Assembly (NCBI GenBank): GCA_002441305.1 | Contig: DJVT01000014.1 | Span: 2,859-66,858 of the forward strand | Source of the DNA: Candidatus Omnitrophica bacterium UBA6249 | GTDB lineage: Bacteria; Omnitrophota; Gorgyraeia; Gygaellales; Profunditerraquicolaceae | Reading direction: 5' to 3' | DNA length: 64,000 nucleotides | Part shown: piece after piece, positions 1-64,000 of the stretch | How the letters are laid out: the number at the start of each line of letters is the position of its first letter | How positions within the stretch are numbered: position 1 is the stretch's first letter | Program-made: the position numbers and the translations under genes | The notes under the pieces: generated by a model | Database searches by the model: none | What the model saw: the letters and a program-made list of their open reading frames with translations, nothing else | What the model was told of the DNA's origin: nothing

Positions 1-3000
1 ATTTCCTTATCCGAGCGCGGGCGGCGCCGGCAAAGGATCGCCTGATGGGACTTGATAATTTCAGTCTGCACAAAGAGATTGCTGAATGCCCGATGGTCTT
101 TGTCGCTTACCGGATCGTTTAAAACTACTTCGGCGTAGCTGGTCACTTCAATGATGCGCTTGTTGCGGGAACGATTGGTGAGCGTCACCCGGCGCAATTC
201 GATGTCATCCTCCGGGGAGACCGCGATCTCGGTATGCGTCTCGATCTGGTAATCCCGGCGCTTGAACTCCGCCCAGGCCTGGGAGAACAAAGCTTCATAG
301 TTCTTGGGGCTTTTCTGCGTAGGCTGATACGCCGACGACCAGAATTGTCCGGACTCCACATCCCTGAAATAAATAAATGTCCCGTCGTTATCCAGGGCCG
401 CGTCCTCGCGCCACCGCGTCACGGCGAGATTTTGCCATCTGCTGTAGCCCCCTCCGGCGTTGGTAACCATCACATGATAGCGGCCGTTAGATAAAAGGTG
501 GACTTCAGGCACCGGGGTCCGGGGGGTCGTAAACACCCTCAAGAGAGTTTCCTTATCACCGAATTTCCGGAGCATCCCGGTTACTTCAAAATCATAAAGG
601 AAAGGCTCGGCGACCGGAACGCGCTCCTGAAGAAGAAGCTCGGCCGATTTAAACATCGGCTCGGAGAGAAACCTTCTTTGCATCGGGCGGCCCAGCAACA
701 CGTAAGCCAGGGATAATAAGCTCATCCCCTGATGATGCGCCATGTAGGATTTCACGACCATCCGGGTTTCATCCGGGGCAAGGCGCGCGGGGGTATAATC
801 GATCGCTTCGTAAAGCCCGTAAACCCCTCCCGCCCCTTCTTCTGAAGATAACCGCTGGAGGTTCTCGCAGGCCTTCTCCGGCTCCACCATCAGCGCCAGC
901 ATCGAGGCGTATGGAGCCACTACCAGATCCTCCGCAAGGCCCCTTTTAAAACCCATATCCGGGACACCAAAGGAGTGATACTGATACACCATATTCGTGT
1001 CGATCTTATTGTAGCAGGACTCCGAGATGCCCCAGGGGATGTTGTTCTTATCCGCGTACCGCATCTGGCCGCTGACCGCGGACTTGTAGGTCCGGTCCAG
1101 CAGGCTCCCCGCATAAGCCGGCATCACCAAAAGAGGCATCAAATATTCGAACATCGACCCGCCCCAGGAAACCAGCACGGGATCCCCTTCGCATTTGGCG
1201 ATCATCCGGCCGAGCTTGAACCAATGGTCCTGGGGCATTTTTCCCTGGGCGATGGCGACAAAACTGCAGAACCGCGCCTCCGACGCCAGGAGGTCATAAC
1301 AACCCCGGTCAACCTTGTGCTCGCCAACATTGTATCCGATCGAAAGAAGGTGCGTTGCCTTATCATAAAGAAACCCGTATTCGATGGCGGAGATCTCATT
1401 GCACCGCAGCACGATGTAATCGATCGCCTTGATCCTTTCGGCAGAGCGCGTCCCGGCGTCCCGGATCGTGTCGCGAAGTTTTAAAAACCATTCCAGGGCC
1501 CTTTTCGACTCATCATCCGTAACGGGCATCGCCCCCGTAATCTCCTCGATAAGCGGGACCAGTTTCTGCTCGATCCTGGCCACTTCCCCGAGCGCGGGAA
1601 TCTCATCCAGATCCCGCAGGGCCTCCCGGAGCCGGGCGAGCCGCTCCTGCTGCTTCTCATCCCCTCCATCCCACATCCCCGGCATCTCCGGGGCAAGCAG
1701 GATCCAGGGAGCGATAAAGGACAAATCCTCTAAAAAGTCGTAACACTGCCGCTCGAAGGTGCGCGCCCATTTTTTCCCTTGCTCGTAACGTTTATGATCC
1801 AGGCCCGTCAAAACTTTTGAGATATCCGTTGAAACCTGGCGCAGAAACATATAAACTTCCGAAAGGAGCACGGGGGAAAACCCGCTCTTTTGCTGAAATT
1901 GCCCGATCTTTTCGGAAATCCCCTTAAGGGAAGCGGCAACATTGGTTTTTTGGCCTTTCTCAAGCTCCGCCACGCTTTGATACAATATCTCCAGGGTATC
2001 CCTAAGCCCGTCGAAGATCTTGGCCGAAATTATCTTTTGAGATTTCATTTCCGCCAGACCCGCGCGCAGGACGATAAGATGCCCGGCAAGGTTCCCGCTG
2101 TCTACCGACGAAATATAAAGAGGCGCCAGGGGCTTCAGCGTCTCCGTATCATACCAGTTGTAAAAATGCCCCCTGAACTTTTCCATGAGATTCAGGGTGT
2201 CGAAGGTCTTTTCCGTCCGGTGGAACATCATCCCCATCGAAAGATAGCCAAAATCATAAGCCGTCAGATTCGCAAGCAGCAAAAGGCCGATATTCGTGGG
2301 AGAGGTCCGGTGGGCCAGCATGCTCACCGGCTCTTCCTGAAAATTATCCGGCGGCAGCCAGTGGCTTTTCTCGGTCACAAAATTCTCGAAGAACGCCCAT
2401 TCCCTCCGGGCAAGCTTCCTTAAGAAAAGCTTCTGCGCTTTAGAAAGCAGGATCTTGCGGGCGGGGGCGGGCTGGCTGATCCAGTAAGCCAGCGCGGGGG
2501 AAATAATCCAGAGCCCCAAAAAAACCGGGGCCAATACGCCTAAACGCGCAAACAGCAGCGGGAAACAAACCAGCAGCAAAACGGCGGCAAGCGGCGCCGA
2601 GAGCATGCTCTTATAGTAACCCGAAACGCGGTTAGACAGGGAATCCTCTATTTCAAGAAAAGTCCTCCATTCCAACAAACGCCTCCGCGACACCAACATT
2701 CTCCATAAAGTCCTTACAATGGCGTCCAAACAATAAAACGCCTCGTAGAGCAGAAAAACAAAAGAGAAGAAAAAACGGAGGATATTCTTTTTAAATGAGG
2801 AAAGCACCGAACTAAAATGGGTCCGGAATGTCAGATGCTCGGATTTCCTCACCGCCTCCACCAGGGACATCGGAAGGAGCGGAAAACCGATCAGGGCAAT
2901 CACGGAAGCCGACCATACCCAGGAGGACTGGAAAAACATCCATCCCGATAACAATAAAACAACTGTCGCCGGGGAAACAAGGCTGCGCCTGAAATTATCC

Positions 3001-5432
3001 GCGATCTTCCATTGCGAAAGAAAAGAAACCGGGTTCCTGACTTTTGCTCCCCCCGGGCCGCGGAATGAAGAAAACAACCAGGGGGCGATCTGCCAGTCCC
3101 CGCGGATCCAACGGTGCCTGCGGCTGGAATCTTTAAGATACCCCGAAGGATACCCCTCGTAGAATTGAACATCCGTCACCAGGGCCGAACGGGCATAACA
3201 CCCCTCCAGGAGGTCATGGCTTAATATGGAATTTTCCGCAAAACGCCCTTCCATGGAACTTTCAAAAGCATCCACATCATAAAGCCCCTTACCGATAAAG
3301 GACCCTTCGAAAAAAAGATCCTGGTAAACATCGGAGACCGCTTTGGTATAAGGGTCGATCCCGGTGTCCCCTCCGAAGATCTTCACGAACAACGATGGGT
3401 TTTCCCCGGGATAGCTCGGTTCGACCCGGGGCTGGAGAATCCCGTATCCGGAAATAACGCGTTGTTTTTTATCGTCATAGACCGCCCGGTTAAGAGGGTG
3501 CGCGATGACACCCACAAGCTCCCGCGCCGCGTTACGGGACATCCGGGTATCGGCGTCCAAGGTAATAACATATTTTACGCCCTGAAGCTTCTGGGGATCC
3601 CCAAGCACCACGCTGAACCGCCCCTCTCCTTTTCCGCGGAGAAAAGCGTTCAAGTCCCCGAGCTTGCCGCGCTTACGCTCATACCCCATCCACATTTTTT
3701 CCCGCCCATTCCACCGGCGGGGCCGGTGAAGAAGGCAAAAAACATAATCTTTCTGCAGGCGGTATTTATGATTCAGCTGTTCGATCCTGTCCCTGACCCG
3801 GCTCAAAAGCGCTTCATCCTCGGGCATCGTCTCCTGCGGCGCGTCGCAAAAGTCCGTAAGCAGCGCGAAATCCGTATTCTGGTCGATATTCGCCAGATAC
3901 CGGACCTCCAACTCTTCCAGAAGCAAATCGATTGTCCGCGCGTCGCTGATCATGCAGGGGACTACCACCAGCGTATGCGCATACTCCGGAATTCCTTCCG
4001 AAAAATCCATACGGGGAAGATTCTGGGGGCTTACGAGCATCATCGCAAGCCAGTTCACCAGCGAAACCGCCGTCTGGCTTACCGTAATCAAAAGCGATAC
4101 CGCGAATAAAACGAGCCACGGCAAGCTCATCTCCTCCCCAGGATTTATCCAGTAAAAAATACCCGCGCTCAAAGCGAGAGTCGCGAAAATAATGGCTCCG
4201 AAAAATAAAACGGACGGCCAGAAAGTTTTTTTCACCTGCAGATACTGGCCCCAGGATAAACGCAGGCCCAACTCGCGGCAAAAACGCTCCAGCCCCCGGT
4301 CAATGAGGTAAAAACCTACGTGCGCTTCGGCGTGGCGGGGCCCCTTTTCCGTTTTGGCCTTCCCGGCGATCCGGACCGCCCGCGAGGCGACCTCCTCTTC
4401 TTTAAGCTTGCTTCTGGAGGAAAGCTGCTCAATAACATGCCGGTAGCGGTCGCGGGTCGCAAAAGACATCAGGCGGTAATCCCCCGAAGGGTCCTGGCCC
4501 AGGACTTTTTCGACTACACTGAGCGCCTCGACAAAATCATGCCAATCGGTAGTCCCCAAAAGGCGTAAACTTCCGATCGTATTGGCAATCGAAACCTGGT
4601 CCGCCGCTTGTTTCTGGCTGATCGCCCGGATAATCCTGTCAAGGGTCTCCCCCTGTTCCGAAAGTTTCTTTTCCAACCAGGTAAAAGGAAGATTAAGCGC
4701 CTGGCTTTGGCCGTGCAGGCGCCGGGTGAATTCCGCGACAAAGGCATCCGATAATAACAAATTGGCCCTGGACATCGCCGCGATTTCAAAGATCACCCCG
4801 TCGGTATCTTTGGCCGAAACCTCCAGGATGCGCGTCGCCCAATAATTCGCCTTATCCCTTTCCGTCTGCGCCACGATCAGGCGGGAAGAAACGCGCCTTA
4901 AGTTCTCGATCAGCGCCAGCCTTAACATGATCGGGATAGCCCAGAGTTCGCCGAGCTTCAGGCAGCTGACGCTTTGATAAGCCGTGACAAATTCCGTAAG
5001 GCCCTGGCTGTCCAGCCGCCCGTCGCCGTGAGAGACAAGTTCCATCGCCAGCTCATAAACGCGCGGGTAACCGGCAAGCGGGCCTTCGGAAAGATAAGGT
5101 AATTCGCGGATGTAATTTTCGGGAAGGTATTTCTGGGCAAGCCTGATCTGCTCCTCAATGAGGTAATAATTATCAAGAAGCCATTCCCCAGCGGGGGAAA
5201 TCTTGCGCTTGGTTTTACCGGTCTCATTGAGCAGTTCATGGATCTCGGCAAGGACCTTTTCATTCTTCTTCAGCCGCAGTAAGAGCCTATTCCTCCCTTT
5301 TTTGTAGCTTACCGAGTGCCCCTGGGCGAGGTTTTTGGCGTGCGTTTTAAACTGTTCGATACTGAAAAGTTCGGCGCGAAGGGGCGCTTCCTCGGCGCCG
5401 CTATTTGAAGCCAGAAAAGCGCTCAGACGCAT
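1..5432 (-). CDS. cyclic beta-1,2-glucan synthase-like giant enzyme (glycosyltransferase region followed by GH94/phosphorylase-type region); 3' end runs off the window
   Basis: Absent from the ORF track because no stop lies inside the window. Manual minus-strand translation from ATG at 5432 gives MRLSAFLASNSGAEEAPLRAELFSIEQFKTHAKNLAQGH... The frame was checked open and consistent at four places: ...VKYVITLDADTRM... (~3545-3585), ...HRWIRGDWQIAPW... (~3075-3111), ...VSWGGSMFEYLMP... (~1140-1175) and ...WGISES... (~1020-1040). These motifs are typical of ChvB/NdvB-family synthases. An alternative TTG start at 5474 is preceded by AGGAG. All listed plus-strand ORFs in 234-4845 are Arg/Pro/Gly-rich shadow frames. 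Confidence 0.8.
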   Translation of the reverse strand, partial: MRLSAFLASNSGAEEAPLRAELFSIEQFKTHAKNLAQGHSVSYKKGRNRLLLRLKKNEKVLAEIHELLNETGKTKRKISPAGEWLLDNYYLIEEQIRLAQKYLPENYIRELPYLSEGPLAGYPRVYELAMELVSHGDGRLDSQGLTEFVTAYQSVSCLKLGELWAIPIMLRLALIENLRRVSSRLIVAQTERDKANYWATRILEVSAKDTDGVIFEIAAMSRANLLLSDAFVAEFTRRLHGQSQALNLPFTWLEKKLSEQGETLDRIIRAISQKQAADQVSIANTIGSLRLLGTTDWHDFVEALSVVEKVLGQDPSGDYRLMSFATRDRYRHVIEQLSSRSKLKEEEVASRAVRIAGKAKTEKGPRHAEAHVGFYLIDRGLERFCRELGLRLSWGQYLQVKKTFWPSVLFFGAIIFATLALSAGIFYWINPGEEMSLPWLVLFAVSLLITVSQTAVSLVNWLAMMLVSPQNLPRMDFSEGIPEYAHTLVVVPCMISDARTIDLLLEELEVRYLANIDQNTDFALLTDFCDAPQETMPEDEALLSRVRDRIEQLNHKYRLQKDYVFCLLHRPRRWNGREKMWMGYERKRGKLGDLNAFLRGKGEGRFSVVLGDPQKLQGVKYVITLDADTRMSRNAARELVGVIAHPLNRAVYDDKKQRVISGYGILQPRVEPSYPGENPSLFVKIFGGDTGIDPYTKAVSDVYQDLFFEGSFIGKGLYDVDAFESSMEGRFAENSILSHDLLEGCYARSALVTDVQFYEGYPSGYLKDSSRRHRWIRGDWQIAPWLFSSFRGPGGAKVRNPVSFLSQWKIADNFRRSLVSPATVVLLLSGWMFFQSSWVWSASVIALIGFPLLPMSLVEAVRKSEHLTFRTHFSSVLSSFKKNILRFFFSFVFLLYEAFYCLDAIVRTLWRMLVSRRRLLEWRTFLEIEDSLSNRVSGYYKSMLSAPLAAVLLLVCFPLLFARLGVLAPVFLGLWIISPALAYWISQPAPARKILLSKAQKLFLRKLARREWAFFENFVTEKSHWLPPDNFQEEPVSMLAHRTSPTNIGLLLLANLTAYDFGYLSMGMMFHRTEKTFDTLNLMEKFRGHFYNWYDTETLKPLAPLYISSVDSGNLAGHLIVLRAGLAEMKSQKIISAKIFDGLRDTLEILYQSVAELEKGQKTNVAASLKGISEKIGQFQQKSGFSPVLLSEVYMFLRQVSTDISKVLTGLDHKRYEQGKKWARTFERQCYDFLEDLSFIAPWILLAPEMPGMWDGGDEKQQERLARLREALRDLDEIPALGEVARIEQKLVPLIEEITGAMPVTDDESKRALEWFLKLRDTIRDAGTRSAERIKAIDYIVLRCNEISAIEYGFLYDKATHLLSIGYNVGEHKVDRGCYDLLASEARFCSFVAIAQGKMPQDHWFKLGRMIAKCEGDPVLVSWGGSMFEYLMPLLVMPAYAGSLLDRTYKSAVSGQMRYADKNNIPWGISESCYNKIDTNMVYQYHSFGVPDMGFKRGLAEDLVVAPYASMLALMVEPEKACENLQRLSSEEGAGGVYGLYEAIDYTPARLAPDETRMVVKSYMAHHQGMSLLSLAYVLLGRPMQRRFLSEPMFKSAELLLQERVPVAEPFLYDFEVTGMLRKFGDKETLLRVFTTPRTPVPEVHLLSNGRYHVMVTNAGGGYSRWQNLAVTRWREDAALDNDGTFIYFRDVESGQFWSSAYQPTQKSPKNYEALFSQAWAEFKRRDYQIETHTEIAVSPEDDIELRRVTLTNRSRNKRIIEVTSYAEVVLNDPVSDKDHRAFSNLFVQTEIIKSHQAILCRRRPRSDKE

Positions 5433-5673
5433 TTTAAGGGGAAAGATATAATCTTGGAGAGGCTTTAAAGGCAATACAGGCTCCTGATTTTAAGGCCGGG
5501 GGGATTCCAAACGGCGAAGGTATAAAATCTTAGGACGACACTTCCCTAAGAAATTATTATACACTATAAACGATATTTCGGTTATATAAAATTCACGGCG
5601 GCGTTTATGCCCTCCCGGAACGCCGCGCAACGGTTCACATAAAATATAACCGCGCTTTTATCCTGAGGAAAGA

Positions 5674-6076
5674 TTAAGCCGCCTTGGCGGGAAGCGGAGG
5701 AAAATCCTTGTAGATTAAATCGTAAGTTTCGATCTTCGACCTGATGAAATAAGGATAATCCAGGAATAATTTCTCCAGCAGCGTGCCGCGCTTGTATCCG
5801 GAGACCCCTCTTTTAGATGCCGAAACAAAATCAATGATCTCCTGCGCGTGCCTGGAATCTATATCTTTTATCTGGTTGAGCGCCATCTTCATGGGCGACG
5901 TGGGAGAACGCCATAAGAAAGTTATTATCCCCTATGGCGGTCTCTTTCTCCGGGGAACTTGAGGAATTTATCGTAACGTACTCGCGGAAAATGTTGTTCT
6001 TGCCGATAATAATCCTGCCGCCGCCGCATTTAGCTCCAACCATCTGCGCGAACCCGCCAATCACCGCAGACTGGAT
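5674..6076 (-). pseudogene. lpxA: lpxA (UDP-GlcNAc acyltransferase) remnant: N-terminus missing and a large internal deletion
   Basis: Frame 1 (ORF 5831..6064) reads ...IIIGKNNIFREYVTINSSSSPEKETAIGDNNFLMAFSHVAHE, which matches the LpxA hexapeptide core (E. coli IGDRNRIRESVTIHRGT...VGSDNLLMINAHIAHDC). At ~5885-5895 the sequence shifts frame into ORF 5674..5892 (MALNQIKDIDSRHAQEIIDFVSASKRGV...), which matches the LpxA C-terminal tail (...FTDFFARSTRGLIR). About 100 residues between these blocks and about 100 N-terminal residues are absent. Confidence 0.6.
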
Positions 6077-6081
6077 TTAGC

Positions 6082-6801
6082 CTATTTCACCCCTCCGTAA
6101 ACCGAGAAATAATACCACTTATATATCACATCAATATCCTTAAACCCGGCTTTGGCAAGCGTCTGCATCTCTTTCATCAGGCTTGCCGGCCGGTCTTCTC
6201 TCTTGTGGTTATTGAGCATACGTTTTATCTCGGCGGGCGAGCATCCTTTACGCAAGAATTCCAACCACTTCTCCATATACATAAGCTGTAAATACCTGTT
6301 TGAGGCCAGGGTTATATCCGCGTTATAGAACACGCCGCCTTTTTTAAGGCAATCGTAGATCTTCCTGTAAAACGCCTTCTTGTCGCCTTTCTCGAAATGA
6401 TGCATGACCAGGGAAGATATCACCGCGTCGTATCTGCCGAACTTGAATTCCCGCAGGTCGGCGACATGGAACTCGATGTTTTTACACCCTTTCAGCTTGG
6501 CTTTTGCCAGACTAATCATCTGTCCGCTTAAGTCAATGCAGGTAACATGCGCCCGGGGATATTTTTTCAACAAAGCCTTTGTTATGTTGCCGGTCCCGCA
6601 GCCAAGGTCTGCCACGCTTATCCGTCTGCCCTTAGGGAATGGCAGCGACGAAACCAACGCCTCGATCACCTCCGCATAACGCGGGGCGAACCTGGCAAAA
6701 TTCTTGTCGAACACCGCGGCTTCCCGCTCAAAATGCTCTTTTATCACGCTGAACCTGTTCTTCATTTTCACTCCAGTCATTTGTCTGTAACCATGCGCCA
6801 T
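6082..6801 (-). CDS. class I SAM-dependent methyltransferase
   Basis: 239-aa ORF with SAM-binding motif I VADLGCGTGNIT, an acidic loop CIDLS, and post-I/II motifs (DAVISSLVMHHF, GGVFYNAD). The start is uncertain (alternative Met at 6765). Confidence 0.85.
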   Translation of the reverse strand: MAHGYRQMTGVKMKNRFSVIKEHFEREAAVFDKNFARFAPRYAEVIEALVSSLPFPKGRRISVADLGCGTGNITKALLKKYPRAHVTCIDLSGQMISLAKAKLKGCKNIEFHVADLREFKFGRYDAVISSLVMHHFEKGDKKAFYRKIYDCLKKGGVFYNADITLASNRYLQLMYMEKWLEFLRKGCSPAEIKRMLNNHKREDRPASLMKEMQTLAKAGFKDIDVIYKWYYFSVYGGVK

Positions 6802-6906
6802 CGATGATCTTGGGTATCCGTTCGTAATCCGCCGCCCTGGCGGGGACTAAATTTAAACATATCACGGCTCTTATATTTGCAATGGGTTTACCGGCAGGGG
6901 CGCGTC

Positions 6907-7755
6907 TTAACTCCTCAATCTGCCCAGGAAGAATGAACCGAAAAAGAAGATGAAATTGACCATGACGATAGTGCCTCCCGAAGGATAATTCAGGATATAG
7001 GAGATGAAAATACCGATGATCACCGAAGCGATCGCAAATATCCCGGCCAAGGCGATTGCGCCGCGGAAACTGCGCATAACCTGCAGGGCGGATATCGCAG
7101 GCAAAACAATCAGGCTGGAGACCAGCATCGTCCCGACAATTTTTATCCCCAAGACAACGATCAGCGCGGTAAGAATAATCAGAATCTTATTGACCATTCT
7201 CACCTTTATCCCGGAGACGTGCGCGTAGTCTTCGTCGAAGGTAATCGCAAACAAATCGTGGTAAAAAAGCATAGTTATCAGAACAACCAACAGGGAAATA
7301 CCGACGGTCATCCAGACCTCCAGAGAGCTCACCGAAAGGATATTCCCGAAGAGATAACTAAAAAGATCGACGTTAAATCCTCCCGCGGTAGAGGCGATAA
7401 TCACCCCCAGGGCAATGCCGAATGATGAGACAAGACCGATGGCCGCATCCCCGTACATCCCCGCCTTTTCGCTCAGGCTCAGAATGGCGAGCGAGGCAAG
7501 GGCAACCAGAGGCACAGAAACCACTATGGGCTGGGTATTAAGCAGGAGGCCGATGGCAACTGTGGCAAAACTCACGTGGGCGAGCCCGTCTCCAATCAGG
7601 GAGAACCTGCGCAGAACCAGAAAAATCCCCAGGAACGAACACCCCAGGGCCATAAAACATCCGGCGATGATCGCGCGCTGAAGAAAGGCGTAACGGCAAA
7701 CCTCCTGAATCTGTGAGAGTATATCCATCATATCAATGCCTGTGGCAGATAACAT
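6907..7755 (-). CDS. znuB: metal (zinc) ABC transporter permease, ABC-3/ZnuB family
   Basis: 282-aa polytopic hydrophobic ORF typical of ZnuB/TroC/MntB permeases. It overlaps the upstream ATPase gene by 23 nt. Confidence 0.85.
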   Translation of the reverse strand: MLSATGIDMMDILSQIQEVCRYAFLQRAIIAGCFMALGCSFLGIFLVLRRFSLIGDGLAHVSFATVAIGLLLNTQPIVVSVPLVALASLAILSLSEKAGMYGDAAIGLVSSFGIALGVIIASTAGGFNVDLFSYLFGNILSVSSLEVWMTVGISLLVVLITMLFYHDLFAITFDEDYAHVSGIKVRMVNKILIILTALIVVLGIKIVGTMLVSSLIVLPAISALQVMRSFRGAIALAGIFAIASVIIGIFISYILNYPSGGTIVMVNFIFFFGSFFLGRLRS

Positions 7756-8479
7756 GCTGCCCTTCTCCGAAATAATCCGACATCTGCGGAGACTTGCAAA
7801 ACTCTTCGAAGTCCCCGTAGAATATAATCCGCCTGTCCAAATAAAGCAGTTTTGAGGCGTATTTGCCTATTGTCCCGGAGTCATGTGAGATAAGCAGGAC
7901 GGTTACGCCGTGTTCCTTGTTAAGCCCGCGCACGACAGAATAGAACGACTCCCTTGACTGCGGATCAAGAGCAACGGTCGGCTCATCCAGGATCAGCAGC
8001 CCGGGATGATGCACCAGGGCCCGAGCCAGCAAGATACGCTGCTGCTGCCCCCCGGAAAGCTTGCCGATCGGCCGGCCGGCAAGGTTGGCCACCCCCAGTA
8101 TTTCCATCGCCTGATGCGCCGCCTTATAGTCCTCCCGCGCAAGGCGCTTGGGGAACTTCTTGCAGCAATACACTCCCGAGACAACAATCTCTCTGGCTGT
8201 CGCCGGAAATCTTTGGTCGAGAAAAGACATCTTCTGCGGCAGATAACCGATATGGTTATTACAGGTAAACTCGGACAGCCCCTTGCCGCGGAAAAGAATC
8301 TCACCTTCGGAGGGCACTAACCCGAGGATAGCCTTGACCAGGGTAGTCTTTCCCGAACCGTTAGGCCCAACGATACCGATATAATCCCCGGATTCGATGC
8401 CGAAGGAGATACGCGCAAGCGCCTCTACCCCCCCATAACGCACGCTAAGATCTTTTACTTCAATGATATTTAACGACAC
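7733..8479 (-). CDS. znuC: metal (zinc) ABC transporter ATP-binding protein
   Basis: Walker A GPNGSGKTT, ABC signature LSGGQQQR, Walker B LLILDEP and H-loop ISHD. Confidence 0.9.
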   Translation of the reverse strand: MSLNIIEVKDLSVRYGGVEALARISFGIESGDYIGIVGPNGSGKTTLVKAILGLVPSEGEILFRGKGLSEFTCNNHIGYLPQKMSFLDQRFPATAREIVVSGVYCCKKFPKRLAREDYKAAHQAMEILGVANLAGRPIGKLSGGQQQRILLARALVHHPGLLILDEPTVALDPQSRESFYSVVRGLNKEHGVTVLLISHDSGTIGKYASKLLYLDRRIIFYGDFEEFCKSPQMSDYFGEGQHVICHRH

Positions 8480-9414
8480 TCCAGCCCCGCCTTTAACTTT
8501 TTGAGGTTATCCTCCATGACATCGAGAAAGGTCACCCCTTTTTTCAATCCGTCTTTACTGAGATTATGCGCTCCGTGCAGGAGCTCAAGCCTGGCGCCTG
8601 TCTCCTGCGCGATTGCCCGAGCAACCTTGGGATCAAGCAGTTCTTCATAATAAATATATTTTATCCCGGAGGCATTCAGCTTATCGATCAACTCCGCGAT
8701 CGCCCTGGGGCTCGGCTCGGCATTGGGAGAAAAACCCTCATACGGAGAGTCGTACTCCAGGCCGTAGCGCTTCGCAAAATACCCGAAGGCAAAATGCCCG
8801 CCGTAAATAATCGTCTTATGTTTGGCGGTAGCAAGCGTCTCCTTGAACCGGCGGTCAAGATCCGCCAGCTTGATTTTGTACTCCCGGGCGTTTTCCAGGT
8901 AAAAATCATTATTGGCCGGGTCCTTTTCTGCAAGGGCGCCGGCAATATTATCCACCATTATCTGCGCGTTGGCAAGATCAAGCCAGATGTGCGGGTCCTT
9001 GCCCCCATGGTGATGATGTCCTCCTTCCTCCTCTTCGTCATGGTCATCTTCATCGTGGTCTCTTTCGTCCATCAGATCTATTCCCCGGCTTGAATCGACT
9101 ACAACAAGTTTCTTGTTGGAAACGCCTTTTAACAGATCCTCTACCCACGGCTCCATGTACCTGCCGGTATAGATAAACACATCCGCCTTGTTGATCCTTA
9201 CTACATCCTGCGGCTTCGGTTCAAAGGCATGCGCCTCGACACCCGGGGGAAGCAGCAAAAAAACATTTACCTTCTCCCCGCCGACCTGCCTGGCAAAATC
9301 ATAGGTCGGGAACAATGTCGTAATAACCTCCAGCCTGGCCTTATCCTGCTGGGCAAAGGCACAGGAAGTTCCTATAAAGAAGATAAACAAAACACCTGCC
9401 AGCCTCCTGAACAT
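8470..9414 (-). CDS. znuA: periplasmic metal-binding protein of ABC transporter, ZnuA-like with His/acidic loop
   Basis: Signal peptide (MFRRLAGVLFIFFIGTSCAFA), TroA/ZnuA-family fold sequence, and a flexible loop DERDHDEDDHDEEEEGGHHHHGGKDPH that is characteristic of zinc-specific ZnuA. Confidence 0.85.
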   Translation of the reverse strand: MFRRLAGVLFIFFIGTSCAFAQQDKARLEVITTLFPTYDFARQVGGEKVNVFLLLPPGVEAHAFEPKPQDVVRINKADVFIYTGRYMEPWVEDLLKGVSNKKLVVVDSSRGIDLMDERDHDEDDHDEEEEGGHHHHGGKDPHIWLDLANAQIMVDNIAGALAEKDPANNDFYLENAREYKIKLADLDRRFKETLATAKHKTIIYGGHFAFGYFAKRYGLEYDSPYEGFSPNAEPSPRAIAELIDKLNASGIKYIYYEELLDPKVARAIAQETGARLELLHGAHNLSKDGLKKGVTFLDVMEDNLKKLKAGLECR

Positions 9415-9431
9415 AAACCCTCTCCTTTTAT

Positions 9432-10790
9432 TTAGAAATCAACCTGCGCCCTCATCCCCCCGATAAAGATACCGCCGGTATTATCGGCTACATCCTTGCC
9501 GAACGGATTCCAGATATACTGGAAGTCCGGGCTGACAGACAAATGGTCGTTAATATGTATCCTGTAATATGCCTCAAGATGCCCTTCTGTCTTCGCACGC
9601 AGGTTATTGGCCTTCTTGTATTCGTCGGAAGGCATGACCTGACCCACGGCAAAAGCGAAAACATCATTATCCCTGCCCCAGGCCGAACCTTCTACCTGAA
9701 AACCCGCACTCCAGGACTGCTCCAGGGAGTAATTCGATCCGTCTGAGGCGGTTATATCCGGATTATATACATCCCCATCCTGCCAGCCGTAACGCGTAAA
9801 GAGCGTCACGATATTATTGACCTTCTGGTCAAAACTCAGGCCGAAGCCGTAAGCTGCCTCCTTGTTCTTTGCGCTATCCGTCCATTTAGTGTGGTTGGTA
9901 TTGTTATTCCAGGCGTAAAAACGGTAGTTGCCGGGGAGCTTAAAGAAATTCGTCTTGAAAGAAACCTGCCCTATATTAAACAGGTTATCCCCGATCTTCT
10001 CCCAATCGCTGTTGCCGTCGAAGACCCCATACCCCAATTCCAGCCACTCCGCAGGAAGATAGGCCAAACGGATACCGCCGGTATTATCGGGAAACTCGAT
10101 TACCGGGGAGTTACGGAATATCCTGCCCAGAAATTGCGTAGTCTCGTCATTGGCTGCCTCGTTCTGGTCAAAATATGCCCCCGGGTCAAGCTTGCCGAAG
10201 GTCACGGCGACTTTATTGTTGAATAAATTCTGTTCATACCAAAACTCCGTTACCTCGACCTTGGCGTCGCTGTCCCCGGCGTCACGGTTGACGTTACTGT
10301 ATAAGCTAAGGTTTTCCTCCAGGCCCGCGCCCTGCCCCGCCTCAAGATGCACAAATGCCCTGCCGTTAACCTCTCTGAACTCTTTGGATAAGGTGACATC
10401 AGCCGAATAAGAAGCATCGGCCCGGCCTTCTTTCCCGGTCTGTCCGTCCCGGTAATTGCTATTGTTAGTGCCCTGGACGATCATCGTGCCGCCTATCCCG
10501 AGCTCAAGATCCTCCATCAGTTCAATCGGCTTGCTGGGGACACGGTGGAGTTTCTCCTCGAAGCGGGAGAGCTGTGACTCATACTGGGAGATCTTCTCCT
10601 GCTGCTCGGAAGACTCCTCTTTCTGCTTGGCAATATAAGAATCCTGGTCGGCTACCTTCTTTTCCAAGGCCTCGATACGGGCCTGCATCCGGCGGAGCGT
10701 CTCCTGGATATCCGCTTCATCCGCGCAGGAAACTGCCGAGAGCATAAAGATAAAAACTGTAAGTATGCCAAGAATCATTGCTGAACGCAT
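9432..10790 (-). CDS. OprB-family (carbohydrate-selective/cation-uptake type) outer-membrane porin with N-terminal coiled-coil segment
   Basis: 452-aa ORF with a signal peptide and a heptad-like region (EALEKKVADQDSYIAKQKEESSEQQEKISQYESQLSRFEEKL). The beta-barrel-type sequence carries OprB-like blocks (VEVTEFWYEQNLFNNKVAVTFGKLD, YFDQNEAANDETTQFL) and ends in a terminal aromatic residue (...RAQVDF). Confidence 0.7.
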   Translation of the reverse strand: MRSAMILGILTVFIFMLSAVSCADEADIQETLRRMQARIEALEKKVADQDSYIAKQKEESSEQQEKISQYESQLSRFEEKLHRVPSKPIELMEDLELGIGGTMIVQGTNNSNYRDGQTGKEGRADASYSADVTLSKEFREVNGRAFVHLEAGQGAGLEENLSLYSNVNRDAGDSDAKVEVTEFWYEQNLFNNKVAVTFGKLDPGAYFDQNEAANDETTQFLGRIFRNSPVIEFPDNTGGIRLAYLPAEWLELGYGVFDGNSDWEKIGDNLFNIGQVSFKTNFFKLPGNYRFYAWNNNTNHTKWTDSAKNKEAAYGFGLSFDQKVNNIVTLFTRYGWQDGDVYNPDITASDGSNYSLEQSWSAGFQVEGSAWGRDNDVFAFAVGQVMPSDEYKKANNLRAKTEGHLEAYYRIHINDHLSVSPDFQYIWNPFGKDVADNTGGIFIGGMRAQVDF

Positions 10791-10805
10791 CTTTCCTCCT
10801 TTTAC

Positions 10806-10826
10806 AAACAGAACTTATTTCTGTTT
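10806..10826. promoter_or_regulatory. perfect 8-5-8 inverted repeat (AAACAGAA-cttat-TTCTGTTT) between zur and the porin gene; candidate Zur operator or RNA hairpin
   Basis: Read directly from the sequence. The core is AGAA-N5-TTCT, the same architecture as the palindrome upstream of zur (11276-11290). It lies 16-36 nt upstream of the porin ATG. Confidence 0.35.
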
Positions 10827-10842
10827 CCTGTTTAAAAAAAAT

Positions 10843-11259
10843 TTACCCCTTGGAGCAGGCGGCGCATACGCCGTTTACCTGCATAAAGTGACTGATCACT
10901 TTATAACCCTTGATCTTTTTCATATCCTTGATCGCGCAGTCCTTTATCTCATCCACCCTGCCGCATTTGATGCATGTTATATGATGGTGATGATAATCCC
11001 CGTGCGCGGCCGAACAAAGGCCGTAATGCCTCCTGCGGTCAAACTGCTGTATCCTCGTCAGGATGCCGCACTTTACAAGGCTCTCTAAGTTACGGTATAC
11101 GCTGGGCAGCCCGCAACGGTCGAACTTCTTCTTGAGCCTGCCCCATACATCCTCGGCTGTCAGATGGCTGTCGCAGGCCAAAAAGAGCTTGATGATCGCC
11201 TGCCTGCGCGGGGTAAGTTTGAACCCGCCCTCTTTTAATCTGTTCAAGTATTTATCCAT
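10843..11259 (-). CDS. zur: Fur-family metalloregulator, Zur by genomic context
   Basis: MDKYLNRLKEGGFKLTPRRQAIIKLF... (winged helix), His cluster HGDYHHHHITCIKCG, and two CxxC pairs (CIKC, CAAC). The gene heads the znu operon. I chose the start at the Met at 11259; the track ORF extends to 11322 through promoter-like sequence. Confidence 0.8.
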   Translation of the reverse strand: MDKYLNRLKEGGFKLTPRRQAIIKLFLACDSHLTAEDVWGRLKKKFDRCGLPSVYRNLESLVKCGILTRIQQFDRRRHYGLCSAAHGDYHHHHITCIKCGRVDEIKDCAIKDMKKIKGYKVISHFMQVNGVCAACSKG

Positions 11260-11275
11260 GCGCTTTTTTCGTAAA

Positions 11276-11290
11276 TAGAAAATATTTCTA
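11276..11290. promoter_or_regulatory. perfect 6-3-6 palindrome TAGAAA-ata-TTTCTA upstream of zur; candidate autoregulatory Fur/Zur-family operator
   Basis: Read directly from the sequence, 17-31 nt upstream of the zur ATG. It shares the AGAA-N5-TTCT core with 10806-10826. Confidence 0.4.
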
Positions 11291-11393
11291 ATTAGTTTAC
11301 CAAAGCATGCCTGCCCTGTCAATGGCTAAGACCAAAAAATCCCCGGCAGAAATAATCTGCCGGGGAGATAAGATAACTTATTCCTAAGTTGTC

Positions 11394-12266
11394 TCAGATA
11401 TCTATCCCGAAAACATTCCTTATGACCAAACCGATGGAGAAGTTGATTATCGCCGCGCCCAGGCTGATGCAGCCCATCTCCAGAAAACGCTTCCTGAAAT
11501 CAAGCCCCTTGGAGACCGATATATAAAAAGTAAAAATGAATATCAAAAGAAGCATATCGAAAATAACCAGGGCAAGGCAAAGAAATATATTCTCGAACAG
11601 AAAATAAGGCAGCACAAGCAGTACAACCGCCCCCACATAGGCAATCCCGGTATACACACTCGCCTTGAGGGGATTTTTGTCTGTCTCCTCCTGCTTGGTG
11701 GAAAGATACTCCGAGGCCGCCATGGATAATGAGGCGGCGATCCCCGTGATCAAACCCACGATAGCCACAAGCCTTGTCTTCTGGAGCGCAAGGGTAAAAC
11801 CCACCAGGGCCCCGCTTAGCTCCACCAAGGCGTCATTCAGCCCCAACACCATAGAGCTGACATATTTGAGGCGCTCTTCGTTAATCAGACTGATCAGCTC
11901 GTTCTCGTGCCTATTCTCATCCTTTACTATCTGTTCGAACTTGGGAGAAATGTCCTTCAGATCGCCGTCATAGGTATCCTGGACAAGGTCTTCGCCTTTT
12001 TCCATGAGCTTGAGCCCGAAATTCAAACCGAAAATACGGGAGACAAAAACGTAGAAAAATATCTTGAAACGATCGGGCCGGACTTCGTCCTGTGTAACGC
12101 TTTTAAAGAATTCATAGTGGGCGAACTCCTCGGCGGATATGCGCTCTAGGATGCCGGCATGGTCTTTTGACTTCACGATGGCGGCAAGCTTCTTATAGAT
12201 TATATGCTCGGTGAGCTCGCTCTTCTGGGCCTTAAGGACTCTTTTTTTTAGACTTTTCTCCAGCAT
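11394..12266 (-). CDS. MbfA-like iron/manganese exporter: N-terminal ferritin-like (erythrin) domain fused to VIT1/CCC1 membrane domain
   Basis: The N-terminus (ELTEHIIYKKLA...EEFAHYEFF...DENRHENEL) has ferritin-like di-iron ligand spacing. The C-terminal half is polytopic, with VIT1-type motifs (GLNDALVELSGALVG..., SMAASEYLS). Confidence 0.75.
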   Translation of the reverse strand: MLEKSLKKRVLKAQKSELTEHIIYKKLAAIVKSKDHAGILERISAEEFAHYEFFKSVTQDEVRPDRFKIFFYVFVSRIFGLNFGLKLMEKGEDLVQDTYDGDLKDISPKFEQIVKDENRHENELISLINEERLKYVSSMVLGLNDALVELSGALVGFTLALQKTRLVAIVGLITGIAASLSMAASEYLSTKQEETDKNPLKASVYTGIAYVGAVVLLVLPYFLFENIFLCLALVIFDMLLLIFIFTFYISVSKGLDFRKRFLEMGCISLGAAIINFSIGLVIRNVFGIDI

Positions 12267-12296
12267 CGTTCTGCCTTAATTTATGAAGTTAATACT

Positions 12297-13007
12297 TCAG
12301 GATAACTGCACTTTGACTTGTTCGCGCAGGCGGATAAAATCGCTTGCCGCAAGACCGAGAGTTTCTATGGGAGGGAATACTTTTATTGCACAGGTTCTCT
12401 TGGTTGTAAACCTCCAGCTTCCTTTTGGGATAGCGTTTCTCGTCCCTTCGATTAAAACAGGCAGGATAGGGACCTTTTCTTTTATGGCCAGCTTGAACGC
12501 CCCGTTCTGAAATTCGCCTATTCCGTCATTATCGCTCCTGGTCCCTTCCGGGAAAAATACAACCGAGACCTTCTTGCGCAGCCATCCCCCGGCTTCTTTA
12601 TAAACTCTTTTAATGCTCGATAGGTTGCCGCGCTTGAGCCTTATATGACGGGCAAGCCTCATATTCCAGCCTAAGATCGGGATCTTGAAAAGGGCATCCT
12701 TGGCTACCCATTTGAACTGCATCTTCGTCTTGTACATCAATACAATATCGGCCAGGCTCTGATGGTTGGACACAACGACGTATGTCCTTTTGTGGTCGAT
12801 ATTCTCGAGACCTCCGACCTGCACATCCCAATAAGGATTGAAAGCTATAAGGGCATCCGCCCACCAGAAGCACTGGGCATGGACAATCCTGCGCTTTTTA
12901 TCAAATGGATAAAGTATCAACGATAGGAAAGCCATGACCAGGAATAATACTATGATCAATGTAGCCCCCACTATCCATATGCCGATCGAAGATATCGACT
13001 GTTTCAT
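12297..13007 (-). CDS. plsC: 1-acyl-sn-glycerol-3-phosphate acyltransferase
   Basis: N-terminal TM helix, catalytic HX4D block (SNHQSLADI) and FPEGTRS block. Confidence 0.85.
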   Translation of the reverse strand: MKQSISSIGIWIVGATLIIVLFLVMAFLSLILYPFDKKRRIVHAQCFWWADALIAFNPYWDVQVGGLENIDHKRTYVVVSNHQSLADIVLMYKTKMQFKWVAKDALFKIPILGWNMRLARHIRLKRGNLSSIKRVYKEAGGWLRKKVSVVFFPEGTRSDNDGIGEFQNGAFKLAIKEKVPILPVLIEGTRNAIPKGSWRFTTKRTCAIKVFPPIETLGLAASDFIRLREQVKVQLS

Positions 13008-13063
13008 AATCCCAACCCGCCCCCCTGCAAAATTGTGTTTCTGACCTGAAAAAAGACTCGGTT

Positions 13064-13102
13064 AAAACAAAAGGCCCGTACTAAATATATTATAGCCGGG
13101 CC
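13064..13102 (-). terminator. rho-independent terminator downstream of cspA copy 1
   Basis: Minus strand reads GGCCCG-(18 nt loop)-CGGGCC followed by TTTTGTTTT, beginning 15 nt after the cspA stop. Confidence 0.6.
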
Positions 13103-13116
13103 TTTTGCTGTTTAGG

Positions 13117-13317
13117 TTATAATTTGACTACGTTAACAGCCTGATCGCCTTTGGGCCCTTTGGTGATTTCAAATTCCACCTGCTGACCTTCAGCTAAAGA
13201 CTTATATCCCTCACCTTGAATTGCGCTGTGATGCACGAATACATCGTTGCCGTTTTCAGGAGTGATGAATCCATAACCTTTCTGATCGCTGAACCATTTC
13301 ACTGATCCTTTTGCCAT
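13117..13317 (-). CDS. cspA: cold-shock protein, CspA family (copy 1)
   Basis: 66 aa: [69 protein letters not shown]1 (KGYGFI) and RNP2 (VFVHH) are present, and there is a strong SD (GGAAGGAGG). Confidence 0.95.
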
Positions 13318-13422
13318 TGTTTGCTACCTCCTTCCCCTTTAAATTATAGTAAACTGTTAGAAATCTGCATCACTTTTCCCTCTATAGACATGAACTTCTA
13401 ACAGGCAAACAATGACCGCAAA

Positions 13423-13477
13423 TAAAAAACCGCAAGGTTAGATCTCCTAATCCTCGCGGCCTAAGACTTCTAATCTT
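13423..13477 (-). promoter_or_regulatory. leader element of cspA-1: GATTAGA box plus terminator-like hairpin and U6 tract
   Basis: Minus strand reads AGATTAGAAGTCTTAGG-CCGCGAGG-attaggagatctaa-CCTTGCGG-TTTTTT. It lies downstream of the predicted promoter and about 105 nt upstream of the ATG. Confidence 0.5.
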
Positions 13478-13492
13478 TTTAACTACACAGTT

Positions 13493-13520
13493 AGATTACC
13501 ACATCTGTGTTATTTGTCAA
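13493..13520 (-). promoter_or_regulatory. sigma70-type promoter of cspA-1
   Basis: Minus strand has TTGACA (13520-13515), a 16-nt spacer and TAATCT (13498-13493). The same layout is conserved at cspA-2. Confidence 0.6.
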
Positions 13521-13732
13521 GCAATCATTACTGAAATTACACATTGCAATGAATTATGAAATTTAAGGGAAGTACTAATATGAAACGAATGGCAACCGCA
13601 CGGTATTTATAAGCATATATTACGGTATATTTATAGCCAATATAAGAACAATTGTGCCTTTAGAGAGATAGTTCCCATCAGAGTTTGTCCGTTTTGTCCG
13701 ACCCTTTTCAGGACTAAAAGATAGCATCCCTT

Positions 13733-16225
13733 TTAACTGGTAAAAACCAAGTTCAGGCTTTTTGCGCTTCCGGATCCCAAAACTACAAGCATCTCCCTTA
13801 ACACCGGATCAGCCGAATCACAGCTCTGCTCTTCCATCCTTAAGATATCCGAAATACAGGAGAGCATCTTTCCAGCATCGCTATCCAGGTTACCGCTAAC
13901 ATAACTTGCGGCAAAATATTCCTTCAAACGCTCAGCCGAAGGAGTAATCCCCGAATTGACCAAATGCTCTATATCCAACCACTCCTTAACCAGGTCTATC
14001 CGCTGCAGACCGACACGGGGCATTAACTGTATGCTGGCGGTCAAACTGTCCATGGAACGCGTAACGATAGGAAGCGAACGGAAATCAATGCCGCCGGGAG
14101 CGGTTGGAGATAAAGCTGATGAGTCTCTTCGAGAAACAAACTTCGGAGAATTATCGTCTTTACTCACACACCAGACACTTCTCTCGCCGCCGTAATCACT
14201 ATAAACCCCTATGGATTGCATGGAAAAATGGCCAGCTTTTTTTAAATATCTCCAAATATTCCTTCCTTGGTTAGGATTAAAAGATTGTTTAAATTCGGAA
14301 GAATTCTCCCTCCTGCTATATAACTCTTTATCATCTGACCCGATAAAGATAAACCCGTTACCCGGAATAAGTAATTTCAGCATCTCCGACGCAGTATTCT
14401 CCGTAGCATAATAACCCGCTCCGTTGAACGTCAATACGTTAAACCCTCCCTGTATTTCCTCCGGAATAAAATCTTCTTTCATGAGATCGCGATTAGCATA
14501 GACTATGACTTTTCTCTCGACCCCTTTGTAAACAAATACCGCCTCGAATTTACCTTCCGAAAACTCACGGAACCGCAAGGTATCAACGACCGACTTTCCT
14601 GTTTTAGGATCATATACCCGAGAAAGGTTAATCCGGATACCATTTTGAAATTCCTGGAAATTGAAATTTGCGCGGTCCGCTCCGATCAAAGTACCAAAAT
14701 CAGTCTCAATGAGTGGAATAGCCACATCAATGCCTACCATCTGCATCAGCCCTGTTCCTCGGTCACACTTTCTGTTATCCGGAAAACCAATGCCGATATA
14801 ATAAACTAGCGGCGGACTACTCAATTTGGATTTCAAATAATTACGGTGTTTTACCAGCACTGCCGCTTCAAACCACATCATCTGCGCAACCACAAGTTCC
14901 CACATAAAAATTTCTTCTCCGGAATTATTAACAACCCTAAGATTAGGATTACCGGAGAAATCGAAATCGTCTCTTTTAGAGAAACGCTCATCCTCGATCC
15001 CTTCGTCTATTGAGCTCTCGGACTCCTCCGCCTGCCTCTTGACATCATCTATTTCCAACCCATCCTCAGCATTAACTTCTATTTTCAGATTATCATACCT
15101 ATCCATGCCGGGAGCAACAGGTAAAACTGCCTTATTCCCAGCAGTTCCCACCGGCATAGCCAATTCCCGGGCGAATTGACTATCTTGCGGAACCAAGATC
15201 ATCCCTCCCGAGAAATAACTCCTAACTGACTGCCCATAAGGCGTATATACCGGTTCTTTGATATTGTATTGACCCTTAGCGAAGTTATCTTTATAGGCGT
15301 TAAAGTAGGTATCGACTGAATACGGAATGGGGGTCTGAAGATTAGTCAGATCCATTCGGTTAATCAATCCGGCATACGGAACATTCTTACCCTGATTTCT
15401 GGCTTTAAACCACTGAGCCAAAATAAGAGAATAATAAACCTGCCGGAGAGCGGCATACCTCCTGGAATTGTTGATCCGCCTGGTCAACTTGGGAAGAATT
15501 TCTTCCCGGATAAGCTGAGATGAATATTCATTAAGTTGTTTCTGTCGGGGGTCTCCGAAAGAATAAACCGCATCGCCTTTTAAATAATCCTGCTCCAGCA
15601 TAACCTTCAGCGAGGCCTTGTAAATGTAGGCCGAACCAGTTGACTCGCCGATAATTATTTCATCCGGGACAATCCAAGGACGGGTTAAAGTCGGGATAGA
15701 GACATTCTGACTGCCGTAAATTTCTCCCGCTTTCTTATAAAGCTTATCCCAATACTCCCTGCCTTCAGAGGTAGCCGGACTAGTGGCTTCAGCGGTATCC
15801 TTCTTTAATTGCAAATCTGCCTCCAGAAGAATCCGGCCGACTTCGGTTTTAGCCAACAATGGATCGATAATTTTATCCGGAGAGTCCGGCCGCAGGTTAA
15901 CCCAAAAGATATTATCAGGCAAGGTAACGCCGGTTAAAAAATAGCTGAGCAGATCCCTAGTGGTGTCTTTTATTTCTTGTGAAGAAACATCCTTGGCGTC
16001 TCCTTTATCCAGGACCAACCCCAGTTTATTATTAACGATGCTAAAAGATACCGATCTTAAATGCAGGGGCCGGAATTTATCCGGCGAAAGCGCGTTACCG
16101 GTGAGAGTAAAATAAGAAACAACATCCAGCTCAAGTGCAGCAACCTGGGCAAAACCGGATTGCTGAAAAACAAACAAGCCGCAAAGAATAATCGATATAA
16201 TTTTTAAACTCTTTGCTCTTTTCAT
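13733..16225 (-). CDS. large secreted protein of unknown function (830 aa)
   Basis: Uninterrupted 830-aa ORF with a signal peptide (MKRAKSLKIISIILCGLFVFQQSGFA/QV). I recognise no catalytic motif. There is an acidic linker (DDVKRQAEESESSIDEGIEDERF) and a C-terminal PGGIDFRSLP motif. The gene is flanked by about 400 nt of non-coding DNA on each side. Confidence 0.75.
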   Translation of the reverse strand: MKRAKSLKIISIILCGLFVFQQSGFAQVAALELDVVSYFTLTGNALSPDKFRPLHLRSVSFSIVNNKLGLVLDKGDAKDVSSQEIKDTTRDLLSYFLTGVTLPDNIFWVNLRPDSPDKIIDPLLAKTEVGRILLEADLQLKKDTAEATSPATSEGREYWDKLYKKAGEIYGSQNVSIPTLTRPWIVPDEIIIGESTGSAYIYKASLKVMLEQDYLKGDAVYSFGDPRQKQLNEYSSQLIREEILPKLTRRINNSRRYAALRQVYYSLILAQWFKARNQGKNVPYAGLINRMDLTNLQTPIPYSVDTYFNAYKDNFAKGQYNIKEPVYTPYGQSVRSYFSGGMILVPQDSQFARELAMPVGTAGNKAVLPVAPGMDRYDNLKIEVNAEDGLEIDDVKRQAEESESSIDEGIEDERFSKRDDFDFSGNPNLRVVNNSGEEIFMWELVVAQMMWFEAAVLVKHRNYLKSKLSSPPLVYYIGIGFPDNRKCDRGTGLMQMVGIDVAIPLIETDFGTLIGADRANFNFQEFQNGIRINLSRVYDPKTGKSVVDTLRFREFSEGKFEAVFVYKGVERKVIVYANRDLMKEDFIPEEIQGGFNVLTFNGAGYYATENTASEMLKLLIPGNGFIFIGSDDKELYSRRENSSEFKQSFNPNQGRNIWRYLKKAGHFSMQSIGVYSDYGGERSVWCVSKDDNSPKFVSRRDSSALSPTAPGGIDFRSLPIVTRSMDSLTASIQLMPRVGLQRIDLVKEWLDIEHLVNSGITPSAERLKEYFAASYVSGNLDSDAGKMLSCISDILRMEEQSCDSADPVLREMLVVLGSGSAKSLNLVFTS

Positions 16226-16500
16226 CTTAGCCTACCGGGCTTTGAGTTAAGTATGCTATATAAATAAGGAAAAACAAGGCTAAGCCAACGAAAAAAGAAA
16301 GCGTTTTCTTACAAAAATAGCAATGGGAACCATTTCTTTTAAGGAAAATGATATTTCTAAAGATAAGGTCAATTATTGCAGTTTTACCAACGGGAACAAT
16401 TCCCTAACTCTTTAGCTCCCTAGGACATAAAAATAGCGCTGATCCTATCCAAGAATCAACGCTATCATTCATTTGCCTCTCCCGTCGAGGGGGATATTAC

Positions 16501-16528
16501 TGGGATCCCTGACGGGACTCGAACCCAG
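16501..16528 (-). other. orphan tRNA 3' fragment (T-arm, 3' acceptor strand, discriminator, CCA)
   Basis: Minus strand reads CTGGG-TTCGAGT-CCCGT-CAGGGAT-C-CCA. No complementary 5' acceptor strand (ATCCCTG), D-arm or anticodon arm lies upstream, so this is not a functional tRNA. Confidence 0.5.
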
Positions 16529-16624
16529 GACTTAATCCTACTTAATTAACCCTCCTTCAATTTAACTTTACAACTCTCAGAATTCTTGCTCCGCGTTTAA
16601 AACTAGGAACCCTGATCCTACAAC

Positions 16625-16768
16625 CTATACCTTTAGTTCTCCTTCCTTTAAAATATCCCTGCATTTCAAACAAACTATCAATCTTTCTTTTTTCTCCTTT
16701 ATCACTTTGAAAAATGTTACCAAGTAATTGTGTTGTAGCTTATTCCCGCATCTCATACAGCTTTTCAT
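16625..16768 (-). CDS. small zinc-ribbon protein (47 aa from the SD-supported start)
   Basis: MKSCMRCGNKLQHNYLVTFFKVIKEKKERLIVCLKCRDILKEGELKV has two CxxC pairs. AAGGAG lies 8 nt upstream of the ATG at 16768. The track ORF starts at 16807. Confidence 0.45.
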   Translation of the reverse strand: MKSCMRCGNKLQHNYLVTFFKVIKEKKERLIVCLKCRDILKEGELKV

Positions 16769-16827
16769 TTTAGCTTCTCCTTTATTTGCCCTTATGGATG
16801 AAACCACACCTACATAGCGCTATCTTT

Positions 16828-17019
16828 TTAAGAACTACCGCATTTTTTCAAGGAAGCTGCTTTTTTACTGATCTGGCCAAATTGCCTGAGATGAACATGA
16901 CAGTATATTTCGTGGTTATAAATGCTTAAAATCTGCTTGCAGTGAGGAAATTTACACTTTCTTCCTTTACAGGAGGTTTTTATTTTTTTGATATCTATCC
17001 TTTTCCGACTATCCAGCAC
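16828..17019 (-). CDS. small Cys/His-rich basic protein (63 aa), possible zinc finger
   Basis: Contains ...CKGRKCKFPHCKQILSIYNHEIYCHVH... The only available start is GTG, with no clear SD, so the coding status is uncertain. Confidence 0.3.
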   Translation of the reverse strand: MLDSRKRIDIKKIKTSCKGRKCKFPHCKQILSIYNHEIYCHVHLRQFGQISKKAASLKKCGSS

Positions 17020-17198
17020 ATAGCATTGTTACGATCAGTCCATTCGCGGATAATCCTATACCCCATAAAACGAAAGAACGCATTACGGAAATTGAATTTA
17101 AAAAGAAACGCAAAGAACTTAGAGAAAGAATAAATTCTGTATAGGCGCTTAAGACATTAAGCTGCAGCTGCCTGGCGGATAGCATTCTCGGTTAAAAA

Positions 17199-17610
17199 CT
17201 ACGTGCTGGCCGTCATAAAGGTCCCAGTCGGTATTAAAAACCTCTTTTGTGCTATAAGATCATCATAGACCTTTGTTCCGGGAAAAGGCGTAAGCACCAT
17301 CATCTGTATAGCATCTATCTTTTGCTTGATAGCAAATTTAAGAGTTTCCCATATCGTTTCTTTACTATCGTCCTCTCCACCCAAAACGAACATCCCATAT
17401 ATTTCTATCTTGTTTTTACGTATGGAGCGGATAGCGCGTACGATATCGTCAATGGTCTGATTCTTTTTATAAGCCTTAAGCGTCATAGGATTTATCGATT
17501 CAAACCCTATACAGACGGTACTACAGCCAGCTCTATCCATGAAATTCAATAGATAGCTTGCTATAAACATTAGCTTTCTGGGCGCGAGGTTCGATAAACA
17601 CTATCTTCAT
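17199..17610 (-). pseudogene. B12-binding-domain radical SAM enzyme remnant with large internal deletion
   Basis: ATG at 17610 opens MKIVFIEPRAQKANVYSKL..., a typical N-terminus of B12-binding radical SAM proteins, and stops after 25 codons. A different frame (ORF 17199..17570) encodes only the C-terminal part of the TIM barrel (CIGFESINPMTLKAYKKNQTIDDIVRAI...YGMFVLGGEDDS...MVLTPFPGT). The cobalamin domain and the CxxxCxxC cluster motif are missing. Confidence 0.6.
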
Positions 17611-17616
17611 ATTATT

Positions 17617-17826
17617 TTATTGCGCTTTTATAACATGTATATTGATGGCGCACGGGCCCTTAGGACTGTTCTCGATATCAAACTCTACCTGCGTATCTTC
17701 GCTGAGGTCAGAAAGTTTTGTATCAATTAGGCTACTCTGGTGAAAAAATAATTCCCTTCCGTCCGTATCGTTGATGAACCCAAATCCCCTATCGCTTATT
17801 ATTTTCTTGATCTTACCCGTATGCAT
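17617..17826 (-). CDS. cold-shock-domain protein (divergent third CSD paralog)
   Basis: 69 aa: MHTGKIKKIISDRGFGFINDTDGRELFFHQSSL..., with RNP1-like RGFGFI and RNP2-like LFFHQ. Confidence 0.85.
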   Translation of the reverse strand: MHTGKIKKIISDRGFGFINDTDGRELFFHQSSLIDTKLSDLSEDTQVEFDIENSPKGPCAINIHVIKAQ

Positions 17827-17870
17827 AATTATCCTTTCTTCCTTAATAAACCGCTTTTAAAACCAGGCGA

Positions 17871-17906
17871 TTAAAAGAAAAGTCCCGGCTCTTTATGGAT
17901 GCCGGG
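17871..17906 (-). terminator. rho-independent terminator downstream of cspA copy 2
   Basis: Minus strand reads CCCGGC-atccataaaga-GCCGGG followed by ACTTTTCTTTT. Confidence 0.6.
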
Positions 17907-17925
17907 CCTTTTTGCTGCTTTCAGG

Positions 17926-18126
17926 TTATAACTTGACTACATTCGTAACCTGGTCGCCTTTAGGGCCTTTGGTGATTTCAAATTCCACCTGCTGGCCTTC
18001 AGCTAAAGACTTGTATCCTTCTCCCTGGATCGAGCTATGATGAACAAACACATCATTTCCATTTTCAGGGGTAATGAATCCATAACCTTTTTGATCACTG
18101 AACCACTTTACTGAACCTTTTACCAT
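17926..18126 (-). CDS. cspA: cold-shock protein, CspA family (copy 2)
   Basis: 66 aa, differing from copy 1 at 4 residues (A2V, A32S, A59V, V60T). Confidence 0.95.
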
Positions 18127-18232
18127 TGTTTGCTGCCTCCTTCCCTAAGAATTATAGTAAACGTTAAAAATCCCTATCATTTTCGCATGCTAGATATTGA
18201 TTTCTAACGAAGCAAACAATGACACCAAAAAC

Positions 18233-18287
18233 AAAAAACCGCAAGGCTAGATTTCCTACTCCTTGCGGCTTAAGACTTCTAATCTCT
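18233..18287 (-). promoter_or_regulatory. leader element of cspA-2: GATTAGA box plus terminator-like hairpin and U6 tract
   Basis: Minus strand reads AGAGATTAGAAGTCTTAAG-CCGCAAGG-agtaggaaatctag-CCTTGCGG-TTTTTT. Confidence 0.5.
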
Positions 18288-18298
18288 ACTATGATAAT

Positions 18299-18326
18299 AG
18301 TTTAGCACTTATTTGCCATTTGTCAA
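18299..18326 (-). promoter_or_regulatory. sigma70-type promoter of cspA-2
   Basis: TTGACA (18326-18321), a 16-nt spacer and TAAACT (18304-18299). The -35 hexamer lies inside the last codons of the upstream zinc-ribbon ORF. Confidence 0.6.
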
Positions 18327-18509
18327 GTTATTATTACCTGCCTTGTTTCTACGCTTGGCAAAACACTCCTTGCAGTAAACAGGGCGATCCTCTCTGGGCT
18401 TGAAGAAAACTTCACACTCCTTTTTACAATCCGAACAAACTGCCTTATTCATCCGCTTGTAGTTATTGCCGTAACCCCCGTTGCCGAAACCTTCTCCGCG
18501 ATATGCCAT
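18309..18509 (-). CDS. CxxC-x17-CxxC zinc-ribbon protein with Gly/Tyr/Arg-rich N-terminus
   Basis: MAYRGEGFGNGGYGNNYKRMNKAVCSDCKKECEVFFKPREDRPVYCKECFAKRRNK... The spacing CSDC-x17-CKEC matches the CxxC-x17-CxxC domain, which is often appended to DEAD-box helicases. SD is GGAGGGA. Confidence 0.7.
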   Translation of the reverse strand: MAYRGEGFGNGGYGNNYKRMNKAVCSDCKKECEVFFKPREDRPVYCKECFAKRRNKAGNNNLTNGK

Positions 18510-18573
18510 GATCCCTCCTATTTATCCACCCCCTGTTTCCTCTACCATTGTTATCGGCGGCGTTATCTCAAGA

Positions 18574-19668
18574 TTATTCTTTTACAGTTTTTGCAGTTCC
18601 TGCCAAAGAACCAGATGCGTCAATTCTCAGCTCCGCCATCAACTCTTTAACAGAAACGATCTTATCTACACGGAAAACATTACTTCCGCACATGGCAAAC
18701 CCTTTATCCATTTCTCCTCGAGAGGCATTGATCAATGCCTTGGCAATACAGTAATTAACCTTAGTTGGGTTGCAAGTCGCCAGGCAATGGTAGTCACAAC
18801 CAAAGTCGATTCTTTCTCCAGAACTTATCCTTCTGACAAAATCATTATTAATTACTCTTCCCGGCATTCCCACCGGGCTTTTAATGACGACTATGTCTTC
18901 TTTTTTGGCCGCGATAAAGGAATCCTTGTAAGCCTGCGCAACATCACATTCATAAGTGCAGACAAAACGTGTGGCCACCTGCACTCCGGAAGCGCCAAGA
19001 TTAATCATATCTGCGACATCCTTTCCGTCAAATATTCCTCCAGCTGCGATAACCGGAATATGTCCCTCCCGGTCAAATTCGCGCACTACGTCAATAACTT
19101 CCTGAAATATCTTGCGTAAGTTAAAATTCCGGTCATCGGCCAGTTCCTCCAGGCTATAACCAAGATGCCCTCCGGCCAAAGGGCCCTCCACAACTACGGC
19201 GTCCGGAAGACGCTTATATCTCCTAAGCCATACAGTACAAATCAAGCGAGCTGCCCTGGCTGAAGAAACAATCGGCACAAGCTTAGTGACATTGTTGGTA
19301 ACCAATGAAGGCAGCTTTAAAGGTAGCCCGGCTCCGGAAATGATTACGGGGATCAATTCTCGCTGAGCGGCATCCACAAGATCAGCGTAATTACTTAAAG
19401 CGCACATAATATTAACTCCAAAAGGATTCCTCGTCAATTCTCGCGTCTTGCGTATAATCTTAACCAGGGAATCACAGGAGCGGCGCTTGAAATCGGCCAG
19501 AATTCTATCGTCTTCTCCGAGACCAACCGCGGCGATGACACCCAGACCTCCTTCGTTTGAAACAGCAGAAGCCAGCGACGAAGAGGAAACCCTTACCCCC
19601 ATTCCGCCTTGAAAAATCGGAGTCTCGATTGAAAGCTCGCCCATCTTTAACGGTTTTAATCTACTCAT
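18574..19668 (-). CDS. FMN-dependent NPD/nitronate monooxygenase-family oxidoreductase (FabK-like enoyl-ACP reductase II candidate)
   Basis: 364 aa with family motifs PIFQGGMGV, GGLGVIA, VVEGPLAGGHLG, IPVIAAGGI.DG and VQVATRF, plus a Cys-rich C-terminal extension (CDYHCLATC...YC). Confidence 0.8.
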   Translation of the reverse strand: MSRLKPLKMGELSIETPIFQGGMGVRVSSSSLASAVSNEGGLGVIAAVGLGEDDRILADFKRRSCDSLVKIIRKTRELTRNPFGVNIMCALSNYADLVDAAQRELIPVIISGAGLPLKLPSLVTNNVTKLVPIVSSARAARLICTVWLRRYKRLPDAVVVEGPLAGGHLGYSLEELADDRNFNLRKIFQEVIDVVREFDREGHIPVIAAGGIFDGKDVADMINLGASGVQVATRFVCTYECDVAQAYKDSFIAAKKEDIVVIKSPVGMPGRVINNDFVRRISSGERIDFGCDYHCLATCNPTKVNYCIAKALINASRGEMDKGFAMCGSNVFRVDKIVSVKELMAELRIDASGSLAGTAKTVKE

Positions 19669-19681
19669 GTTTAACTCACCT

Positions 19682-19745
19682 CAAAAAATGAAAAAGCCGT
19701 AAAGGTTAGTTTCCGCCCCTTTACGGCTTTAGATCTCTAATCTCT
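19682..19745 (-). promoter_or_regulatory. leader element of the fabK-like operon: GATTAGA box plus 10-bp hairpin and U tract abutting the SD
   Basis: Minus strand reads AGAGATTAGAGATCTAAA-GCCGTAAAGG-ggcggaaactaa-CCTTTACGGC-TTTTTCATTTTTT-GAGGTGAG-ttaaac-ATG. Confidence 0.45.
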
Positions 19746-20214
19746 ATATATAACCTATTTTATCTTGATATAGCTTACCATAGAAATATAAAAAAAGGTA
19801 GTTTTCATTAACTATATTTTGCTCCAAAAAACTGGATGCTTTTCAAAAATAAATTGATAAAATAACGCTCGAATAGAAAAACCTTACCGTATGTTCTTTT
19901 GGCGCAAAAATTGAATATGAGAAATGGGATACCTGAGAAGATTATACTTACAATAGGCTCCTACCTTACTATCTATCCCTGGTAACCCTGAAAGGATTCG
20001 TGCTTTTCTATTTAATGTACCATTTCATCGCTGAATATTTCACAAATATCACCGATAACACCATTAAATAGCGACCATTAAATACGAGAGAAATTAGCCT
20101 ATTTTAGAGAAATTCTCTCTGAAATTTGCTATCTTTTAGGTCGGAAATTTGATCCCAGAATATTTTAAAATTCTCCGACGGGAATAACGCCCCATCTCAT
20201 AGGAACATCGACAG

Positions 20215-20247
20215 ATAAAAAAACACCGGCAAGTTACCCCGCCGGTG
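20215..20247 (-). terminator. rho-independent terminator downstream of tRNA-His
   Basis: Minus strand reads ACACCGGC-ggggtaactt-GCCGGTGT followed by TTTTTTT, 45 nt after the tRNA 3' end. Confidence 0.65.
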
Positions 20248-20291
20248 TATTAATGTATATCATTGTAGTACAAAGAGATACATTAAAGAAG

Positions 20292-20367
20292 GGTGGCTGA
20301 CGGGGATCGAACCCGCAAGCCTTCTGAGCCACAGTCAGACGCTCTAACCAGTTGAGCTACAGCCACC
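20292..20367 (-). tRNA. tRNA-His (anticodon GTG) with encoded G-1
   Basis: Manual cloverleaf: G(-1)+GTGGCTG acceptor pairing with CAGCCAC, discriminator C, anticodon loop CTGTGGC, T-arm GCGGG-TTCGATC-CCCGT. No encoded CCA. Confidence 0.85.
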
Positions 20368-20390
20368 ATAATTGTATCAGATCGAAAAAT

Positions 20391-21620
20391 TTATTGTTTC
20401 TCCGGGGTCTGCTTGTTCATTGCTTCTTCGAAAAATTTCTTTACCCCGTTGCCCAAAGCGACCATGCCGTCAACCGTAGCCTTGGTCAAATCAGAACCGC
20501 TTTTGATCCCGCCCTGCAAAAGCTTGCCAGGCCATAATAACATATCCTGAGCCCTTAGCCCAGCATTAGTTCTGGCCTGCATAAGCTTGCCCTCAAAAGC
20601 GGATTTTATATCCTCAAACCCGAATTTGGGATGATCCATCTTCGTATGCAATGTAAAATCCAGGACTACCTTGCCCTGGTTCATCGCCTTGAACATATCG
20701 AGCACGGCATCGGTAAGCCTCTCCGCCTTCTGCTGGGGCTCCTCCGGCGGGCGCGCCTTGCGCACTATATCGGCCAGCTCCAGGTGACATTGGGCGGAAA
20801 GGTCATTGTTCTCCCCGGTGATCTTGCTGCTGAAATTAAGCTTCGCCTTTTCGATGCGCGCCTTCTCCAGGTCAACCCAGGTCGAGTAATAAGGATAAAA
20901 AGCGATGGCATCGATATCCTCTATGGACAAATCGGCGGAAACATCTTTTTTATAAGAGTTCATCCGGCCGTACAGATATATCCTGCCGTCGGGTTCACCG
21001 GACTGCCAGGGCAGGCGGCCGGAAAAATCAAAACTTGCGTCGTTGTCAACGGGATACGTATACAGGTTGCGTAAATTAACGTCTATGTTCTTGACTATAA
21101 CCGTAACCTCGCGGGAATCCGCGGTATGATCGATAAAAGTCACCTCTCCCGACCGTATCTTCAGGCTTTTGATTATCAGCTTGAACCCGTTTTCCGCCGG
21201 CTTTGCAGGGGATTCTTCTTTACCTTCCGCAATATCTGTTTTCTCAACGGCCTTGTCAATCTCCGGCTCCTGTTTCGGTTTCTGCGCCGAAGATAAAGGC
21301 ACCGGCCTGCGCTCGCAGGATATCTGGGGATTGACTATCCTCACCTTGTTCAAGGCGAGCCTCCCGGTCAACAAATACGGGATGCTGGGGGAAACATATA
21401 TGTATCCTATCCTGGCCAGGCCCTCGACGTTAAAATCGAATATCTCCAGATTTAACGGCGGCTTGATATCTATCTGGCCTATGTCCACCCGGCGGCCAAG
21501 CGCCTCGGAAAGCCTGCCGGCGATAATCCCTTTTGCCTTGAGAATAAGCACAAGGTAAGCAGAGCTGAAAGAGAATACCAGTATCGATATGATTATAAAG
21601 ACTTTTTTCCAGTTTTTCAT
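20391..21620 (-). CDS. membrane-anchored protein of uncertain function, AsmA-like/DUF748-like
   Basis: 409-aa ORF with a single N-terminal TM helix (VFIIISILVFSFSSAYLVLIL). The rest resembles AsmA/DUF748-type proteins by general sequence character only. Confidence 0.5.
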   Translation of the reverse strand: MKNWKKVFIIISILVFSFSSAYLVLILKAKGIIAGRLSEALGRRVDIGQIDIKPPLNLEIFDFNVEGLARIGYIYVSPSIPYLLTGRLALNKVRIVNPQISCERRPVPLSSAQKPKQEPEIDKAVEKTDIAEGKEESPAKPAENGFKLIIKSLKIRSGEVTFIDHTADSREVTVIVKNIDVNLRNLYTYPVDNDASFDFSGRLPWQSGEPDGRIYLYGRMNSYKKDVSADLSIEDIDAIAFYPYYSTWVDLEKARIEKAKLNFSSKITGENNDLSAQCHLELADIVRKARPPEEPQQKAERLTDAVLDMFKAMNQGKVVLDFTLHTKMDHPKFGFEDIKSAFEGKLMQARTNAGLRAQDMLLWPGKLLQGGIKSGSDLTKATVDGMVALGNGVKKFFEEAMNKQTPEKQ

Positions 21621-21642
21621 TAAAACAACCTGCGTAATTATA

Positions 21643-21716
21643 TGCGCCTGGGCCGAATCGAACGGCCAACAACCGGCTTAGAAGGCAGGTGCTCTATCCT
21701 ATTGAGCTACAGGCGC
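21643..21716 (-). tRNA. tRNA-Arg (anticodon TCT)
   Basis: Manual fold: GCGCCTG/CAGGCGC acceptor, D-arm GCTC...GAGC, anticodon loop CTTCTAA, T-arm GGCCG-TTCGATT-CGGCC, discriminator A. There is one mismatch in the anticodon stem. Confidence 0.85.
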
Positions 21717-21766
21717 ATATCTACTTGACCAACCGCTTATCAAAAAACGCTTTACTTGCCAAATTA

Positions 21767-21841
21767 TCGGGGCGACAGGACTTGAACCTGTGACCTCTTG
21801 CTCCCAAAGCAAGCGCTCTAGCCAAACTGAGCCACGCCCCG
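21767..21841 (-). tRNA. tRNA-Pro (anticodon TGG)
   Basis: Manual fold: CGGGGCG/CGCCCCG acceptor, anticodon arm CTTGC-TTTGGGA-GCAAG, T-arm ACAGG-TTCAAGT-CCTGT. Confidence 0.9.
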
Positions 21842-21872
21842 GGTATTCTTCCGCCGGGAAAAAGAAACAATA

Positions 21873-21901
21873 ATTATATCAATTCACCGGAGACTTAACA
21901 A
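21873..21901 (-). promoter_or_regulatory. candidate sigma70 promoter for the tRNA-Pro/tRNA-Arg unit
   Basis: Minus strand has TTGTTA, a 17-nt spacer and TATAAT, ending 31 nt upstream of tRNA-Pro. The -35 hexamer overlaps the end of rdgB. Confidence 0.4.
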
Positions 21902-22490
21902 CACATTTCTCGATAACCCGCCTGGCTTTCTTCAAGGCGTGGTAACGATGGCTCATCTTATGCTTGACCTTCTCCCCTAATTGGGCAAATGTCTTTTTGT
22001 ACTTGGGGATATAGAACAACGGGTCATAGCCAAATCCCGCGCTGCCTTTAGGTTCGAAGGCGATCAGGCCTGAGCATTTCCCTTCTACTACGCCCAACAC
22101 GCCGCGTTTGTCCGCCAGGGCTACGGCACACACATAATAAGCCTTTCTTTTCTTGAAAGGCGTATCTTTCAGTAATTTCAACAGCTTAATGTTATTCTTC
22201 AGGTCGCTTTTATCCCTGCCGGAAAAACGTGCAGAATATATCCCCGGAGCCCCGTCCAGGGCGTCAACACACAATCCGGAATCTTCGCCCAAACAAATCT
22301 CTCCGGTAAAACGGGCAAGTTTCATTGCCTTCTTTACGGCGTTCTCCCGGAAGGTCTTGCCGTCCTCTCTTACGCGCGGGGCATCGGTAAAGCTGTCCAG
22401 CGAAAGGAGTTTTATGTTAATGCCTTTCAGGATATCCTTTATCTCGGACAGTTTTTTCTTATTGCGGGTTGCGACTACCAGGCGGATCAT
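21879..22490 (-). CDS. rdgB: non-canonical purine NTP pyrophosphatase (dITP/XTPase)
   Basis: 203 aa of the HAM1/RdgB family: [41 protein letters not shown]. Confidence 0.9.
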
Positions 22491-23206
22491 TTGAGCAGTA
22501 TATCCCCCACTAATTTCCTTTGGATGTCAAAGAGTTCCCCGATGCCTTTCCTGGCAAGGTCCAGCATGGCATCCATCTTCTCCTTCGAGAACGGGTTGCG
22601 TTCAGCCGTGCCCTGGACTTCGATGAATTCCCCCTTGCCGGTCATTACCACATTCATATCCACTTCCGCCTTGGAATCCTCTTCATAGCACAAATCAAGT
22701 ATCATGTTGCCGTTGAATATGCCGACGCTGGTGGCGGCGACATAATCCTGCACGGGGACTCTCTCGATCTTGCCGTCCTTCTTCAATTTCTGCAGGGCAT
22801 CGACCAGGGCGATAAAACTCCCGGTTATGGAAGCGGTGCGCGTGCCGCCGTCCCCCTGGATCACGTCGCAGTCAATCCAGATAGTGCGCTCCCCTATATG
22901 CTTCATCTCGGTAACCGAACGCAGGGACCTGCCGATAAGCCTCTGGATCTCGTAGGTGCGCCCGGAATCCTTTCCGCGGGAGATGCGGCTTCCGCAGGAG
23001 CGCGGGAGCATGCCGTACTCGGCGGTAACCCATCCGGTACCCGAATTCCTCAAAAACGGGGGGACTGTCTCCTCTACGGAAGCGGTACAGATAACCCGCG
23101 TATTCCCCATCTCTATCAGACAGGATCCCTCGGGATACCTGATGTAATTCCTGGTTATGCTGACCTTCCTGATCTTATCCAGACCGCGCCCGTCTATCCT
23201 GGCCAT
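22487..23206 (-). CDS. rph: ribonuclease PH
   Basis: 239 aa: [44 protein letters not shown]..., [18 protein letters not shown]. Confidence 0.95.
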
Positions 23207-23274
23207 AAATATTCTCCTTTTATCCCTCCGCAGGCTAAACAGCGATGCGCTGCGGAGATTATTCCAATTATTCG

Positions 23275-23796
23275 TTACTTGTAAACACTGTTTCCCATGG
23301 TATCGATTGCGACAATCAAAGGAAAATCCTCGACCTCCATCCTGAATACCGCCTCCGGCCCCAGATCCCCATAAACTGCCACACTGCGTTTCTTGACGCA
23401 GCCGGATAAAAGCGCCCCGCAGCCGGCGTAAGTCAAGAAATATACACCTTTATGTTTCCTCAGCGCATCGCGCACTTCTTGCGAACGCGCGCCTTTGCCG
23501 ATTACCGCCCTCAAGCCGGATAAGAGCAATAAAGGCGTAAACGCATCCATGCGGGAACTCGTGGTCGGACCGCATGAGCCGATTACCCTGCCGTAAGGCG
23601 TATGCGTAGGGCCGCAGTAATAAATACAGGCGCCTTTTAAATCTATGGGAAGCCCCCTGCCTGCTTTTACCGCCTCGGCCATTCTCTTGTGCGCCTGGTC
23701 GCGCGCAGTATAGATCGTGCCGTTCAAAAGGACCTCTTCCCCCGCCTTCAATGAACCAAGCATATTTTTCCCGAAAGGGACGGTCAGCCTTCTCAT
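23275..23796 (-). CDS. class I fumarate hydratase / Fe-S hydro-lyase, beta (C-terminal domain) subunit
   Basis: 173 aa with TtdB/FumA-C family motifs ([33 protein letters not shown]). Confidence 0.8.
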
Positions 23797-24614
23797 AATA
23801 CGATAGAGGCGCTCCTTAACGCATGACAGCTGATATTCACGCTCACCGGCAGACCCGCAATGTGAGTGGGATAGATCTCAACGTGCACCGCCAGGGCGGT
23901 ACACCTGCCTCCCAGCCCCATCGGTCCGATCCCCGTCTTGTTTATCGCATTCAACAGGTCATTTTCCAATTTTGATTTTTTTGAGGATACCCTGCGCAAT
24001 AAAGCCTTCTTCGCAAGGACAGCCGAATAATCGGCCGTGCCGCCGATGCCCACCCCGACCACATACGGAGGACAGGCATCCGGGCCCGCGTCTTTTACGG
24101 CACCGACGATGAAATCCTTGATCTCCGCAAGAGACGCCGTAGGCTTAAACATCTGCAGCCTTGACTTGTTCTCGCATCCGAAGCCTTTAGGCAAAAAGGT
24201 TATTTTCACCTTGTCCCCTTTTACTATATGCGTATGGATCAGGCAGGGCGAAAACCCGGAGCCTTTCCTGTCAAGGGGATGGGCGACTATGGAGTTCCTT
24301 AAAGAGTTTCTTTTGTAACCTTCCTCGATGCCCTTGTTAACCGCTTTTTCCAAGCTGCCTTTTAAAAAGACATCCTGGCCGAGATCGATAAAGACTATGG
24401 GAAAACCCGTATCCTGGCATATGGCCAGTTTTTCCTTCCTGGCGCAGGCGGCGTTATCCAATACCGCCTTGAGGATTTTCTTCGCCCGGCTGTTCCTTTC
24501 CTCCAGGAAAGCTCTACGCAAGGCAGAGAGCACGTCGGCGCGCAAGAAAAAACTTGCCTGCTTGACCAGGCCGGCAACCGCCCCGCTTATCTGGGAAACA
24601 TTTATTTTTCTCAT
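23793..24614 (-). CDS. class I fumarate hydratase / Fe-S hydro-lyase, alpha (N-terminal domain) subunit
   Basis: TtdA/FumA-N family (ICQDTGFPIVFIDLG, VGVGIGGT, PMGLGG). I chose the start at the Met at 24614, which gives an ATGA overlap with the queF stop. The track ORF begins at 24674. Confidence 0.8.
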   Translation of the reverse strand: MRKINVSQISGAVAGLVKQASFFLRADVLSALRRAFLEERNSRAKKILKAVLDNAACARKEKLAICQDTGFPIVFIDLGQDVFLKGSLEKAVNKGIEEGYKRNSLRNSIVAHPLDRKGSGFSPCLIHTHIVKGDKVKITFLPKGFGCENKSRLQMFKPTASLAEIKDFIVGAVKDAGPDACPPYVVGVGIGGTADYSAVLAKKALLRRVSSKKSKLENDLLNAINKTGIGPMGLGGRCTALAVHVEIYPTHIAGLPVSVNISCHALRSASIVL

Positions 24615-25003
24615 TTGCTTTTGTATTCCCGGCGCACGGTAGTGGTAATCCCGCCGCGGGGATTGAATACACATTCGATCCTGGCCCAGCGCGGCTTTAC
24701 CGCCTTAACAAAATCCTCGAGCATCTTGTTGGCCAGGTGCTCATGGAATATCCCGATACTGCGGTAGAATATGGTATACATCTTGAATGATTTGAGCTCG
24801 ACGCACAGCTTGACCGGGGAATATTCGATACGGATAACCGCGAAATCCGGGAGCCCGGTCTTCGGGCATATACACGTGAACTCCGGGATATCCAGATGGA
24901 TCACATACACCTTATCCGGGTATTGATTCTTCCATACCTCTATCTCCGGGGTCTTCAAGCTTCTTACATTTTCCTGCAGGCCTTCGTAACTGGAGTTTTT
25001 CAT
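24611..25003 (-). CDS. queF: NADPH-dependent 7-cyano-7-deazaguanine (preQ0) reductase
   Basis: 130 aa, type I QueF: EFTCICPKTGLPDFAVIRIEY, ELKSFKMY, FHE. Confidence 0.9.
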   Translation of the reverse strand: MKNSSYEGLQENVRSLKTPEIEVWKNQYPDKVYVIHLDIPEFTCICPKTGLPDFAVIRIEYSPVKLCVELKSFKMYTIFYRSIGIFHEHLANKMLEDFVKAVKPRWARIECVFNPRGGITTTVRREYKSK

Positions 25004-25675
25004 TTATCTCATCCCCACTATTCTATGTATCTGCGGTATGACGCATGTAGTGACCTTCTCCCGGATGCAGATATCCTTGAATTTGGATAATTTCTCGTTC
25101 AGCGAACCGTGGTTTTCGTTGCTGTTCGGCTGGAGGATCAATACGCTGGCCGGGCTGATATCCTTGATCAGCTCGAGGGCCTTCTTCAAATCCTCCTCTT
25201 CGGTGCTATGACAGATAATCGTCTTAAGGAACACCTCTTTACGCTTGGCGATCCTCAAAAAATCCCTGTGGCTGCCCCAGTATTCCCCCAGCCCGGTGGA
25301 GCTGGGAAGTTTAAGGTCCATTGCCACGATATCGATATGCTCGATCAGATCCTCCAGCTCTTTGGGAAGGGTCCCGTTGGTCTCCAGGTAGTGCCTGTGC
25401 CCGTGACTGCCCGTAAGCTTGAGCACCTCTTTAAGGAAATCCTTGTATAAAAGCGGCTCGCCTCCGGTAAATGAGATGGAGTGGTACCTCTCCTGGTAAA
25501 GCTTTATCTCCTGGAACAACTCCTGCGGCTCATACTCCATGAAACGGTCGGGCTTAGTATCGCAGAACCCGCAGTTCAGGTTACAGTCGAAAAAACGCAC
25601 GAAGATCTGCCTCTCCCCCAGGTAAAGGCCTTCCCCTTGCACGCTGTCGAAAATTTCGGATATTCTCGCTTTCAT
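25004..25675 (-). CDS. queE: 7-carboxy-7-deazaguanine synthase (radical SAM)
   Basis: ISEIFDSVQGEGLYLGERQIFVRFFDCNLNCGFCDT: the QueE N-terminal motif and its variant CX14CX2C cluster site. Confidence 0.9.
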   Translation of the reverse strand: MKARISEIFDSVQGEGLYLGERQIFVRFFDCNLNCGFCDTKPDRFMEYEPQELFQEIKLYQERYHSISFTGGEPLLYKDFLKEVLKLTGSHGHRHYLETNGTLPKELEDLIEHIDIVAMDLKLPSSTGLGEYWGSHRDFLRIAKRKEVFLKTIICHSTEEEDLKKALELIKDISPASVLILQPNSNENHGSLNEKLSKFKDICIREKVTTCVIPQIHRIVGMR

Positions 25676-26340
25676 GATTTCACCAGCGGGTCCTGTATGC
25701 CCGCTTCCTTAAAACCCCGCGCCCGGTAATGGCAGCTGTCGCACCTCAGACAGGGAACCTTTCCCCCGCGGTAACATGACCATGTCAACCCAAAAGGCAC
25801 TCCGAGTTTTGCCCCTTCCAGGATAATCCGTGACTTATTCATCCCGATCAAGGGAGCGGCGATGCCGATCTTCGCGCGCGTACCCGCGCGCAAGGCCTTG
25901 CCGAAGGCCTCAAGGAACTCCGGGCGGCAATCAGGATACCCGGAGTAATCCTGGTCATGCGCGCCGATAAATACGGTCCTTGCCCCTGTCGCCTCCGCAA
26001 AAGAAGAAGCGTAACTCAGGAATATTATGTTCCTCGAAGGGACATAGGTCGACGGAATCCCCGCCGCTGGCTTCTCCGGGATCTTGATCTTGCGGTCCAA
26101 AAGGGCCGACCCCTTCCAGGGAAAAGCTATTTTGACCACCCTGCTGGGACATCCGGCTGACCTGGCTATGCGGGCTGCCTGGATGATCTCTTTCCTATGC
26201 GACTGCCCGTAATCAAAAATCAGGCAGCTACAAAGATACCCCCTGGCCCTGGCAATATATAAAACCGTAGCGGAATCCAGCCCGCCCGAAAGAAGAACCA
26301 CCGCCTTCCTGGATGCCTTACTCTTCATAGGTAGCGGCAC
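25672..26340 (-). CDS. queC: 7-cyano-7-deazaguanine synthase
   Basis: PP-loop VVLLSGGLDSAT and a C-terminal zinc Cys cluster (SCY...C..CDSC). Confidence 0.9.
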   Translation of the reverse strand: MPLPMKSKASRKAVVLLSGGLDSATVLYIARARGYLCSCLIFDYGQSHRKEIIQAARIARSAGCPSRVVKIAFPWKGSALLDRKIKIPEKPAAGIPSTYVPSRNIIFLSYASSFAEATGARTVFIGAHDQDYSGYPDCRPEFLEAFGKALRAGTRAKIGIAAPLIGMNKSRIILEGAKLGVPFGLTWSCYRGGKVPCLRCDSCHYRARGFKEAGIQDPLVKS

Positions 26341-26674
26341 TGGTGGTATTCTCCCAAACGGTTACGCTTTTAAGAAGGCTAATCCCGGTCTTGAGCTCAT
26401 CATAAACATACCTGGCTATATTCTCCGACGTGGGATTAACTTTCTTGAAATGATCGAGCTTGTTTAAATATTGATGGTCCATCCTGTCGAGCACGTTATT
26501 CAGTTTCTTCTTAAGGTATTTGAAATCAAGCAGCATGCCCGTGCCATCCAGGTCCCGCGACCTCACGGATATCTCCACGCGCCAGTTATGGCCGTGCAGC
26601 TCCTCGCATTTGCCTTTATAGCCCCTTAAGTTGTGCGCGGAACTGAAAGAACTCTCCACTTTCAAAGTATACAT
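26318..26674 (-). CDS. queD: 6-carboxy-5,6,7,8-tetrahydropterin synthase
   Basis: 118 aa: FSSAHNLRGYKGKCEELHGHNWRVEI, the PTPS/QueD motif. Confidence 0.9.
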   Translation of the reverse strand: MYTLKVESSFSSAHNLRGYKGKCEELHGHNWRVEISVRSRDLDGTGMLLDFKYLKKKLNNVLDRMDHQYLNKLDHFKKVNPTSENIARYVYDELKTGISLLKSVTVWENTTSAATYEE

Positions 26675-26702
26675 ATCCGCTCTCCGTAAATTCTTCTGCC
26701 TC

Positions 26703-27494
26703 TCAAACCGACCCCATCTTTTTCACGTTCTTCAGCCTGCTGCCCAGGAAACTCTGCGCCAGGGAAGTGAACCATTCCGGGTTATCGCTTACGTAAAAAC
26801 TATGCCTGCCCCCTTTGCCGCGGTTAAGCATATCTTCGTTTACCAGGATCTTCTTCACTTCGCAGGCGACCTGCTCCGCCGAATCGATCAACACCACCCC
26901 TTTGCCCAGGACCTGCTGGATCAAGGGCTTGAGCAGGGGATAATGCGTACACCCGAGTATCACCGTATCCACACGCGCATCCTTAAGCGGGTTCAAATAT
27001 CCTCTGGCCACGTTCAAGACCACCTCTCCGGAAAAACATCCCTCTTCGACAAAAGGCACGAAGAGAGGGCAGGATGCGGTAAACACCTTGGCCTCCGGGG
27101 CAAGCTGTTTGATCTCCGTCTCATAGGTGCGGCTTTTGATCGTGCCCTTAGTCCCGATCACGCCGATGCGCTTGTTCTTGGAGGCATAAACCGCCTCCCT
27201 TACCCCCGGGCTGATCACGCCGATTATCGGGGCGCGGAAATAATTCTTTATCACGGGCAGGGCAAAACTGGAAGCCGTATTGCAGGCGACACAGATAAGT
27301 TTTACGTCCTGCTGAAGGAGAAAAAGTATATTCTCGATGGAAAAACGGATGACCGTCTCGCGCGACTTGATGCCGTAAGGCACGCGGGCGGTATCTCCGA
27401 AGTAAACTATATTTTCATTGGGCAGCTGGCGTATCAACTCCTTGACTACGGTAAGCCCGCCTACGCCGGAATCGAAAACCCCTATGGACTTCAT
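26703..27494 (-). CDS. murI: glutamate racemase
   Basis: MKSIGVFDSGVGGLTVVKEL..., with active-site blocks VACNTAS and GCTHYPLL. I chose the start at 27494 (ATGA overlap with the amidase stop). The 79 upstream codons in the track ORF are Gly/Arg/Pro-rich and overlap the amidase gene. Confidence 0.9.
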   Translation of the reverse strand: MKSIGVFDSGVGGLTVVKELIRQLPNENIVYFGDTARVPYGIKSRETVIRFSIENILFLLQQDVKLICVACNTASSFALPVIKNYFRAPIIGVISPGVREAVYASKNKRIGVIGTKGTIKSRTYETEIKQLAPEAKVFTASCPLFVPFVEEGCFSGEVVLNVARGYLNPLKDARVDTVILGCTHYPLLKPLIQQVLGKGVVLIDSAEQVACEVKKILVNEDMLNRGKGGRHSFYVSDNPEWFTSLAQSFLGSRLKNVKKMGSV

Positions 27495-28597
27495 CTTTCG
27501 GAAACCTCCACCAGGGACATATCCTGGGAATACCTCCTTAATCCCTCGAGTATCCCCTCCGCCAGCCTCTGGCGGTATGCCCCGCTTCTCAACAATCTTT
27601 CCTCTCCCGGGTTGGAGACAAAACCCACCTCCACCAGGACTGCGGGGATATTCGCGCCCCTTAATACCTGGTAACGCGCCCCCTTGACCCCCAGTATGCT
27701 CACGTCCACCGCCGAACCGATGCCCCTGCACAAAGAGTAAGCCAGGTCTATCGACTCAGCCCGGTTGCTCGCATAAATCATATCCCAGACTATCGACTCA
27801 AGGTCCTGGGACCTCCTGGCGAAAACCGAATTCTTGAGGTGCAGAGGGACATTCCTTGCCGCATCATGCGCGCGCTTCAGGTCGCTCACGGACGGCGAGA
27901 CGTAGTAAACCTCGAAGCCATTCAGGGAACGCGAACGATTAGCGTTGGCGTGCAGGCTGACGAACAGGTCGGCATCCGACTTGTTGGTAATGCTTACCCG
28001 CGTAGGAAGCGGTATGAACCTGTCGCTTGAACGCGTCAATACCGTACGCACGCCTTCGGCCCGCAGGAGGTCGTTTAACCTCATGGCGATATCGAGATTG
28101 ACGTCCTTTTCCCTCAAGCCCCTCTTGCCTATGGCCCCGGGGTCCTTGCCTCCATGCCCCGGGTCGATAATTATCTTCTTCAGTTTTATCTTTTCCTTGA
28201 CCGTCTTGCGCTGCGCGGAAACGGACAAGGGAAAAAGGATATCGAAAACCTGCTCTTTGAACTGCCTTGGCACCACAACCGTGCCGTAATGGAAATCCAC
28301 CGGCGCATCCAAATGCATGGCGCTGTCGTTTACCAGGATAATCTCGTCCCCCGCGCGTAAGGTGATACGCTTGGAGTCCTTATTCAGGTAAACGGTATTT
28401 ATCAGCGTATCGTATTTCAGCTCCACCCCGCGGCTTTCGCATAAACTGATCAAAGGGTAATAAACCGTGCCCTTTATGGAATACGCGGGTATGGTGCCGG
28501 GGGAAGACAGCGTCGCGCATCCGGCGCAAAGCGCGGAAACGACGAAAAAAAACACGGGATACAAAAACAGCCTGGCAATAGATGTCTTCCTGCGCAT
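27491..28597 (-). CDS. N-acetylmuramoyl-L-alanine amidase (AmiC-like, with N-terminal targeting domain)
   Basis: Signal/lipoprotein-like N-terminus (VVSALCAGC). Amidase_3 motifs IIIDPGHGGKDPGAIG, SLHANA and E...GF(V)SNP. Confidence 0.85.
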   Translation of the reverse strand: MRRKTSIARLFLYPVFFFVVSALCAGCATLSSPGTIPAYSIKGTVYYPLISLCESRGVELKYDTLINTVYLNKDSKRITLRAGDEIILVNDSAMHLDAPVDFHYGTVVVPRQFKEQVFDILFPLSVSAQRKTVKEKIKLKKIIIDPGHGGKDPGAIGKRGLREKDVNLDIAMRLNDLLRAEGVRTVLTRSSDRFIPLPTRVSITNKSDADLFVSLHANANRSRSLNGFEVYYVSPSVSDLKRAHDAARNVPLHLKNSVFARRSQDLESIVWDMIYASNRAESIDLAYSLCRGIGSAVDVSILGVKGARYQVLRGANIPAVLVEVGFVSNPGEERLLRSGAYRQRLAEGILEGLRRYSQDMSLVEVSER

Positions 28598-28664
28598 TTC
28601 CCTGGCTTTCTGCCGAATGCTTGTCTCCCGTAAAGGCTCATCCCCTGCACGGGCGGAATGTTAT

Positions 28665-29067
28665 TGGTGGAGGTGGGCGGAATTGAACCGCCGTCCTTAA
28701 GTAACCGCATAGAAGCCGCTACATGCTTAGCCCCGCGTTTTAGCTTACCCTTGCAGCTCCCGCAGGGCAGGATCTGCAAATAGCAGTCTTTTAAAATTTC
28801 GCTCCGGCTGCAAAGGCGAACAGACGGAACTATCCTACTTAGGCCCTAATCCATCCCGTAGGCAGGACGGTTAGAGGCTCCGGACTTAATTAAGTCCGAA
28901 GGCTGGTACGAACATAGGCCTCGCCGTGAAAGACGGAGCCAATGTTCCTAAACGTGACACTTGCGTGTTTGCGTTTAATTTTTGTAAGGAGTTGTTAACG
29001 CGGCTAACCTTACCTCCGCGGCATGCTGCTTTTATCCGACTATCTTAAGTCGAACCCTTTCACCCCC
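28665..29067 (-). ncRNA. ssrA: tmRNA (ssrA)
   Basis: The 5' end GGGGGTGAAAGGGTTCGAC... pairs with the 3' end ...GGTTCAATTCCGCCCACCTCCACCA, giving an acceptor stem with G3:U70 and an encoded CCA. A PK1-like region is followed by AAAAATTAAAC-GCA AAC..., which parallels the E. coli resume-codon context. The predicted tag ORF is 28972..28886 and ends at a TAA inside the hairpin GGACTTAATTAAGTCC. The gene lies immediately downstream of smpB. Confidence 0.85.
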
Positions 29068-29069
29068 GG

Positions 29070-29525
29070 TTATGAATTCCTGTTTTTTATCGCGCGGCGG
29101 AGCTCAAGGTCCGTCTCCCTGCGCTTGATACTGTCCCTTTTATCGTAAAGCTTCTTTCCCCGGCAAAGGCCAAGGTCAATCTTGACAAACCCCCGGTCAT
29201 TGAAATACATCTTCAAGGGCACCAGGGTAAGCCTCTTTTGGGCCAGCTTTCCGGCGATCCTTTCGATCTGCCTCTTGTGCAAAAGGAGCTTGCGCACCCT
29301 GTCCGTTTCGACGTTCAGATAGCTGGCCTGCGTGTAATGGCTGATATGCGCGTTGTATAAAAACACTTCGAGCTTCTCGATGCGCGCGAAGCTGTCGTTC
29401 AAATTGACCGAACCGGCGCGCAGAGACTTTACCTCGGAGCCCTTGAGCTCGATTCCGCACTCGAAAGACTCAAGAACCTCGTAATCCCTGTACGCCTTGC
29501 GGTTAGTAAGGATAGATTTACTCAT
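29070..29525 (-). CDS. smpB: SsrA-binding protein
   Basis: 151 aa: NRKAYRDYEVLESFECGIELKGSEVKSLR..., LLLHKRQI, and a basic C-terminal tail. Confidence 0.95.
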   Translation of the reverse strand: MSKSILTNRKAYRDYEVLESFECGIELKGSEVKSLRAGSVNLNDSFARIEKLEVFLYNAHISHYTQASYLNVETDRVRKLLLHKRQIERIAGKLAQKRLTLVPLKMYFNDRGFVKIDLGLCRGKKLYDKRDSIKRRETDLELRRAIKNRNS

Positions 29526-30478
29526 TTTAGCATAGCTGCGTATAAATACAAACTCAAAAATAAGGGTATGGTCAGGAGCCCCACTACGTGGCTGAAGAAT
29601 ATACCCTGGCTGATCAAGGCGTCCTCCCGTTTATAATGCCTGATAATTACCGACAGGGAGGTGGCCGAAGGCATAGCCAGCTGCATCACGACAAACACCC
29701 CAAGCAGCTCGGGGAGACCGAGTTTAAGCGCAAAAACAATGCCCGCCGCAGGGAGAATGAGCATCTTGCCGAGAATGATCAAGAAAACCGGGAGCTTATC
29801 TATCTTTTTGAGCTGCACCAGGGCGACATTGCCACCTACCACGAACATGGCCAGAGGCAGGGTGCAGTTGCCCACCATCTCAATGGGTTTTGCCACTGCC
29901 TGTGGGATGAATTTGTCCAAACCGAAGAATACCAGCGCAAGGGTAGAAAGATTCGCGATCACCGGGGGGCTGAACACGCTGCGCATGCGGAACCTCGCCT
30001 CCTTCTCGTAAGTAAGCATATATATGCCGCAGGACCAGGCTACCAAATCGAATCCCAGGAGAAAAAGAATGATGAAAATGAACATGCTCCCGGAATCCTT
30101 CCCGGAAAAAACCGAGGCGGCAAGGGCCAGGGGAAGATACCCGGAATTCTGGAACCCCACCAGGCTGAGAAATTGCAGGCGGTGTTTTTTCAGCCCGCCG
30201 GCCTTGATCAAGGCCCATCCGACGAGCAGGCCGAATGCGGTAATCGCCAGGCTGATAAGGGGAAACATCCACCAGTTCGGATAAAGTGCGAAGCTGAAAT
30301 TCTTGAGCAGCTGGGTAAAGATCAGGGCGGGGAAAATAATCTGGATCACCAGCCTGCTTAAGGCCTCGAGCCCGGCATGCGAAAGCGCGCCCCTGCGCAC
30401 AAACAGGTAGCCAAGCCCGCCAAGGAAAAATATCTGGGCCATCGCCGTGCCCGTAACCCTGAAATAATCCAAAAACAT
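29522..30478 (-). CDS. AEC (auxin efflux carrier) family transporter
   Basis: 318-aa polytopic membrane protein with about 10 TM segments and an AEC-family sequence character. Confidence 0.75.
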   Translation of the reverse strand: MFLDYFRVTGTAMAQIFFLGGLGYLFVRRGALSHAGLEALSRLVIQIIFPALIFTQLLKNFSFALYPNWWMFPLISLAITAFGLLVGWALIKAGGLKKHRLQFLSLVGFQNSGYLPLALAASVFSGKDSGSMFIFIILFLLGFDLVAWSCGIYMLTYEKEARFRMRSVFSPPVIANLSTLALVFFGLDKFIPQAVAKPIEMVGNCTLPLAMFVVGGNVALVQLKKIDKLPVFLIILGKMLILPAAGIVFALKLGLPELLGVFVVMQLAMPSATSLSVIIRHYKREDALISQGIFFSHVVGLLTIPLFLSLYLYAAMLK

Positions 30479-30570
30479 CCTCTCCCTCCCGCCTTAAAGA
30501 TAATTGCGTAAATGATTATTATAACAGCAAAAAAATACCCCCGCAATCTCTTTATACGGGCTCTAAACAG

Positions 30571-30599
30571 TTGACAGGAAGGGCAGGCTAATATATAAT
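30571..30599 (+). promoter_or_regulatory. consensus sigma70 promoter for tRNA-Leu
   Basis: TTGACA (30571-30576), a 17-nt spacer and TATAAT (30594-30599), 16 nt upstream of the tRNA 5' end. Confidence 0.7.
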
Positions 30600-30615
30600 T
30601 GCATATCTCATTAAT

Positions 30616-30699
30616 GCGGGGGTGGCGGAATGGCAGACGCGCTGGTCTCAGAAGCCAGTGACGCAAGTCATGAGGGTTCAACTCCCTCCTCCCGCACCA
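30616..30699 (+). tRNA. tRNA-Leu (anticodon CAG), type II with long variable arm, CCA encoded
   Basis: Manual fold: GCGGGGG/CTCCCGC acceptor, anticodon arm CTGGT-CTCAGAA-GCCAG, variable arm TGACGCAAGTCAT, T-arm GAGGG-TTCAACT-CCCTC, then A-CCA. Confidence 0.9.
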
Positions 30700-30715
30700 A
30701 ATCTAAAAACACACA

Positions 30716-31888
30716 TCAAAGGTATTCGACAGTTACCAGTTTACCCATCTCTTTCAGCTTCTCGGCGATCCTCTGGACGATAACCGACCGGGGGAGCACC
30801 CCCATCTGGCGGAATATTATGTTACGGTGCCCGGAATTAACCGCGGTGCCCACGAGCATGTTTATCGCGTCCGCCGAACGGACCAGCGTGCAGAATCCGG
30901 AGACGCAGGAATCCTCCTCGTAGGAATCCGGGTCAACCCCCAGGATATTGCAGGCCTGGTTCAGGGTAAGCACCCCCTCCGTTACCAGGTCGATACCGGA
31001 AATCTCATACTGCGGCGGCTTATAATAGGCATCCGAGATCTGTTTGTTCTTAACCTGGATGCCCAGGCACCGGGCGGCGATATCCGCGGTAGTAGATCCG
31101 CAGATGATCTTGGAGCCTGGCAGGCGCATGAAGCGCTCGACAACCTTACGGTCAAGCTGGCGGTCCGCGGGAGGGCCGGTAAGGATATGCACCGTCTTTG
31201 CCCTGCGGCAGCGCAATAATACCACCGTCGAATCATCGCCGTATGTCGGGCCCGAATACTGCCGCACTTTATCGATAATCATGCCCGGTATATCCTCCGT
31301 ATTCAGGCACCGGGCGCAGGCCGAACGGATAAAGCTGGCCACCCCCTCCTCCTGCCAGCCGAATTTGAATACCCTGCCCATCCCGGCCTGGGTCACGCCG
31401 TCGCTGAAAAGAAAAAGGCAGCTCCTCGTGTGCAAATGAAAATGCGATTCCGCGATAACCTCGCTTCCCAGGGTGATAAAACGCCGCTCCACCAGTGAGG
31501 CCGCCGACTGTTCGGCTATCACGGCAGCCGGCATCTCATAAGAGATCATCGCCGCCTGCCCGTCGTTAAGCATGCGGCAGACGCAAAAAGCGGAGAACGG
31601 GATATCCCTGGTCCTGGCTTCGTGCATGGTCGCCACCACCCTCTCGCATGCCTGACGCAGGGAAAAACCCAAACGCAGCAGCTCCATGATGCGGTTAGCG
31701 CACATCACCGCGGCGATATGCGCCTTTATCCCGCTTCCGATACCGTCGCAGAGAATCACGGTAGTGGCTTCCTCGCTGCGTTCGGAGAGCAAATAATCCC
31801 CGCAGACTGCCCCGGAGGACTTATTTACCTGGGCAACGGATATGCCGACATACCTCTTGTTATGGCTGGCCTGATTTGTCTTTATCAT
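30716..31888 (-). CDS. SpoIIE/PP2C-family protein serine/threonine phosphatase with C-terminal domain of unknown function
   Basis: 390 aa. The N-terminal ~225 aa are PPM-like (VCGDY...TVILCDGIGSGIKA..., LFLFSDGV, GDDSTVVLL). It overlaps the hydS 3' end by 29 nt. Confidence 0.75.
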   Translation of the reverse strand: MIKTNQASHNKRYVGISVAQVNKSSGAVCGDYLLSERSEEATTVILCDGIGSGIKAHIAAVMCANRIMELLRLGFSLRQACERVVATMHEARTRDIPFSAFCVCRMLNDGQAAMISYEMPAAVIAEQSAASLVERRFITLGSEVIAESHFHLHTRSCLFLFSDGVTQAGMGRVFKFGWQEEGVASFIRSACARCLNTEDIPGMIIDKVRQYSGPTYGDDSTVVLLRCRRAKTVHILTGPPADRQLDRKVVERFMRLPGSKIICGSTTADIAARCLGIQVKNKQISDAYYKPPQYEISGIDLVTEGVLTLNQACNILGVDPDSYEEDSCVSGFCTLVRSADAINMLVGTAVNSGHRNIIFRQMGVLPRSVIVQRIAEKLKEMGKLVTVEYL

Positions 31889-33593
31889 CTTCGTTCATGA
31901 TCATCATAAGTTTGTTTACCAGCTCTTCCCCTTTGGCGGTGCTTTCCCCCAGGAAGCGGGCGATATTCTGGGCTATGCCGATCTGGTGCTCGAGCAGTTC
32001 TTTTGCCTGCTGGACAGTCTGGTTCTTGATCTGGCGCAGCCTGCGCTCGCTGCCGCGTATATGCGAGACATCCACAAAAATACCTACGTACTGCCTCTCC
32101 TGGCGCAGGGCATAGATAAGCTGGTGGCAGGAAAAGGAACGCTGGGGGAACTCCACGGTCTCGGCAAGGCACTCCTCTACGCCCGAGGCCACTTTTTCGA
32201 ACGAAACGGGGTCCATGACAAAAGAGATATGCCTGCCTACGGAGGTATCGGAACATCCGAAAAATTCCTTAAAGGATTTGTTCATGCTGAGTATCCCCAG
32301 GTCGTGGTCAAGAATCACTATGCCGTTGGGGCTTGTTTCGATAATCCTGTCGGTCTTGCGCTCGGCCAGGCGGCGCATATAAGGAATGCACATCTCCGCC
32401 TCCGCCATTCCCTGGATAACGGCGATAGCCTTTTCTCTGCAGCTGTTATACCCGCAGGCGCCGCAATTAAGCTGCTGCGCGGGATCGGATTTGCCCGTCT
32501 GCTCAAATACCGCCAGTATCTGCTCTTCGCGCACAGGAACGCAAAAATCCCCCGTTTTTTCGAAACTGGCATTCAACAGGCGCCCGTCCTCGACCAAAGG
32601 GGTCTTCTCCTTGCAGTGTTTACGGCAATACTCCAGAAGCTCCTGCCTCCTCTTGAATACATTATCCTGCGTATCCATTCCCGGACCGTTTATGCACCCC
32701 TGGCTGCAAAATAGAGGTTCGATAAGCAGGTAGCGCCCGCTTTTCGGCACGGCCTCGAGGATTTGTTTTACCTGCTGGGGCCCGCTGACCTGGACCACCT
32801 CGACCTGCAGGCCGTCGTCATCTATCCCCGCGGTCTTGAGCAACCCGCCGGGGAGAGGGAAATAATTTGCGTTCTCCGCAGGAGGCTCGTCGAAACGGCT
32901 CTCCTCGCAGGAGGCAAGGTCTATCCCGGAAGACTTAAGCCAGTCCTTCAGTTCGATGAATGTCAACGCCGCATCCACGGCGTTTAAATTTTGCGGCCAC
33001 TGCGCCTCCGATTTTTTCGCCACGCAGGGGCCGATGAATACAGTCTTGACCCCCTCCCCCAGTTTATCCTTAAGCATGCGGCAATGCACCACCATGGGAG
33101 AAGCAACCGGCACCAGATAATCTATCAGGTGCGGCTGGTATTTCTGCACATAATTGACAAGCGCGGGGCAGGCGGTAGCCACGCACGGTCCGTATTTGTC
33201 CTTCACGCACTTATAGGTGGCATGCGCCACCTGATAAGCCCCCTGGGATGTCTGCCCGACATAGCTGAACCCCAGCCGGCGCAGGGCCGAGGCCAGGCGC
33301 TCCCTTTGCCACTCGTTGAATTCCGAGGCGAACGACGGGGCAAGGCTCGCCGCAACCTTGGCACCTGAAGCGATCATCTGCTGCACAAATTCCACATCCG
33401 AACGGAATGTCTTTGCCTGCTGGGGGCATTCGCGGATGCAGGTGCCGCAGGCGATGCAGCGCTCCTGGTCCACATACGCCTGCCCGTGATGCATGCGGAT
33501 AGCCTTTACCGGACAGGCGCGCACGCAACGGTAACAGTCGCGGCAGCGCGCGGTCAGAGTAAAAACAATCTGGTTCAATCCTGCGTTCTTCAT
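31860..33593 (-). CDS. hydS: sensory [FeFe]-hydrogenase-like protein (HydS type): ferredoxin domain, degenerate H-cluster domain, extra Cys motif, PAS domain
   Basis: N-terminal 2x[4Fe-4S] motifs (CRDCYRCVRACP, CIACGTCIRECP). The H-cluster motifs are altered relative to HydA: ATACPALV (vs TSCCPAW), GPCVAKKSE (vs MPCTAKKFE) and FCSQGCINGPG (vs ACPGGCVGGAGQP). These are followed by CGACGYNSC and a PAS-like segment (IIETSPNGIVILDHDLGILSMNKSFKEFFG). I chose the start at 33593 (ATGA overlap with the hydA stop). The track ORF starts at 33695. Confidence 0.8.
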   Translation of the reverse strand: MKNAGLNQIVFTLTARCRDCYRCVRACPVKAIRMHHGQAYVDQERCIACGTCIRECPQQAKTFRSDVEFVQQMIASGAKVAASLAPSFASEFNEWQRERLASALRRLGFSYVGQTSQGAYQVAHATYKCVKDKYGPCVATACPALVNYVQKYQPHLIDYLVPVASPMVVHCRMLKDKLGEGVKTVFIGPCVAKKSEAQWPQNLNAVDAALTFIELKDWLKSSGIDLASCEESRFDEPPAENANYFPLPGGLLKTAGIDDDGLQVEVVQVSGPQQVKQILEAVPKSGRYLLIEPLFCSQGCINGPGMDTQDNVFKRRQELLEYCRKHCKEKTPLVEDGRLLNASFEKTGDFCVPVREEQILAVFEQTGKSDPAQQLNCGACGYNSCREKAIAVIQGMAEAEMCIPYMRRLAERKTDRIIETSPNGIVILDHDLGILSMNKSFKEFFGCSDTSVGRHISFVMDPVSFEKVASGVEECLAETVEFPQRSFSCHQLIYALRQERQYVGIFVDVSHIRGSERRLRQIKNQTVQQAKELLEHQIGIAQNIARFLGESTAKGEELVNKLMMIMNEDDKDKSGQP

Positions 33594-35587
33594 AATGCCT
33601 TCTCGACCCTCTCCCTGACTTTTTCGAAAGTGCAATGTTCGATAGTCTCCCCGCCGACCTTGACCACCGGACCGCGGTCGCATCTCTCGAAACAAAAAGA
33701 CGCCTTAACCTCAACCTTGTCCCCCAGATCGTTCTTTATGATATACTCGAGCAGGCTGCGCAGAAGCCCCTGCGCCCCCTTGAGGAAGCATCCCGTACCG
33801 AAACATACGTCCACCTCCACTTTTGCTTCGCACGCGGATTCGTTTATAGTGACCCCTTCGTCGAAAATACGCTTGCGCGTCTTATAATGAGTATGCAGAA
33901 GGCCGTGCGCCCGGGAGCTTCCTATCTCCCCGAGGAAATTCTTGTACACCTCGGCCAGGTAAGGATTATCCTGGGATTTATGCAGTTGGAGCATCTTGTC
34001 ATTGTCGTAAAGCCCGCGGGCGCGCATCTTCTTTACGTGCGGGTCGCGGTAAACCGGCTGCCCCGCCCCGCCGACGCATCCGCCGGGGCAGGCCATCACC
34101 TCTACAAAGTCATAACTGGCGGCCCCGGACTTGATTTTTTCGATAAGCTCCCGCGCATTCTTAAGCCCGCTGACTATGGCCAGTTTGAACTCCCTGCCGT
34201 TCAAGGTCAGGGATGCCTGGCGCAGGCCGCCGTCCCCGCGCACCATATTGAACTCATAGTTATCGCTTTTTACGCCGGTTATCCTCTCTCCCACAAAACG
34301 CAGTACCGCCTCGCTCACCCCGCCCGAAGCGCCGAAGATAACCCCTGCCCCGGTCTTAAAACCGAACGGCAGGTCGAATGATTCCGGCTCAAGGGCGTCG
34401 AAACGCAACCCGGATTCCTCGATCATCCGGCAGAGCTCCTGGGTAGTGATCACGTAGTCCACGTCGCGTATGCCTTCCCGTTCGAATTCCGGACGCCTGG
34501 CCTCGAACTTCTTGGCGGTGCAGGGCATGATCGAAACAACGATTATATCCTCACGCTTAACCCCGCTCTGCGCGCTGAGCATCTCCTTGCTCAGGGCCCC
34601 GAACATCTGCTGGGGGGAACGGCAGCTGGAAAGATTGCCGAGGAGCTCCGGATAATACTGCTCGGCAAATTTTACCCAGGCCGGGCAGCATGATGTAAAC
34701 TGGGGAATTTTCTCCCCTTTATTAATACGTTCTATGAACTCATGCCCCTCTTCGATAACCGTCAAATCCGCGGTAAAAGAAGTGTCATAAACCTTGTCGA
34801 AACCCATCGCGCGCAAGGCGGACACTATCTGGCCGGTGGATGTCGCCCCCGGCTCCAGGCCGAACATCTCCCCCACTGCCACGCGCACAGCAGGGGCGAT
34901 CTGGGCAACGACCATGCGCCCGGGGTTATCCAGCTGCTTCCAAACATCCTCAACCTCGGATTTTGGAGTCAACGCCCCCGTCGGGCAGACCCTGCTGCAT
35001 TGCCCGCAATAGACGCATTCCACGCTCCCGAGGTTTTTGCCGAAACATGGCATCACCGCGGATTTCGAACCCCGCCAGGCAAAATCAATCGCCCCCACTG
35101 ACTGGATCTCGGAACATACGCGCACGCAGTCCCCGCAGAGCACGCATTTATTGGGGTCGCGCACCAGGGAAAAAGACGAGGTATCCACCGGTTCGTTGCG
35201 CAGCGTACTCTTGAACCTTACTTTCTTGATGCCCAGTTTGCTCGCCAGGGACTGCAGCTGGCAATGGTTGTTCTTCGGGCAAGTCGGGCATGCCTGGTCG
35301 TGATTGGCCAGGAGAAGTTCCACGATGATCTTGCGCATGGAACGTATCTGTTCTGTATTCGTGCGCACAACCATCCTGTTTTCCGGAGGGGTCGAACAGG
35401 CAGGCTGTAGGCCGCGGCCCTCTACCTCCACCATGCACAAACGGCAGGAACCGTAAACACTAAGCTCCGAATGGTAGCAAAAAGTGGGGAGGTCGATATT
35501 GGCCTTGCGCACCAACTCCAGAAGATTATGTTCCCCTTCTATGGGGACCTGCTTATTATCTATATTCACATACCTTGCCTCTATCAT
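33590..35587 (-). CDS. hydA: [FeFe] hydrogenase catalytic subunit, multimeric NAD(P)-linked type
   Basis: N-terminal [2Fe-2S] and His-ligated cluster domains, 2x[4Fe-4S] (CVLCGDCVRVC, CVYCGQCSRVCP), H-cluster motifs FTSCCPAWV, MPCTAKKFE and EVMACPGGCVGGAGQP, and a C-terminal thioredoxin-like Cys domain (CFGTGC...CFERC). Confidence 0.9.
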   Translation of the reverse strand: MIEARYVNIDNKQVPIEGEHNLLELVRKANIDLPTFCYHSELSVYGSCRLCMVEVEGRGLQPACSTPPENRMVVRTNTEQIRSMRKIIVELLLANHDQACPTCPKNNHCQLQSLASKLGIKKVRFKSTLRNEPVDTSSFSLVRDPNKCVLCGDCVRVCSEIQSVGAIDFAWRGSKSAVMPCFGKNLGSVECVYCGQCSRVCPTGALTPKSEVEDVWKQLDNPGRMVVAQIAPAVRVAVGEMFGLEPGATSTGQIVSALRAMGFDKVYDTSFTADLTVIEEGHEFIERINKGEKIPQFTSCCPAWVKFAEQYYPELLGNLSSCRSPQQMFGALSKEMLSAQSGVKREDIIVVSIMPCTAKKFEARRPEFEREGIRDVDYVITTQELCRMIEESGLRFDALEPESFDLPFGFKTGAGVIFGASGGVSEAVLRFVGERITGVKSDNYEFNMVRGDGGLRQASLTLNGREFKLAIVSGLKNARELIEKIKSGAASYDFVEVMACPGGCVGGAGQPVYRDPHVKKMRARGLYDNDKMLQLHKSQDNPYLAEVYKNFLGEIGSSRAHGLLHTHYKTRKRIFDEGVTINESACEAKVEVDVCFGTGCFLKGAQGLLRSLLEYIIKNDLGDKVEVKASFCFERCDRGPVVKVGGETIEHCTFEKVRERVEKAL

Positions 35588-37497
35588 CTTGCACCCCCGG
35601 ATACCGCATTGAATTTACAGGCCTGGACGCAGGCTCCGCATTTTATGCACAATTTCTCTTCGATAACATGCGCCTTGCCGCGTTCCCCTTTTATCGCACC
35701 CACAGGGCATTTCCTGCTGCATAAGGTGCATCCCTTGCATAAGGAAGGATCGATCCTGTATTTGGCCAGGGCCTTGCAGCGGCCCGCGGGGCAATATTTA
35801 TATTTTACGTGCGCCAAATACTCCTCCCTGAAATAACGCAAAGTCGACAACACGGGATTGGGCGCGGTCTTCCCCAGGCCGCACAAGGACCCCACCTGCA
35901 CCGCCCTGGCCAGATCCTCAAGTATCTGCAGGGTCTCCTCGGTAGCCCTGCCTTCGATAATATCGTCCAGCAAGGCAAGCATCTGTTTGGTGCCCTCGCG
36001 GCAAAGCACGCACTTGCCGCACGACTCGTTCTGGGTAAACTGCATGAAAAAACGCGCTATGGATACCATGCATGTGTTGCTGTTCATCACCACCAGGCCC
36101 CCCGAACCGACCATTGCCCCTGCCTTGCGCAAAGAGTCGAAATCCATGGGAATATCCAGATGCTCCTGTATCAGGCATCCTCCGGAAGGCCCGCCGATCT
36201 GCACTGCCTTGAAAGGCTTTTCCGAAATATTACCGTCATCGGCGGTCACGCCTCCGGCAATCTCGTAAACTATCTTGCGCAGGGAGGTGCCGAAGGGGAC
36301 TTCGATCAGCCCGGTGTTGGCCACATGTCCGGTGAGCGCGAAGGTTTTTGTGCCCGGGGAGCCTGCAGTCCCCATTTTCCTGTACTCCTCCGCACCCATA
36401 CGCATAATCAGCGGCACCGTGGCCATGGTCTCCACATTGTTGATCACGGTAGGCTTGCCGTGCAAACCGCTCTGCGCGGGAAAAGGCGGCTTTGGCGACG
36501 GCATCCCCCGTTTGCCCTCTATGGAAGCGATAAGCGCGGTCTCCTCGCCGCAGACAAATGCGCCCGCCCCTTCCATGACCTGGACGTCGAAATTGAATCC
36601 TGAGGCAAAAATATCCTTCCCCAGTATGCCGGCCTTACGCGCGTCCTCGACCGCTTTACGCATGCGCCTTACGGCAAGCGGGTACTCCGCGCGCACATAA
36701 ACATACCCTTCGTCCGCACCGATGGCGCGGGCGGCGATAATCATTCCTTCGATAACACTGTGCGAATTGCCCTCCATCACGCTGCGGTCCATGAACGCGC
36801 CGGGGTCCCCTTCGTCGCCGTTACAGATAACGTATTTCTTAAGGCTCTTCTGGCGCAGGGTAATAGCCCATTTCTTCCCCGTGGGAAAACCTCCGCCTCC
36901 CCTGCCGCGCAGGCCGGAGGCAACGATCTCCTCGCAGATATCCTCAGGGCGCATAAAACATGCCTTGGAGGCAGCTTCATACCCATGGTGGAAAATGTAT
37001 TCGGCTATATCCTCCGGGTCGATCTGCCCGCATTCCTTGAGCACAAAACGCTGCTGCTTCTGGTAAAACGGGATCTCCCCGGTCCCTACGCAGGGTTTCC
37101 CGGAAGAAGGATCCACATACAGGAGCCGCTCGACAATCTTGCCTTCTATCAAGGTCTTCTCCACGATCTCCGCCGCATCCCCAGCCTTGACCCTGGTATA
37201 AAATATGTTCTCCGGCAATATCGTCACCAGCGGGCCCATCTGGCAGAACCCCTGGCAGCCGCTCTTGGAAACGAATACCGCATCTTTTTCATGCTCATCC
37301 TCAAAACGCAGGCTTAAAATAACAGGCAGGCCCTTTTTTTCTATCTCCTCCGCCAGTTTTGCATACACCTTCAGCGAGCCATTGGCCACGCATCCGGTAC
37401 CGGCGCAAACGATTACCCTGCGCCCAACCTTGGACGAAGCGCGGGAGAATTTCCCTCTTATATCATCAAGATCACACGTCTTACTTGCCATTGCCAA
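35584..37497 (-). CDS. hydB: hydrogenase NuoF-like flavoprotein subunit (NAD(P)H- and FMN-binding, Fe-S)
   Basis: 637 aa: GLRGRGGGGFPTGKKW (FMN/NADH site), CNGDEGDPGAF, ESCGKCVLCREG (N3-type cluster), and C-terminal 2x[4Fe-4S] motifs (CKGCTLCSRKCP, CIKCGACVQAC). Confidence 0.9.
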   Translation of the reverse strand: MAMASKTCDLDDIRGKFSRASSKVGRRVIVCAGTGCVANGSLKVYAKLAEEIEKKGLPVILSLRFEDEHEKDAVFVSKSGCQGFCQMGPLVTILPENIFYTRVKAGDAAEIVEKTLIEGKIVERLLYVDPSSGKPCVGTGEIPFYQKQQRFVLKECGQIDPEDIAEYIFHHGYEAASKACFMRPEDICEEIVASGLRGRGGGGFPTGKKWAITLRQKSLKKYVICNGDEGDPGAFMDRSVMEGNSHSVIEGMIIAARAIGADEGYVYVRAEYPLAVRRMRKAVEDARKAGILGKDIFASGFNFDVQVMEGAGAFVCGEETALIASIEGKRGMPSPKPPFPAQSGLHGKPTVINNVETMATVPLIMRMGAEEYRKMGTAGSPGTKTFALTGHVANTGLIEVPFGTSLRKIVYEIAGGVTADDGNISEKPFKAVQIGGPSGGCLIQEHLDIPMDFDSLRKAGAMVGSGGLVVMNSNTCMVSIARFFMQFTQNESCGKCVLCREGTKQMLALLDDIIEGRATEETLQILEDLARAVQVGSLCGLGKTAPNPVLSTLRYFREEYLAHVKYKYCPAGRCKALAKYRIDPSLCKGCTLCSRKCPVGAIKGERGKAHVIEEKLCIKCGACVQACKFNAVSGGAR

Positions 37498-37975
37498 TCC
37501 CTTCTTTCTTTATAATTCCGTCTATTACCTTATCCGCCTTTTCCGGGGTCATCTGGCCGTACACCTCGTCGTTAACCACGATCACCGGGGCCAGGCCGCA
37601 GGCCCCAAGGCAAGAGACCGTCTCCAGGGTAAACAGCATATCGGGCGTGGTCACCATCCCCGGCTTGAGGCCGAGCTTCTGGCGCAGGGCGTCGAGCAGG
37701 GCGGTGGATTTCTTCACATGGCAGGCGGTGCCGTCGCAGATACGGATAATATATTTGCCTTTCGGCTTGAGGGTAAAATGAGAATAAAACGTGGCCACGC
37801 CGTAAACATGCGCGGAGGTAAGGTTCAATGAAGTAGCCACGAATGTAAGAATCTCCTCCGGCAGGTAGCGGTACTCCTCCTGCACGGCCTGCAGTATGGT
37901 AATCAGCCTGCCCGGGTCGCGGCCGTTCTCCTCAAGTATCTGGCAGACCTTCTCCAGCTTACGCAATCCTTCCAT
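37481..37975 (-). CDS. hydC: hydrogenase NuoE-like [2Fe-2S] subunit
   Basis: 164 aa: IRICDGTACHVK...SCLGACGLAPV, the NuoE/HydC cluster motif. Confidence 0.9.
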   Translation of the reverse strand: MEGLRKLEKVCQILEENGRDPGRLITILQAVQEEYRYLPEEILTFVATSLNLTSAHVYGVATFYSHFTLKPKGKYIIRICDGTACHVKKSTALLDALRQKLGLKPGMVTTPDMLFTLETVSCLGACGLAPVIVVNDEVYGQMTPEKADKVIDGIIKKEGIGNGK

Positions 37976-37990
37976 AACAAATCCTCTCTT

Positions 37991-38656
37991 TCATCTTTCT
38001 GCCAGCAGCAAGGCAAGCCTCTTGGATAACACGGCAAGCGAAGAAGCAAGGTTCTCATGCTGCACGATAATCCCCGCTGGGACGCTGATTTTGACCGGGG
38101 CAAAATTCCAGATCGCCTTTATCCCCGCCCCGAGCATGGCATCGGCAAGCTCCTGGGCGCATGATGCCGGGGCGGTAAGGATGCCGATCTTTATGCCCGT
38201 GCGCCTGATCATGTCCGGCAGCTTTTTCACCGGCAGTATCTTCTTGCCGTAAACCTCCCTGCCTATCTTGTCCGCGGAGCTGTCAAAGGCCGCAATGATA
38301 TTCAGTCCGTAATCCTTGAACCCCTGGTACCCCAAAAGGGCAAAACCCAGGTTGCCCGCCCCCACCAGGTAAGCCTCTGTAGTATTGTCCCAGCCAAGAA
38401 AGATCTCGATCGCCTTGAGCAGCTCCGTGACGCGGTAACCGACCTTGGGCCTTCCTTGCGCCCCAGTGAACTCCATATCCTTACGCACCTGGATAGCCAG
38501 GTTGTTCAGGTCTTCGGCGATCTTGGCGCAGGATATATACTCCCTGGGCGATTCAAGGTTCAGCTTACGCAGGTACTGGTAATATACCGGCAGCCTGCGC
38601 AATACAGGTTCGGGTATAGGTTTTGAAGCCCCCTTTATCATGCTCTGCTTTGCCAT
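37991..38656 (-). CDS. rex: redox-sensing transcriptional repressor Rex
   Basis: 221 aa: PEPVLRRLPVYYQYL, Rossmann motif LVGAGNLGFALL, and a Rex C-terminal domain. It lies 15 nt upstream of hydC. Confidence 0.9.
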   Translation of the reverse strand: MAKQSMIKGASKPIPEPVLRRLPVYYQYLRKLNLESPREYISCAKIAEDLNNLAIQVRKDMEFTGAQGRPKVGYRVTELLKAIEIFLGWDNTTEAYLVGAGNLGFALLGYQGFKDYGLNIIAAFDSSADKIGREVYGKKILPVKKLPDMIRRTGIKIGILTAPASCAQELADAMLGAGIKAIWNFAPVKISVPAGIIVQHENLASSLAVLSKRLALLLAER

Positions 38657-38674
38657 ACGCTAACCTCCCATTAA

Positions 38675-38692
38675 TAGATAAATATTTATCAA
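38675..38692. promoter_or_regulatory. candidate Rex-type operator overlapping the rex transcription start
   Basis: Minus strand reads TTGATAAATATTTATCTA, with a perfect 14-bp palindromic core GATAAATATTTATC at 38677-38690. It resembles the Rex pattern TTGnnAA-N4-TTnnCAA with one half-site deviation, and it starts 6 nt after the predicted -10. Confidence 0.4.
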
Positions 38693-38696
38693 TAAA

Positions 38697-38725
38697 AGTA
38701 TATCTATAAAATTTTATCTTGTCAA
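38697..38725 (-). promoter_or_regulatory. sigma70-type promoter of the rex-hyd operon
   Basis: Minus strand has TTGACA (38725-38720), a 17-nt spacer and TATACT (38702-38697). Confidence 0.6.
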
Positions 38726-38739
38726 GGATAAATTTATCC
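38726..38739. promoter_or_regulatory. second perfect palindrome GGATAAATTTATCC abutting the -35 hexamer
   Basis: Read directly from the sequence. It shares GATAAAT/TTTATC arms with 38677-38690, but the half-site spacing is shorter. Confidence 0.3.
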
Positions 38740-38775
38740 CGCTTGGTTAATAGGCCTGTTATTTTTAAAAGTAGG

Positions 38776-39879
38776 TTACTTGGAACGCCATTCCCTGGCG
38801 CATTCCTGGTAGGTATAAAAAGAAGGTTTGCGGGAAAAATCCCAGCGCAGCATGCCGAAGTAGTCCACCCCGTCATTCCAGTGCCGCCGGGTGTCCCGGA
38901 AGAAGGCCCAGAAGACCTTGTCCACGTAGGGGCTTTTCAGAAGTTCGCCGTACACATACTTGAGCCAGGAGGCCTGTTCCTCCTCCCCCGGGTTTTCCCC
39001 CAGCCACCAGCCGGCTGTATCCGTTTCCGCCGCCACCCCGGGGCATCCGATCTCGGTAATCCATATCCTCTTGTCCCCGTCCCCGTGCCGGAGCATGATC
39101 TCATGGACCAGCCCGGGGTAATCCGCCACTGCCTTGGCCGCCCCCGGGTAAAGCGGGTTCTGGAAAAAATGCACGTTCATTATGTCAAAATACTCCCCCG
39201 CTCCATTATCATACAAATAATCTATGCTGGTTGCCCCTTCGGCCAGCCCGCCGTTAAGAACTTTGCAGTTTGGGTTTATTTTCTTGGCCTCCCGGTAGAA
39301 CTCCTTGAGCATAAGGCAATAGGATACAAGCTTATCCTGCGGCTGCCAATAAGTGGGGGAATCCGGCTCATTCCAGAGCTCCCAGTGGCAAACCCTTCCT
39401 TTATATCTGCGCATAACCATGGAGGCATAGCGCATGAAATCATCCTGTTTTCGCGGCGGGCAATTCCATTTTCCGCATGCCGACGCCCAATCCGCGCTGT
39501 AATGCAGAATTCCGAGTATGTTAATCCCCTTCTCCTCCAGCAGGGTGACGATACGGTCATATTTGGCAAAATCGAATTTGCCCTTTTTGGGTTCGATATC
39601 CCCCCAGAGAAAATCCATCCTCACCCAGCCCGCTCTTGCCTCCTTCATCAGGGACACCGCCTTGCGCAAGTCAGCCTCGCTGCCGTATTTATGGCTGTTC
39701 CAGGAATGGTCCCAATGCAAGAACTCCAGCACCCCGAATGGGCTGTCGTATGCGCAAGGCATCTTCTTTTTCGGAGAGAAGAAAACAAAATAAAAAAACA
39801 GGCAAAGCGCCAGGGCTATCGCCGCAAAGAAAAACATATTATTTATGGGGTTCCTGTTCGATGTTGATATAGTCATCAA
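38776..39879 (-). CDS. membrane-anchored clan GH-A glycoside hydrolase (GH39/PslG-like or GH5-like)
   Basis: N-terminal TM anchor (FFFAAIALALCLFFYFVFF). Contains VRMDFLWGDIEPKKGKFDF and a catalytic-acid block HWELWNEPD. The family assignment is approximate. The start is ambiguous among TTG 39879, ATG 39876 and ATG 39837. Confidence 0.6.
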   Translation of the reverse strand: MMTISTSNRNPINNMFFFAAIALALCLFFYFVFFSPKKKMPCAYDSPFGVLEFLHWDHSWNSHKYGSEADLRKAVSLMKEARAGWVRMDFLWGDIEPKKGKFDFAKYDRIVTLLEEKGINILGILHYSADWASACGKWNCPPRKQDDFMRYASMVMRRYKGRVCHWELWNEPDSPTYWQPQDKLVSYCLMLKEFYREAKKINPNCKVLNGGLAEGATSIDYLYDNGAGEYFDIMNVHFFQNPLYPGAAKAVADYPGLVHEIMLRHGDGDKRIWITEIGCPGVAAETDTAGWWLGENPGEEEQASWLKYVYGELLKSPYVDKVFWAFFRDTRRHWNDGVDYFGMLRWDFSRKPSFYTYQECAREWRSK

Positions 39880-41224
39880 AATCCATCTGCTCCCCGAGCT
39901 CCTGCTTGACCACCCTTATCCTGTCGGGCACGTAAGGATGGGTCTTGTAATATGATCTCGGCTGTATAGGACTCCTGCGGTTTATCTCCTGCAGTTTGGT
40001 CAAGAAGGTAATCATGCCGCGCGGGTCGTATCCGGCAAGCCTGGCGTAACGCGCGCCCAACTGGTCGGCGAGCAGTTCGTCCTCCCGGCTATAACCGAGC
40101 ATAAACTGCGTAAAGGCCGCGTCCGCAGCCGTACCTACCTCGGATACGCCGGGGGTAACCGCTGCCAGGAGCCTCAAGACGGTATATCCCTGCATCGCCT
40201 GCAGTTTCTTGATGCTGTGCCTTGCCACGATATGCCCTACCTCGTGCGCCAGGACGCAGGCAAGCTCATCGTCGCTGGCCGCCTTATCGACTAAACCGCT
40301 GTTCACATACACGTAACCTCCGGGAAGGGAAACGGCGTTTACCTGGTCATCCTCCAGCACGCGAAAATGGTAATCTATCTCCTTCCTGTCGCTTACCGCG
40401 GCGATCTTGGCTCCGATATCCTCCACGCGTTTCTGCTGCAGCGGGTCGGGGGAAGTTTTATAAAGTTTCTGCACCTGCAGGTCGATCGACCGGCCCATCT
40501 TCACTTCGCTATCCGTGCTGTAATAGTATTTCTCCTCCTGTTTTGTAACAAGGTTGTACTCGGTTGAGCATCCCGCCAGGAGAGGAAGGGCCAAGGCGCA
40601 GAAAAAAGGAAGGATAATATGCACAAATACCCTGAGATTGAGCTTCCCGAGCATAATGCGCAGCCTTCTCAAAGGAAGCCCGACCACATTATAAAAACAT
40701 CCGTCTATCTTCCGGATAAAAAATGCCCCCTTCCCCTGGATATCGAAACTTCCCGCCTTATCCAAAGGAGAGGAATTCTTGAAGTAAGCCGAAATCTCCG
40801 CCTTATCCAATTTATCCATGAATACTTTGGTTTCCTCGTGCCCCAAAAGCATACGCAGGCGGCCGTCTTTTTTTCTTGCTACCGCAAGCCCGGTAAAAAG
40901 GCGGTGCGGCCGGCGGGAAAGCTTTTTGAGCATATCCCCGGCATCCCGCATATCCCTGGGCTTTCCGAATATGCCCCCTCCCTGCACGCAAAGCGTATCC
41001 GCGGCGATAATAATCCCCTCTTTTATCTTTGCCGCGGCGGATTCGGCTTTCCTGCGCGCGTTCTCCTCGACCATCCGGGGATAAGAAAGCCCTCCGCGCT
41101 CCTTCGCCTCATCGGTATCGACGCGGATGACTTCGAATTTTAACCCGAGCCTCCTTAGAAGCTCTTTCCTGGCTTTGGATTTAGACGCTAAATATATCTT
41201 CATCGTATTTTTCCCAAGAAACAT
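39839..41224 (-). CDS. single ORF joining a Maf nucleotide pyrophosphatase domain to an M48 zinc-metalloprotease lipoprotein
   Basis: Residues ~8-190 are Maf (KIYLASKSKARKELL, IIIAADT, GKP, AGSFDIQG, VVGLPL). Residues 191-219, MLGKLNLRVFVHIILPFFCALALPLLAGC, form a lipoprotein signal peptide with a lipobox. An M48 peptidase follows (LAHEVGHIVARH...). There is no stop codon between the two parts. The internal ATG is at 40654. Confidence 0.7.
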   Translation of the reverse strand: MFLGKNTMKIYLASKSKARKELLRRLGLKFEVIRVDTDEAKERGGLSYPRMVEENARRKAESAAAKIKEGIIIAADTLCVQGGGIFGKPRDMRDAGDMLKKLSRRPHRLFTGLAVARKKDGRLRMLLGHEETKVFMDKLDKAEISAYFKNSSPLDKAGSFDIQGKGAFFIRKIDGCFYNVVGLPLRRLRIMLGKLNLRVFVHIILPFFCALALPLLAGCSTEYNLVTKQEEKYYYSTDSEVKMGRSIDLQVQKLYKTSPDPLQQKRVEDIGAKIAAVSDRKEIDYHFRVLEDDQVNAVSLPGGYVYVNSGLVDKAASDDELACVLAHEVGHIVARHSIKKLQAMQGYTVLRLLAAVTPGVSEVGTAADAAFTQFMLGYSREDELLADQLGARYARLAGYDPRGMITFLTKLQEINRRSPIQPRSYYKTHPYVPDRIRVVKQELGEQMDFDDYINIEQEPHK

Positions 41225-42471
41225 CAGGCGGACAAAACAGCGCTCTCCCCGGCGAGATACCCGGTGGAAAAAGCAGCCTGGAGGTTAAACCCGCCGGTGT
41301 CCGCATCGATGTCGATCATCTCCCCGCAAAGATAAAGCCCCTTGACCAGGCGGGATTCCATGGTGCGGGGGTTTATCTCCTTCAGGCTGACCCCTCCGCG
41401 GGTAACCATACCCTCCTCTACCGGTGCGGATCCCGAGATATCCATGCGAAAGGCCTTAAGAAAAGAAATTATCCTCTCCCTCTCCTCCTGTTTTATCTGT
41501 GCGCATTTTTTCATGGGATCCAGCGCAATGATTTCCGTAAAAAGCGATGCCATGCGCAAAGGCAGAAGGGTTTTTAACACATTACGTACGCCTTTTTTCG
41601 CCCCGGCTTTAAACTCGCGCAGCAGGCGGGCCTCCAGCTGCTGGCAAGTAAGGGCGGGTTTCAGGTCGATCTCCACGCAGGCCTTCCCGTTTTTTTCAAA
41701 CATATCTATCACCCTTCCGCTCAAGGTCATTACGAGGGGGCCGGATATCCCGGAAGAAGTAAACACCATCTCTCCGGTCTCGGAGAGGATCTGCGTATTG
41801 CCGCTTGAGAATTTGAGCCTGATGTTGCGCAAGGTAAGCCCCTCCATCCTCCGGGGATAACCCTGTTTTGTCTTGAGGGCAACCAGGCCGGGGCGCAGGG
41901 GCACGATACGGTGCCCGAGAGAACGGGCGATCTCCATCCCGGAACCGTCGGAACCGGTAAAACTGTAGCTCGCCCCGCCGCAGGCCAGGATAAGCCTGTC
42001 GCAAAGGATGATTTTCCCGCCGGATAACTTCACGCAGGATACCTTCCCCTTTTCGATGCCTGCCCCGGAAACCTCGGCGCCGTAAACCACGCGCACCCCG
42101 GTTCTTTCCAGTTCCTTCTTCAATACCGACAACACTCCGGATGAACGGTCGCTCTGCGGAAAAACGCGCATCTGCCTTTCCACTTTCAGGCCGAGGCCGC
42201 GCTGTTCGAAGAAATCCATAAGCTGCCGGTTGAATAATTTTTTGAAGGCGTCCCTGAGGAAATCGCCGTTTTTGGAGAATCTTTTGAGGAACCGATCGAG
42301 GTCTTCGGTATTGGTAAGATTGCAGCGGCCCTTGCCGCTTAAAAGAAGTTTGTTCCCCGCTGACTTGGTTTTTTCAAGAAGGGTTACATCCCCGCCGAGG
42401 CCGGCAGCCCTGATTGCCGCCATCATTCCCGATGCCCCCGCGCCCGCCACTAAAATTTTTATTTCACGCAC
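41224..42471 (-). CDS. HI0933/BaiN-family NAD(P)/FAD-dependent flavoprotein
   Basis: 415 aa: ILVAGAGASGMMAA dinucleotide fold, SGKGRCNLTN, and C-terminal GG.N...A..TG motifs. Confidence 0.8.
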   Translation of the reverse strand: MREIKILVAGAGASGMMAAIRAAGLGGDVTLLEKTKSAGNKLLLSGKGRCNLTNTEDLDRFLKRFSKNGDFLRDAFKKLFNRQLMDFFEQRGLGLKVERQMRVFPQSDRSSGVLSVLKKELERTGVRVVYGAEVSGAGIEKGKVSCVKLSGGKIILCDRLILACGGASYSFTGSDGSGMEIARSLGHRIVPLRPGLVALKTKQGYPRRMEGLTLRNIRLKFSSGNTQILSETGEMVFTSSGISGPLVMTLSGRVIDMFEKNGKACVEIDLKPALTCQQLEARLLREFKAGAKKGVRNVLKTLLPLRMASLFTEIIALDPMKKCAQIKQEERERIISFLKAFRMDISGSAPVEEGMVTRGGVSLKEINPRTMESRLVKGLYLCGEMIDIDADTGGFNLQAAFSTGYLAGESAVLSA

Positions 42472-42478
42472 GATGCAC

Positions 42479-43033
42479 CTAAAGACCGAAATCCGCGAGT
42501 TTAAATATCGGCTCCAGTTTCAAGCCTGCCTTGGCCAGGTTATCGGCAGCGCCTTCGCCGCGGTCCACGATGACGATAGCCGTCTCCGCCTTAACGCCTA
42601 AGGCGTCCAAAGCCGCCTTGGCCTCCAGGATCGCTTTACCGCTGGTCGCCACATCATCCACGAGCACGACCCTCTGTCCCTGTTTCAGCTCCGGGCCTTC
42701 CACCTGCCTTTGCCTCCCATGATCCTTGGCCTGCTTACGCACGATAAAAGTCTTAAGCGCGCGGTTTTGCATGTAACTCAAGGCCGCTACGGCGCCCACA
42801 ATGGGATCCGCCCCGAGCGTAGGGCCGCCCAAGGCGTCAAAACCCCTGCCGTCTACCATGTTGAGGATTATGGAAGCAACCAAATAAGCGCCTTCGGGGG
42901 TCAAGGTGATAACCCTGCCGTCCAGGTAATAATTACTCTCCCTGCCGGAGGAAAGAACGAATTTCCCCCTTTTTAAAGCCTCCCGGTTAAGAAGGCCAAT
43001 CAGTCTTTCTTTGAAGTTCTCTATATCAGGCAT
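42479..43033 (-). CDS. pyrE: orotate phosphoribosyltransferase
   Basis: FVLSSGRESNYYLDGR and the PRPP loop VVLVDDVATSGKAI. I chose the start at the Met at 43033; the track ORF starts at 43069. Confidence 0.9.
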   Translation of the reverse strand: MPDIENFKERLIGLLNREALKRGKFVLSSGRESNYYLDGRVITLTPEGAYLVASIILNMVDGRGFDALGGPTLGADPIVGAVAALSYMQNRALKTFIVRKQAKDHGRQRQVEGPELKQGQRVVLVDDVATSGKAILEAKAALDALGVKAETAIVIVDRGEGAADNLAKAGLKLEPIFKLADFGL

Positions 43034-43109
43034 GTTTTTTATTCTACTATCGCCGCAGGAGCCTGTCAATTACTTTGACAAAGGCGTTTTTCGTTGTTAT
43101 CATATTTCC

Positions 43110-43835
43110 ATGTTACGCGGCGTTCTCCGGGGGATAAAAGACCTGATATACCCTGATTACTGCCTGTCCTGCGGGAATAAGATAATTTCCCGCGCCGGCC
43201 AGGCTCCGCTCTGTCCGGCCTGCAGGTGCAGGATAGAAGAAAATACCCCTCCCCTCTGCGTCTCATGCGGCAGGCAGCTGACGGGGCAGGCTCCGGGAAA
43301 GAACCTTTGCCGGAGCTGTTTGAAGAGGAATTTCAGCTTCGACCGGGCATTCAGCCCCTGCAAATACGAAGGAGTGGTAAAAAAGCTGATCCATGAATTC
43401 AAATATTCCGGCAAGGATTACCTGGGTAAATTCCTCGGGAAGATCCTGAGGGATTTCACCTGCGCGCATCCCCTGCCGGTAGGATACATCGACCTGGTCA
43501 TCCCCGTACCGCTGCATAAAGACAGGTTAAGGGAAAGGGAGTTCAACCAGGCGCATATCTTAAGCGAAAGCGTCGCCGGAGTGTTCGGAAGGAAAACTTC
43601 ATCCGGCATCCTGATGCGCAAAAAACCGACACGCACGCAGACCGAATTGGGCTTCGCACAAAGGCAGAAGAACATAAAGGGCAGTTTCGCCGCGGACGGA
43701 AGCGGGATACTCAAAGGATCCGACGTGCTTCTCGTCGATGACGTCCTGACCACGGGGGCCACGGCGAGCGAGGCGGCGAAAACACTGAAAGAGGCCGGGG
43801 CAAAAAAGGTGTATGTATTGACTCTATCCAGTTAA
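43110..43835 (+). CDS. comF: ComF-family (ComFC/GntX) phosphoribosyltransferase-like protein
   Basis: N-terminal zinc-finger Cys pairs (CLSCGNKI...CPACRC; CVSCG...CRSC) and a C-terminal PRT motif VLLVDDVLTTGAT. I chose the start at 43110, which avoids overlap with pyrE. Confidence 0.8.
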   Translation: MLRGVLRGIKDLIYPDYCLSCGNKIISRAGQAPLCPACRCRIEENTPPLCVSCGRQLTGQAPGKNLCRSCLKRNFSFDRAFSPCKYEGVVKKLIHEFKYSGKDYLGKFLGKILRDFTCAHPLPVGYIDLVIPVPLHKDRLREREFNQAHILSESVAGVFGRKTSSGILMRKKPTRTQTELGFAQRQKNIKGSFAADGSGILKGSDVLLVDDVLTTGATASEAAKTLKEAGAKKVYVLTLSS

Positions 43836-43848
43836 ACTGCTGAACGAC

Positions 43849-44952
43849 ATGAAGATACTCCGTAACTATATATTAAAAGAGTTTTTCTCCCCGTTCCTCA
43901 TGTCCCTGGGGGTGCTTACCTTTGTCATGGTGCTGATCGGCAACCTCAAGCGCATCGCAGACCTGGTAATCAACAAAGGGGTGGATTTCTTCAGCGTGGT
44001 GCAGATATTCATTTACCTCACCCCCTACATAATCACTTATACCGTACCGATATCGGTGCTCATAGCGGTGCTGCTGGCCCTGGGAAGGCTTTCCAGCGAC
44101 AACGAAATAATCGCCATACGCGCAAGCGGGGTGAATTTGTTCAGGCTGATCCTGCCTTTATTGGCGATCGGGATGATCCTGAGCTTCGGGCTGGTAATCT
44201 TCAACGACCAGGCCGCCTCATACGCGCACTTCGCCTACCGCAAGACCCTGAAGGAAATGGGGATCAAAAACCCTACCGCGGCATTCGAAGAAGGCGTATT
44301 CATCGACTCTTTCCAGAAATACATACTCTTCATTTACCATGTCGACCAGAAAAAGAACCGCTTGAACAATATCCGCATATACGAACCGCAGGGCGGAGAC
44401 AAACCCACGCGCACGATCGTGGCCAAGGCGGGGGAGTTTATCAGCATACCGGAGAAGAATATCGTGAAATTAAAACTTATCGACGGCACGAGCGATGAAC
44501 CCGACCCGGAGAACCCGACCAATTTCTACAAGCTCAACTTCCGGACATACTTCATGAACCTGGACATCGGGCAGATGCAGGATAAAGTCGTGGAGAAAAA
44601 ATACAAGGAGATGACTATCCGGGAGCTGAAGGCGGAGGCCAGGAAACTCAAATCTGAAGGCATCAGCCCTGCCCCGCTGATAACGAAAATACACGAAAAA
44701 CTGGCGCTTGCTTTTTCCTGCTTCGTATTCATGCTCCTGGGCTCCTCCCTGGGGATAATCACGCGCAGGAGAGAGAAGTCGATCAATATCGGGATCGCGG
44801 TGCTGGTGATCGTCTGTTATTACCCCCTGCTTATCGGATCGGAGGCCCTGGCTATCGAAGGCTACCTTCCTTCCTCCCTGGCGCTCTGGATACCGAATAT
44901 ACTGTTTACCTGCATAGGATCATACTTAACCTATAAATTATGCGCATCTTAG
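43849..44952 (+). CDS. lptF: LPS export ABC permease, LptF/LptG (YjgP/YjgQ) family
   Basis: 367 aa: MKILRNYILKEFFSPFL N-terminus, six TM segments and a periplasmic beta-jellyroll insert. It is paired with a paralog immediately downstream. Confidence 0.8.
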   Translation: MKILRNYILKEFFSPFLMSLGVLTFVMVLIGNLKRIADLVINKGVDFFSVVQIFIYLTPYIITYTVPISVLIAVLLALGRLSSDNEIIAIRASGVNLFRLILPLLAIGMILSFGLVIFNDQAASYAHFAYRKTLKEMGIKNPTAAFEEGVFIDSFQKYILFIYHVDQKKNRLNNIRIYEPQGGDKPTRTIVAKAGEFISIPEKNIVKLKLIDGTSDEPDPENPTNFYKLNFRTYFMNLDIGQMQDKVVEKKYKEMTIRELKAEARKLKSEGISPAPLITKIHEKLALAFSCFVFMLLGSSLGIITRRREKSINIGIAVLVIVCYYPLLIGSEALAIEGYLPSSLALWIPNILFTCIGSYLTYKLCAS

Positions 44953-46040
44953 ACCGCTACATACTGAAATCGGTTGTTTTCATATTCATATCCTGCATCT
45001 TCAGCTTTCTCTTTCTTTATATAACCATAGACGTGCTCTCGAATCTGGACGAGATATTGAAGCACCGCGCAACCCTTACGCTCATGGTGCAGTATTACCT
45101 TTCCTACCTGCCGGTGATGTTCGTGCAGGTATCGCCGTTTGCCTGCCTGCTCAGCACGGTGTATACATTCAGCAAACTTAATCATAACAACGAGATAATC
45201 GCCATGCGCTCAAGCGGCATGAGTATCCTGAGGATCGCCAAAGGCGTGCTCTTATTCGGGCTGCTGATCAGCCTCCTGGTATTCTGGGTGAATAACAGTT
45301 TTGTCCCTTCCGCCCTGACCGAGAACAGGAGGATCAAGGCCCAGATAGAGGAAGGCGCCAGCCCGAACAGGGCAAAAAAACCGAAATTGATCATAAACCT
45401 TTCCATGTACGGTTCGAGGAACCGCTTGTTTTTCATCAACAGGTTTTTCGTGGACACAAAGACCATGGAGGGGATAACCATACTGGAACACGACGAGAAC
45501 CAGAACCTCACCAAGAAGATCGTGGCGGATAAAGGGGTTTACACGGATGGATTGTGGAAGTTCTCGCAATGCATAACCTACAAATTCGACCACAACGGGC
45601 AGGTAATAGACGAACCTTCTTATTTCGAAGAAGAGATAATGGCGATCCCGGAGACTCCCAAGGACTTCGCCAGCTTAGGCCAAAAACCGGAATTGATGGA
45701 CATACACCAGCTGCAGGATTACATCTGGAGGGTATCCAAGAGCGGGGCCACCACGGTGATCAGGAATCTGAAAGTCGATCTTTACCAGCGTTTCACTTCC
45801 CCGTTCACCAGCCTGATCATTATACTCTTGGGCATACCCTTCTCGCTCATAACGCATAAGAGGGCCAGCGGGATGGCATCGATAGGCATATCCATAATCG
45901 TAGGTTTCCTTTATTACATACTGGACGCGGTATGCCTGGCCATAGGGAAATCCGGGCTGCTTATGCCATCCATGGCGGCTTCGATGAGCCACCTGACCGC
46001 CCTCTCTTTAAGCCTTTATCTTATCTCGAAACTGCCTTGA
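44940..46040 (+). CDS. lptG: LPS export ABC permease, LptF/LptG family
   Basis: 366 aa: MRILDRYILKSVVFIF... It overlaps lptF by 13 nt. Confidence 0.8.
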   Translation: MRILDRYILKSVVFIFISCIFSFLFLYITIDVLSNLDEILKHRATLTLMVQYYLSYLPVMFVQVSPFACLLSTVYTFSKLNHNNEIIAMRSSGMSILRIAKGVLLFGLLISLLVFWVNNSFVPSALTENRRIKAQIEEGASPNRAKKPKLIINLSMYGSRNRLFFINRFFVDTKTMEGITILEHDENQNLTKKIVADKGVYTDGLWKFSQCITYKFDHNGQVIDEPSYFEEEIMAIPETPKDFASLGQKPELMDIHQLQDYIWRVSKSGATTVIRNLKVDLYQRFTSPFTSLIIILLGIPFSLITHKRASGMASIGISIIVGFLYYILDAVCLAIGKSGLLMPSMAASMSHLTALSLSLYLISKLP

Positions 46041-46044
46041 TTTT

Positions 46045-47175
46045 TCAGGAAGAAATATAGACGCGCGGGATGCGGCTTCCCAGGCCGCAGACTATCTCAT
46101 AAGGGATCGTACCGGAAAGTTTGGCGAGCTCCTCGGCGCTTACGCTTTGCCTGCCCTGTCTGCCGATCAAAACCACCTCATCCTCGAGCTTCGGCCGGAA
46201 ATTACCCGTATCGACCATAATCTGGTCCATGCATACCCTTCCGCTGACATGAAACCTCCTGCCCCCGATGAGCAAAGGGGCAAGATTAGACAGGTTCCGC
46301 CCGTACCCGTCGCCGTAGCCGATAGGCAGGGTAGCGACGTAAGCCGGGCGCTCGGTCACATAGGCGTGCCCGTAACTTATACCGAAACCGGCGGCGACCT
46401 GCTTAACGAATATCACGCGCGTCTTCAGGCTCAATACCGGCTTCAGCTTAATCCTCATCCCCTTCTTGGGGTAAAGCCCGTAGATGACCAGGCCCGGCCT
46501 TACCATATTGAAATGGCTGTTCCTGTAATCGATCAGGCCCACGCTGTTTGCCGCGTGCACGACGGGGACAGCTATGCCGTTCCTGCGCAGGTCATCGACC
46601 AGCGCGCAGAATAAATCGATCTGCGATAAAGTAAATTTCCTGTCCTCGTCCGCGAAAGGGAAATGGGTAAAAACTCCTTCCACGAAAACGGAGCTTAGCC
46701 CGCTGATCCTCTTGACCAGCCGGAAGGCATCCTTATGCGCCACGCCTATCCTGCCCATCCCGGTATCCACTTTTACGTGCAGGCAGAGGCGCCTTTTCAG
46801 GGCGGCGGCCTTTTTATCCAGGGCGGCGGCAAGATCATAATCGCATACAGTGGGCGTAAGGTTAAAGGTAAAAAGCGAACGGATATCCCTTTTCAGAACA
46901 AGGCCCAGCACCAGTATAGGATTTTTCAGGCGGGCCTTTCTTAATTTTATCCCCTCGTCTATGGAGGCTACCCCGAAATAATCCACTCCGGCAGCAGACA
47001 GTCTTTTCGACACGGGCACGATACCATGGCCGTAAGCGTCTGCCTTTACGGTAACCAAAACCCTGGTCTCCCGGCGCAGGCGTGATTTGACCTGTAAAAG
47101 ATTATGCTCCAGATTATCGAGGTTTACCTCCGCCCAGGTGGGCCGGTAACCTATAGGGTGCGTTTTATTTGGCAT
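46045..47175 (-). CDS. alr: alanine racemase
   Basis: PLP-lysine motif VTVKADAYGHG, with family blocks RPGLVIYG and GYGDGY. Confidence 0.9.
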   Translation of the reverse strand: MPNKTHPIGYRPTWAEVNLDNLEHNLLQVKSRLRRETRVLVTVKADAYGHGIVPVSKRLSAAGVDYFGVASIDEGIKLRKARLKNPILVLGLVLKRDIRSLFTFNLTPTVCDYDLAAALDKKAAALKRRLCLHVKVDTGMGRIGVAHKDAFRLVKRISGLSSVFVEGVFTHFPFADEDRKFTLSQIDLFCALVDDLRRNGIAVPVVHAANSVGLIDYRNSHFNMVRPGLVIYGLYPKKGMRIKLKPVLSLKTRVIFVKQVAAGFGISYGHAYVTERPAYVATLPIGYGDGYGRNLSNLAPLLIGGRRFHVSGRVCMDQIMVDTGNFRPKLEDEVVLIGRQGRQSVSAEELAKLSGTIPYEIVCGLGSRIPRVYISS

Positions 47176-47825
47176 TCTTTAGGGTAAAGATATATCGGTT
47201 TTATCTTTTCCGGTTTTTCCGTCTCGCCGCGGCGTATCTTCGCGAGGGCAAGTTTCATAAGCCCGGACGTGGAAGGAAACCAGTAATCCTTATCGAGAAA
47301 CGTCACGCCTTTCATGCGCAAAGACAGCTCCTGCCTGTAGCTCTCCAGCGCATCCCCCAGGACGGCCGAGCCGGAAAAATTCCGCGCAAACTCTCCGATA
47401 CTCAGGAGAGAATACCTGCCCAGGCGTTTTAAAACCCCCCTCCGGCGGACGTAGGAAGCGCAATAAACGAGCCCCCGCTTGGCGTCCACCGCCGGCACGA
47501 TACGGGAATACTCTTCCGGCGCTCCTTCGGCCAGGATATCAAGAGTAGATACCCCCGCAACCGGCCTTCCCAGCCCAACGCTCAGGCCTTTTATCGCCGC
47601 CAGGCCTATGCGCATACCGGTGAATGAACCCGGGCCAAGCCCGCAGGCAAAATAATCCATATCGGAGGCCTCCAGGCCCGAGGCAGACAGCACCCTCTGT
47701 ATGGCCGGGACCAGGAGCGAAGAAAGCTTTCTCCCCGTCTCCAGGCGGTACTCATAAAACTTTCCCCCGTCATAAAGCCCGAGGCATAAAAATCTTGTGG
47801 TAGTGTCAATTCCTAATATCTTCAT
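47151..47825 (-). CDS. tsaB: tRNA t6A37 biosynthesis protein TsaB
   Basis: MKILGIDTTTRFLCLGL..., GPGSFTGMRIG. I chose the start at 47825; the track ORF extends to 47903. Confidence 0.85.
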   Translation of the reverse strand: MKILGIDTTTRFLCLGLYDGGKFYEYRLETGRKLSSLLVPAIQRVLSASGLEASDMDYFACGLGPGSFTGMRIGLAAIKGLSVGLGRPVAGVSTLDILAEGAPEEYSRIVPAVDAKRGLVYCASYVRRRGVLKRLGRYSLLSIGEFARNFSGSAVLGDALESYRQELSLRMKGVTFLDKDYWFPSTSGLMKLALAKIRRGETEKPEKIKPIYLYPKECQIKRTL

Positions 47826-48276
47826 AAAACCCCTTAAGCAGTTCTTTATATCTCTTCCCTTTCGCCTCAAAGATGATCTGGCGCCTGTTCTTATCCCCGG
47901 CAATCAGCTTAATCTTCAGGTATTCTTTTGGCAAGAGGAATTTCAGCCTCTCCGGCCACTCGATCAATGTCGCCGCTTCGGAATAAAAATACTCTTCGTA
48001 CCCCAAAGCGAATATCTCTTCCGGGCCTGCGATGCGGTAAAAATCGAAGTGGTTCAACCCGATCCTTCCTTCATAGACGCGCAGTAATACGAAAGTCGGG
48101 CTGATCACCCCATTGCTGTCGATACCGAGGCCTGAAGCTATGCCTTTGGCGACCACGGTCTTGCCGGCTCCCAACTGGCCGGAGAGAAGGATGATCTCCC
48201 CTCCGCGCATTCTCCGGGCAAGAGACTTGCCTATAGCTGACGTATGTTTTGCAGATAAAGATAATATTTTCATCAA
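47806..48276 (-). CDS. tsaE: tRNA t6A37 biosynthesis ATPase TsaE
   Basis: Walker A GQLGAGKTVVAKG, SPTFVL and HFDFYR motifs. Confidence 0.85.
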   Translation of the reverse strand: MMKILSLSAKHTSAIGKSLARRMRGGEIILLSGQLGAGKTVVAKGIASGLGIDSNGVISPTFVLLRVYEGRIGLNHFDFYRIAGPEEIFALGYEEYFYSEAATLIEWPERLKFLLPKEYLKIKLIAGDKNRRQIIFEAKGKRYKELLKGFYEDIRN

Positions 48277-49169
48277 AAATGCCTGAAGCCGGTAAATTTA
48301 CGTTTAGAATATGCATTCTTCCGGTTTATCGACCGCAGGCCGAAAGAAGCCGGCATAATCTCGCCTATCACGCTGAAATTATATCTCGCACAAGCGGCAA
48401 TTCTTGAGGCCTGATCACGCGGGACGGTAAAGAGAAGCTCAAACTCCTCCCCGGAACAAAGCGCCTCTTCCACGCTTTTTTCCTTGGGGCTCAACGGGAT
48501 GAGAGACTCATACAATACGGCTCCGGCGCGGCTCATTTCAAGAATATGCCCCAGGTCCTGCATCAGGCCGTCTGAGACGTCGATCATGGAGTTCACTTTG
48601 AAATTCTCCGTCAGAAAACGCGCCTCTTCCAGCCGGGGGGAAAACTTAAGATGTTTCCCTTTGATCGACCCTCCGAAACTTCCGGTCACCATGACGATAT
48701 CGCCTGTCTTCGCCCCGCTGCGCAGGCACAGCCTGTCCTTCTCCACTTCCCCCAGCAGGCTTACGTCTATCACCAGCCTGGGCGAAGCGCTGATATCCCC
48801 TCCTACGATATTGATCCCGTATTTTCCCGCCAGCCCGAAGACCCCCTGCGCCAAAAGATCCGCCTTTTTAAGAGTAAACGACCGGGGCAGGCCGATAGAC
48901 ACAACCGCATGCCTGGGGATCCCCCCGCAGGCGGCGATATCGCTTATGGAAACCGCCAGGGCCTTCCTCCCCACAAGTTGCGGGCTGTCCTTTAATGTGA
49001 AGTCCACCCCTTCCACGATCATGTCGCAGGTAAACAGCTGGTAGCGTTTTTTATCCAGCTTCAGCACTGCGCAATCATCCCCGCTGCCCATGAAAACCGA
49101 GGAATCGGTCCTTGCTTTCCTGCGGAATCTTTCGATCAAGCCGAATTCGCCTGTTTTTTCAAGACTCAT
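48273..49169 (-). CDS. thiL: thiamine-monophosphate kinase
   Basis: GEFGLIERF...GDDCAVL N-terminus and an AIR-synthase-like fold (DISDGL). Confidence 0.85.
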   Translation of the reverse strand: MSLEKTGEFGLIERFRRKARTDSSVFMGSGDDCAVLKLDKKRYQLFTCDMIVEGVDFTLKDSPQLVGRKALAVSISDIAACGGIPRHAVVSIGLPRSFTLKKADLLAQGVFGLAGKYGINIVGGDISASPRLVIDVSLLGEVEKDRLCLRSGAKTGDIVMVTGSFGGSIKGKHLKFSPRLEEARFLTENFKVNSMIDVSDGLMQDLGHILEMSRAGAVLYESLIPLSPKEKSVEEALCSGEEFELLFTVPRDQASRIAACARYNFSVIGEIMPASFGLRSINRKNAYSKRKFTGFRHF

Positions 49170-50208
49170 CCATCCTCCCGAGTATTCTCCTGATATTCCT
49201 GGAATAAGGCGGCCGGATGACCCCGTGATCAGTAATGATCGCGCTGATAAGCTCGCAGCCTGTCACATCGAAAGCGGGATTCAAGACTTTGCATGAACGC
49301 GGGGCAGTCTCTCTTTTAAAAAGAATATTGCTTACCTCATCGCTGCCGCGCATCTCTATATTGATGCCCCGGCCGTCCCGTATCTTGAAATCAAAAGTTT
49401 TCTTCGGGGCGGCGACATAAAAAGGTATGCGGTGATGCCTGCAAAGGAGCGCCAGGTTTAAAGTGCCTATCTTGTTGGCGGTATCCCCGTTCAAGGCGAT
49501 ACGGTCCGCCCCGGTAATCACGCAATCCACTTTCCCCGCGGACATCAGCGAAGCGGCGGTATTATCTGCGATCAAGGTCACATCCACCCCCGCCCTGATA
49601 AGCTCCCAGCAGGTAAGCCGGCTTCCCTGGAGCAGCGGCCTGGTTTCGCAGGCAAAAACTTTTATCTTCTTCCCCGCAGAACAAGCGGCATAAACCACGC
49701 CCAGGGCGGTCCCGTAATCGACGGTAGCAAGCGATCCGGCATTACAGATAGTGAGCACGGAAGCTCCCGTCTTAAGGAGCCCTTTACCGTAGCTCCCGAT
49801 CCTGCGGCACGACCGGGCATCCTCCAGGATCATCTTTTCAGCTTCCTTCAATACGGCCTTTTTTGCCGCATCGACCTGCCTGCGTTTTCCCCTGCCGGTT
49901 GAATTAAGAATACGTTCTATTCCATAAAAAAGGTCTCTGGCGGTAGGGCGGGAACTTTTTATATACCCGGCAGTTTTATCGAGGGCGCGCAGGAAATTTT
50001 CCCAGTCGCCTTCCGGGCAATTCCTTATCCCCAGGTACATGCCAAGCGCCGCGGCGATCCCAAGAGCGGGAGCCCCGCGCACCCGCATCATCCTCACGGA
50101 CTCCCAAAGGGTTTTCAGGTCGCCGATATCCCGGAAGACAAGGGAGCCGGGAAGCCTGGTCTGGTCGATTATCCTGATTTTATCGGCTTTCCATTCTATT
50201 GTACGCAT
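49159..50208 (-). CDS. mtnA: S-methyl-5-thioribose-1-phosphate isomerase (eIF-2B alpha/beta/delta-like family)
   Basis: IIDQTRLP, RGAPALGIAAA, CNAGSLATVDYGTALGV and GADRIALNGDTANKIGT. Confidence 0.8.
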   Translation of the reverse strand: MRTIEWKADKIRIIDQTRLPGSLVFRDIGDLKTLWESVRMMRVRGAPALGIAAALGMYLGIRNCPEGDWENFLRALDKTAGYIKSSRPTARDLFYGIERILNSTGRGKRRQVDAAKKAVLKEAEKMILEDARSCRRIGSYGKGLLKTGASVLTICNAGSLATVDYGTALGVVYAACSAGKKIKVFACETRPLLQGSRLTCWELIRAGVDVTLIADNTAASLMSAGKVDCVITGADRIALNGDTANKIGTLNLALLCRHHRIPFYVAAPKKTFDFKIRDGRGINIEMRGSDEVSNILFKRETAPRSCKVLNPAFDVTGCELISAIITDHGVIRPPYSRNIRRILGRMDES

Positions 50209-50217
50209 AATTCCAAC

Positions 50218-51336
50218 TCACAACCCTATGACTTTTGCCAGGAAACTCCTCTTCAGCCCTATAGCGGCGGAAGGGCAGGATTCCTGGCAGCAAAAACAAG
50301 CGATACACTTGCGGTAATCGAATACCGGCCCGCGCTTGCCTAAATTGATGCATTTTTCAGGGCAGATATTCACGCAATGACCGCAGAGCACGCATTTCCC
50401 GGGCAGGGAATAAGGGTAATATTTTACCAGGGATTTAGCCAGCGTCTCGATAACCCCGGGAAGCTGCACGGCCTTCGAAGACTGCGGCAGGACAAAAGGG
50501 GCTATGCCAAGGTTGAAAACATCCTCTCCTTTTATCTCTATCCTGCTCAAATCCCCCTCGCCTAATCCGCGCCGGACGGCCTCATTGATGGAAAGCACCT
50601 TGCCGGGAAGAATCCCCATTACCCCGGCAACCACCGCATCCAAAGCCGTGCAGTCGCTGCCCGCGAAAAGCAGCCCGAGCTTGCGCGGCCGGCCGCTCGT
50701 CCCCGGGCCGTCCCCTTCCATGGCCAGCACGCCATCGGCGATAGTCAAAACCGGTTTTGCCTCCTGGTATATATCCACAAGCACCTTCACGAATTCGGAA
50801 GGCTTGAAATAATTTTTGTGCAGTTCGGTCTTGTAAGTCCCCGAAACCAGCCCGAAGAGATTCTTTACCGCGCAGGTCATCAGGGTAAGCCCGTGGGTCT
50901 TAACCTTGGGCAGGTTTACCAGGCAGTCGCATTCATCCAGCCATACGGTAAGCGGGAATTTATCGCGCATGCGGCGCTTGTCAAAATTAACCAGCTCTAC
51001 GCCCTCTTCAAGAGCAACCTTCTTGATGCCGGTAGCTTCATATACCTCGTCGACATTCTCTATATATTTGCCCCAGACGCTCGGCCCGTCTCCCAGGACC
51101 ACCCGGCAGCCGATATCCTTAAGCAGGCGTATTACCGACCTGACTACCTGGGGGTGTGTGGTTATCGCCTGCTCCGGCGGCGTGGACATCAGGAGGTTGG
51201 GTTTTACCAGCACGCGCGATCCGGGTTTAACAAAGAGCTTGATGCCTCCGAGGAGGTCTAAAGCTTCCCTTACGCAACGACCCACGGTATCGGGGTCGTA
51301 ACTGCCGCATTTTACCGCAGAAATCTGCGCGCTCAT
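50218..51336 (-). CDS. DUF362 domain protein with C-terminal 2x[4Fe-4S] ferredoxin domain
   Basis: VLVKPNLL and KTHGLT blocks typical of DUF362. The C-terminal motifs are CVLCGHCVNICP and CIACFCCQESCP. Confidence 0.7.
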   Translation of the reverse strand: MSAQISAVKCGSYDPDTVGRCVREALDLLGGIKLFVKPGSRVLVKPNLLMSTPPEQAITTHPQVVRSVIRLLKDIGCRVVLGDGPSVWGKYIENVDEVYEATGIKKVALEEGVELVNFDKRRMRDKFPLTVWLDECDCLVNLPKVKTHGLTLMTCAVKNLFGLVSGTYKTELHKNYFKPSEFVKVLVDIYQEAKPVLTIADGVLAMEGDGPGTSGRPRKLGLLFAGSDCTALDAVVAGVMGILPGKVLSINEAVRRGLGEGDLSRIEIKGEDVFNLGIAPFVLPQSSKAVQLPGVIETLAKSLVKYYPYSLPGKCVLCGHCVNICPEKCINLGKRGPVFDYRKCIACFCCQESCPSAAIGLKRSFLAKVIGL

Positions 51337-52094
51337 TTCAAACCAAAGAAATTTTTCGCGTTCTCCGTAGTCCTGTCCGCGATCTCGGAAAAACCCAATC
51401 CCTTTATAGCTCCTACCGCTTCGGCAAGCAGTTTCACCTGCATCGGCTCGTTACGCCTGCCCCGGAACCCTTCGGGGGAAAGGTAGGGCGCGTCCGTTTC
51501 AAGCATCATCCTCTCAAGCGGAGCGAACCTGACCATTTCCCTGAGCCCTTCCGCTTTTTTATAAGTTATATTGCAGGTGAAAGAAATAAAAAACCCCAGG
51601 TCCAGGCAGCCCTCCAGAAAAACCCTGTCTCCGGAAAAACAGTGTATCACCGCCTTGAGCGGCATGGAAGATTTCAACACCTCCAGCACCTGCGCGTCCG
51701 CCTGCCGGCTGTGCACCACCAGCGGCAAACCCAGCTCCTTGGCCAGGTTTATCTGTATATCGAAAGCGCGCAGCTGATTCTCCGCGCAGGAGAGATTGCG
51801 GTAGTAATCCAGCCCGGTTTCCCCGATGGCCACCACCTTGCCGCCCTTAGCCATTTCCCTGAGCTTTAATCCGGCCTCCCCGTCGAAACTGTCCGCCTCA
51901 TGGGGATGCACCCCGACGCCGGCGTACACAACGTCGTATTTTGCAGCCAAAGCGCACGCCCTGGCCGAAGAATCGAGAGTCGCGCCTATGTTCAACAGGC
52001 AGCCTACCCCCGATTCCTTTGCGCGCAGGATCACATCCTGCCGGTCGGGATCGAACTGTTCAAAATCAAGATGGCAATGGGTATCTATTAACAT
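51333..52094 (-). CDS. tatD: TatD-family metal-dependent hydrolase
   Basis: MLIDTHCHLDFEQF, GVHPH, IGETGLDY, HSR and ETDAPYL. Confidence 0.85.
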   Translation of the reverse strand: MLIDTHCHLDFEQFDPDRQDVILRAKESGVGCLLNIGATLDSSARACALAAKYDVVYAGVGVHPHEADSFDGEAGLKLREMAKGGKVVAIGETGLDYYRNLSCAENQLRAFDIQINLAKELGLPLVVHSRQADAQVLEVLKSSMPLKAVIHCFSGDRVFLEGCLDLGFFISFTCNITYKKAEGLREMVRFAPLERMMLETDAPYLSPEGFRGRRNEPMQVKLLAEAVGAIKGLGFSEIADRTTENAKNFFGLK

Positions 52095-52104
52095 CGGTAT
52101 GGAT

Positions 52105-53610
52105 CTATTTTTTCTTTGTTTCGATACGGGGGAATAATGGATCGCCTTTTTTTATCCTATCCTTGCCGAACTGCTCCCGGATCGATAAAGAGGTCTGCGG
52201 GATAAATGCCTCAAGCTGAAAGGCAACCCCCCTGATCACCTCGACCAGAAGGCGGATAAAACTGGCGAGCTCGTCCTTCTTATCCTGTTTGGCCAGGTTC
52301 CAGGGTTTTGTTTCCTCGACATGTTTATTGGCCATGCCGATCAACTCCCAGATTGCCTCCAGGGCGGAATTGAAATTGCACGCATCCAAAGCGGAGCTCA
52401 CTTGCGAATCCAGTTTAGAGAGCTTCTCCAGGATAGCCGCAGCTCCGCCGGACCGGGCAAGCTCTCCGCAGTCGACAGCGGGTATATCCCCCCCGAAATA
52501 CTTCTCCACCATGGTCAGGGTACGGTAAACCAGGTTGCCCAAATCGTTCGCCAAATCGCTGTTGTACCTTTTGACGATCCCCTCCTCGGAAAAACTCCCG
52601 TCCAGCCCGAATGGGACATCGCGCAGGAGGAAATAGCGGTAGGCGTCCAGCCCGTACTTCTTAACCATTTCCAGCGGGTTTACCACGTTCCCCCGCGACT
52701 TGGACATCTTATCCTCGTTAATCATCCACCAGCCGTGAGCAAAGACTGCTTCCGGAAGCGGGATGCCCAAGGCATGCAGCATAATCGGCCAGTACACGGT
52801 ATGCTGCCTCAGGATATCCTTTGCCATAAGGTGCAGCTGCGCCGGCCACCACTGGGATTTATAATTACCCGCCTCGTCAAACTCACCCGCCGCGCTGATA
52901 TAATTGATCAAGGCGTCAAACCAGACATAGGTTACGTGCGCCGGGGCAAAAGGCAGGGGGATGCCCCAGCTCAGCCTCTCCTTCGGCCGCGAGATGCACA
53001 AGTCGTTCAATTTATTCAACTCCAGGAATCTCATTGTCTCCTCGTAACGGCTGGCGGGCCTGATGAAACCAGGGTGCGCTTTCAGGAACCCCAGGAGCCA
53101 ATCCTGGTATTTGGAAAGCCGAAAAAAATAATTGCTCTCTACGATGCTCTCAACGGGCCTTTTGCAGTCCGGGCACAACCCTCCCTCCGCCTGCGACTCA
53201 AGCCAGAAGGTCTCGCATGGAGTACAGTATAAACCTTCGTATTTGCCCTCGTAGATATCCCCTTTTTCAAAGAGTATCCCGAGCACCCTCTGAACTGCCT
53301 TGATATGCCGTTCTTCGGTGGTGCGGATAAAATCGTCGTAAGAAACCCCCAAGGACTCCCAGAGCATTCTGAATTGCCCGCTTGTGCGGTCCACGAAGCT
53401 CTGCGCGGAAAGGCCGGCTGCATCCGCCGCCTTCTGGATTTTCTGCCCATGCTCGTCTGTGCCGGTAAGAAAACGCACGTTTTCCCTGCCCAGGGTGCGG
53501 CGCTTGAACCTGCTTAAGACGTCCGCGGCAATAGTAGTATAAGAATGCCCTATATGCGGAGAAGCATTCACGTAATAAATCGGAGTGGTAATATAAAATT
53601 TATTTGCCAT
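52105..53610 (-). CDS. metG: methionyl-tRNA synthetase (short form)
   Basis: HIGH motif (ASPHIGHSY), zinc knuckle (CTPCE...CPDC) and KMSKS motif. Confidence 0.95.
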   Translation of the reverse strand: MANKFYITTPIYYVNASPHIGHSYTTIAADVLSRFKRRTLGRENVRFLTGTDEHGQKIQKAADAAGLSAQSFVDRTSGQFRMLWESLGVSYDDFIRTTEERHIKAVQRVLGILFEKGDIYEGKYEGLYCTPCETFWLESQAEGGLCPDCKRPVESIVESNYFFRLSKYQDWLLGFLKAHPGFIRPASRYEETMRFLELNKLNDLCISRPKERLSWGIPLPFAPAHVTYVWFDALINYISAAGEFDEAGNYKSQWWPAQLHLMAKDILRQHTVYWPIMLHALGIPLPEAVFAHGWWMINEDKMSKSRGNVVNPLEMVKKYGLDAYRYFLLRDVPFGLDGSFSEEGIVKRYNSDLANDLGNLVYRTLTMVEKYFGGDIPAVDCGELARSGGAAAILEKLSKLDSQVSSALDACNFNSALEAIWELIGMANKHVEETKPWNLAKQDKKDELASFIRLLVEVIRGVAFQLEAFIPQTSLSIREQFGKDRIKKGDPLFPRIETKKK

Positions 53611-54409
53611 AATCCTTTTCCTTGTAAATTACCTCCAGGAAGCCCCCCTCTTCAAGCTGGACGTTAACCTTGCGTTTGAACACGTTTACCCCCACAACCT
53701 TGCCCTTTCCCTGCGCGGTATTCACGTGCTCGCCTTCCCTGGGCAATCCCTTGGAAAGCAATTTGTAGGTTTCGTATTCGTAAGAAAGGCAGCACATCAG
53801 GCGGCCGCATAACCCGGAGATCTTGGGAGGATTCAAAGACAACCCTTCTTCTTTGGCCATCTTTATAGTCACCGGTTCGAAATCTTTCAGGAATCTTTTA
53901 CAGCAAAGCTCCCTTCCACAGGAACCATACCCGCCGAAAAGCCTGGCCTCGTCCCTTACCCCGATCTGCCTTAATTCGATGCGCGCCTTGAATATCTTGG
54001 CCAGGTCCTTGACCAGGTTACGGAAATCCACCCTGCCGTCCGAGGTAAAATAAAACAATATCTTGGAGCGGTCGAAAGAATACTCCGCCTTTACCAGTTT
54101 CATGTCCAGCTTATGCTCGACGATCTTCTTCTCGCAGGCGCTGAAGGCCTCTTTGGCCTTAAGGCAGTTATCCTCCACCTGTTTCAGGTCGCTTTCCTTC
54201 GCCAGCCGGATTATTTTCTTCAACGGCTCCTTGGGATTGCGCTCGGCCGGCGCGCAATGCGCATGCTGAGGCATAACCACGCAACCGTAATCAAGCCCGC
54301 GGTCATTCTCCACGATCACGCAATCCCCCACCTTCAAAGTAAGATTCCCCGCCTGATAAAACTGTACCTGCCCCGAATTCCTAAGCTGCACCAGGATCAC
54401 ACCGTCCAT
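53600..54409 (-). CDS. PSP1 domain protein (RicT/YaaT-like)
   Basis: 269 aa with the PSP1 C-terminal domain and a Cys cluster (SCGRELCCKRF...GLCGRLMCCL). Confidence 0.8.
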   Translation of the reverse strand: MDGVILVQLRNSGQVQFYQAGNLTLKVGDCVIVENDRGLDYGCVVMPQHAHCAPAERNPKEPLKKIIRLAKESDLKQVEDNCLKAKEAFSACEKKIVEHKLDMKLVKAEYSFDRSKILFYFTSDGRVDFRNLVKDLAKIFKARIELRQIGVRDEARLFGGYGSCGRELCCKRFLKDFEPVTIKMAKEEGLSLNPPKISGLCGRLMCCLSYEYETYKLLSKGLPREGEHVNTAQGKGKVVGVNVFKRKVNVQLEEGGFLEVIYKEKDYGK

Positions 54410-55359
54410 AACTGCGCTCCTAAATTATGTAAAATCAACTTCGTGTTGATATTACCGTCCAGATAAGACAAACTCTCCGATACCGTATTGATTATGCCGT
54501 CGAGCTGGCGGAAGGAAAACCTGCGCGCGAGCTCGGAAAGATCATCCCTGCGGTCAAGGTGTATCAGGGATTCCTCTGGCACCGCTCCCGCCTTAAGTAT
54601 ATACACATCCCTGAACCAGGAAGCGGCCATGTTCAAGAATGAACGCAGGCCGTCCTTGCTCAAAGCGGCCAGGCTGCGGTCGAGCGGCTTGCCGGACAGT
54701 ATAAAAGAATCCAACACCTTATTCTTTTCCCTTATCGCCGCCGAATCCTTCAGCCTCAACGCCAACCCCAGCCTGCCTTCGGAATAAGAAGCCAAGAAAT
54801 GAGCCAATTCCCCATCCACGGAATACCTCTCCATCAAGACCTCTTTTAAAAGAATCGGGCGGAGAGGGGAAAACCTTATCGTCTTGCACCGTGAGAGCAC
54901 GGTCTTAAAAATAGATGAAGGCTTGTGCGTAACCAGAATAATAAGGCTGCCGGCGGGAGGCTCTTCGAGCACCTTAAGCAGTGAATTCGCCGCTTCAGGA
55001 TTAAGCTTATGGGCATCATTGATAATAAAAACCTTTACCACCCCTTCATAAGGACGGAAGTTAATCTCCCTTTGCAGGGAGCGGATATCCTCGATTTTTA
55101 TCTGGGAGGAGCCGCTCTCGATAAAATGCAGATCGGGATGCTGGCCCTTTTCTATTTTTATGCATGAGCCGCATAAACCGCACGGCCGGATGCCGTCCGA
55201 GACGCAATTCAACTTCTCCGCCGCGATTAAGGCAATCTCCTTCTTGCCGATCCCCTCCGGGCCACTGAATACGTAGCCGCCCGAAAAAAAACCTCCCTCT
55301 ATATAATTATTTATCAAGCCCAGCTCTTTTTCGTGTCCCAAGATATCGTTAAAACGCAT
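54397..55359 (-). CDS. holB: DNA polymerase III delta-prime subunit
   Basis: AAA+-like GPEGIGKK, a zinc module CGLCGSC, and LLKVLEEPP. Confidence 0.85.
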   Translation of the reverse strand: MRFNDILGHEKELGLINNYIEGGFFSGGYVFSGPEGIGKKEIALIAAEKLNCVSDGIRPCGLCGSCIKIEKGQHPDLHFIESGSSQIKIEDIRSLQREINFRPYEGVVKVFIINDAHKLNPEAANSLLKVLEEPPAGSLIILVTHKPSSIFKTVLSRCKTIRFSPLRPILLKEVLMERYSVDGELAHFLASYSEGRLGLALRLKDSAAIREKNKVLDSFILSGKPLDRSLAALSKDGLRSFLNMAASWFRDVYILKAGAVPEESLIHLDRRDDLSELARRFSFRQLDGIINTVSESLSYLDGNINTKLILHNLGAQLWTV

Positions 55360-55954
55360 CGGTCAGTTTCCTTATATTCTCCTGGGTCGCCATCTTATCC
55401 TCCAGGACCTTGACTATCTTTATCCTCTCCGGCTCAAGCCTGGCCATTTTCAGGTACCCCCTGCGCACCGCCTGGTGGTACTTAAAAGAACGCTTTTCTA
55501 TGCGATCCTTGCAGCGCAAGCGGTGTTCGAGCCCTTTCTTTACCGGCAGATCGAGAAAAAACGTAAGGTCCGGATTTATCCCGCAGGTGGCGAATTTACC
55601 GATTGTCTTTATAAACCCTATATCTATACCCAGGCCAAACCCCTGGTAAGCAACGGTAGAGTCCAGGAAACGGTCGCAGATAACGACCTTCCCCGAGGAA
55701 AGCGCCGGGGCGATTACCTCCTTCACCGTCTGGGCGCGGGAGGCCATATAAAGCAGGGTCTCCGCTTCCGGCGACACCCTGCTCTCCGGGTCAAGAAGTA
55801 TCCGCCTTATCTTCTCGCTCAAAGACACCCCTCCCGGCTCGCGCAAGAAAACCACCTTTTGCCCCCTGGATTTCAAATAACGGCAGAGCATCTCCGACTG
55901 CGTGCTCTTGCCGCACCCCTCTGAACCTTCGAATGTGATGAATTTAGCTTTCAT
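55349..55954 (-). CDS. tmk: thymidylate kinase
   Basis: P-loop FEGSEGCGKST, the DRF motif (ICDRFLDST) and a LID region. Confidence 0.9.
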   Translation of the reverse strand: MKAKFITFEGSEGCGKSTQSEMLCRYLKSRGQKVVFLREPGGVSLSEKIRRILLDPESRVSPEAETLLYMASRAQTVKEVIAPALSSGKVVICDRFLDSTVAYQGFGLGIDIGFIKTIGKFATCGINPDLTFFLDLPVKKGLEHRLRCKDRIEKRSFKYHQAVRRGYLKMARLEPERIKIVKVLEDKMATQENIRKLTDAF

Positions 55955-55979
55955 GCGTATTTTTTCTTAAAAACCCCGG

Positions 55980-57410
55980 CTATATCTTCCTGCGCCAGGT
56001 CGTCCCCTCCCTGGTATCCTCCAGTATTACCCCCTGCAGTTCGAGATCCTTCCTTATCTTATCGGCCAAAGCATAATCCCTGGCGCGTTTTGCCTCCAGC
56101 CTGTCGGCGATACGCGACTTTATCTGCTCCTCGCCGATCTGCCCGACGGATTCCGCCTGCTCCAGGGTAATATTCAGGATAGAAAGCATCTCTTTCAGGA
56201 CGACCTTGGCCCCAATGACAAAATCGACCCGGGAAATATTCCTGTTAGCCGCGTTCACCAGTTCAAAAACACAGGCCATCGCGCCGGGCGTATTGAAATC
56301 GTCGTCCAAGGAAGCAAGGAATTTATTTTTTATGCGCATTATTTCATCCGGTATTTTCTTCGCCAGGGTGCGCAGAAAAGCGAATTTCACCGCGTTGGCC
56401 TTGTCCATGAAAATAGCTATCCTCTCCAGGGCGCACCTTGCCTCCTCTATCTTGGAGCTGCTGTAATCTATTGGATGGGAATAATGCGCGGACAGGAAAA
56501 AAAGCTTGAGCAAATCCGGGTTCCTGTAGCGAGAGATAAAATCCCCGATAGTCACGAAGTTGCCGAGGGACTTGGACATCTTCTGCCCCTCGATAGTCAA
56601 AAGGCCGTGATGTATCCAGTAGCGCGCGAATTTCTTGCCTGCCCCTTCCGATTGGGCGATCTCGTTTTCATGGTGCGGGAATATGAGATCGATTCCGCCG
56701 CCGTGGATATCGAATTCGTCTCCCAGGATATCGGAGCTCATTACCGAACACTCGATATGCCACCCCGGCCTGCCCTTGCCCCACGGGCTATCCCATGCCG
56801 GTTCCCCGGGCTTGGCGGATTTCCATAAAGCAAAATCCAGGGGGTCCCTCTTGTTTTCGCCGGAAGCCACTCTCGCTCCCGTCTCCATCTTTTCCGCCTC
56901 CTGGTTCGACAATTTCCCGTACCCGTCGGCCTTTTTTATGTCGAAATACACATCCCCCCGCGAAGCGTAGGCGCACCCGTTATCGATCAGCCTGCCGATA
57001 AACTTCTGCATCAGGGGCCTGTCCTCCCCTACATACTCCGTGGCCTTGGGCTCAAAATCCGGATCGAGTATCCCCAGCCCGTGCATGTCCTTATGATAAA
57101 GCCCGAGGTATTTGGCGGAAACCCTTCTCACCGCTTCGTTCAAATCCCCTTCGCCGAACTCCCTGCGCGCCTTGTCGATAATCTTATCGTCCACATCGGT
57201 AACGTTCCTGACGAAAGTAACCTTATAACCGCGGTAAAGCAGGTACCTCCTGATTACGTCGAAAATATAGGCGCTGCGCGCGTGCCCGATATGCGCCTCA
57301 TCGTAAACCGTCGGGCCGCAGACATACATCTTTATCTCTTTCGGCTTCAAAGGGACCAGCTCTTCTTTTTTCCGGGAAAGCGAATTGTATATTAAAATAC
57401 TTCTCTCCAT
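55980..57410 (-). CDS. cysS: cysteinyl-tRNA synthetase
   Basis: CGPTVYDEAHIGHARS (HIGH), HGGGIDLIFPHHENE and KMSKSLGN. Confidence 0.95.
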   Translation of the reverse strand: MERSILIYNSLSRKKEELVPLKPKEIKMYVCGPTVYDEAHIGHARSAYIFDVIRRYLLYRGYKVTFVRNVTDVDDKIIDKARREFGEGDLNEAVRRVSAKYLGLYHKDMHGLGILDPDFEPKATEYVGEDRPLMQKFIGRLIDNGCAYASRGDVYFDIKKADGYGKLSNQEAEKMETGARVASGENKRDPLDFALWKSAKPGEPAWDSPWGKGRPGWHIECSVMSSDILGDEFDIHGGGIDLIFPHHENEIAQSEGAGKKFARYWIHHGLLTIEGQKMSKSLGNFVTIGDFISRYRNPDLLKLFFLSAHYSHPIDYSSSKIEEARCALERIAIFMDKANAVKFAFLRTLAKKIPDEIMRIKNKFLASLDDDFNTPGAMACVFELVNAANRNISRVDFVIGAKVVLKEMLSILNITLEQAESVGQIGEEQIKSRIADRLEAKRARDYALADKIRKDLELQGVILEDTREGTTWRRKI

Positions 57411-57419
57411 CGAATTGTC

Positions 57420-58106
57420 CTATCCGGTTTTCCTCTCCAGCTTGTCGATCCTGGACTCTATCTCCTCCATATTCTGCTTGATCGGATCCAGGATATGCGC
57501 GTGATCCAGACTTATATCTATTTTCTTGCCGTCCTGCTTGGTAATCCGCCCGGGGACGCCTACCACCGTGGAGTTGGCCGGGACATCCTTGATTACCACG
57601 GCATTGGCCCCGATATAGGAATTTTCGCCGATGGTAATACTCCCCAGGACTTTGGCCCCTGCCCCCACTACCACATTATCCTCTATAGTCGGGTGCCTCT
57701 TGCCCTTGACTACGCCTGTCCCTCCCAGAGTAACCCCCTGGTAAAGAAGCACATCATCCCCGATAATCGCGGTCTCTCCGATCACCACTCCCATGCCATG
57801 GTCGATAAAAAACCGCCTGCCTATCTTGGCGCCCGGGTGTATTTCTATCCCGGTGAACAGGCGCGCGGCCTGGGAAATTGCGCGGGCGGCAAAAAACATA
57901 TGCATGCTGTAAAAAATGTGCGCTATGCGGTAATAGACAAGCGCGTGCAGCCCCTGGTAAAGCAGGATTATCTCCAGGAAACTTTTCGCCGCGGGGTCCC
58001 TTTTTTGCGCAGCGCGCACATCCGCATAGAAAAATAGGGAAATCAAAGAAACCTTAACCGCAAACAACACGACAAACGCCAATATTATAACCGTCACGTA
58101 AACCAT
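57420..58106 (-). CDS. cysE: serine O-acetyltransferase
   Basis: [22 protein letters not shown], hexapeptide repeats ([28 protein letters not shown]...) and a coiled C-terminal tail. The start is uncertain among 58193, 58106 and an internal TTG (~58055). Confidence 0.85.
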
Positions 58107-58155
58107 ATAAACCTTCCTCTCCGGCAAAAACCCGGAACCGGCGGGCCGGCCGTTG

Positions 58156-58635
58156 TTACGGCTTAGCCAGCGATACCACAGCGTAACAGACAACCGCCTC
58201 GCAAGAACCGACGGAGTCCAGCCCTTCGTTTGTCTTTGCCTTTATATTCAAAACACCCTCATCTATCGCCAGCAGGGAACAAAGCCTGCCCTTAATCTCT
58301 TTCTTGAACGGGGAGATCGCCGGGGCCTGCGCGATAATCACCGTATCGATATTACAAATCTCATAACCCGAGGAATCAAGCATCGCCTTAACCAGCGCAA
58401 GCAGACGCCCGCTATCGGCATCCTTGTATGCCGGGTCGCTGTCCGGGAAATGTTCGCCTATGTCTCCCAAGGACAATGCGCCGAGTATGGCATCGCAGAC
58501 GGCATGGATCAAGGCATCCGCGTCCGAATGCCCGAGAAGCCCTTTTTCAAAAGGTATCCTGACCCCTCCCAAAATCAGGGGCCTGCCGGGAACCAAACGG
58601 TGTATGTCATATCCTATCCCGGACCTATAATGCAT
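58156..58635 (-). CDS. ispF: 2-C-methyl-D-erythritol 2,4-cyclodiphosphate synthase
   Basis: [22 protein letters not shown] and [11 protein letters not shown]. Confidence 0.95.
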
Positions 58636-59311
58636 GACTTTCCTCCCTGGCTATGAAATCCGCTATCGACAGATCGTCTACGGTAGTTATCTTTATATTC
58701 CTATAGCTGCCTTCGACTATATCCACCCTGCCGCCTATCTTCTCCACCAGCGAAGCGTCGTCGGTAACATCATCCCTGCCGTATTTTAAGTACGCCCTGA
58801 CGAGCAGGTCTTTCCTGAATACCTGCGGGGTCTGCGCCTCCCAGAGTTTTCCTCTCTCCATGGTCCGCGTAACCGCTTTCCCGCCTGCTGAAAATTTTAT
58901 GGTCGCCTTCGGCCTGACCGCCAGGATAGCCGCCCCGCTCTTCTTTGCCTTGCGGATTACTTTCGTGATCATTTTTTCCTCCGGGAAAGGCCTGGCGGAA
59001 TCATGGACCAGGACCCAACCGCTCCGCTCGCTTAAAGCCTTAAGCCCGTTAAATACCGAATCCTGCCTGCGCCTGCCGCCCTGCACAAAAACCTTCACCT
59101 TCCGGAAACGACCCTTGTTCACGGCATCGATTATCCGGGCGCGGCTATCCGGGCCGAATACCACGACAATCTCGTCCACCGCGGGGTGGCGGTCCAGGAC
59201 GGCGAGCGAACGGGCAATCGCAGGTTTCCCCCCTATTTTCACCAAAGGTTTAGGCAGCGCGGAGTTGAGGCGGACGCCTTTCCCCGCGGCAAGCACGATC
59301 GCGCTAAGCAT
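58625..59311 (-). CDS. ispD: 2-C-methyl-D-erythritol 4-phosphate cytidylyltransferase
   Basis: IVLAAGKGVRL...PK, VLVHDSARPF and a family-typical length of 228 aa. Confidence 0.9.
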   Translation of the reverse strand: MLSAIVLAAGKGVRLNSALPKPLVKIGGKPAIARSLAVLDRHPAVDEIVVVFGPDSRARIIDAVNKGRFRKVKVFVQGGRRRQDSVFNGLKALSERSGWVLVHDSARPFPEEKMITKVIRKAKKSGAAILAVRPKATIKFSAGGKAVTRTMERGKLWEAQTPQVFRKDLLVRAYLKYGRDDVTDDASLVEKIGGRVDIVEGSYRNIKITTVDDLSIADFIAREESHAL

Positions 59312-60318
59312 TATCTTTCGATCCTGGTAAAGATCATCCTTCCCGCCTGCGTCTGCAGGACAGAGGTAACTACGACCTTGACGTCCTGGCCGATAAGACG
59401 ACGGGCATCCTCCACCACGACCATCGTACCGTCATCCAGGTAGCCTATCGCCTGGTTATGCTCCTTGCCTTCTTTGATCAGCTTTATATGCATCTCTTCC
59501 CCGGGGAAAACCACGGGTTTCAAGGCATTGGCCAGTTCGTTGATATTAAGCACCTTGATCCCCTGGATACTGGCTACGCGGTTAAGGTTGAAATCCACCG
59601 TAAGTATCTTCGCCTCGATCAGTTTTGCCAGGAGGACCAGCTTGGCATCCACTTCCGTAGTCTCGGAGAAATCCTGTTCATGGATGGTTATGTCCATGCC
59701 GGATTCTTTCTGGATGGTGTTGAGTATCTCCAGCCCGCGCCTCCCCCTCTGGCGCTTGATCGGATCCGTGGAATCGGCGATCTGCTGCAGCTCCCTGAGC
59801 ACGAACTTGGGGATGACCACTTTACCCCCTAAAAAACGCGTCTTGCATATATCCACTATCCTTCCGTCGATAATCACGCTGGTGTCCAGGAGGATCACGT
59901 CTCCCGACTGGTCCTGGCGGCGCAGGCGCACGTAAGGAATAATGATATTGAACTCGTCCTTACCGCGCAAAGCAACGACTACCCCCAGATAACAAAATGT
60001 CAATGTCAAAGTCACCCTGATCATGGAAAGAGTAGCCTGATCGGTGTAAAAAAGGCTGAAGGCGTCTCCGGCAAGTTTTGCCATGATCAACCCCAGGATC
60101 AGCCCGAACACGGAACTGGACAGTCCGTTCACGGACACCTTGCGCAGTCCGGCCTCAAGGATAATCAATACGAAAGCTATCGACCCGCCGATCAACATGC
60201 CAAACAGCCCGGAGCCGTCCTGGCCCGTGGTCTGATAACCTATTAACATCCCTCCTAAGATAAAGACGATACGCACCAGCAATAAATTCATTCTCATACC
60301 TCCTTGTCCGGGGGACAC
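59311..60318 (-). CDS. membrane-anchored PIN/TRAM domain protein (YacL-like)
   Basis: Four N-terminal TM segments, a PIN domain ([13 protein letters not shown]...[11 protein letters not shown]) and a C-terminal TRAM-like barrel ([21 protein letters not shown]). Confidence 0.8.
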
Positions 60319-60333
60319 GCAGGAATCCCCGGC

Positions 60334-61749
60334 CTAAATCTTCGCCTGCGTCTTTGCCCCGGGAGCCTGCTGTTTAACGGAGGACCCCAAGATTATATCC
60401 AGGGACTCCTTTAAAGTAGAAACGGGGATGATCTCTATGCCTGCTTTTCCAACCTTAAGGTTCTTGCAGCTGTTTTTCGGTAATATGCAATGCTTGAACC
60501 CCAGTTTTTCCGCCTCGTTTATGCGCGTAGTTACCTGGGAGATGCTGCGGATCTCACCGCTCAAGCCCACCTCCCCCAAAACCACAGCCTGCGGCATAAC
60601 CACCTGCTCGCGGAAACTGGAGGCCACCACTGCGCATACGGCCAGATCCGCAGCGGGATCCTCGACCTTGATCCCTCCGGCAACATTCACGAAGATGTCT
60701 TCGGCTTCCAGGGCCAGGCCCATGCGTTTCTCCAGGACCGCCACCAGCAAAGAAAGCCTGTTAAAATCGAAACCTTGCGCCCTGCGCCTGGCATATCCAA
60801 AATTGCTTCTCGAAACAAGAGACTGGATCTCCACCAGCAGGGGGCGCGTCCCCTCCAGCACGGAAGTGACAACCGATCCGGGCACTCCGTTGGGCCGCTC
60901 CGAGAGGAAAATCTCGGAAGGGTTCTTTACTTCGGACAGCCCGTCGGCGCCCATCTCGAATACGCCTATCTCGTTGGTAGAGCCAAACCTGTTTTTCACC
61001 GCCCGCAGTATCCTGTAGACGGCGAAACGGTCGCCTTCGAAATACAGGACTGTATCTACGATATGCTCCAGGACGCGCGGACCGGCGAGGGTGCCTTCCT
61101 TGGTAACATGGCCGATAATAAAAACCGAGGTCCCCGTGCTCTTGGCAAGCTGGGTCAAAGCTCCGGCGCACTCCCTGACCTGGCTTACGCTCCCCGCCGA
61201 AGAGCTTAACGCGGGATCGAAAATCACCTGGATCGAATCTATTACCACGACCCGCGGCTTTATCTCCTTGATATGCTCGAGGATTAAAGAGAGGTCGGTC
61301 TGATTAACTATATACAAGTTATCCGAACCCGGCTGCCCTAAACGCTTGGCGCGCATCTTGGTCTGGACTGACGACTCCTCTCCGCTGACATAAAGCACGC
61401 GGATGCCCTGTTTGGTAAGACGGTCAGAGACCTGTAAAGAAATAGTGGACTTGCCGACTCCCGGATCCCCTCCGATCAGGATCACCGAACCTTTCACTAT
61501 CCCCCCGCCCAGCACCCTGTCCAGTTCACGGATGTCGGTCTTGAACCTGTCTTCTTCCGCAGCCACCACATCCTTTAACAAGACCGGTTTTTCCTTGTAT
61601 AAAGAGACGCGCTCCCTGCTTCCTGAAGAAGGGGCGGTATAATCCTCCTCGCTGAAAGAATTCCAACTGCTGCAATCCGGGCACCTGCCCAGCCATTTCG
61701 CAGACTGGTATCCACAGTTGGAGCAAGTAAATATGGTTTTTGATTTCAT
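60334..61749 (-). CDS. radA: DNA repair protein RadA/Sms
   Basis: Zinc finger CSNCGYQSAKWLGRCPDC, Walker A GGDPGVGKST, KNRFG motif and a Lon-like C-terminal domain. Confidence 0.95.
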   Translation of the reverse strand: MKSKTIFTCSNCGYQSAKWLGRCPDCSSWNSFSEEDYTAPSSGSRERVSLYKEKPVLLKDVVAAEEDRFKTDIRELDRVLGGGIVKGSVILIGGDPGVGKSTISLQVSDRLTKQGIRVLYVSGEESSVQTKMRAKRLGQPGSDNLYIVNQTDLSLILEHIKEIKPRVVVIDSIQVIFDPALSSSAGSVSQVRECAGALTQLAKSTGTSVFIIGHVTKEGTLAGPRVLEHIVDTVLYFEGDRFAVYRILRAVKNRFGSTNEIGVFEMGADGLSEVKNPSEIFLSERPNGVPGSVVTSVLEGTRPLLVEIQSLVSRSNFGYARRRAQGFDFNRLSLLVAVLEKRMGLALEAEDIFVNVAGGIKVEDPAADLAVCAVVASSFREQVVMPQAVVLGEVGLSGEIRSISQVTTRINEAEKLGFKHCILPKNSCKNLKVGKAGIEIIPVSTLKESLDIILGSSVKQQAPGAKTQAKI

Positions 61750-61755
61750 TTTATT

Positions 61756-63141
61756 TTAACGAAGCCCGAAGACTTCCTTCTTGGTGACAAAAGCGGCGGC
61801 GGTATCCTTGGTAATCAGGCCGCGCCTGAACAGATCCATGAGCGAGCTGTCCATAGTGTGCATACCGAATTCCGCTCCCGATTCCAGGTAACTGTAGATC
61901 TGTTCGGTGCGCGCCTTACGGATAAGGTTTCTTATCGCGGGAGTAGGCACAAGCACTTCCGTCGCCAGGACCCTTCCTTTTCCGTCGGCGCGCGGAAGGA
62001 GGTACTGACAGACTACCCCTTCCAGACAAGTGGCGATCTGGATGCGCATCTGCATCTGCTGTTCTATGGGAAAAATATCGATCAGCCTGTTTATGCAATC
62101 CACCACGCTGGTGGTATGCAGGGTGGAAAATACCAGATGCCCCTCTTCCGCGGCGGTAACCGCCTGTGATACGGAATCAAGGTCCCTGATCTCCCCCATA
62201 AGCACGATATCGACATCCTGGCGCAGGGCGCTCCTAAGGGCTCCGGAAAACGACAAGGTGTCCAGCCCCACATCCCTCTGGCAGATAAAACTGTTCTTGC
62301 TTTCGTAAATATATTCGATAGGGTCCTCGATGCTGATGATCACGCTTTCCCGTTTCCTGTTTATGCTCTCGATAATCGCGGCCAGCGTAGTCGATTTCCC
62401 GCTGTCCACCGGGCCGGAGACAATGATCAAACCGCTCTTTTTATTCACCACGTCTTTCAAGACGGGAGGAAGCCCGAGGTCGTCGAACGACCTGATCTCG
62501 CTCCCGATGATCTTCGCCACCACCGCCAAGTTACCCTTGTCAAAGAAAACGTTCATCCTGAAACGCCGTTTCTCCTGCGGCAGTGTATAGGCAAAATCGA
62601 GTTCCAGGTTACTGTAAAGTTCCTCTTTCTGCTTTGCGCTGATCACGGGAAAAACCATTTTCTCCATATCCCCATGAGAAACCGGGACCACGTCGATATG
62701 CATAACCTTGCCGTCAACCCTGCATACGGGGACGCACCCTACTGCCAGGTGCACGCTGGTAGCCCCTTTCTTGACCGCTCTGGAAAGCAACACGCTCAAG
62801 TCAACCTTCTCTACATACTCGCCTATCCTCTCCTGGGAAGAGGTATCGATCTGGTCAAAAGAAATTCCGTAGATATACCTGTCCTGTCCGGCGGACTGGG
62901 AGCGCATCACCTTGCCGACGAATTTGATAGGCTGTTCGAGAAAAGGAAAAGGCAGCTCTCCCTGTATGGTCGAACCCACCTTAATCACGTCTTTGCTCTC
63001 TATGGCAAAACCATTCATGCTTACGTCCTTGATCTCGGCACCGAAGACCGACTCCTGCTCCCCTTCCATAATAGAATACTTAAGCTGGTAATCGCATTCC
63101 TTCCTCCGGCTTACCCTTTTATTCATGAAGTTTTTGAACAT
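61756..63141 (-). CDS. PilT-family type IV pilus retraction-type ATPase with N-terminal PilZ domain
   Basis: The N-terminal ~115 aa carry intact PilZ c-di-GMP motifs: RxxxR (RVSRR) and DxSxxG (DVSMNGF). The remainder is PilT-like: Walker A SGPVDSGKSTT, Asp box, Walker B VLMGEIRD and His box FSTLHT. Confidence 0.8.
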   Translation of the reverse strand: MFKNFMNKRVSRRKECDYQLKYSIMEGEQESVFGAEIKDVSMNGFAIESKDVIKVGSTIQGELPFPFLEQPIKFVGKVMRSQSAGQDRYIYGISFDQIDTSSQERIGEYVEKVDLSVLLSRAVKKGATSVHLAVGCVPVCRVDGKVMHIDVVPVSHGDMEKMVFPVISAKQKEELYSNLELDFAYTLPQEKRRFRMNVFFDKGNLAVVAKIIGSEIRSFDDLGLPPVLKDVVNKKSGLIIVSGPVDSGKSTTLAAIIESINRKRESVIISIEDPIEYIYESKNSFICQRDVGLDTLSFSGALRSALRQDVDIVLMGEIRDLDSVSQAVTAAEEGHLVFSTLHTTSVVDCINRLIDIFPIEQQMQMRIQIATCLEGVVCQYLLPRADGKGRVLATEVLVPTPAIRNLIRKARTEQIYSYLESGAEFGMHTMDSSLMDLFRRGLITKDTAAAFVTKKEVFGLR

Positions 63142-63168
63142 TTGGCCTCTCCCGTAAAAACGAACCGG

Positions 63169-63795
63169 TTATTTTCTTTCCTTCGTCCTGATGAAAAGCT
63201 TCCACGGATTCTTGCGCACGTCGGCAACCAGGGCCTCCAGCTCGTTATAGATGGCGTCGTCATAGATGAATTTACCCAAGGAACCTTCTTTATTGTTGAT
63301 TCTCTCCAGCCCCTCATCGAGACTGTGCAGGATATTCTCGGCATTCCTGAATATCTGGTGCATAGGCAGAGGATCTACCCCGATCAGGAACTGCCCCTCT
63401 CCGAGCAAACTCGCATAATCGCTGCCCGGCATTATCTCCACATACTTCTCCCCCAGCAGTCCGAGGGTGTTTACCCATACGGTGGAATCTGCGGGAATCT
63501 TGATATCCTCTTTTATCCATACATTCAAGTTAACGCGCGAGCAGTTATCCTCGGGGACAAAATTCAATCTTACGTCTTTTACCTCCCCTACATCCACCCC
63601 GGCGAAACGCACGGGCGCCCCCACCTTGACCCCGTTCACGAAATTAAAACGCAGGTTTATGCGGTAACCCGAGCTCCAGGTCTTGAACCCCCCGATGGAC
63701 AATATGAAAATAACGAATACGGCCAGCCCGATGGATACGAAAATGCCTACTTTCAATTCCAGTTTAGTTTTACCAAATACCATTTCTTCCTCCAC
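63169..63795 (-). CDS. mlaD: MCE-domain protein MlaD
   Basis: 208 aa with a single N-terminal TM helix and an MCE domain (GVKVGAPVRFAGVDVGEV). Confidence 0.8.
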   Translation of the reverse strand: MEEEMVFGKTKLELKVGIFVSIGLAVFVIFILSIGGFKTWSSGYRINLRFNFVNGVKVGAPVRFAGVDVGEVKDVRLNFVPEDNCSRVNLNVWIKEDIKIPADSTVWVNTLGLLGEKYVEIMPGSDYASLLGEGQFLIGVDPLPMHQIFRNAENILHSLDEGLERINNKEGSLGKFIYDDAIYNELEALVADVRKNPWKLFIRTKERK

Positions 63796-64000
63796 TTACT
63801 TAAAAGTATCGACCGCCTCGGTTATCGGACCCTTGGCAAGCCCGTTTATGAATTGATGGACCACCGGATTATGCGACTCCCTGATCTCCCGGGGAGACCC
63901 CTCTATGACTATCCTGCCCTTATACATCATCGCGATCTTGTCGGCAATGTGGTATGCGCTTTTCATATCATGCGTAACCACTATGGAAGTGACTTTCAAT
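63796..64000 (-). CDS. mlaF: ABC transporter ATP-binding protein MlaF-like, C-terminal part only (5' end beyond window)
   Basis: H-loop VTHDM, ...IADKIAMMYKGRIVIEGSPREI...NPVVHQFING. It lies immediately upstream of mlaD. Confidence 0.75.
   Translation of the reverse strand, partial: LKVTSIVVTHDMKSAYHIADKIAMMYKGRIVIEGSPREIRESHNPVVHQFINGLAKGPITEAVDTFK

Follow-up and report, generated by a model that had tools for sequence, protein, structure and literature searches.

Introduction

The 64,000-nucleotide stretch of contig DJVT01000014.1 analysed here (hereafter the window), from Candidatus Omnitrophica bacterium UBA6249, carries similar terminator-like hairpins in three of its minus-strand leaders, and raises the question whether these hairpins are ordinary terminators or copies of one regulatory RNA and, in the latter case, which genes they control and by what means. 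The original prediction, made from the letters of this stretch alone, saw in them an attenuator that joins two cspA genes and a "fabK-like" operon in a compact cold-adaptation regulon. Cold-shock regulation is known mainly from E. coli and a few Firmicutes as a patchwork of mRNA-stability, translational and Csp effects, and we know of no compact cis-element common to the cold-shock genes within that patchwork. The Omnitrophota, in turn, are a widespread, almost uncultivated phylum of groundwater and sediments.

Results

Leaders in the window

The positions and layout claimed for the three minus-strand leaders, in front of the "fabK-like" gene (NMO hereafter), cspA-2 and cspA-1, were confirmed from the sequence. 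The NMO leader opens with a 5' box (AGAGAUUAG, 19745-19737, minus strand, as are all leader features below), for which the family consensus is AAAG-N-UUAG, and continues with a GAUCU arm (19731..19735; consensus AAUCU) that would serve as the 3' side of a weak hairpin P1 or else pair with an AGA in the loop. The terminator hairpin P2 (19696..19727), for which sequence, folding, a 75-bit model match and covariation all speak, is built from the 5' strand GCCGUAAAGG (19727-19718), the loop GGCGGAAACUAA (19706-19717), ending in CUAA, and the 3' strand CCUUUACGGC (19705-19696). It is followed by a U5 tract (19691..19695), a feature conserved in the family, and about 10-25 nt past this tract lie the SD (about 19675-19682) and the ATG (19668) of the NMO gene. 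The cspA-2 motif (18233..18287) has its box at 18279-18287, P2 at 18239-18268 with the 5' strand CCGCAAGG (18268-18261), a 14-nt loop and the 3' strand CCUUGCGG (18246-18239), and a U6 tract at 18233-18238. In the cspA-1 motif (13424..13478) the box AAAGAUUAG (13478-13470) precedes a P2 (13430-13459) whose 5' strand CCGCGAGG (13459-13452) closes over a 14-nt loop with the 3' strand CCUUGCGG (13437-13430), including one G-U pair, and a U6 tract (13424-13429).

The common plan of the three is thus a box (A/G)AGAUUAG, an arm (A/G)(A/G)UCU, a GC-rich stem of 8-10 bp, a loop of 12-14 nt that ends in CUAA or CUAG, and a U5-6 tract. A conserved box had been described as a "GATTAGA box"; the box is present, but AAAG-N-UUAG describes it better. 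The folding energy of each copy is about -21 kcal/mol, dinucleotide shuffling puts its z-score between -3.0 and -3.8, and a repeat search of the window clustered the three leaders as one family. When the whole window was searched with the covariance model R1 and the filters off, only these leaders were found, at 75 (NMO), 61 (cspA-2) and 55 bits (cspA-1), the next-best sense-strand match scoring 16 bits. As had been proposed, the two csp copies belong to one duplication: they are spaced 4809 bp apart, and are 85% identical in the CDS and 84-87% in the leader. The compensatory stem change claimed for the NMO copy was likewise found, with a U-A pair where the csp copies have C-G, together with one extra A-U pair; across the 105 copies described below, this column pair is UA in 80, CG in 15, UG in four and AU in two.

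Genes behind the leaders

On the minus strand the leaders head three units. The first comprises the NMO-family flavoprotein gene (18574..19668; Pfam PF03060), directly after the leader, and as second gene of the operon a CxxC-x17-CxxC zinc-ribbon protein (18309..18509; PF23477 / TIGR04272). "FabK-like" is a loosely correct name for the flavoprotein, which scores 185 bits with the FabK equivalog model against a cut-off of 453; the protein is identical to one in the Candidatus Omnitrophota MAG GCA_028693475.1. The second unit consists of the CspA-type CSD protein cspA-2 (17926..18126; PF00313), a second CSD protein (17617-17826), found in the same gene order in other loci, a radical-SAM fragment and two small Cys-rich ORFs, and a small Cys/His protein of the SIYNHE family (16828..17019) lies downstream in this gene string. 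In the third unit, 4.8 kb on, the leader is followed by cspA-1 (13117..13317) and a PlsC-like acyltransferase (12297-13007). Several genes that stand further back in these units are preceded by the motif elsewhere: the zinc-ribbon gene has a copy of its own in locus L075, a PlsC homologue is directly preceded by one in locus L119, and SIYNHE-family genes at other loci stand directly behind the motif and are partnered with a DEAD-box helicase.

Breadth of the motif

The original prediction had called for a search for further copies in related genomes, and the covariance model found them in number. For the first locus set, NMO orthologues of 65-88% identity were taken from species-representative genomes, which gave 80 loci, nearly all labelled Omnitrophota. 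Their upstream regions are mutually unalignable, yet about half contain the 60-nt element; about 48 loci have an R1 match, in every case on the strand of the gene, and among 75 Omnitrophota loci about half have the motif in front of the NMO orthologue and about half are without it. A second, gene-blind set came from an exact-pattern scan of metagenome contigs that specified the stem and the loop end only (CCGTAAAGG-N6-18-TAACCTTTACGG) and returned 78 loci. Nearly all of these match the full model, including the 5' box for which the scan did not select, and hence the box and the terminator travel together.

In total, 105 distinct copies were collected from about 48 species-level genomes and 78 metagenome contigs (alignment A5). 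All 105 are in sense orientation to the gene that follows, and no copy at a 3' end or on an antisense strand was found in the 634 kb searched on both strands. Within the scope of the Omnitrophota-labelled NMO loci and the metagenome contigs, the element appears to be specific to Omnitrophota.

This distribution bears on the simplest reading of the hairpins, namely that they regulate nothing and either simply end the transcripts of upstream genes or belong to a dispersed repeat of the REP or MITE kind that lies near these genes by chance. The cspA-2 hairpin, about 40 nt past the stop codon of the zinc-ribbon gene, could indeed terminate that operon, and may do so as a second job. For the NMO copy, however, a role as terminator for a transcript from upstream, which the original prediction had named as a possible refutation, was rejected: the nearest upstream gene is a tRNA (20292-20366) with a terminator of its own (20248-20223), about 480 nt away. 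Copies follow promoters rather than genes, the motif can be aligned while the flanking intergenic sequence cannot, and 105 copies in about 48 species always stand before the same few gene families and nowhere else in the 634 kb. We therefore give this reading almost no credence.

Gene set headed by the leader

Ninety-nine of the 105 copies precede a few kinds of genes, and the remaining six lie at contig ends. The gene first downstream is NMO in 36 copies, a count inflated by the choice of the first locus set through NMO orthologues, a CspA-type CSD gene in 20, a small Cys/His protein gene, usually with a DEAD-box helicase next, in 19, and the second CSD type (MHTGKIKK...) in 13. The helicase follows directly in eight copies, and a zinc ribbon, a CxxC mini-protein and a PlsC-like acyltransferase come first in one copy each. 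No other kind of gene was found behind the motif among the 105 copies. Good numbers of helicase operons and of CspA, second-type CSD and NMO genes also stand behind the motif in the gene-blind metagenome set.

These results strongly support the compact cold-adaptation regulon that had been proposed, and enlarge it by the second CSD type, the DEAD-box helicase operons and the PlsC-like acyltransferase. As predicted from sequence, the gene set is that of a textbook cold-shock stimulon (Csp, DEAD-box helicase and membrane lipid remodelling), extended by uncharacterised zinc-binding mini-proteins. Given the restriction of the leader to cold-shock proteins, the DEAD-box helicase and a few lipid and zinc-finger genes, it probably controls a whole cold-adaptation set by switching it through controlled transcription termination.

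Conserved structure

Structure was analysed in the 105 distinct copies of alignment A5, and covariation was compared with that in 500 shuffles. The terminator stem is paired in 96.6% of cells and shows double changes in seven of its ten pairs; 38 double-change cells were observed against 8.1 in shuffles, with none of the 500 shuffles reaching as high a value, and the signal is lost when the partner columns are slid. RNAalifold, run independently, predicts the terminator helix and nothing else. The claim that an RNA structure is under selection is thus upheld by stem covariation throughout the family. The stem also shows unusual conservation of sequence (GCCGUAAAGG/CCUUUACGGC), with clear compensated variants such as CCGUUCAGGG/CUUUGAACGG, CCGCACAAAG/CUUUGUGCGG and the csp-type CCGCAAGG/CCUUGCGG.

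Across the family the hairpin has 8-12 bp, is GC-rich, ends its loop in CUAA and is preceded by the AAUCU arm. The U tract right after the stem is 85-99% U in columns 109-113, with a first run of five to nine U in most copies, and the positions of the 5' box AAAG-N-UUAG are 94-99% conserved, on a par with the stem. Two subtypes can be told apart. Subtype A, with the stem GCCGUAAAGG, occurs before NMO and helicase genes, genes for the second CSD type and part of the cspA genes, while subtype B, with the stem GCCGCAAGG and the loop A(U/G)UAGGA-N-AUCUA(A/G), belongs to long-leader cspA genes, including both csp copies of the window.

A small 5' hairpin P1 (AGAUU/AAUCU), implied by the AGAT...ATCT layout of the original prediction, fared poorly: 87.6% of cells pair, the middle pair is broken in 31 of the 105 copies, the 3' arm covaries with the loop instead and RNAalifold predicts no P1, and we have demoted it to a possible element.

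The box and the arm have other potential partners. In 94% of cells the box can pair with the 3' part of the loop and the top of the 3' strand (UUAG:CUAA, one mismatch, AAAG:CUUU), and the AAUCU arm is complementary to an AGA in the loop (UCU:AGA). Arm column 36 covaries with loop column 77 (UA 70, UG 13, AU 9) and not with its P1 partner; the A-U/U-A exchange falls mostly in one cspA leader group and may be a single event. Lone compensations in the long-range pairs occur in loci L092, L075 and L081, and covariation between the box and the loop or 3' strand is not significant overall (four double-change cells against 1.4 expected; 20 of 500 shuffles). These complementarities suggest a pseudoknot or an antiterminator that box and arm would form with loop and 3' strand.

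The terminator fold is more stable than this alternative fold by 7-16 kcal/mol at all temperatures from 5 to 37 °C, which makes an equilibrium thermometer working through an antiterminator of box and 3' strand unlikely, and means that kinetics or a factor must drive read-through. One purely kinetic solution would be a protein-independent RNA thermosensor, in which a box/arm-loop pairing that is long-lived in the cold zips into the 3' strand before the terminator nucleates, whereas in the warm the terminator closes. The loop is transcribed before the 3' strand, and a helix formed with it beforehand would gain a kinetic head start; the near-general complementarity of the box and a gene set that is the classic cold-shock set point the same way, and csp 5' UTR thermoswitches exist in other bacteria (PMC8034633). 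Set against these points are the energy difference at every temperature, the fact that hairpins, too, are stabilised by cold and the weak covariation of the alternative pairing. Moreover, we know of no precedent for an RNA thermometer that works through intrinsic termination. On balance, we consider such a thermosensor unlikely.

Comparison with described RNA families

The claim that the motif is not a described RNA family held up, Rfam 15 giving nothing on the leaders at gathering or E-value thresholds and the literature searched containing no description of it. At the gathering threshold only tmRNA and tRNAs pass in the whole window, and at the E-value threshold the only match on the leaders in 13000-20000 is trpB (E = 2.8), reflecting a generic terminator. 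Membership in RF01766 (the cspA thermoregulator) was rejected because the scores of 55.7 and 43 bits, against a gathering threshold of 78, come from the CDS, the leader part being poorly aligned. A literature search found no paper that describes the motif.

The absence of a match among the Rfam riboswitch classes also weighs on the idea of a small-molecule riboswitch, that is, a terminator-embedded, pseudoknotted aptamer in which a metabolite or an ion at the core of box, loop and stem decides between termination and read-through. A length of about 55 nt, nearly invariant unpaired nucleotides, a conserved stem sequence and a possible pseudoknot between loop and 5' arm are what one would look for in such an RNA; these features resemble small riboswitch classes and the terminator-embedded HMP-PP aptamer. 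The genes behind the leader, however, encode RNA chaperones, helicase and zinc-finger proteins (99 of 105 when NMO and PlsC are included) and make up no one-metabolite pathway, and we rate a riboswitch as quite improbable.

Promoters and read-through

A sigma-70 match of at least 10/12 lies within 90 nt upstream of the motif in 77 of 101 copies, compared with 2% in shuffles, and in 59 of the 101 the -10 is of the extended TGn kind. Between the end of the -10 and the box there are 5-24 nt, and the motif would accordingly begin at about +1 to +15 of the transcript; the variability of this spacing argues against a DNA operator. In the window, cspA-2 has the promoter TTGACA-16-TGcTAAACT (18299..18326, minus strand), which overlaps the end of the zinc-ribbon ORF, and cspA-1 has TTGACA-16-TGgTAATCT (13493..13520, minus strand). 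The original prediction had placed each hairpin between promoter and SD, so that full-length mRNA would require read-through. The read-through position stood, but the NMO leader is without a strong canonical -35/-10, its best match being 8/12; its TGgTAAGCT extended -10-like site is kept in the 88%-identical orthologous locus L007.

In about 20 copies, among them the NMO copy of the window, the start codon comes 2-19 nt after the end of the model match and less than 30 nt after the terminator. Such short spacers leave no room for a promoter, and expression at these loci therefore needs read-through. This consideration bears on the possibility that the promoter, an RNA of 60-70 nt and the terminator form an independent small-RNA gene whose product acts in trans or titrates a protein, the downstream genes having promoters of their own. 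The strong promoters directly upstream and the efficient-looking terminator behind them would suit such a gene, as would a TATAAT-like word about 25 nt before the ATG in long csp leaders, and in E. coli over-produced cold-box RNA derepresses cspA. We judged a second promoter at the TATAAT word unlikely, however, since in orthologous leaders it has decayed to TAAATT or TTAAAG, with the leader around it conserved, and control in cis agrees with an orientation that is strictly sense and a narrow choice of genes. An independent small-RNA gene is thus very improbable, and as the sole role of the element it is excluded by the short spacers; a dual role, as an attenuator that also releases a titrating short RNA, could still apply.

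Leader-peptide attenuation was considered as well and rejected: the csp copies do allow an ORF starting with UUG, but its length is not conserved and it is absent from NMO-type copies.

Discussion

Proposed mechanism

Taken together, we hold with good confidence that the element is a regulated attenuator of the regulon described above. With moderate confidence we regard as the best overall explanation a transcription attenuator that acts in cis from the very start of the mRNA and is common to a cold-shock-type regulon. The leader RNA alone is computed to fold into the terminator, with a short transcript of about 60-70 nt as the predicted default product, and expression of the downstream genes would depend on regulated read-through. 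The nearly invariant box would be part of the switch, in that helices joining box and arm to loop and 3' strand (UCU:AGA, UUAG:CUAA, AAAG:CUUU) would compete with closure of the terminator, and low temperature, RNA-binding proteins encoded in the regulon, or both would tip the balance.

The CSD proteins are prime candidates for the effector because intrinsic terminators are a site of Csp action in E. coli and because RNA-binding proteins usually regulate themselves. The precedent of S. aureus CspA and a BsCspB-like stretch near the stem are further reasons to place them first. By analogy with these systems we name them tentatively, with somewhat less than even confidence. Csp proteins in general have low sequence specificity, which does not explain a nearly invariant box, so that another protein of the regulon or a small ligand could be the effector; alternatives of this kind are the second CSD type, the zinc ribbon, the Cys/His protein, the helicase or a small ligand. 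The BsCspB-like stretch is GUCUUA or AAUCUUA just 5' of the stem, which together with the U-rich tail resembles, in a likeness of sequence only, the BsCspB consensus GTCTTTG/C and the bound RNA GUCUUUA (PMC7825780).

As to the sign of the response, we prefer a scheme in which the AU-rich pairing of the box would hold in the cold and nucleate the antiterminator, leading to read-through, while an excess of CSD protein or warmth would melt this pairing and let the terminator close, giving negative feedback. The data would fit the opposite sign, with Csp melting the terminator, equally well.

A bolder extension of the cis-acting attenuator would make the leader a self-contained sensor of temperature or of RNA-unwinding capacity, in which the box, mimicking the 5' strand of the terminator stem with its AAAG and complementary to the loop through UUAG:CUAA, competes against terminator closure and so coordinates the entire cold-shock regulon of the phylum, or, as a variant, a riboswitch for a ligand linked to cold or stress. 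We regard this sensor as doubtful, though worth stating, for if it were true it would be, to our knowledge, the first regulon-wide cold-shock riboregulator acting via Rho-independent termination.

Significance

A single 60-nt leader marks what is apparently the full cold-shock regulon of Omnitrophota, and the motif predicts this regulon from sequence alone. It flags uncharacterised partners, namely the Cys/His mini-protein tied to the DEAD-box helicase and the CxxC zinc ribbon, and the presence of the NMO/FabK-like enzyme and the acyltransferase in the regulon links RNA and membrane adaptation. Being small and clean, the leader lends itself to asking how an intrinsic terminator responds to Csp proteins or temperature, a question open to tests in vitro without cultivation, and it is a ready candidate for a new Rfam family.

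Relation to known systems

The HMP-PP (thiS) riboswitch has conserved nucleotides in or beside an intrinsic terminator stem and is very small. The Omnitrophota leader is likewise small, with conserved nucleotides in and near its terminator stem, but is without an Rfam match, stands with RNA-chaperone genes and not with a metabolic pathway, and has no ligand indicated. The "cold box" and thermosensor of the E. coli cspA 5' UTR (RF01766) is, like our element, a structured 5' element of csp mRNA that is common to several cold-shock genes, and it is implicated in Csp autoregulation and cold induction. The two are unlike in that they share no homology of sequence or structure and in that the E. coli element has no U-tract intrinsic terminator and works for the most part through translation and the stability of the mRNA, whereas the Omnitrophota leader is one compact terminator module that also stands before helicase, lipid and zinc-finger genes.

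A further comparison is with the antitermination by Csp proteins at E. coli intrinsic terminators, attributed to CspA, CspE and CspC at metY-nusA-infB-pnp in the account of Bae et al. (2000) given in PMC4956666. In that account, too, intrinsic terminators lie before cold-induced genes and CSD proteins are proposed to prevent hairpin closure, but the targets, as far as the account presents them, are ordinary, non-homologous terminators without a dedicated conserved box. The nearly invariant box and loop that accompany the terminator in every Omnitrophota copy, by contrast, imply a specific switch.

In S. aureus, CspA acts on RNA thermoswitches in the 5' UTRs of cspB and cspC, paralogous csp leaders with mutually exclusive folds, where binding of the CSD protein to a U-rich loop shifts the balance to the OFF fold, within a cold-ON logic (PMC8034633). 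These switches differ from ours in controlling access to the ribosome-binding site, and thus translation, in belonging to csp genes only and in having an unrelated sequence (PMC8034633). The DEAD-box helicase DeaD autoregulates through termination in its own leader, which places a cold-shock RNA helicase under premature transcription termination, as proposed here; in E. coli, however, this termination is Rho-dependent and involves a long UTR, while the Omnitrophota element is a 60-nt intrinsic terminator common to csp and NMO genes (PMC7430678).

On the strength of its sequence, then, the element is a new putative leader RNA of the cis-acting attenuator kind, predicted to work like the known controls in csp and helicase leaders and like Csp-sensitive terminators; its novel aspect is the use of one compact, sequence-conserved terminator module common to a whole regulon.

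Extended cspA Leaders and an Alternative NMO Leader

Downstream of the leader motif terminator, the long cspA leaders (window 13318-13423 and 18127-18232, minus strand) retain three further elements, namely GUCAUUGUUU, a second hairpin (13354-13404 and 18162-18209, minus strand) and, immediately ahead of the SD, UUUACUAUAAU. Outside the window, long cspA leaders with these additional elements were found at the compared loci L015, L029, L032, L071, L072, L074 and L079, and the second hairpin is absent from the short-leader cspA genes of L120 and L164. The second hairpin reuses the sequence words of the leader motif itself (CNGUUAGAA.../...UUCUAACNG), so that the 5' box of the motif could, judging from sequence, pair with this downstream hairpin as well.

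In another Omnitrophota clade (L008, L012, L014, L019, L021, L022, L027, L035, L043 and L086), the gene for the NMO-family flavoprotein is preceded, ~120 nt upstream, by a different conserved leader consisting of the hairpin AUCUAARAA-N13-UUUUUUAGAU followed by AAUUCUUUAAAAGAAAGAGAAUUAAUG, an arrangement that may sequester the SD. The normal leader motif is retained ~2.4 kb downstream of NMO in at least L019, L026, L027 and L086, and in L019 and L086, where enough sequence is left, this copy stands ahead of the gene for the small Cys/His protein described below.

Neighboring Genes

The small Cys/His protein (16828-17019, minus strand) carries the conserved pattern K-V/I-KTSxKGRKCxFPHCKxILSIYNHExYCHxHL, is conserved in L111, L113, L096, L097, L116, L124, L139, L160 and others, and was assigned to no family by Pfam or NCBIfam. 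Its gene immediately precedes that of the DEAD-box helicase in most Omnitrophota loci and often bears the leader motif; in several loci its reading frame apparently opens with AUC or AUU, with a good SD ahead. A second small protein, CxxC...CxxC (16625-16807, minus strand; pattern M-N/K-SCMRCGxKLxHNYLV...CLKC), likewise has no matching family, and in L089 its gene has a leader motif copy of its own (L089:9432-9493).

Between the second cold-shock domain gene and these small Cys-rich ORFs lies a 123-aa radical-SAM ORF (17199-17570, minus strand), which looks like a gene fragment, the Pfam domain being matched in its C-terminal part only. The two csp regions are kept apart by an 830-aa ORF (13733-16225, minus strand) with a signal-peptide-like N terminus and no match in Pfam or NCBIfam. 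RNA genes in the window comprise a tmRNA (28665-29067, minus strand; 166 bits) and four tRNAs, at 20292-20366, 21643-21716, 21767-21841 (minus strand) and 30616-30696 (plus strand), the first having a clean intrinsic terminator at 20248-20223.

The NMO-Family Protein

NMO and csp genes are tightly linked throughout the phylum. The NMO-family protein (18574-19668, minus strand) has a C-terminal extension with four invariant cysteines (C291, C295, C299 and C307), which may constitute a metal or Fe-S site, and its score of 185 bits lies far below the FabK equivalog cut-off of 453.
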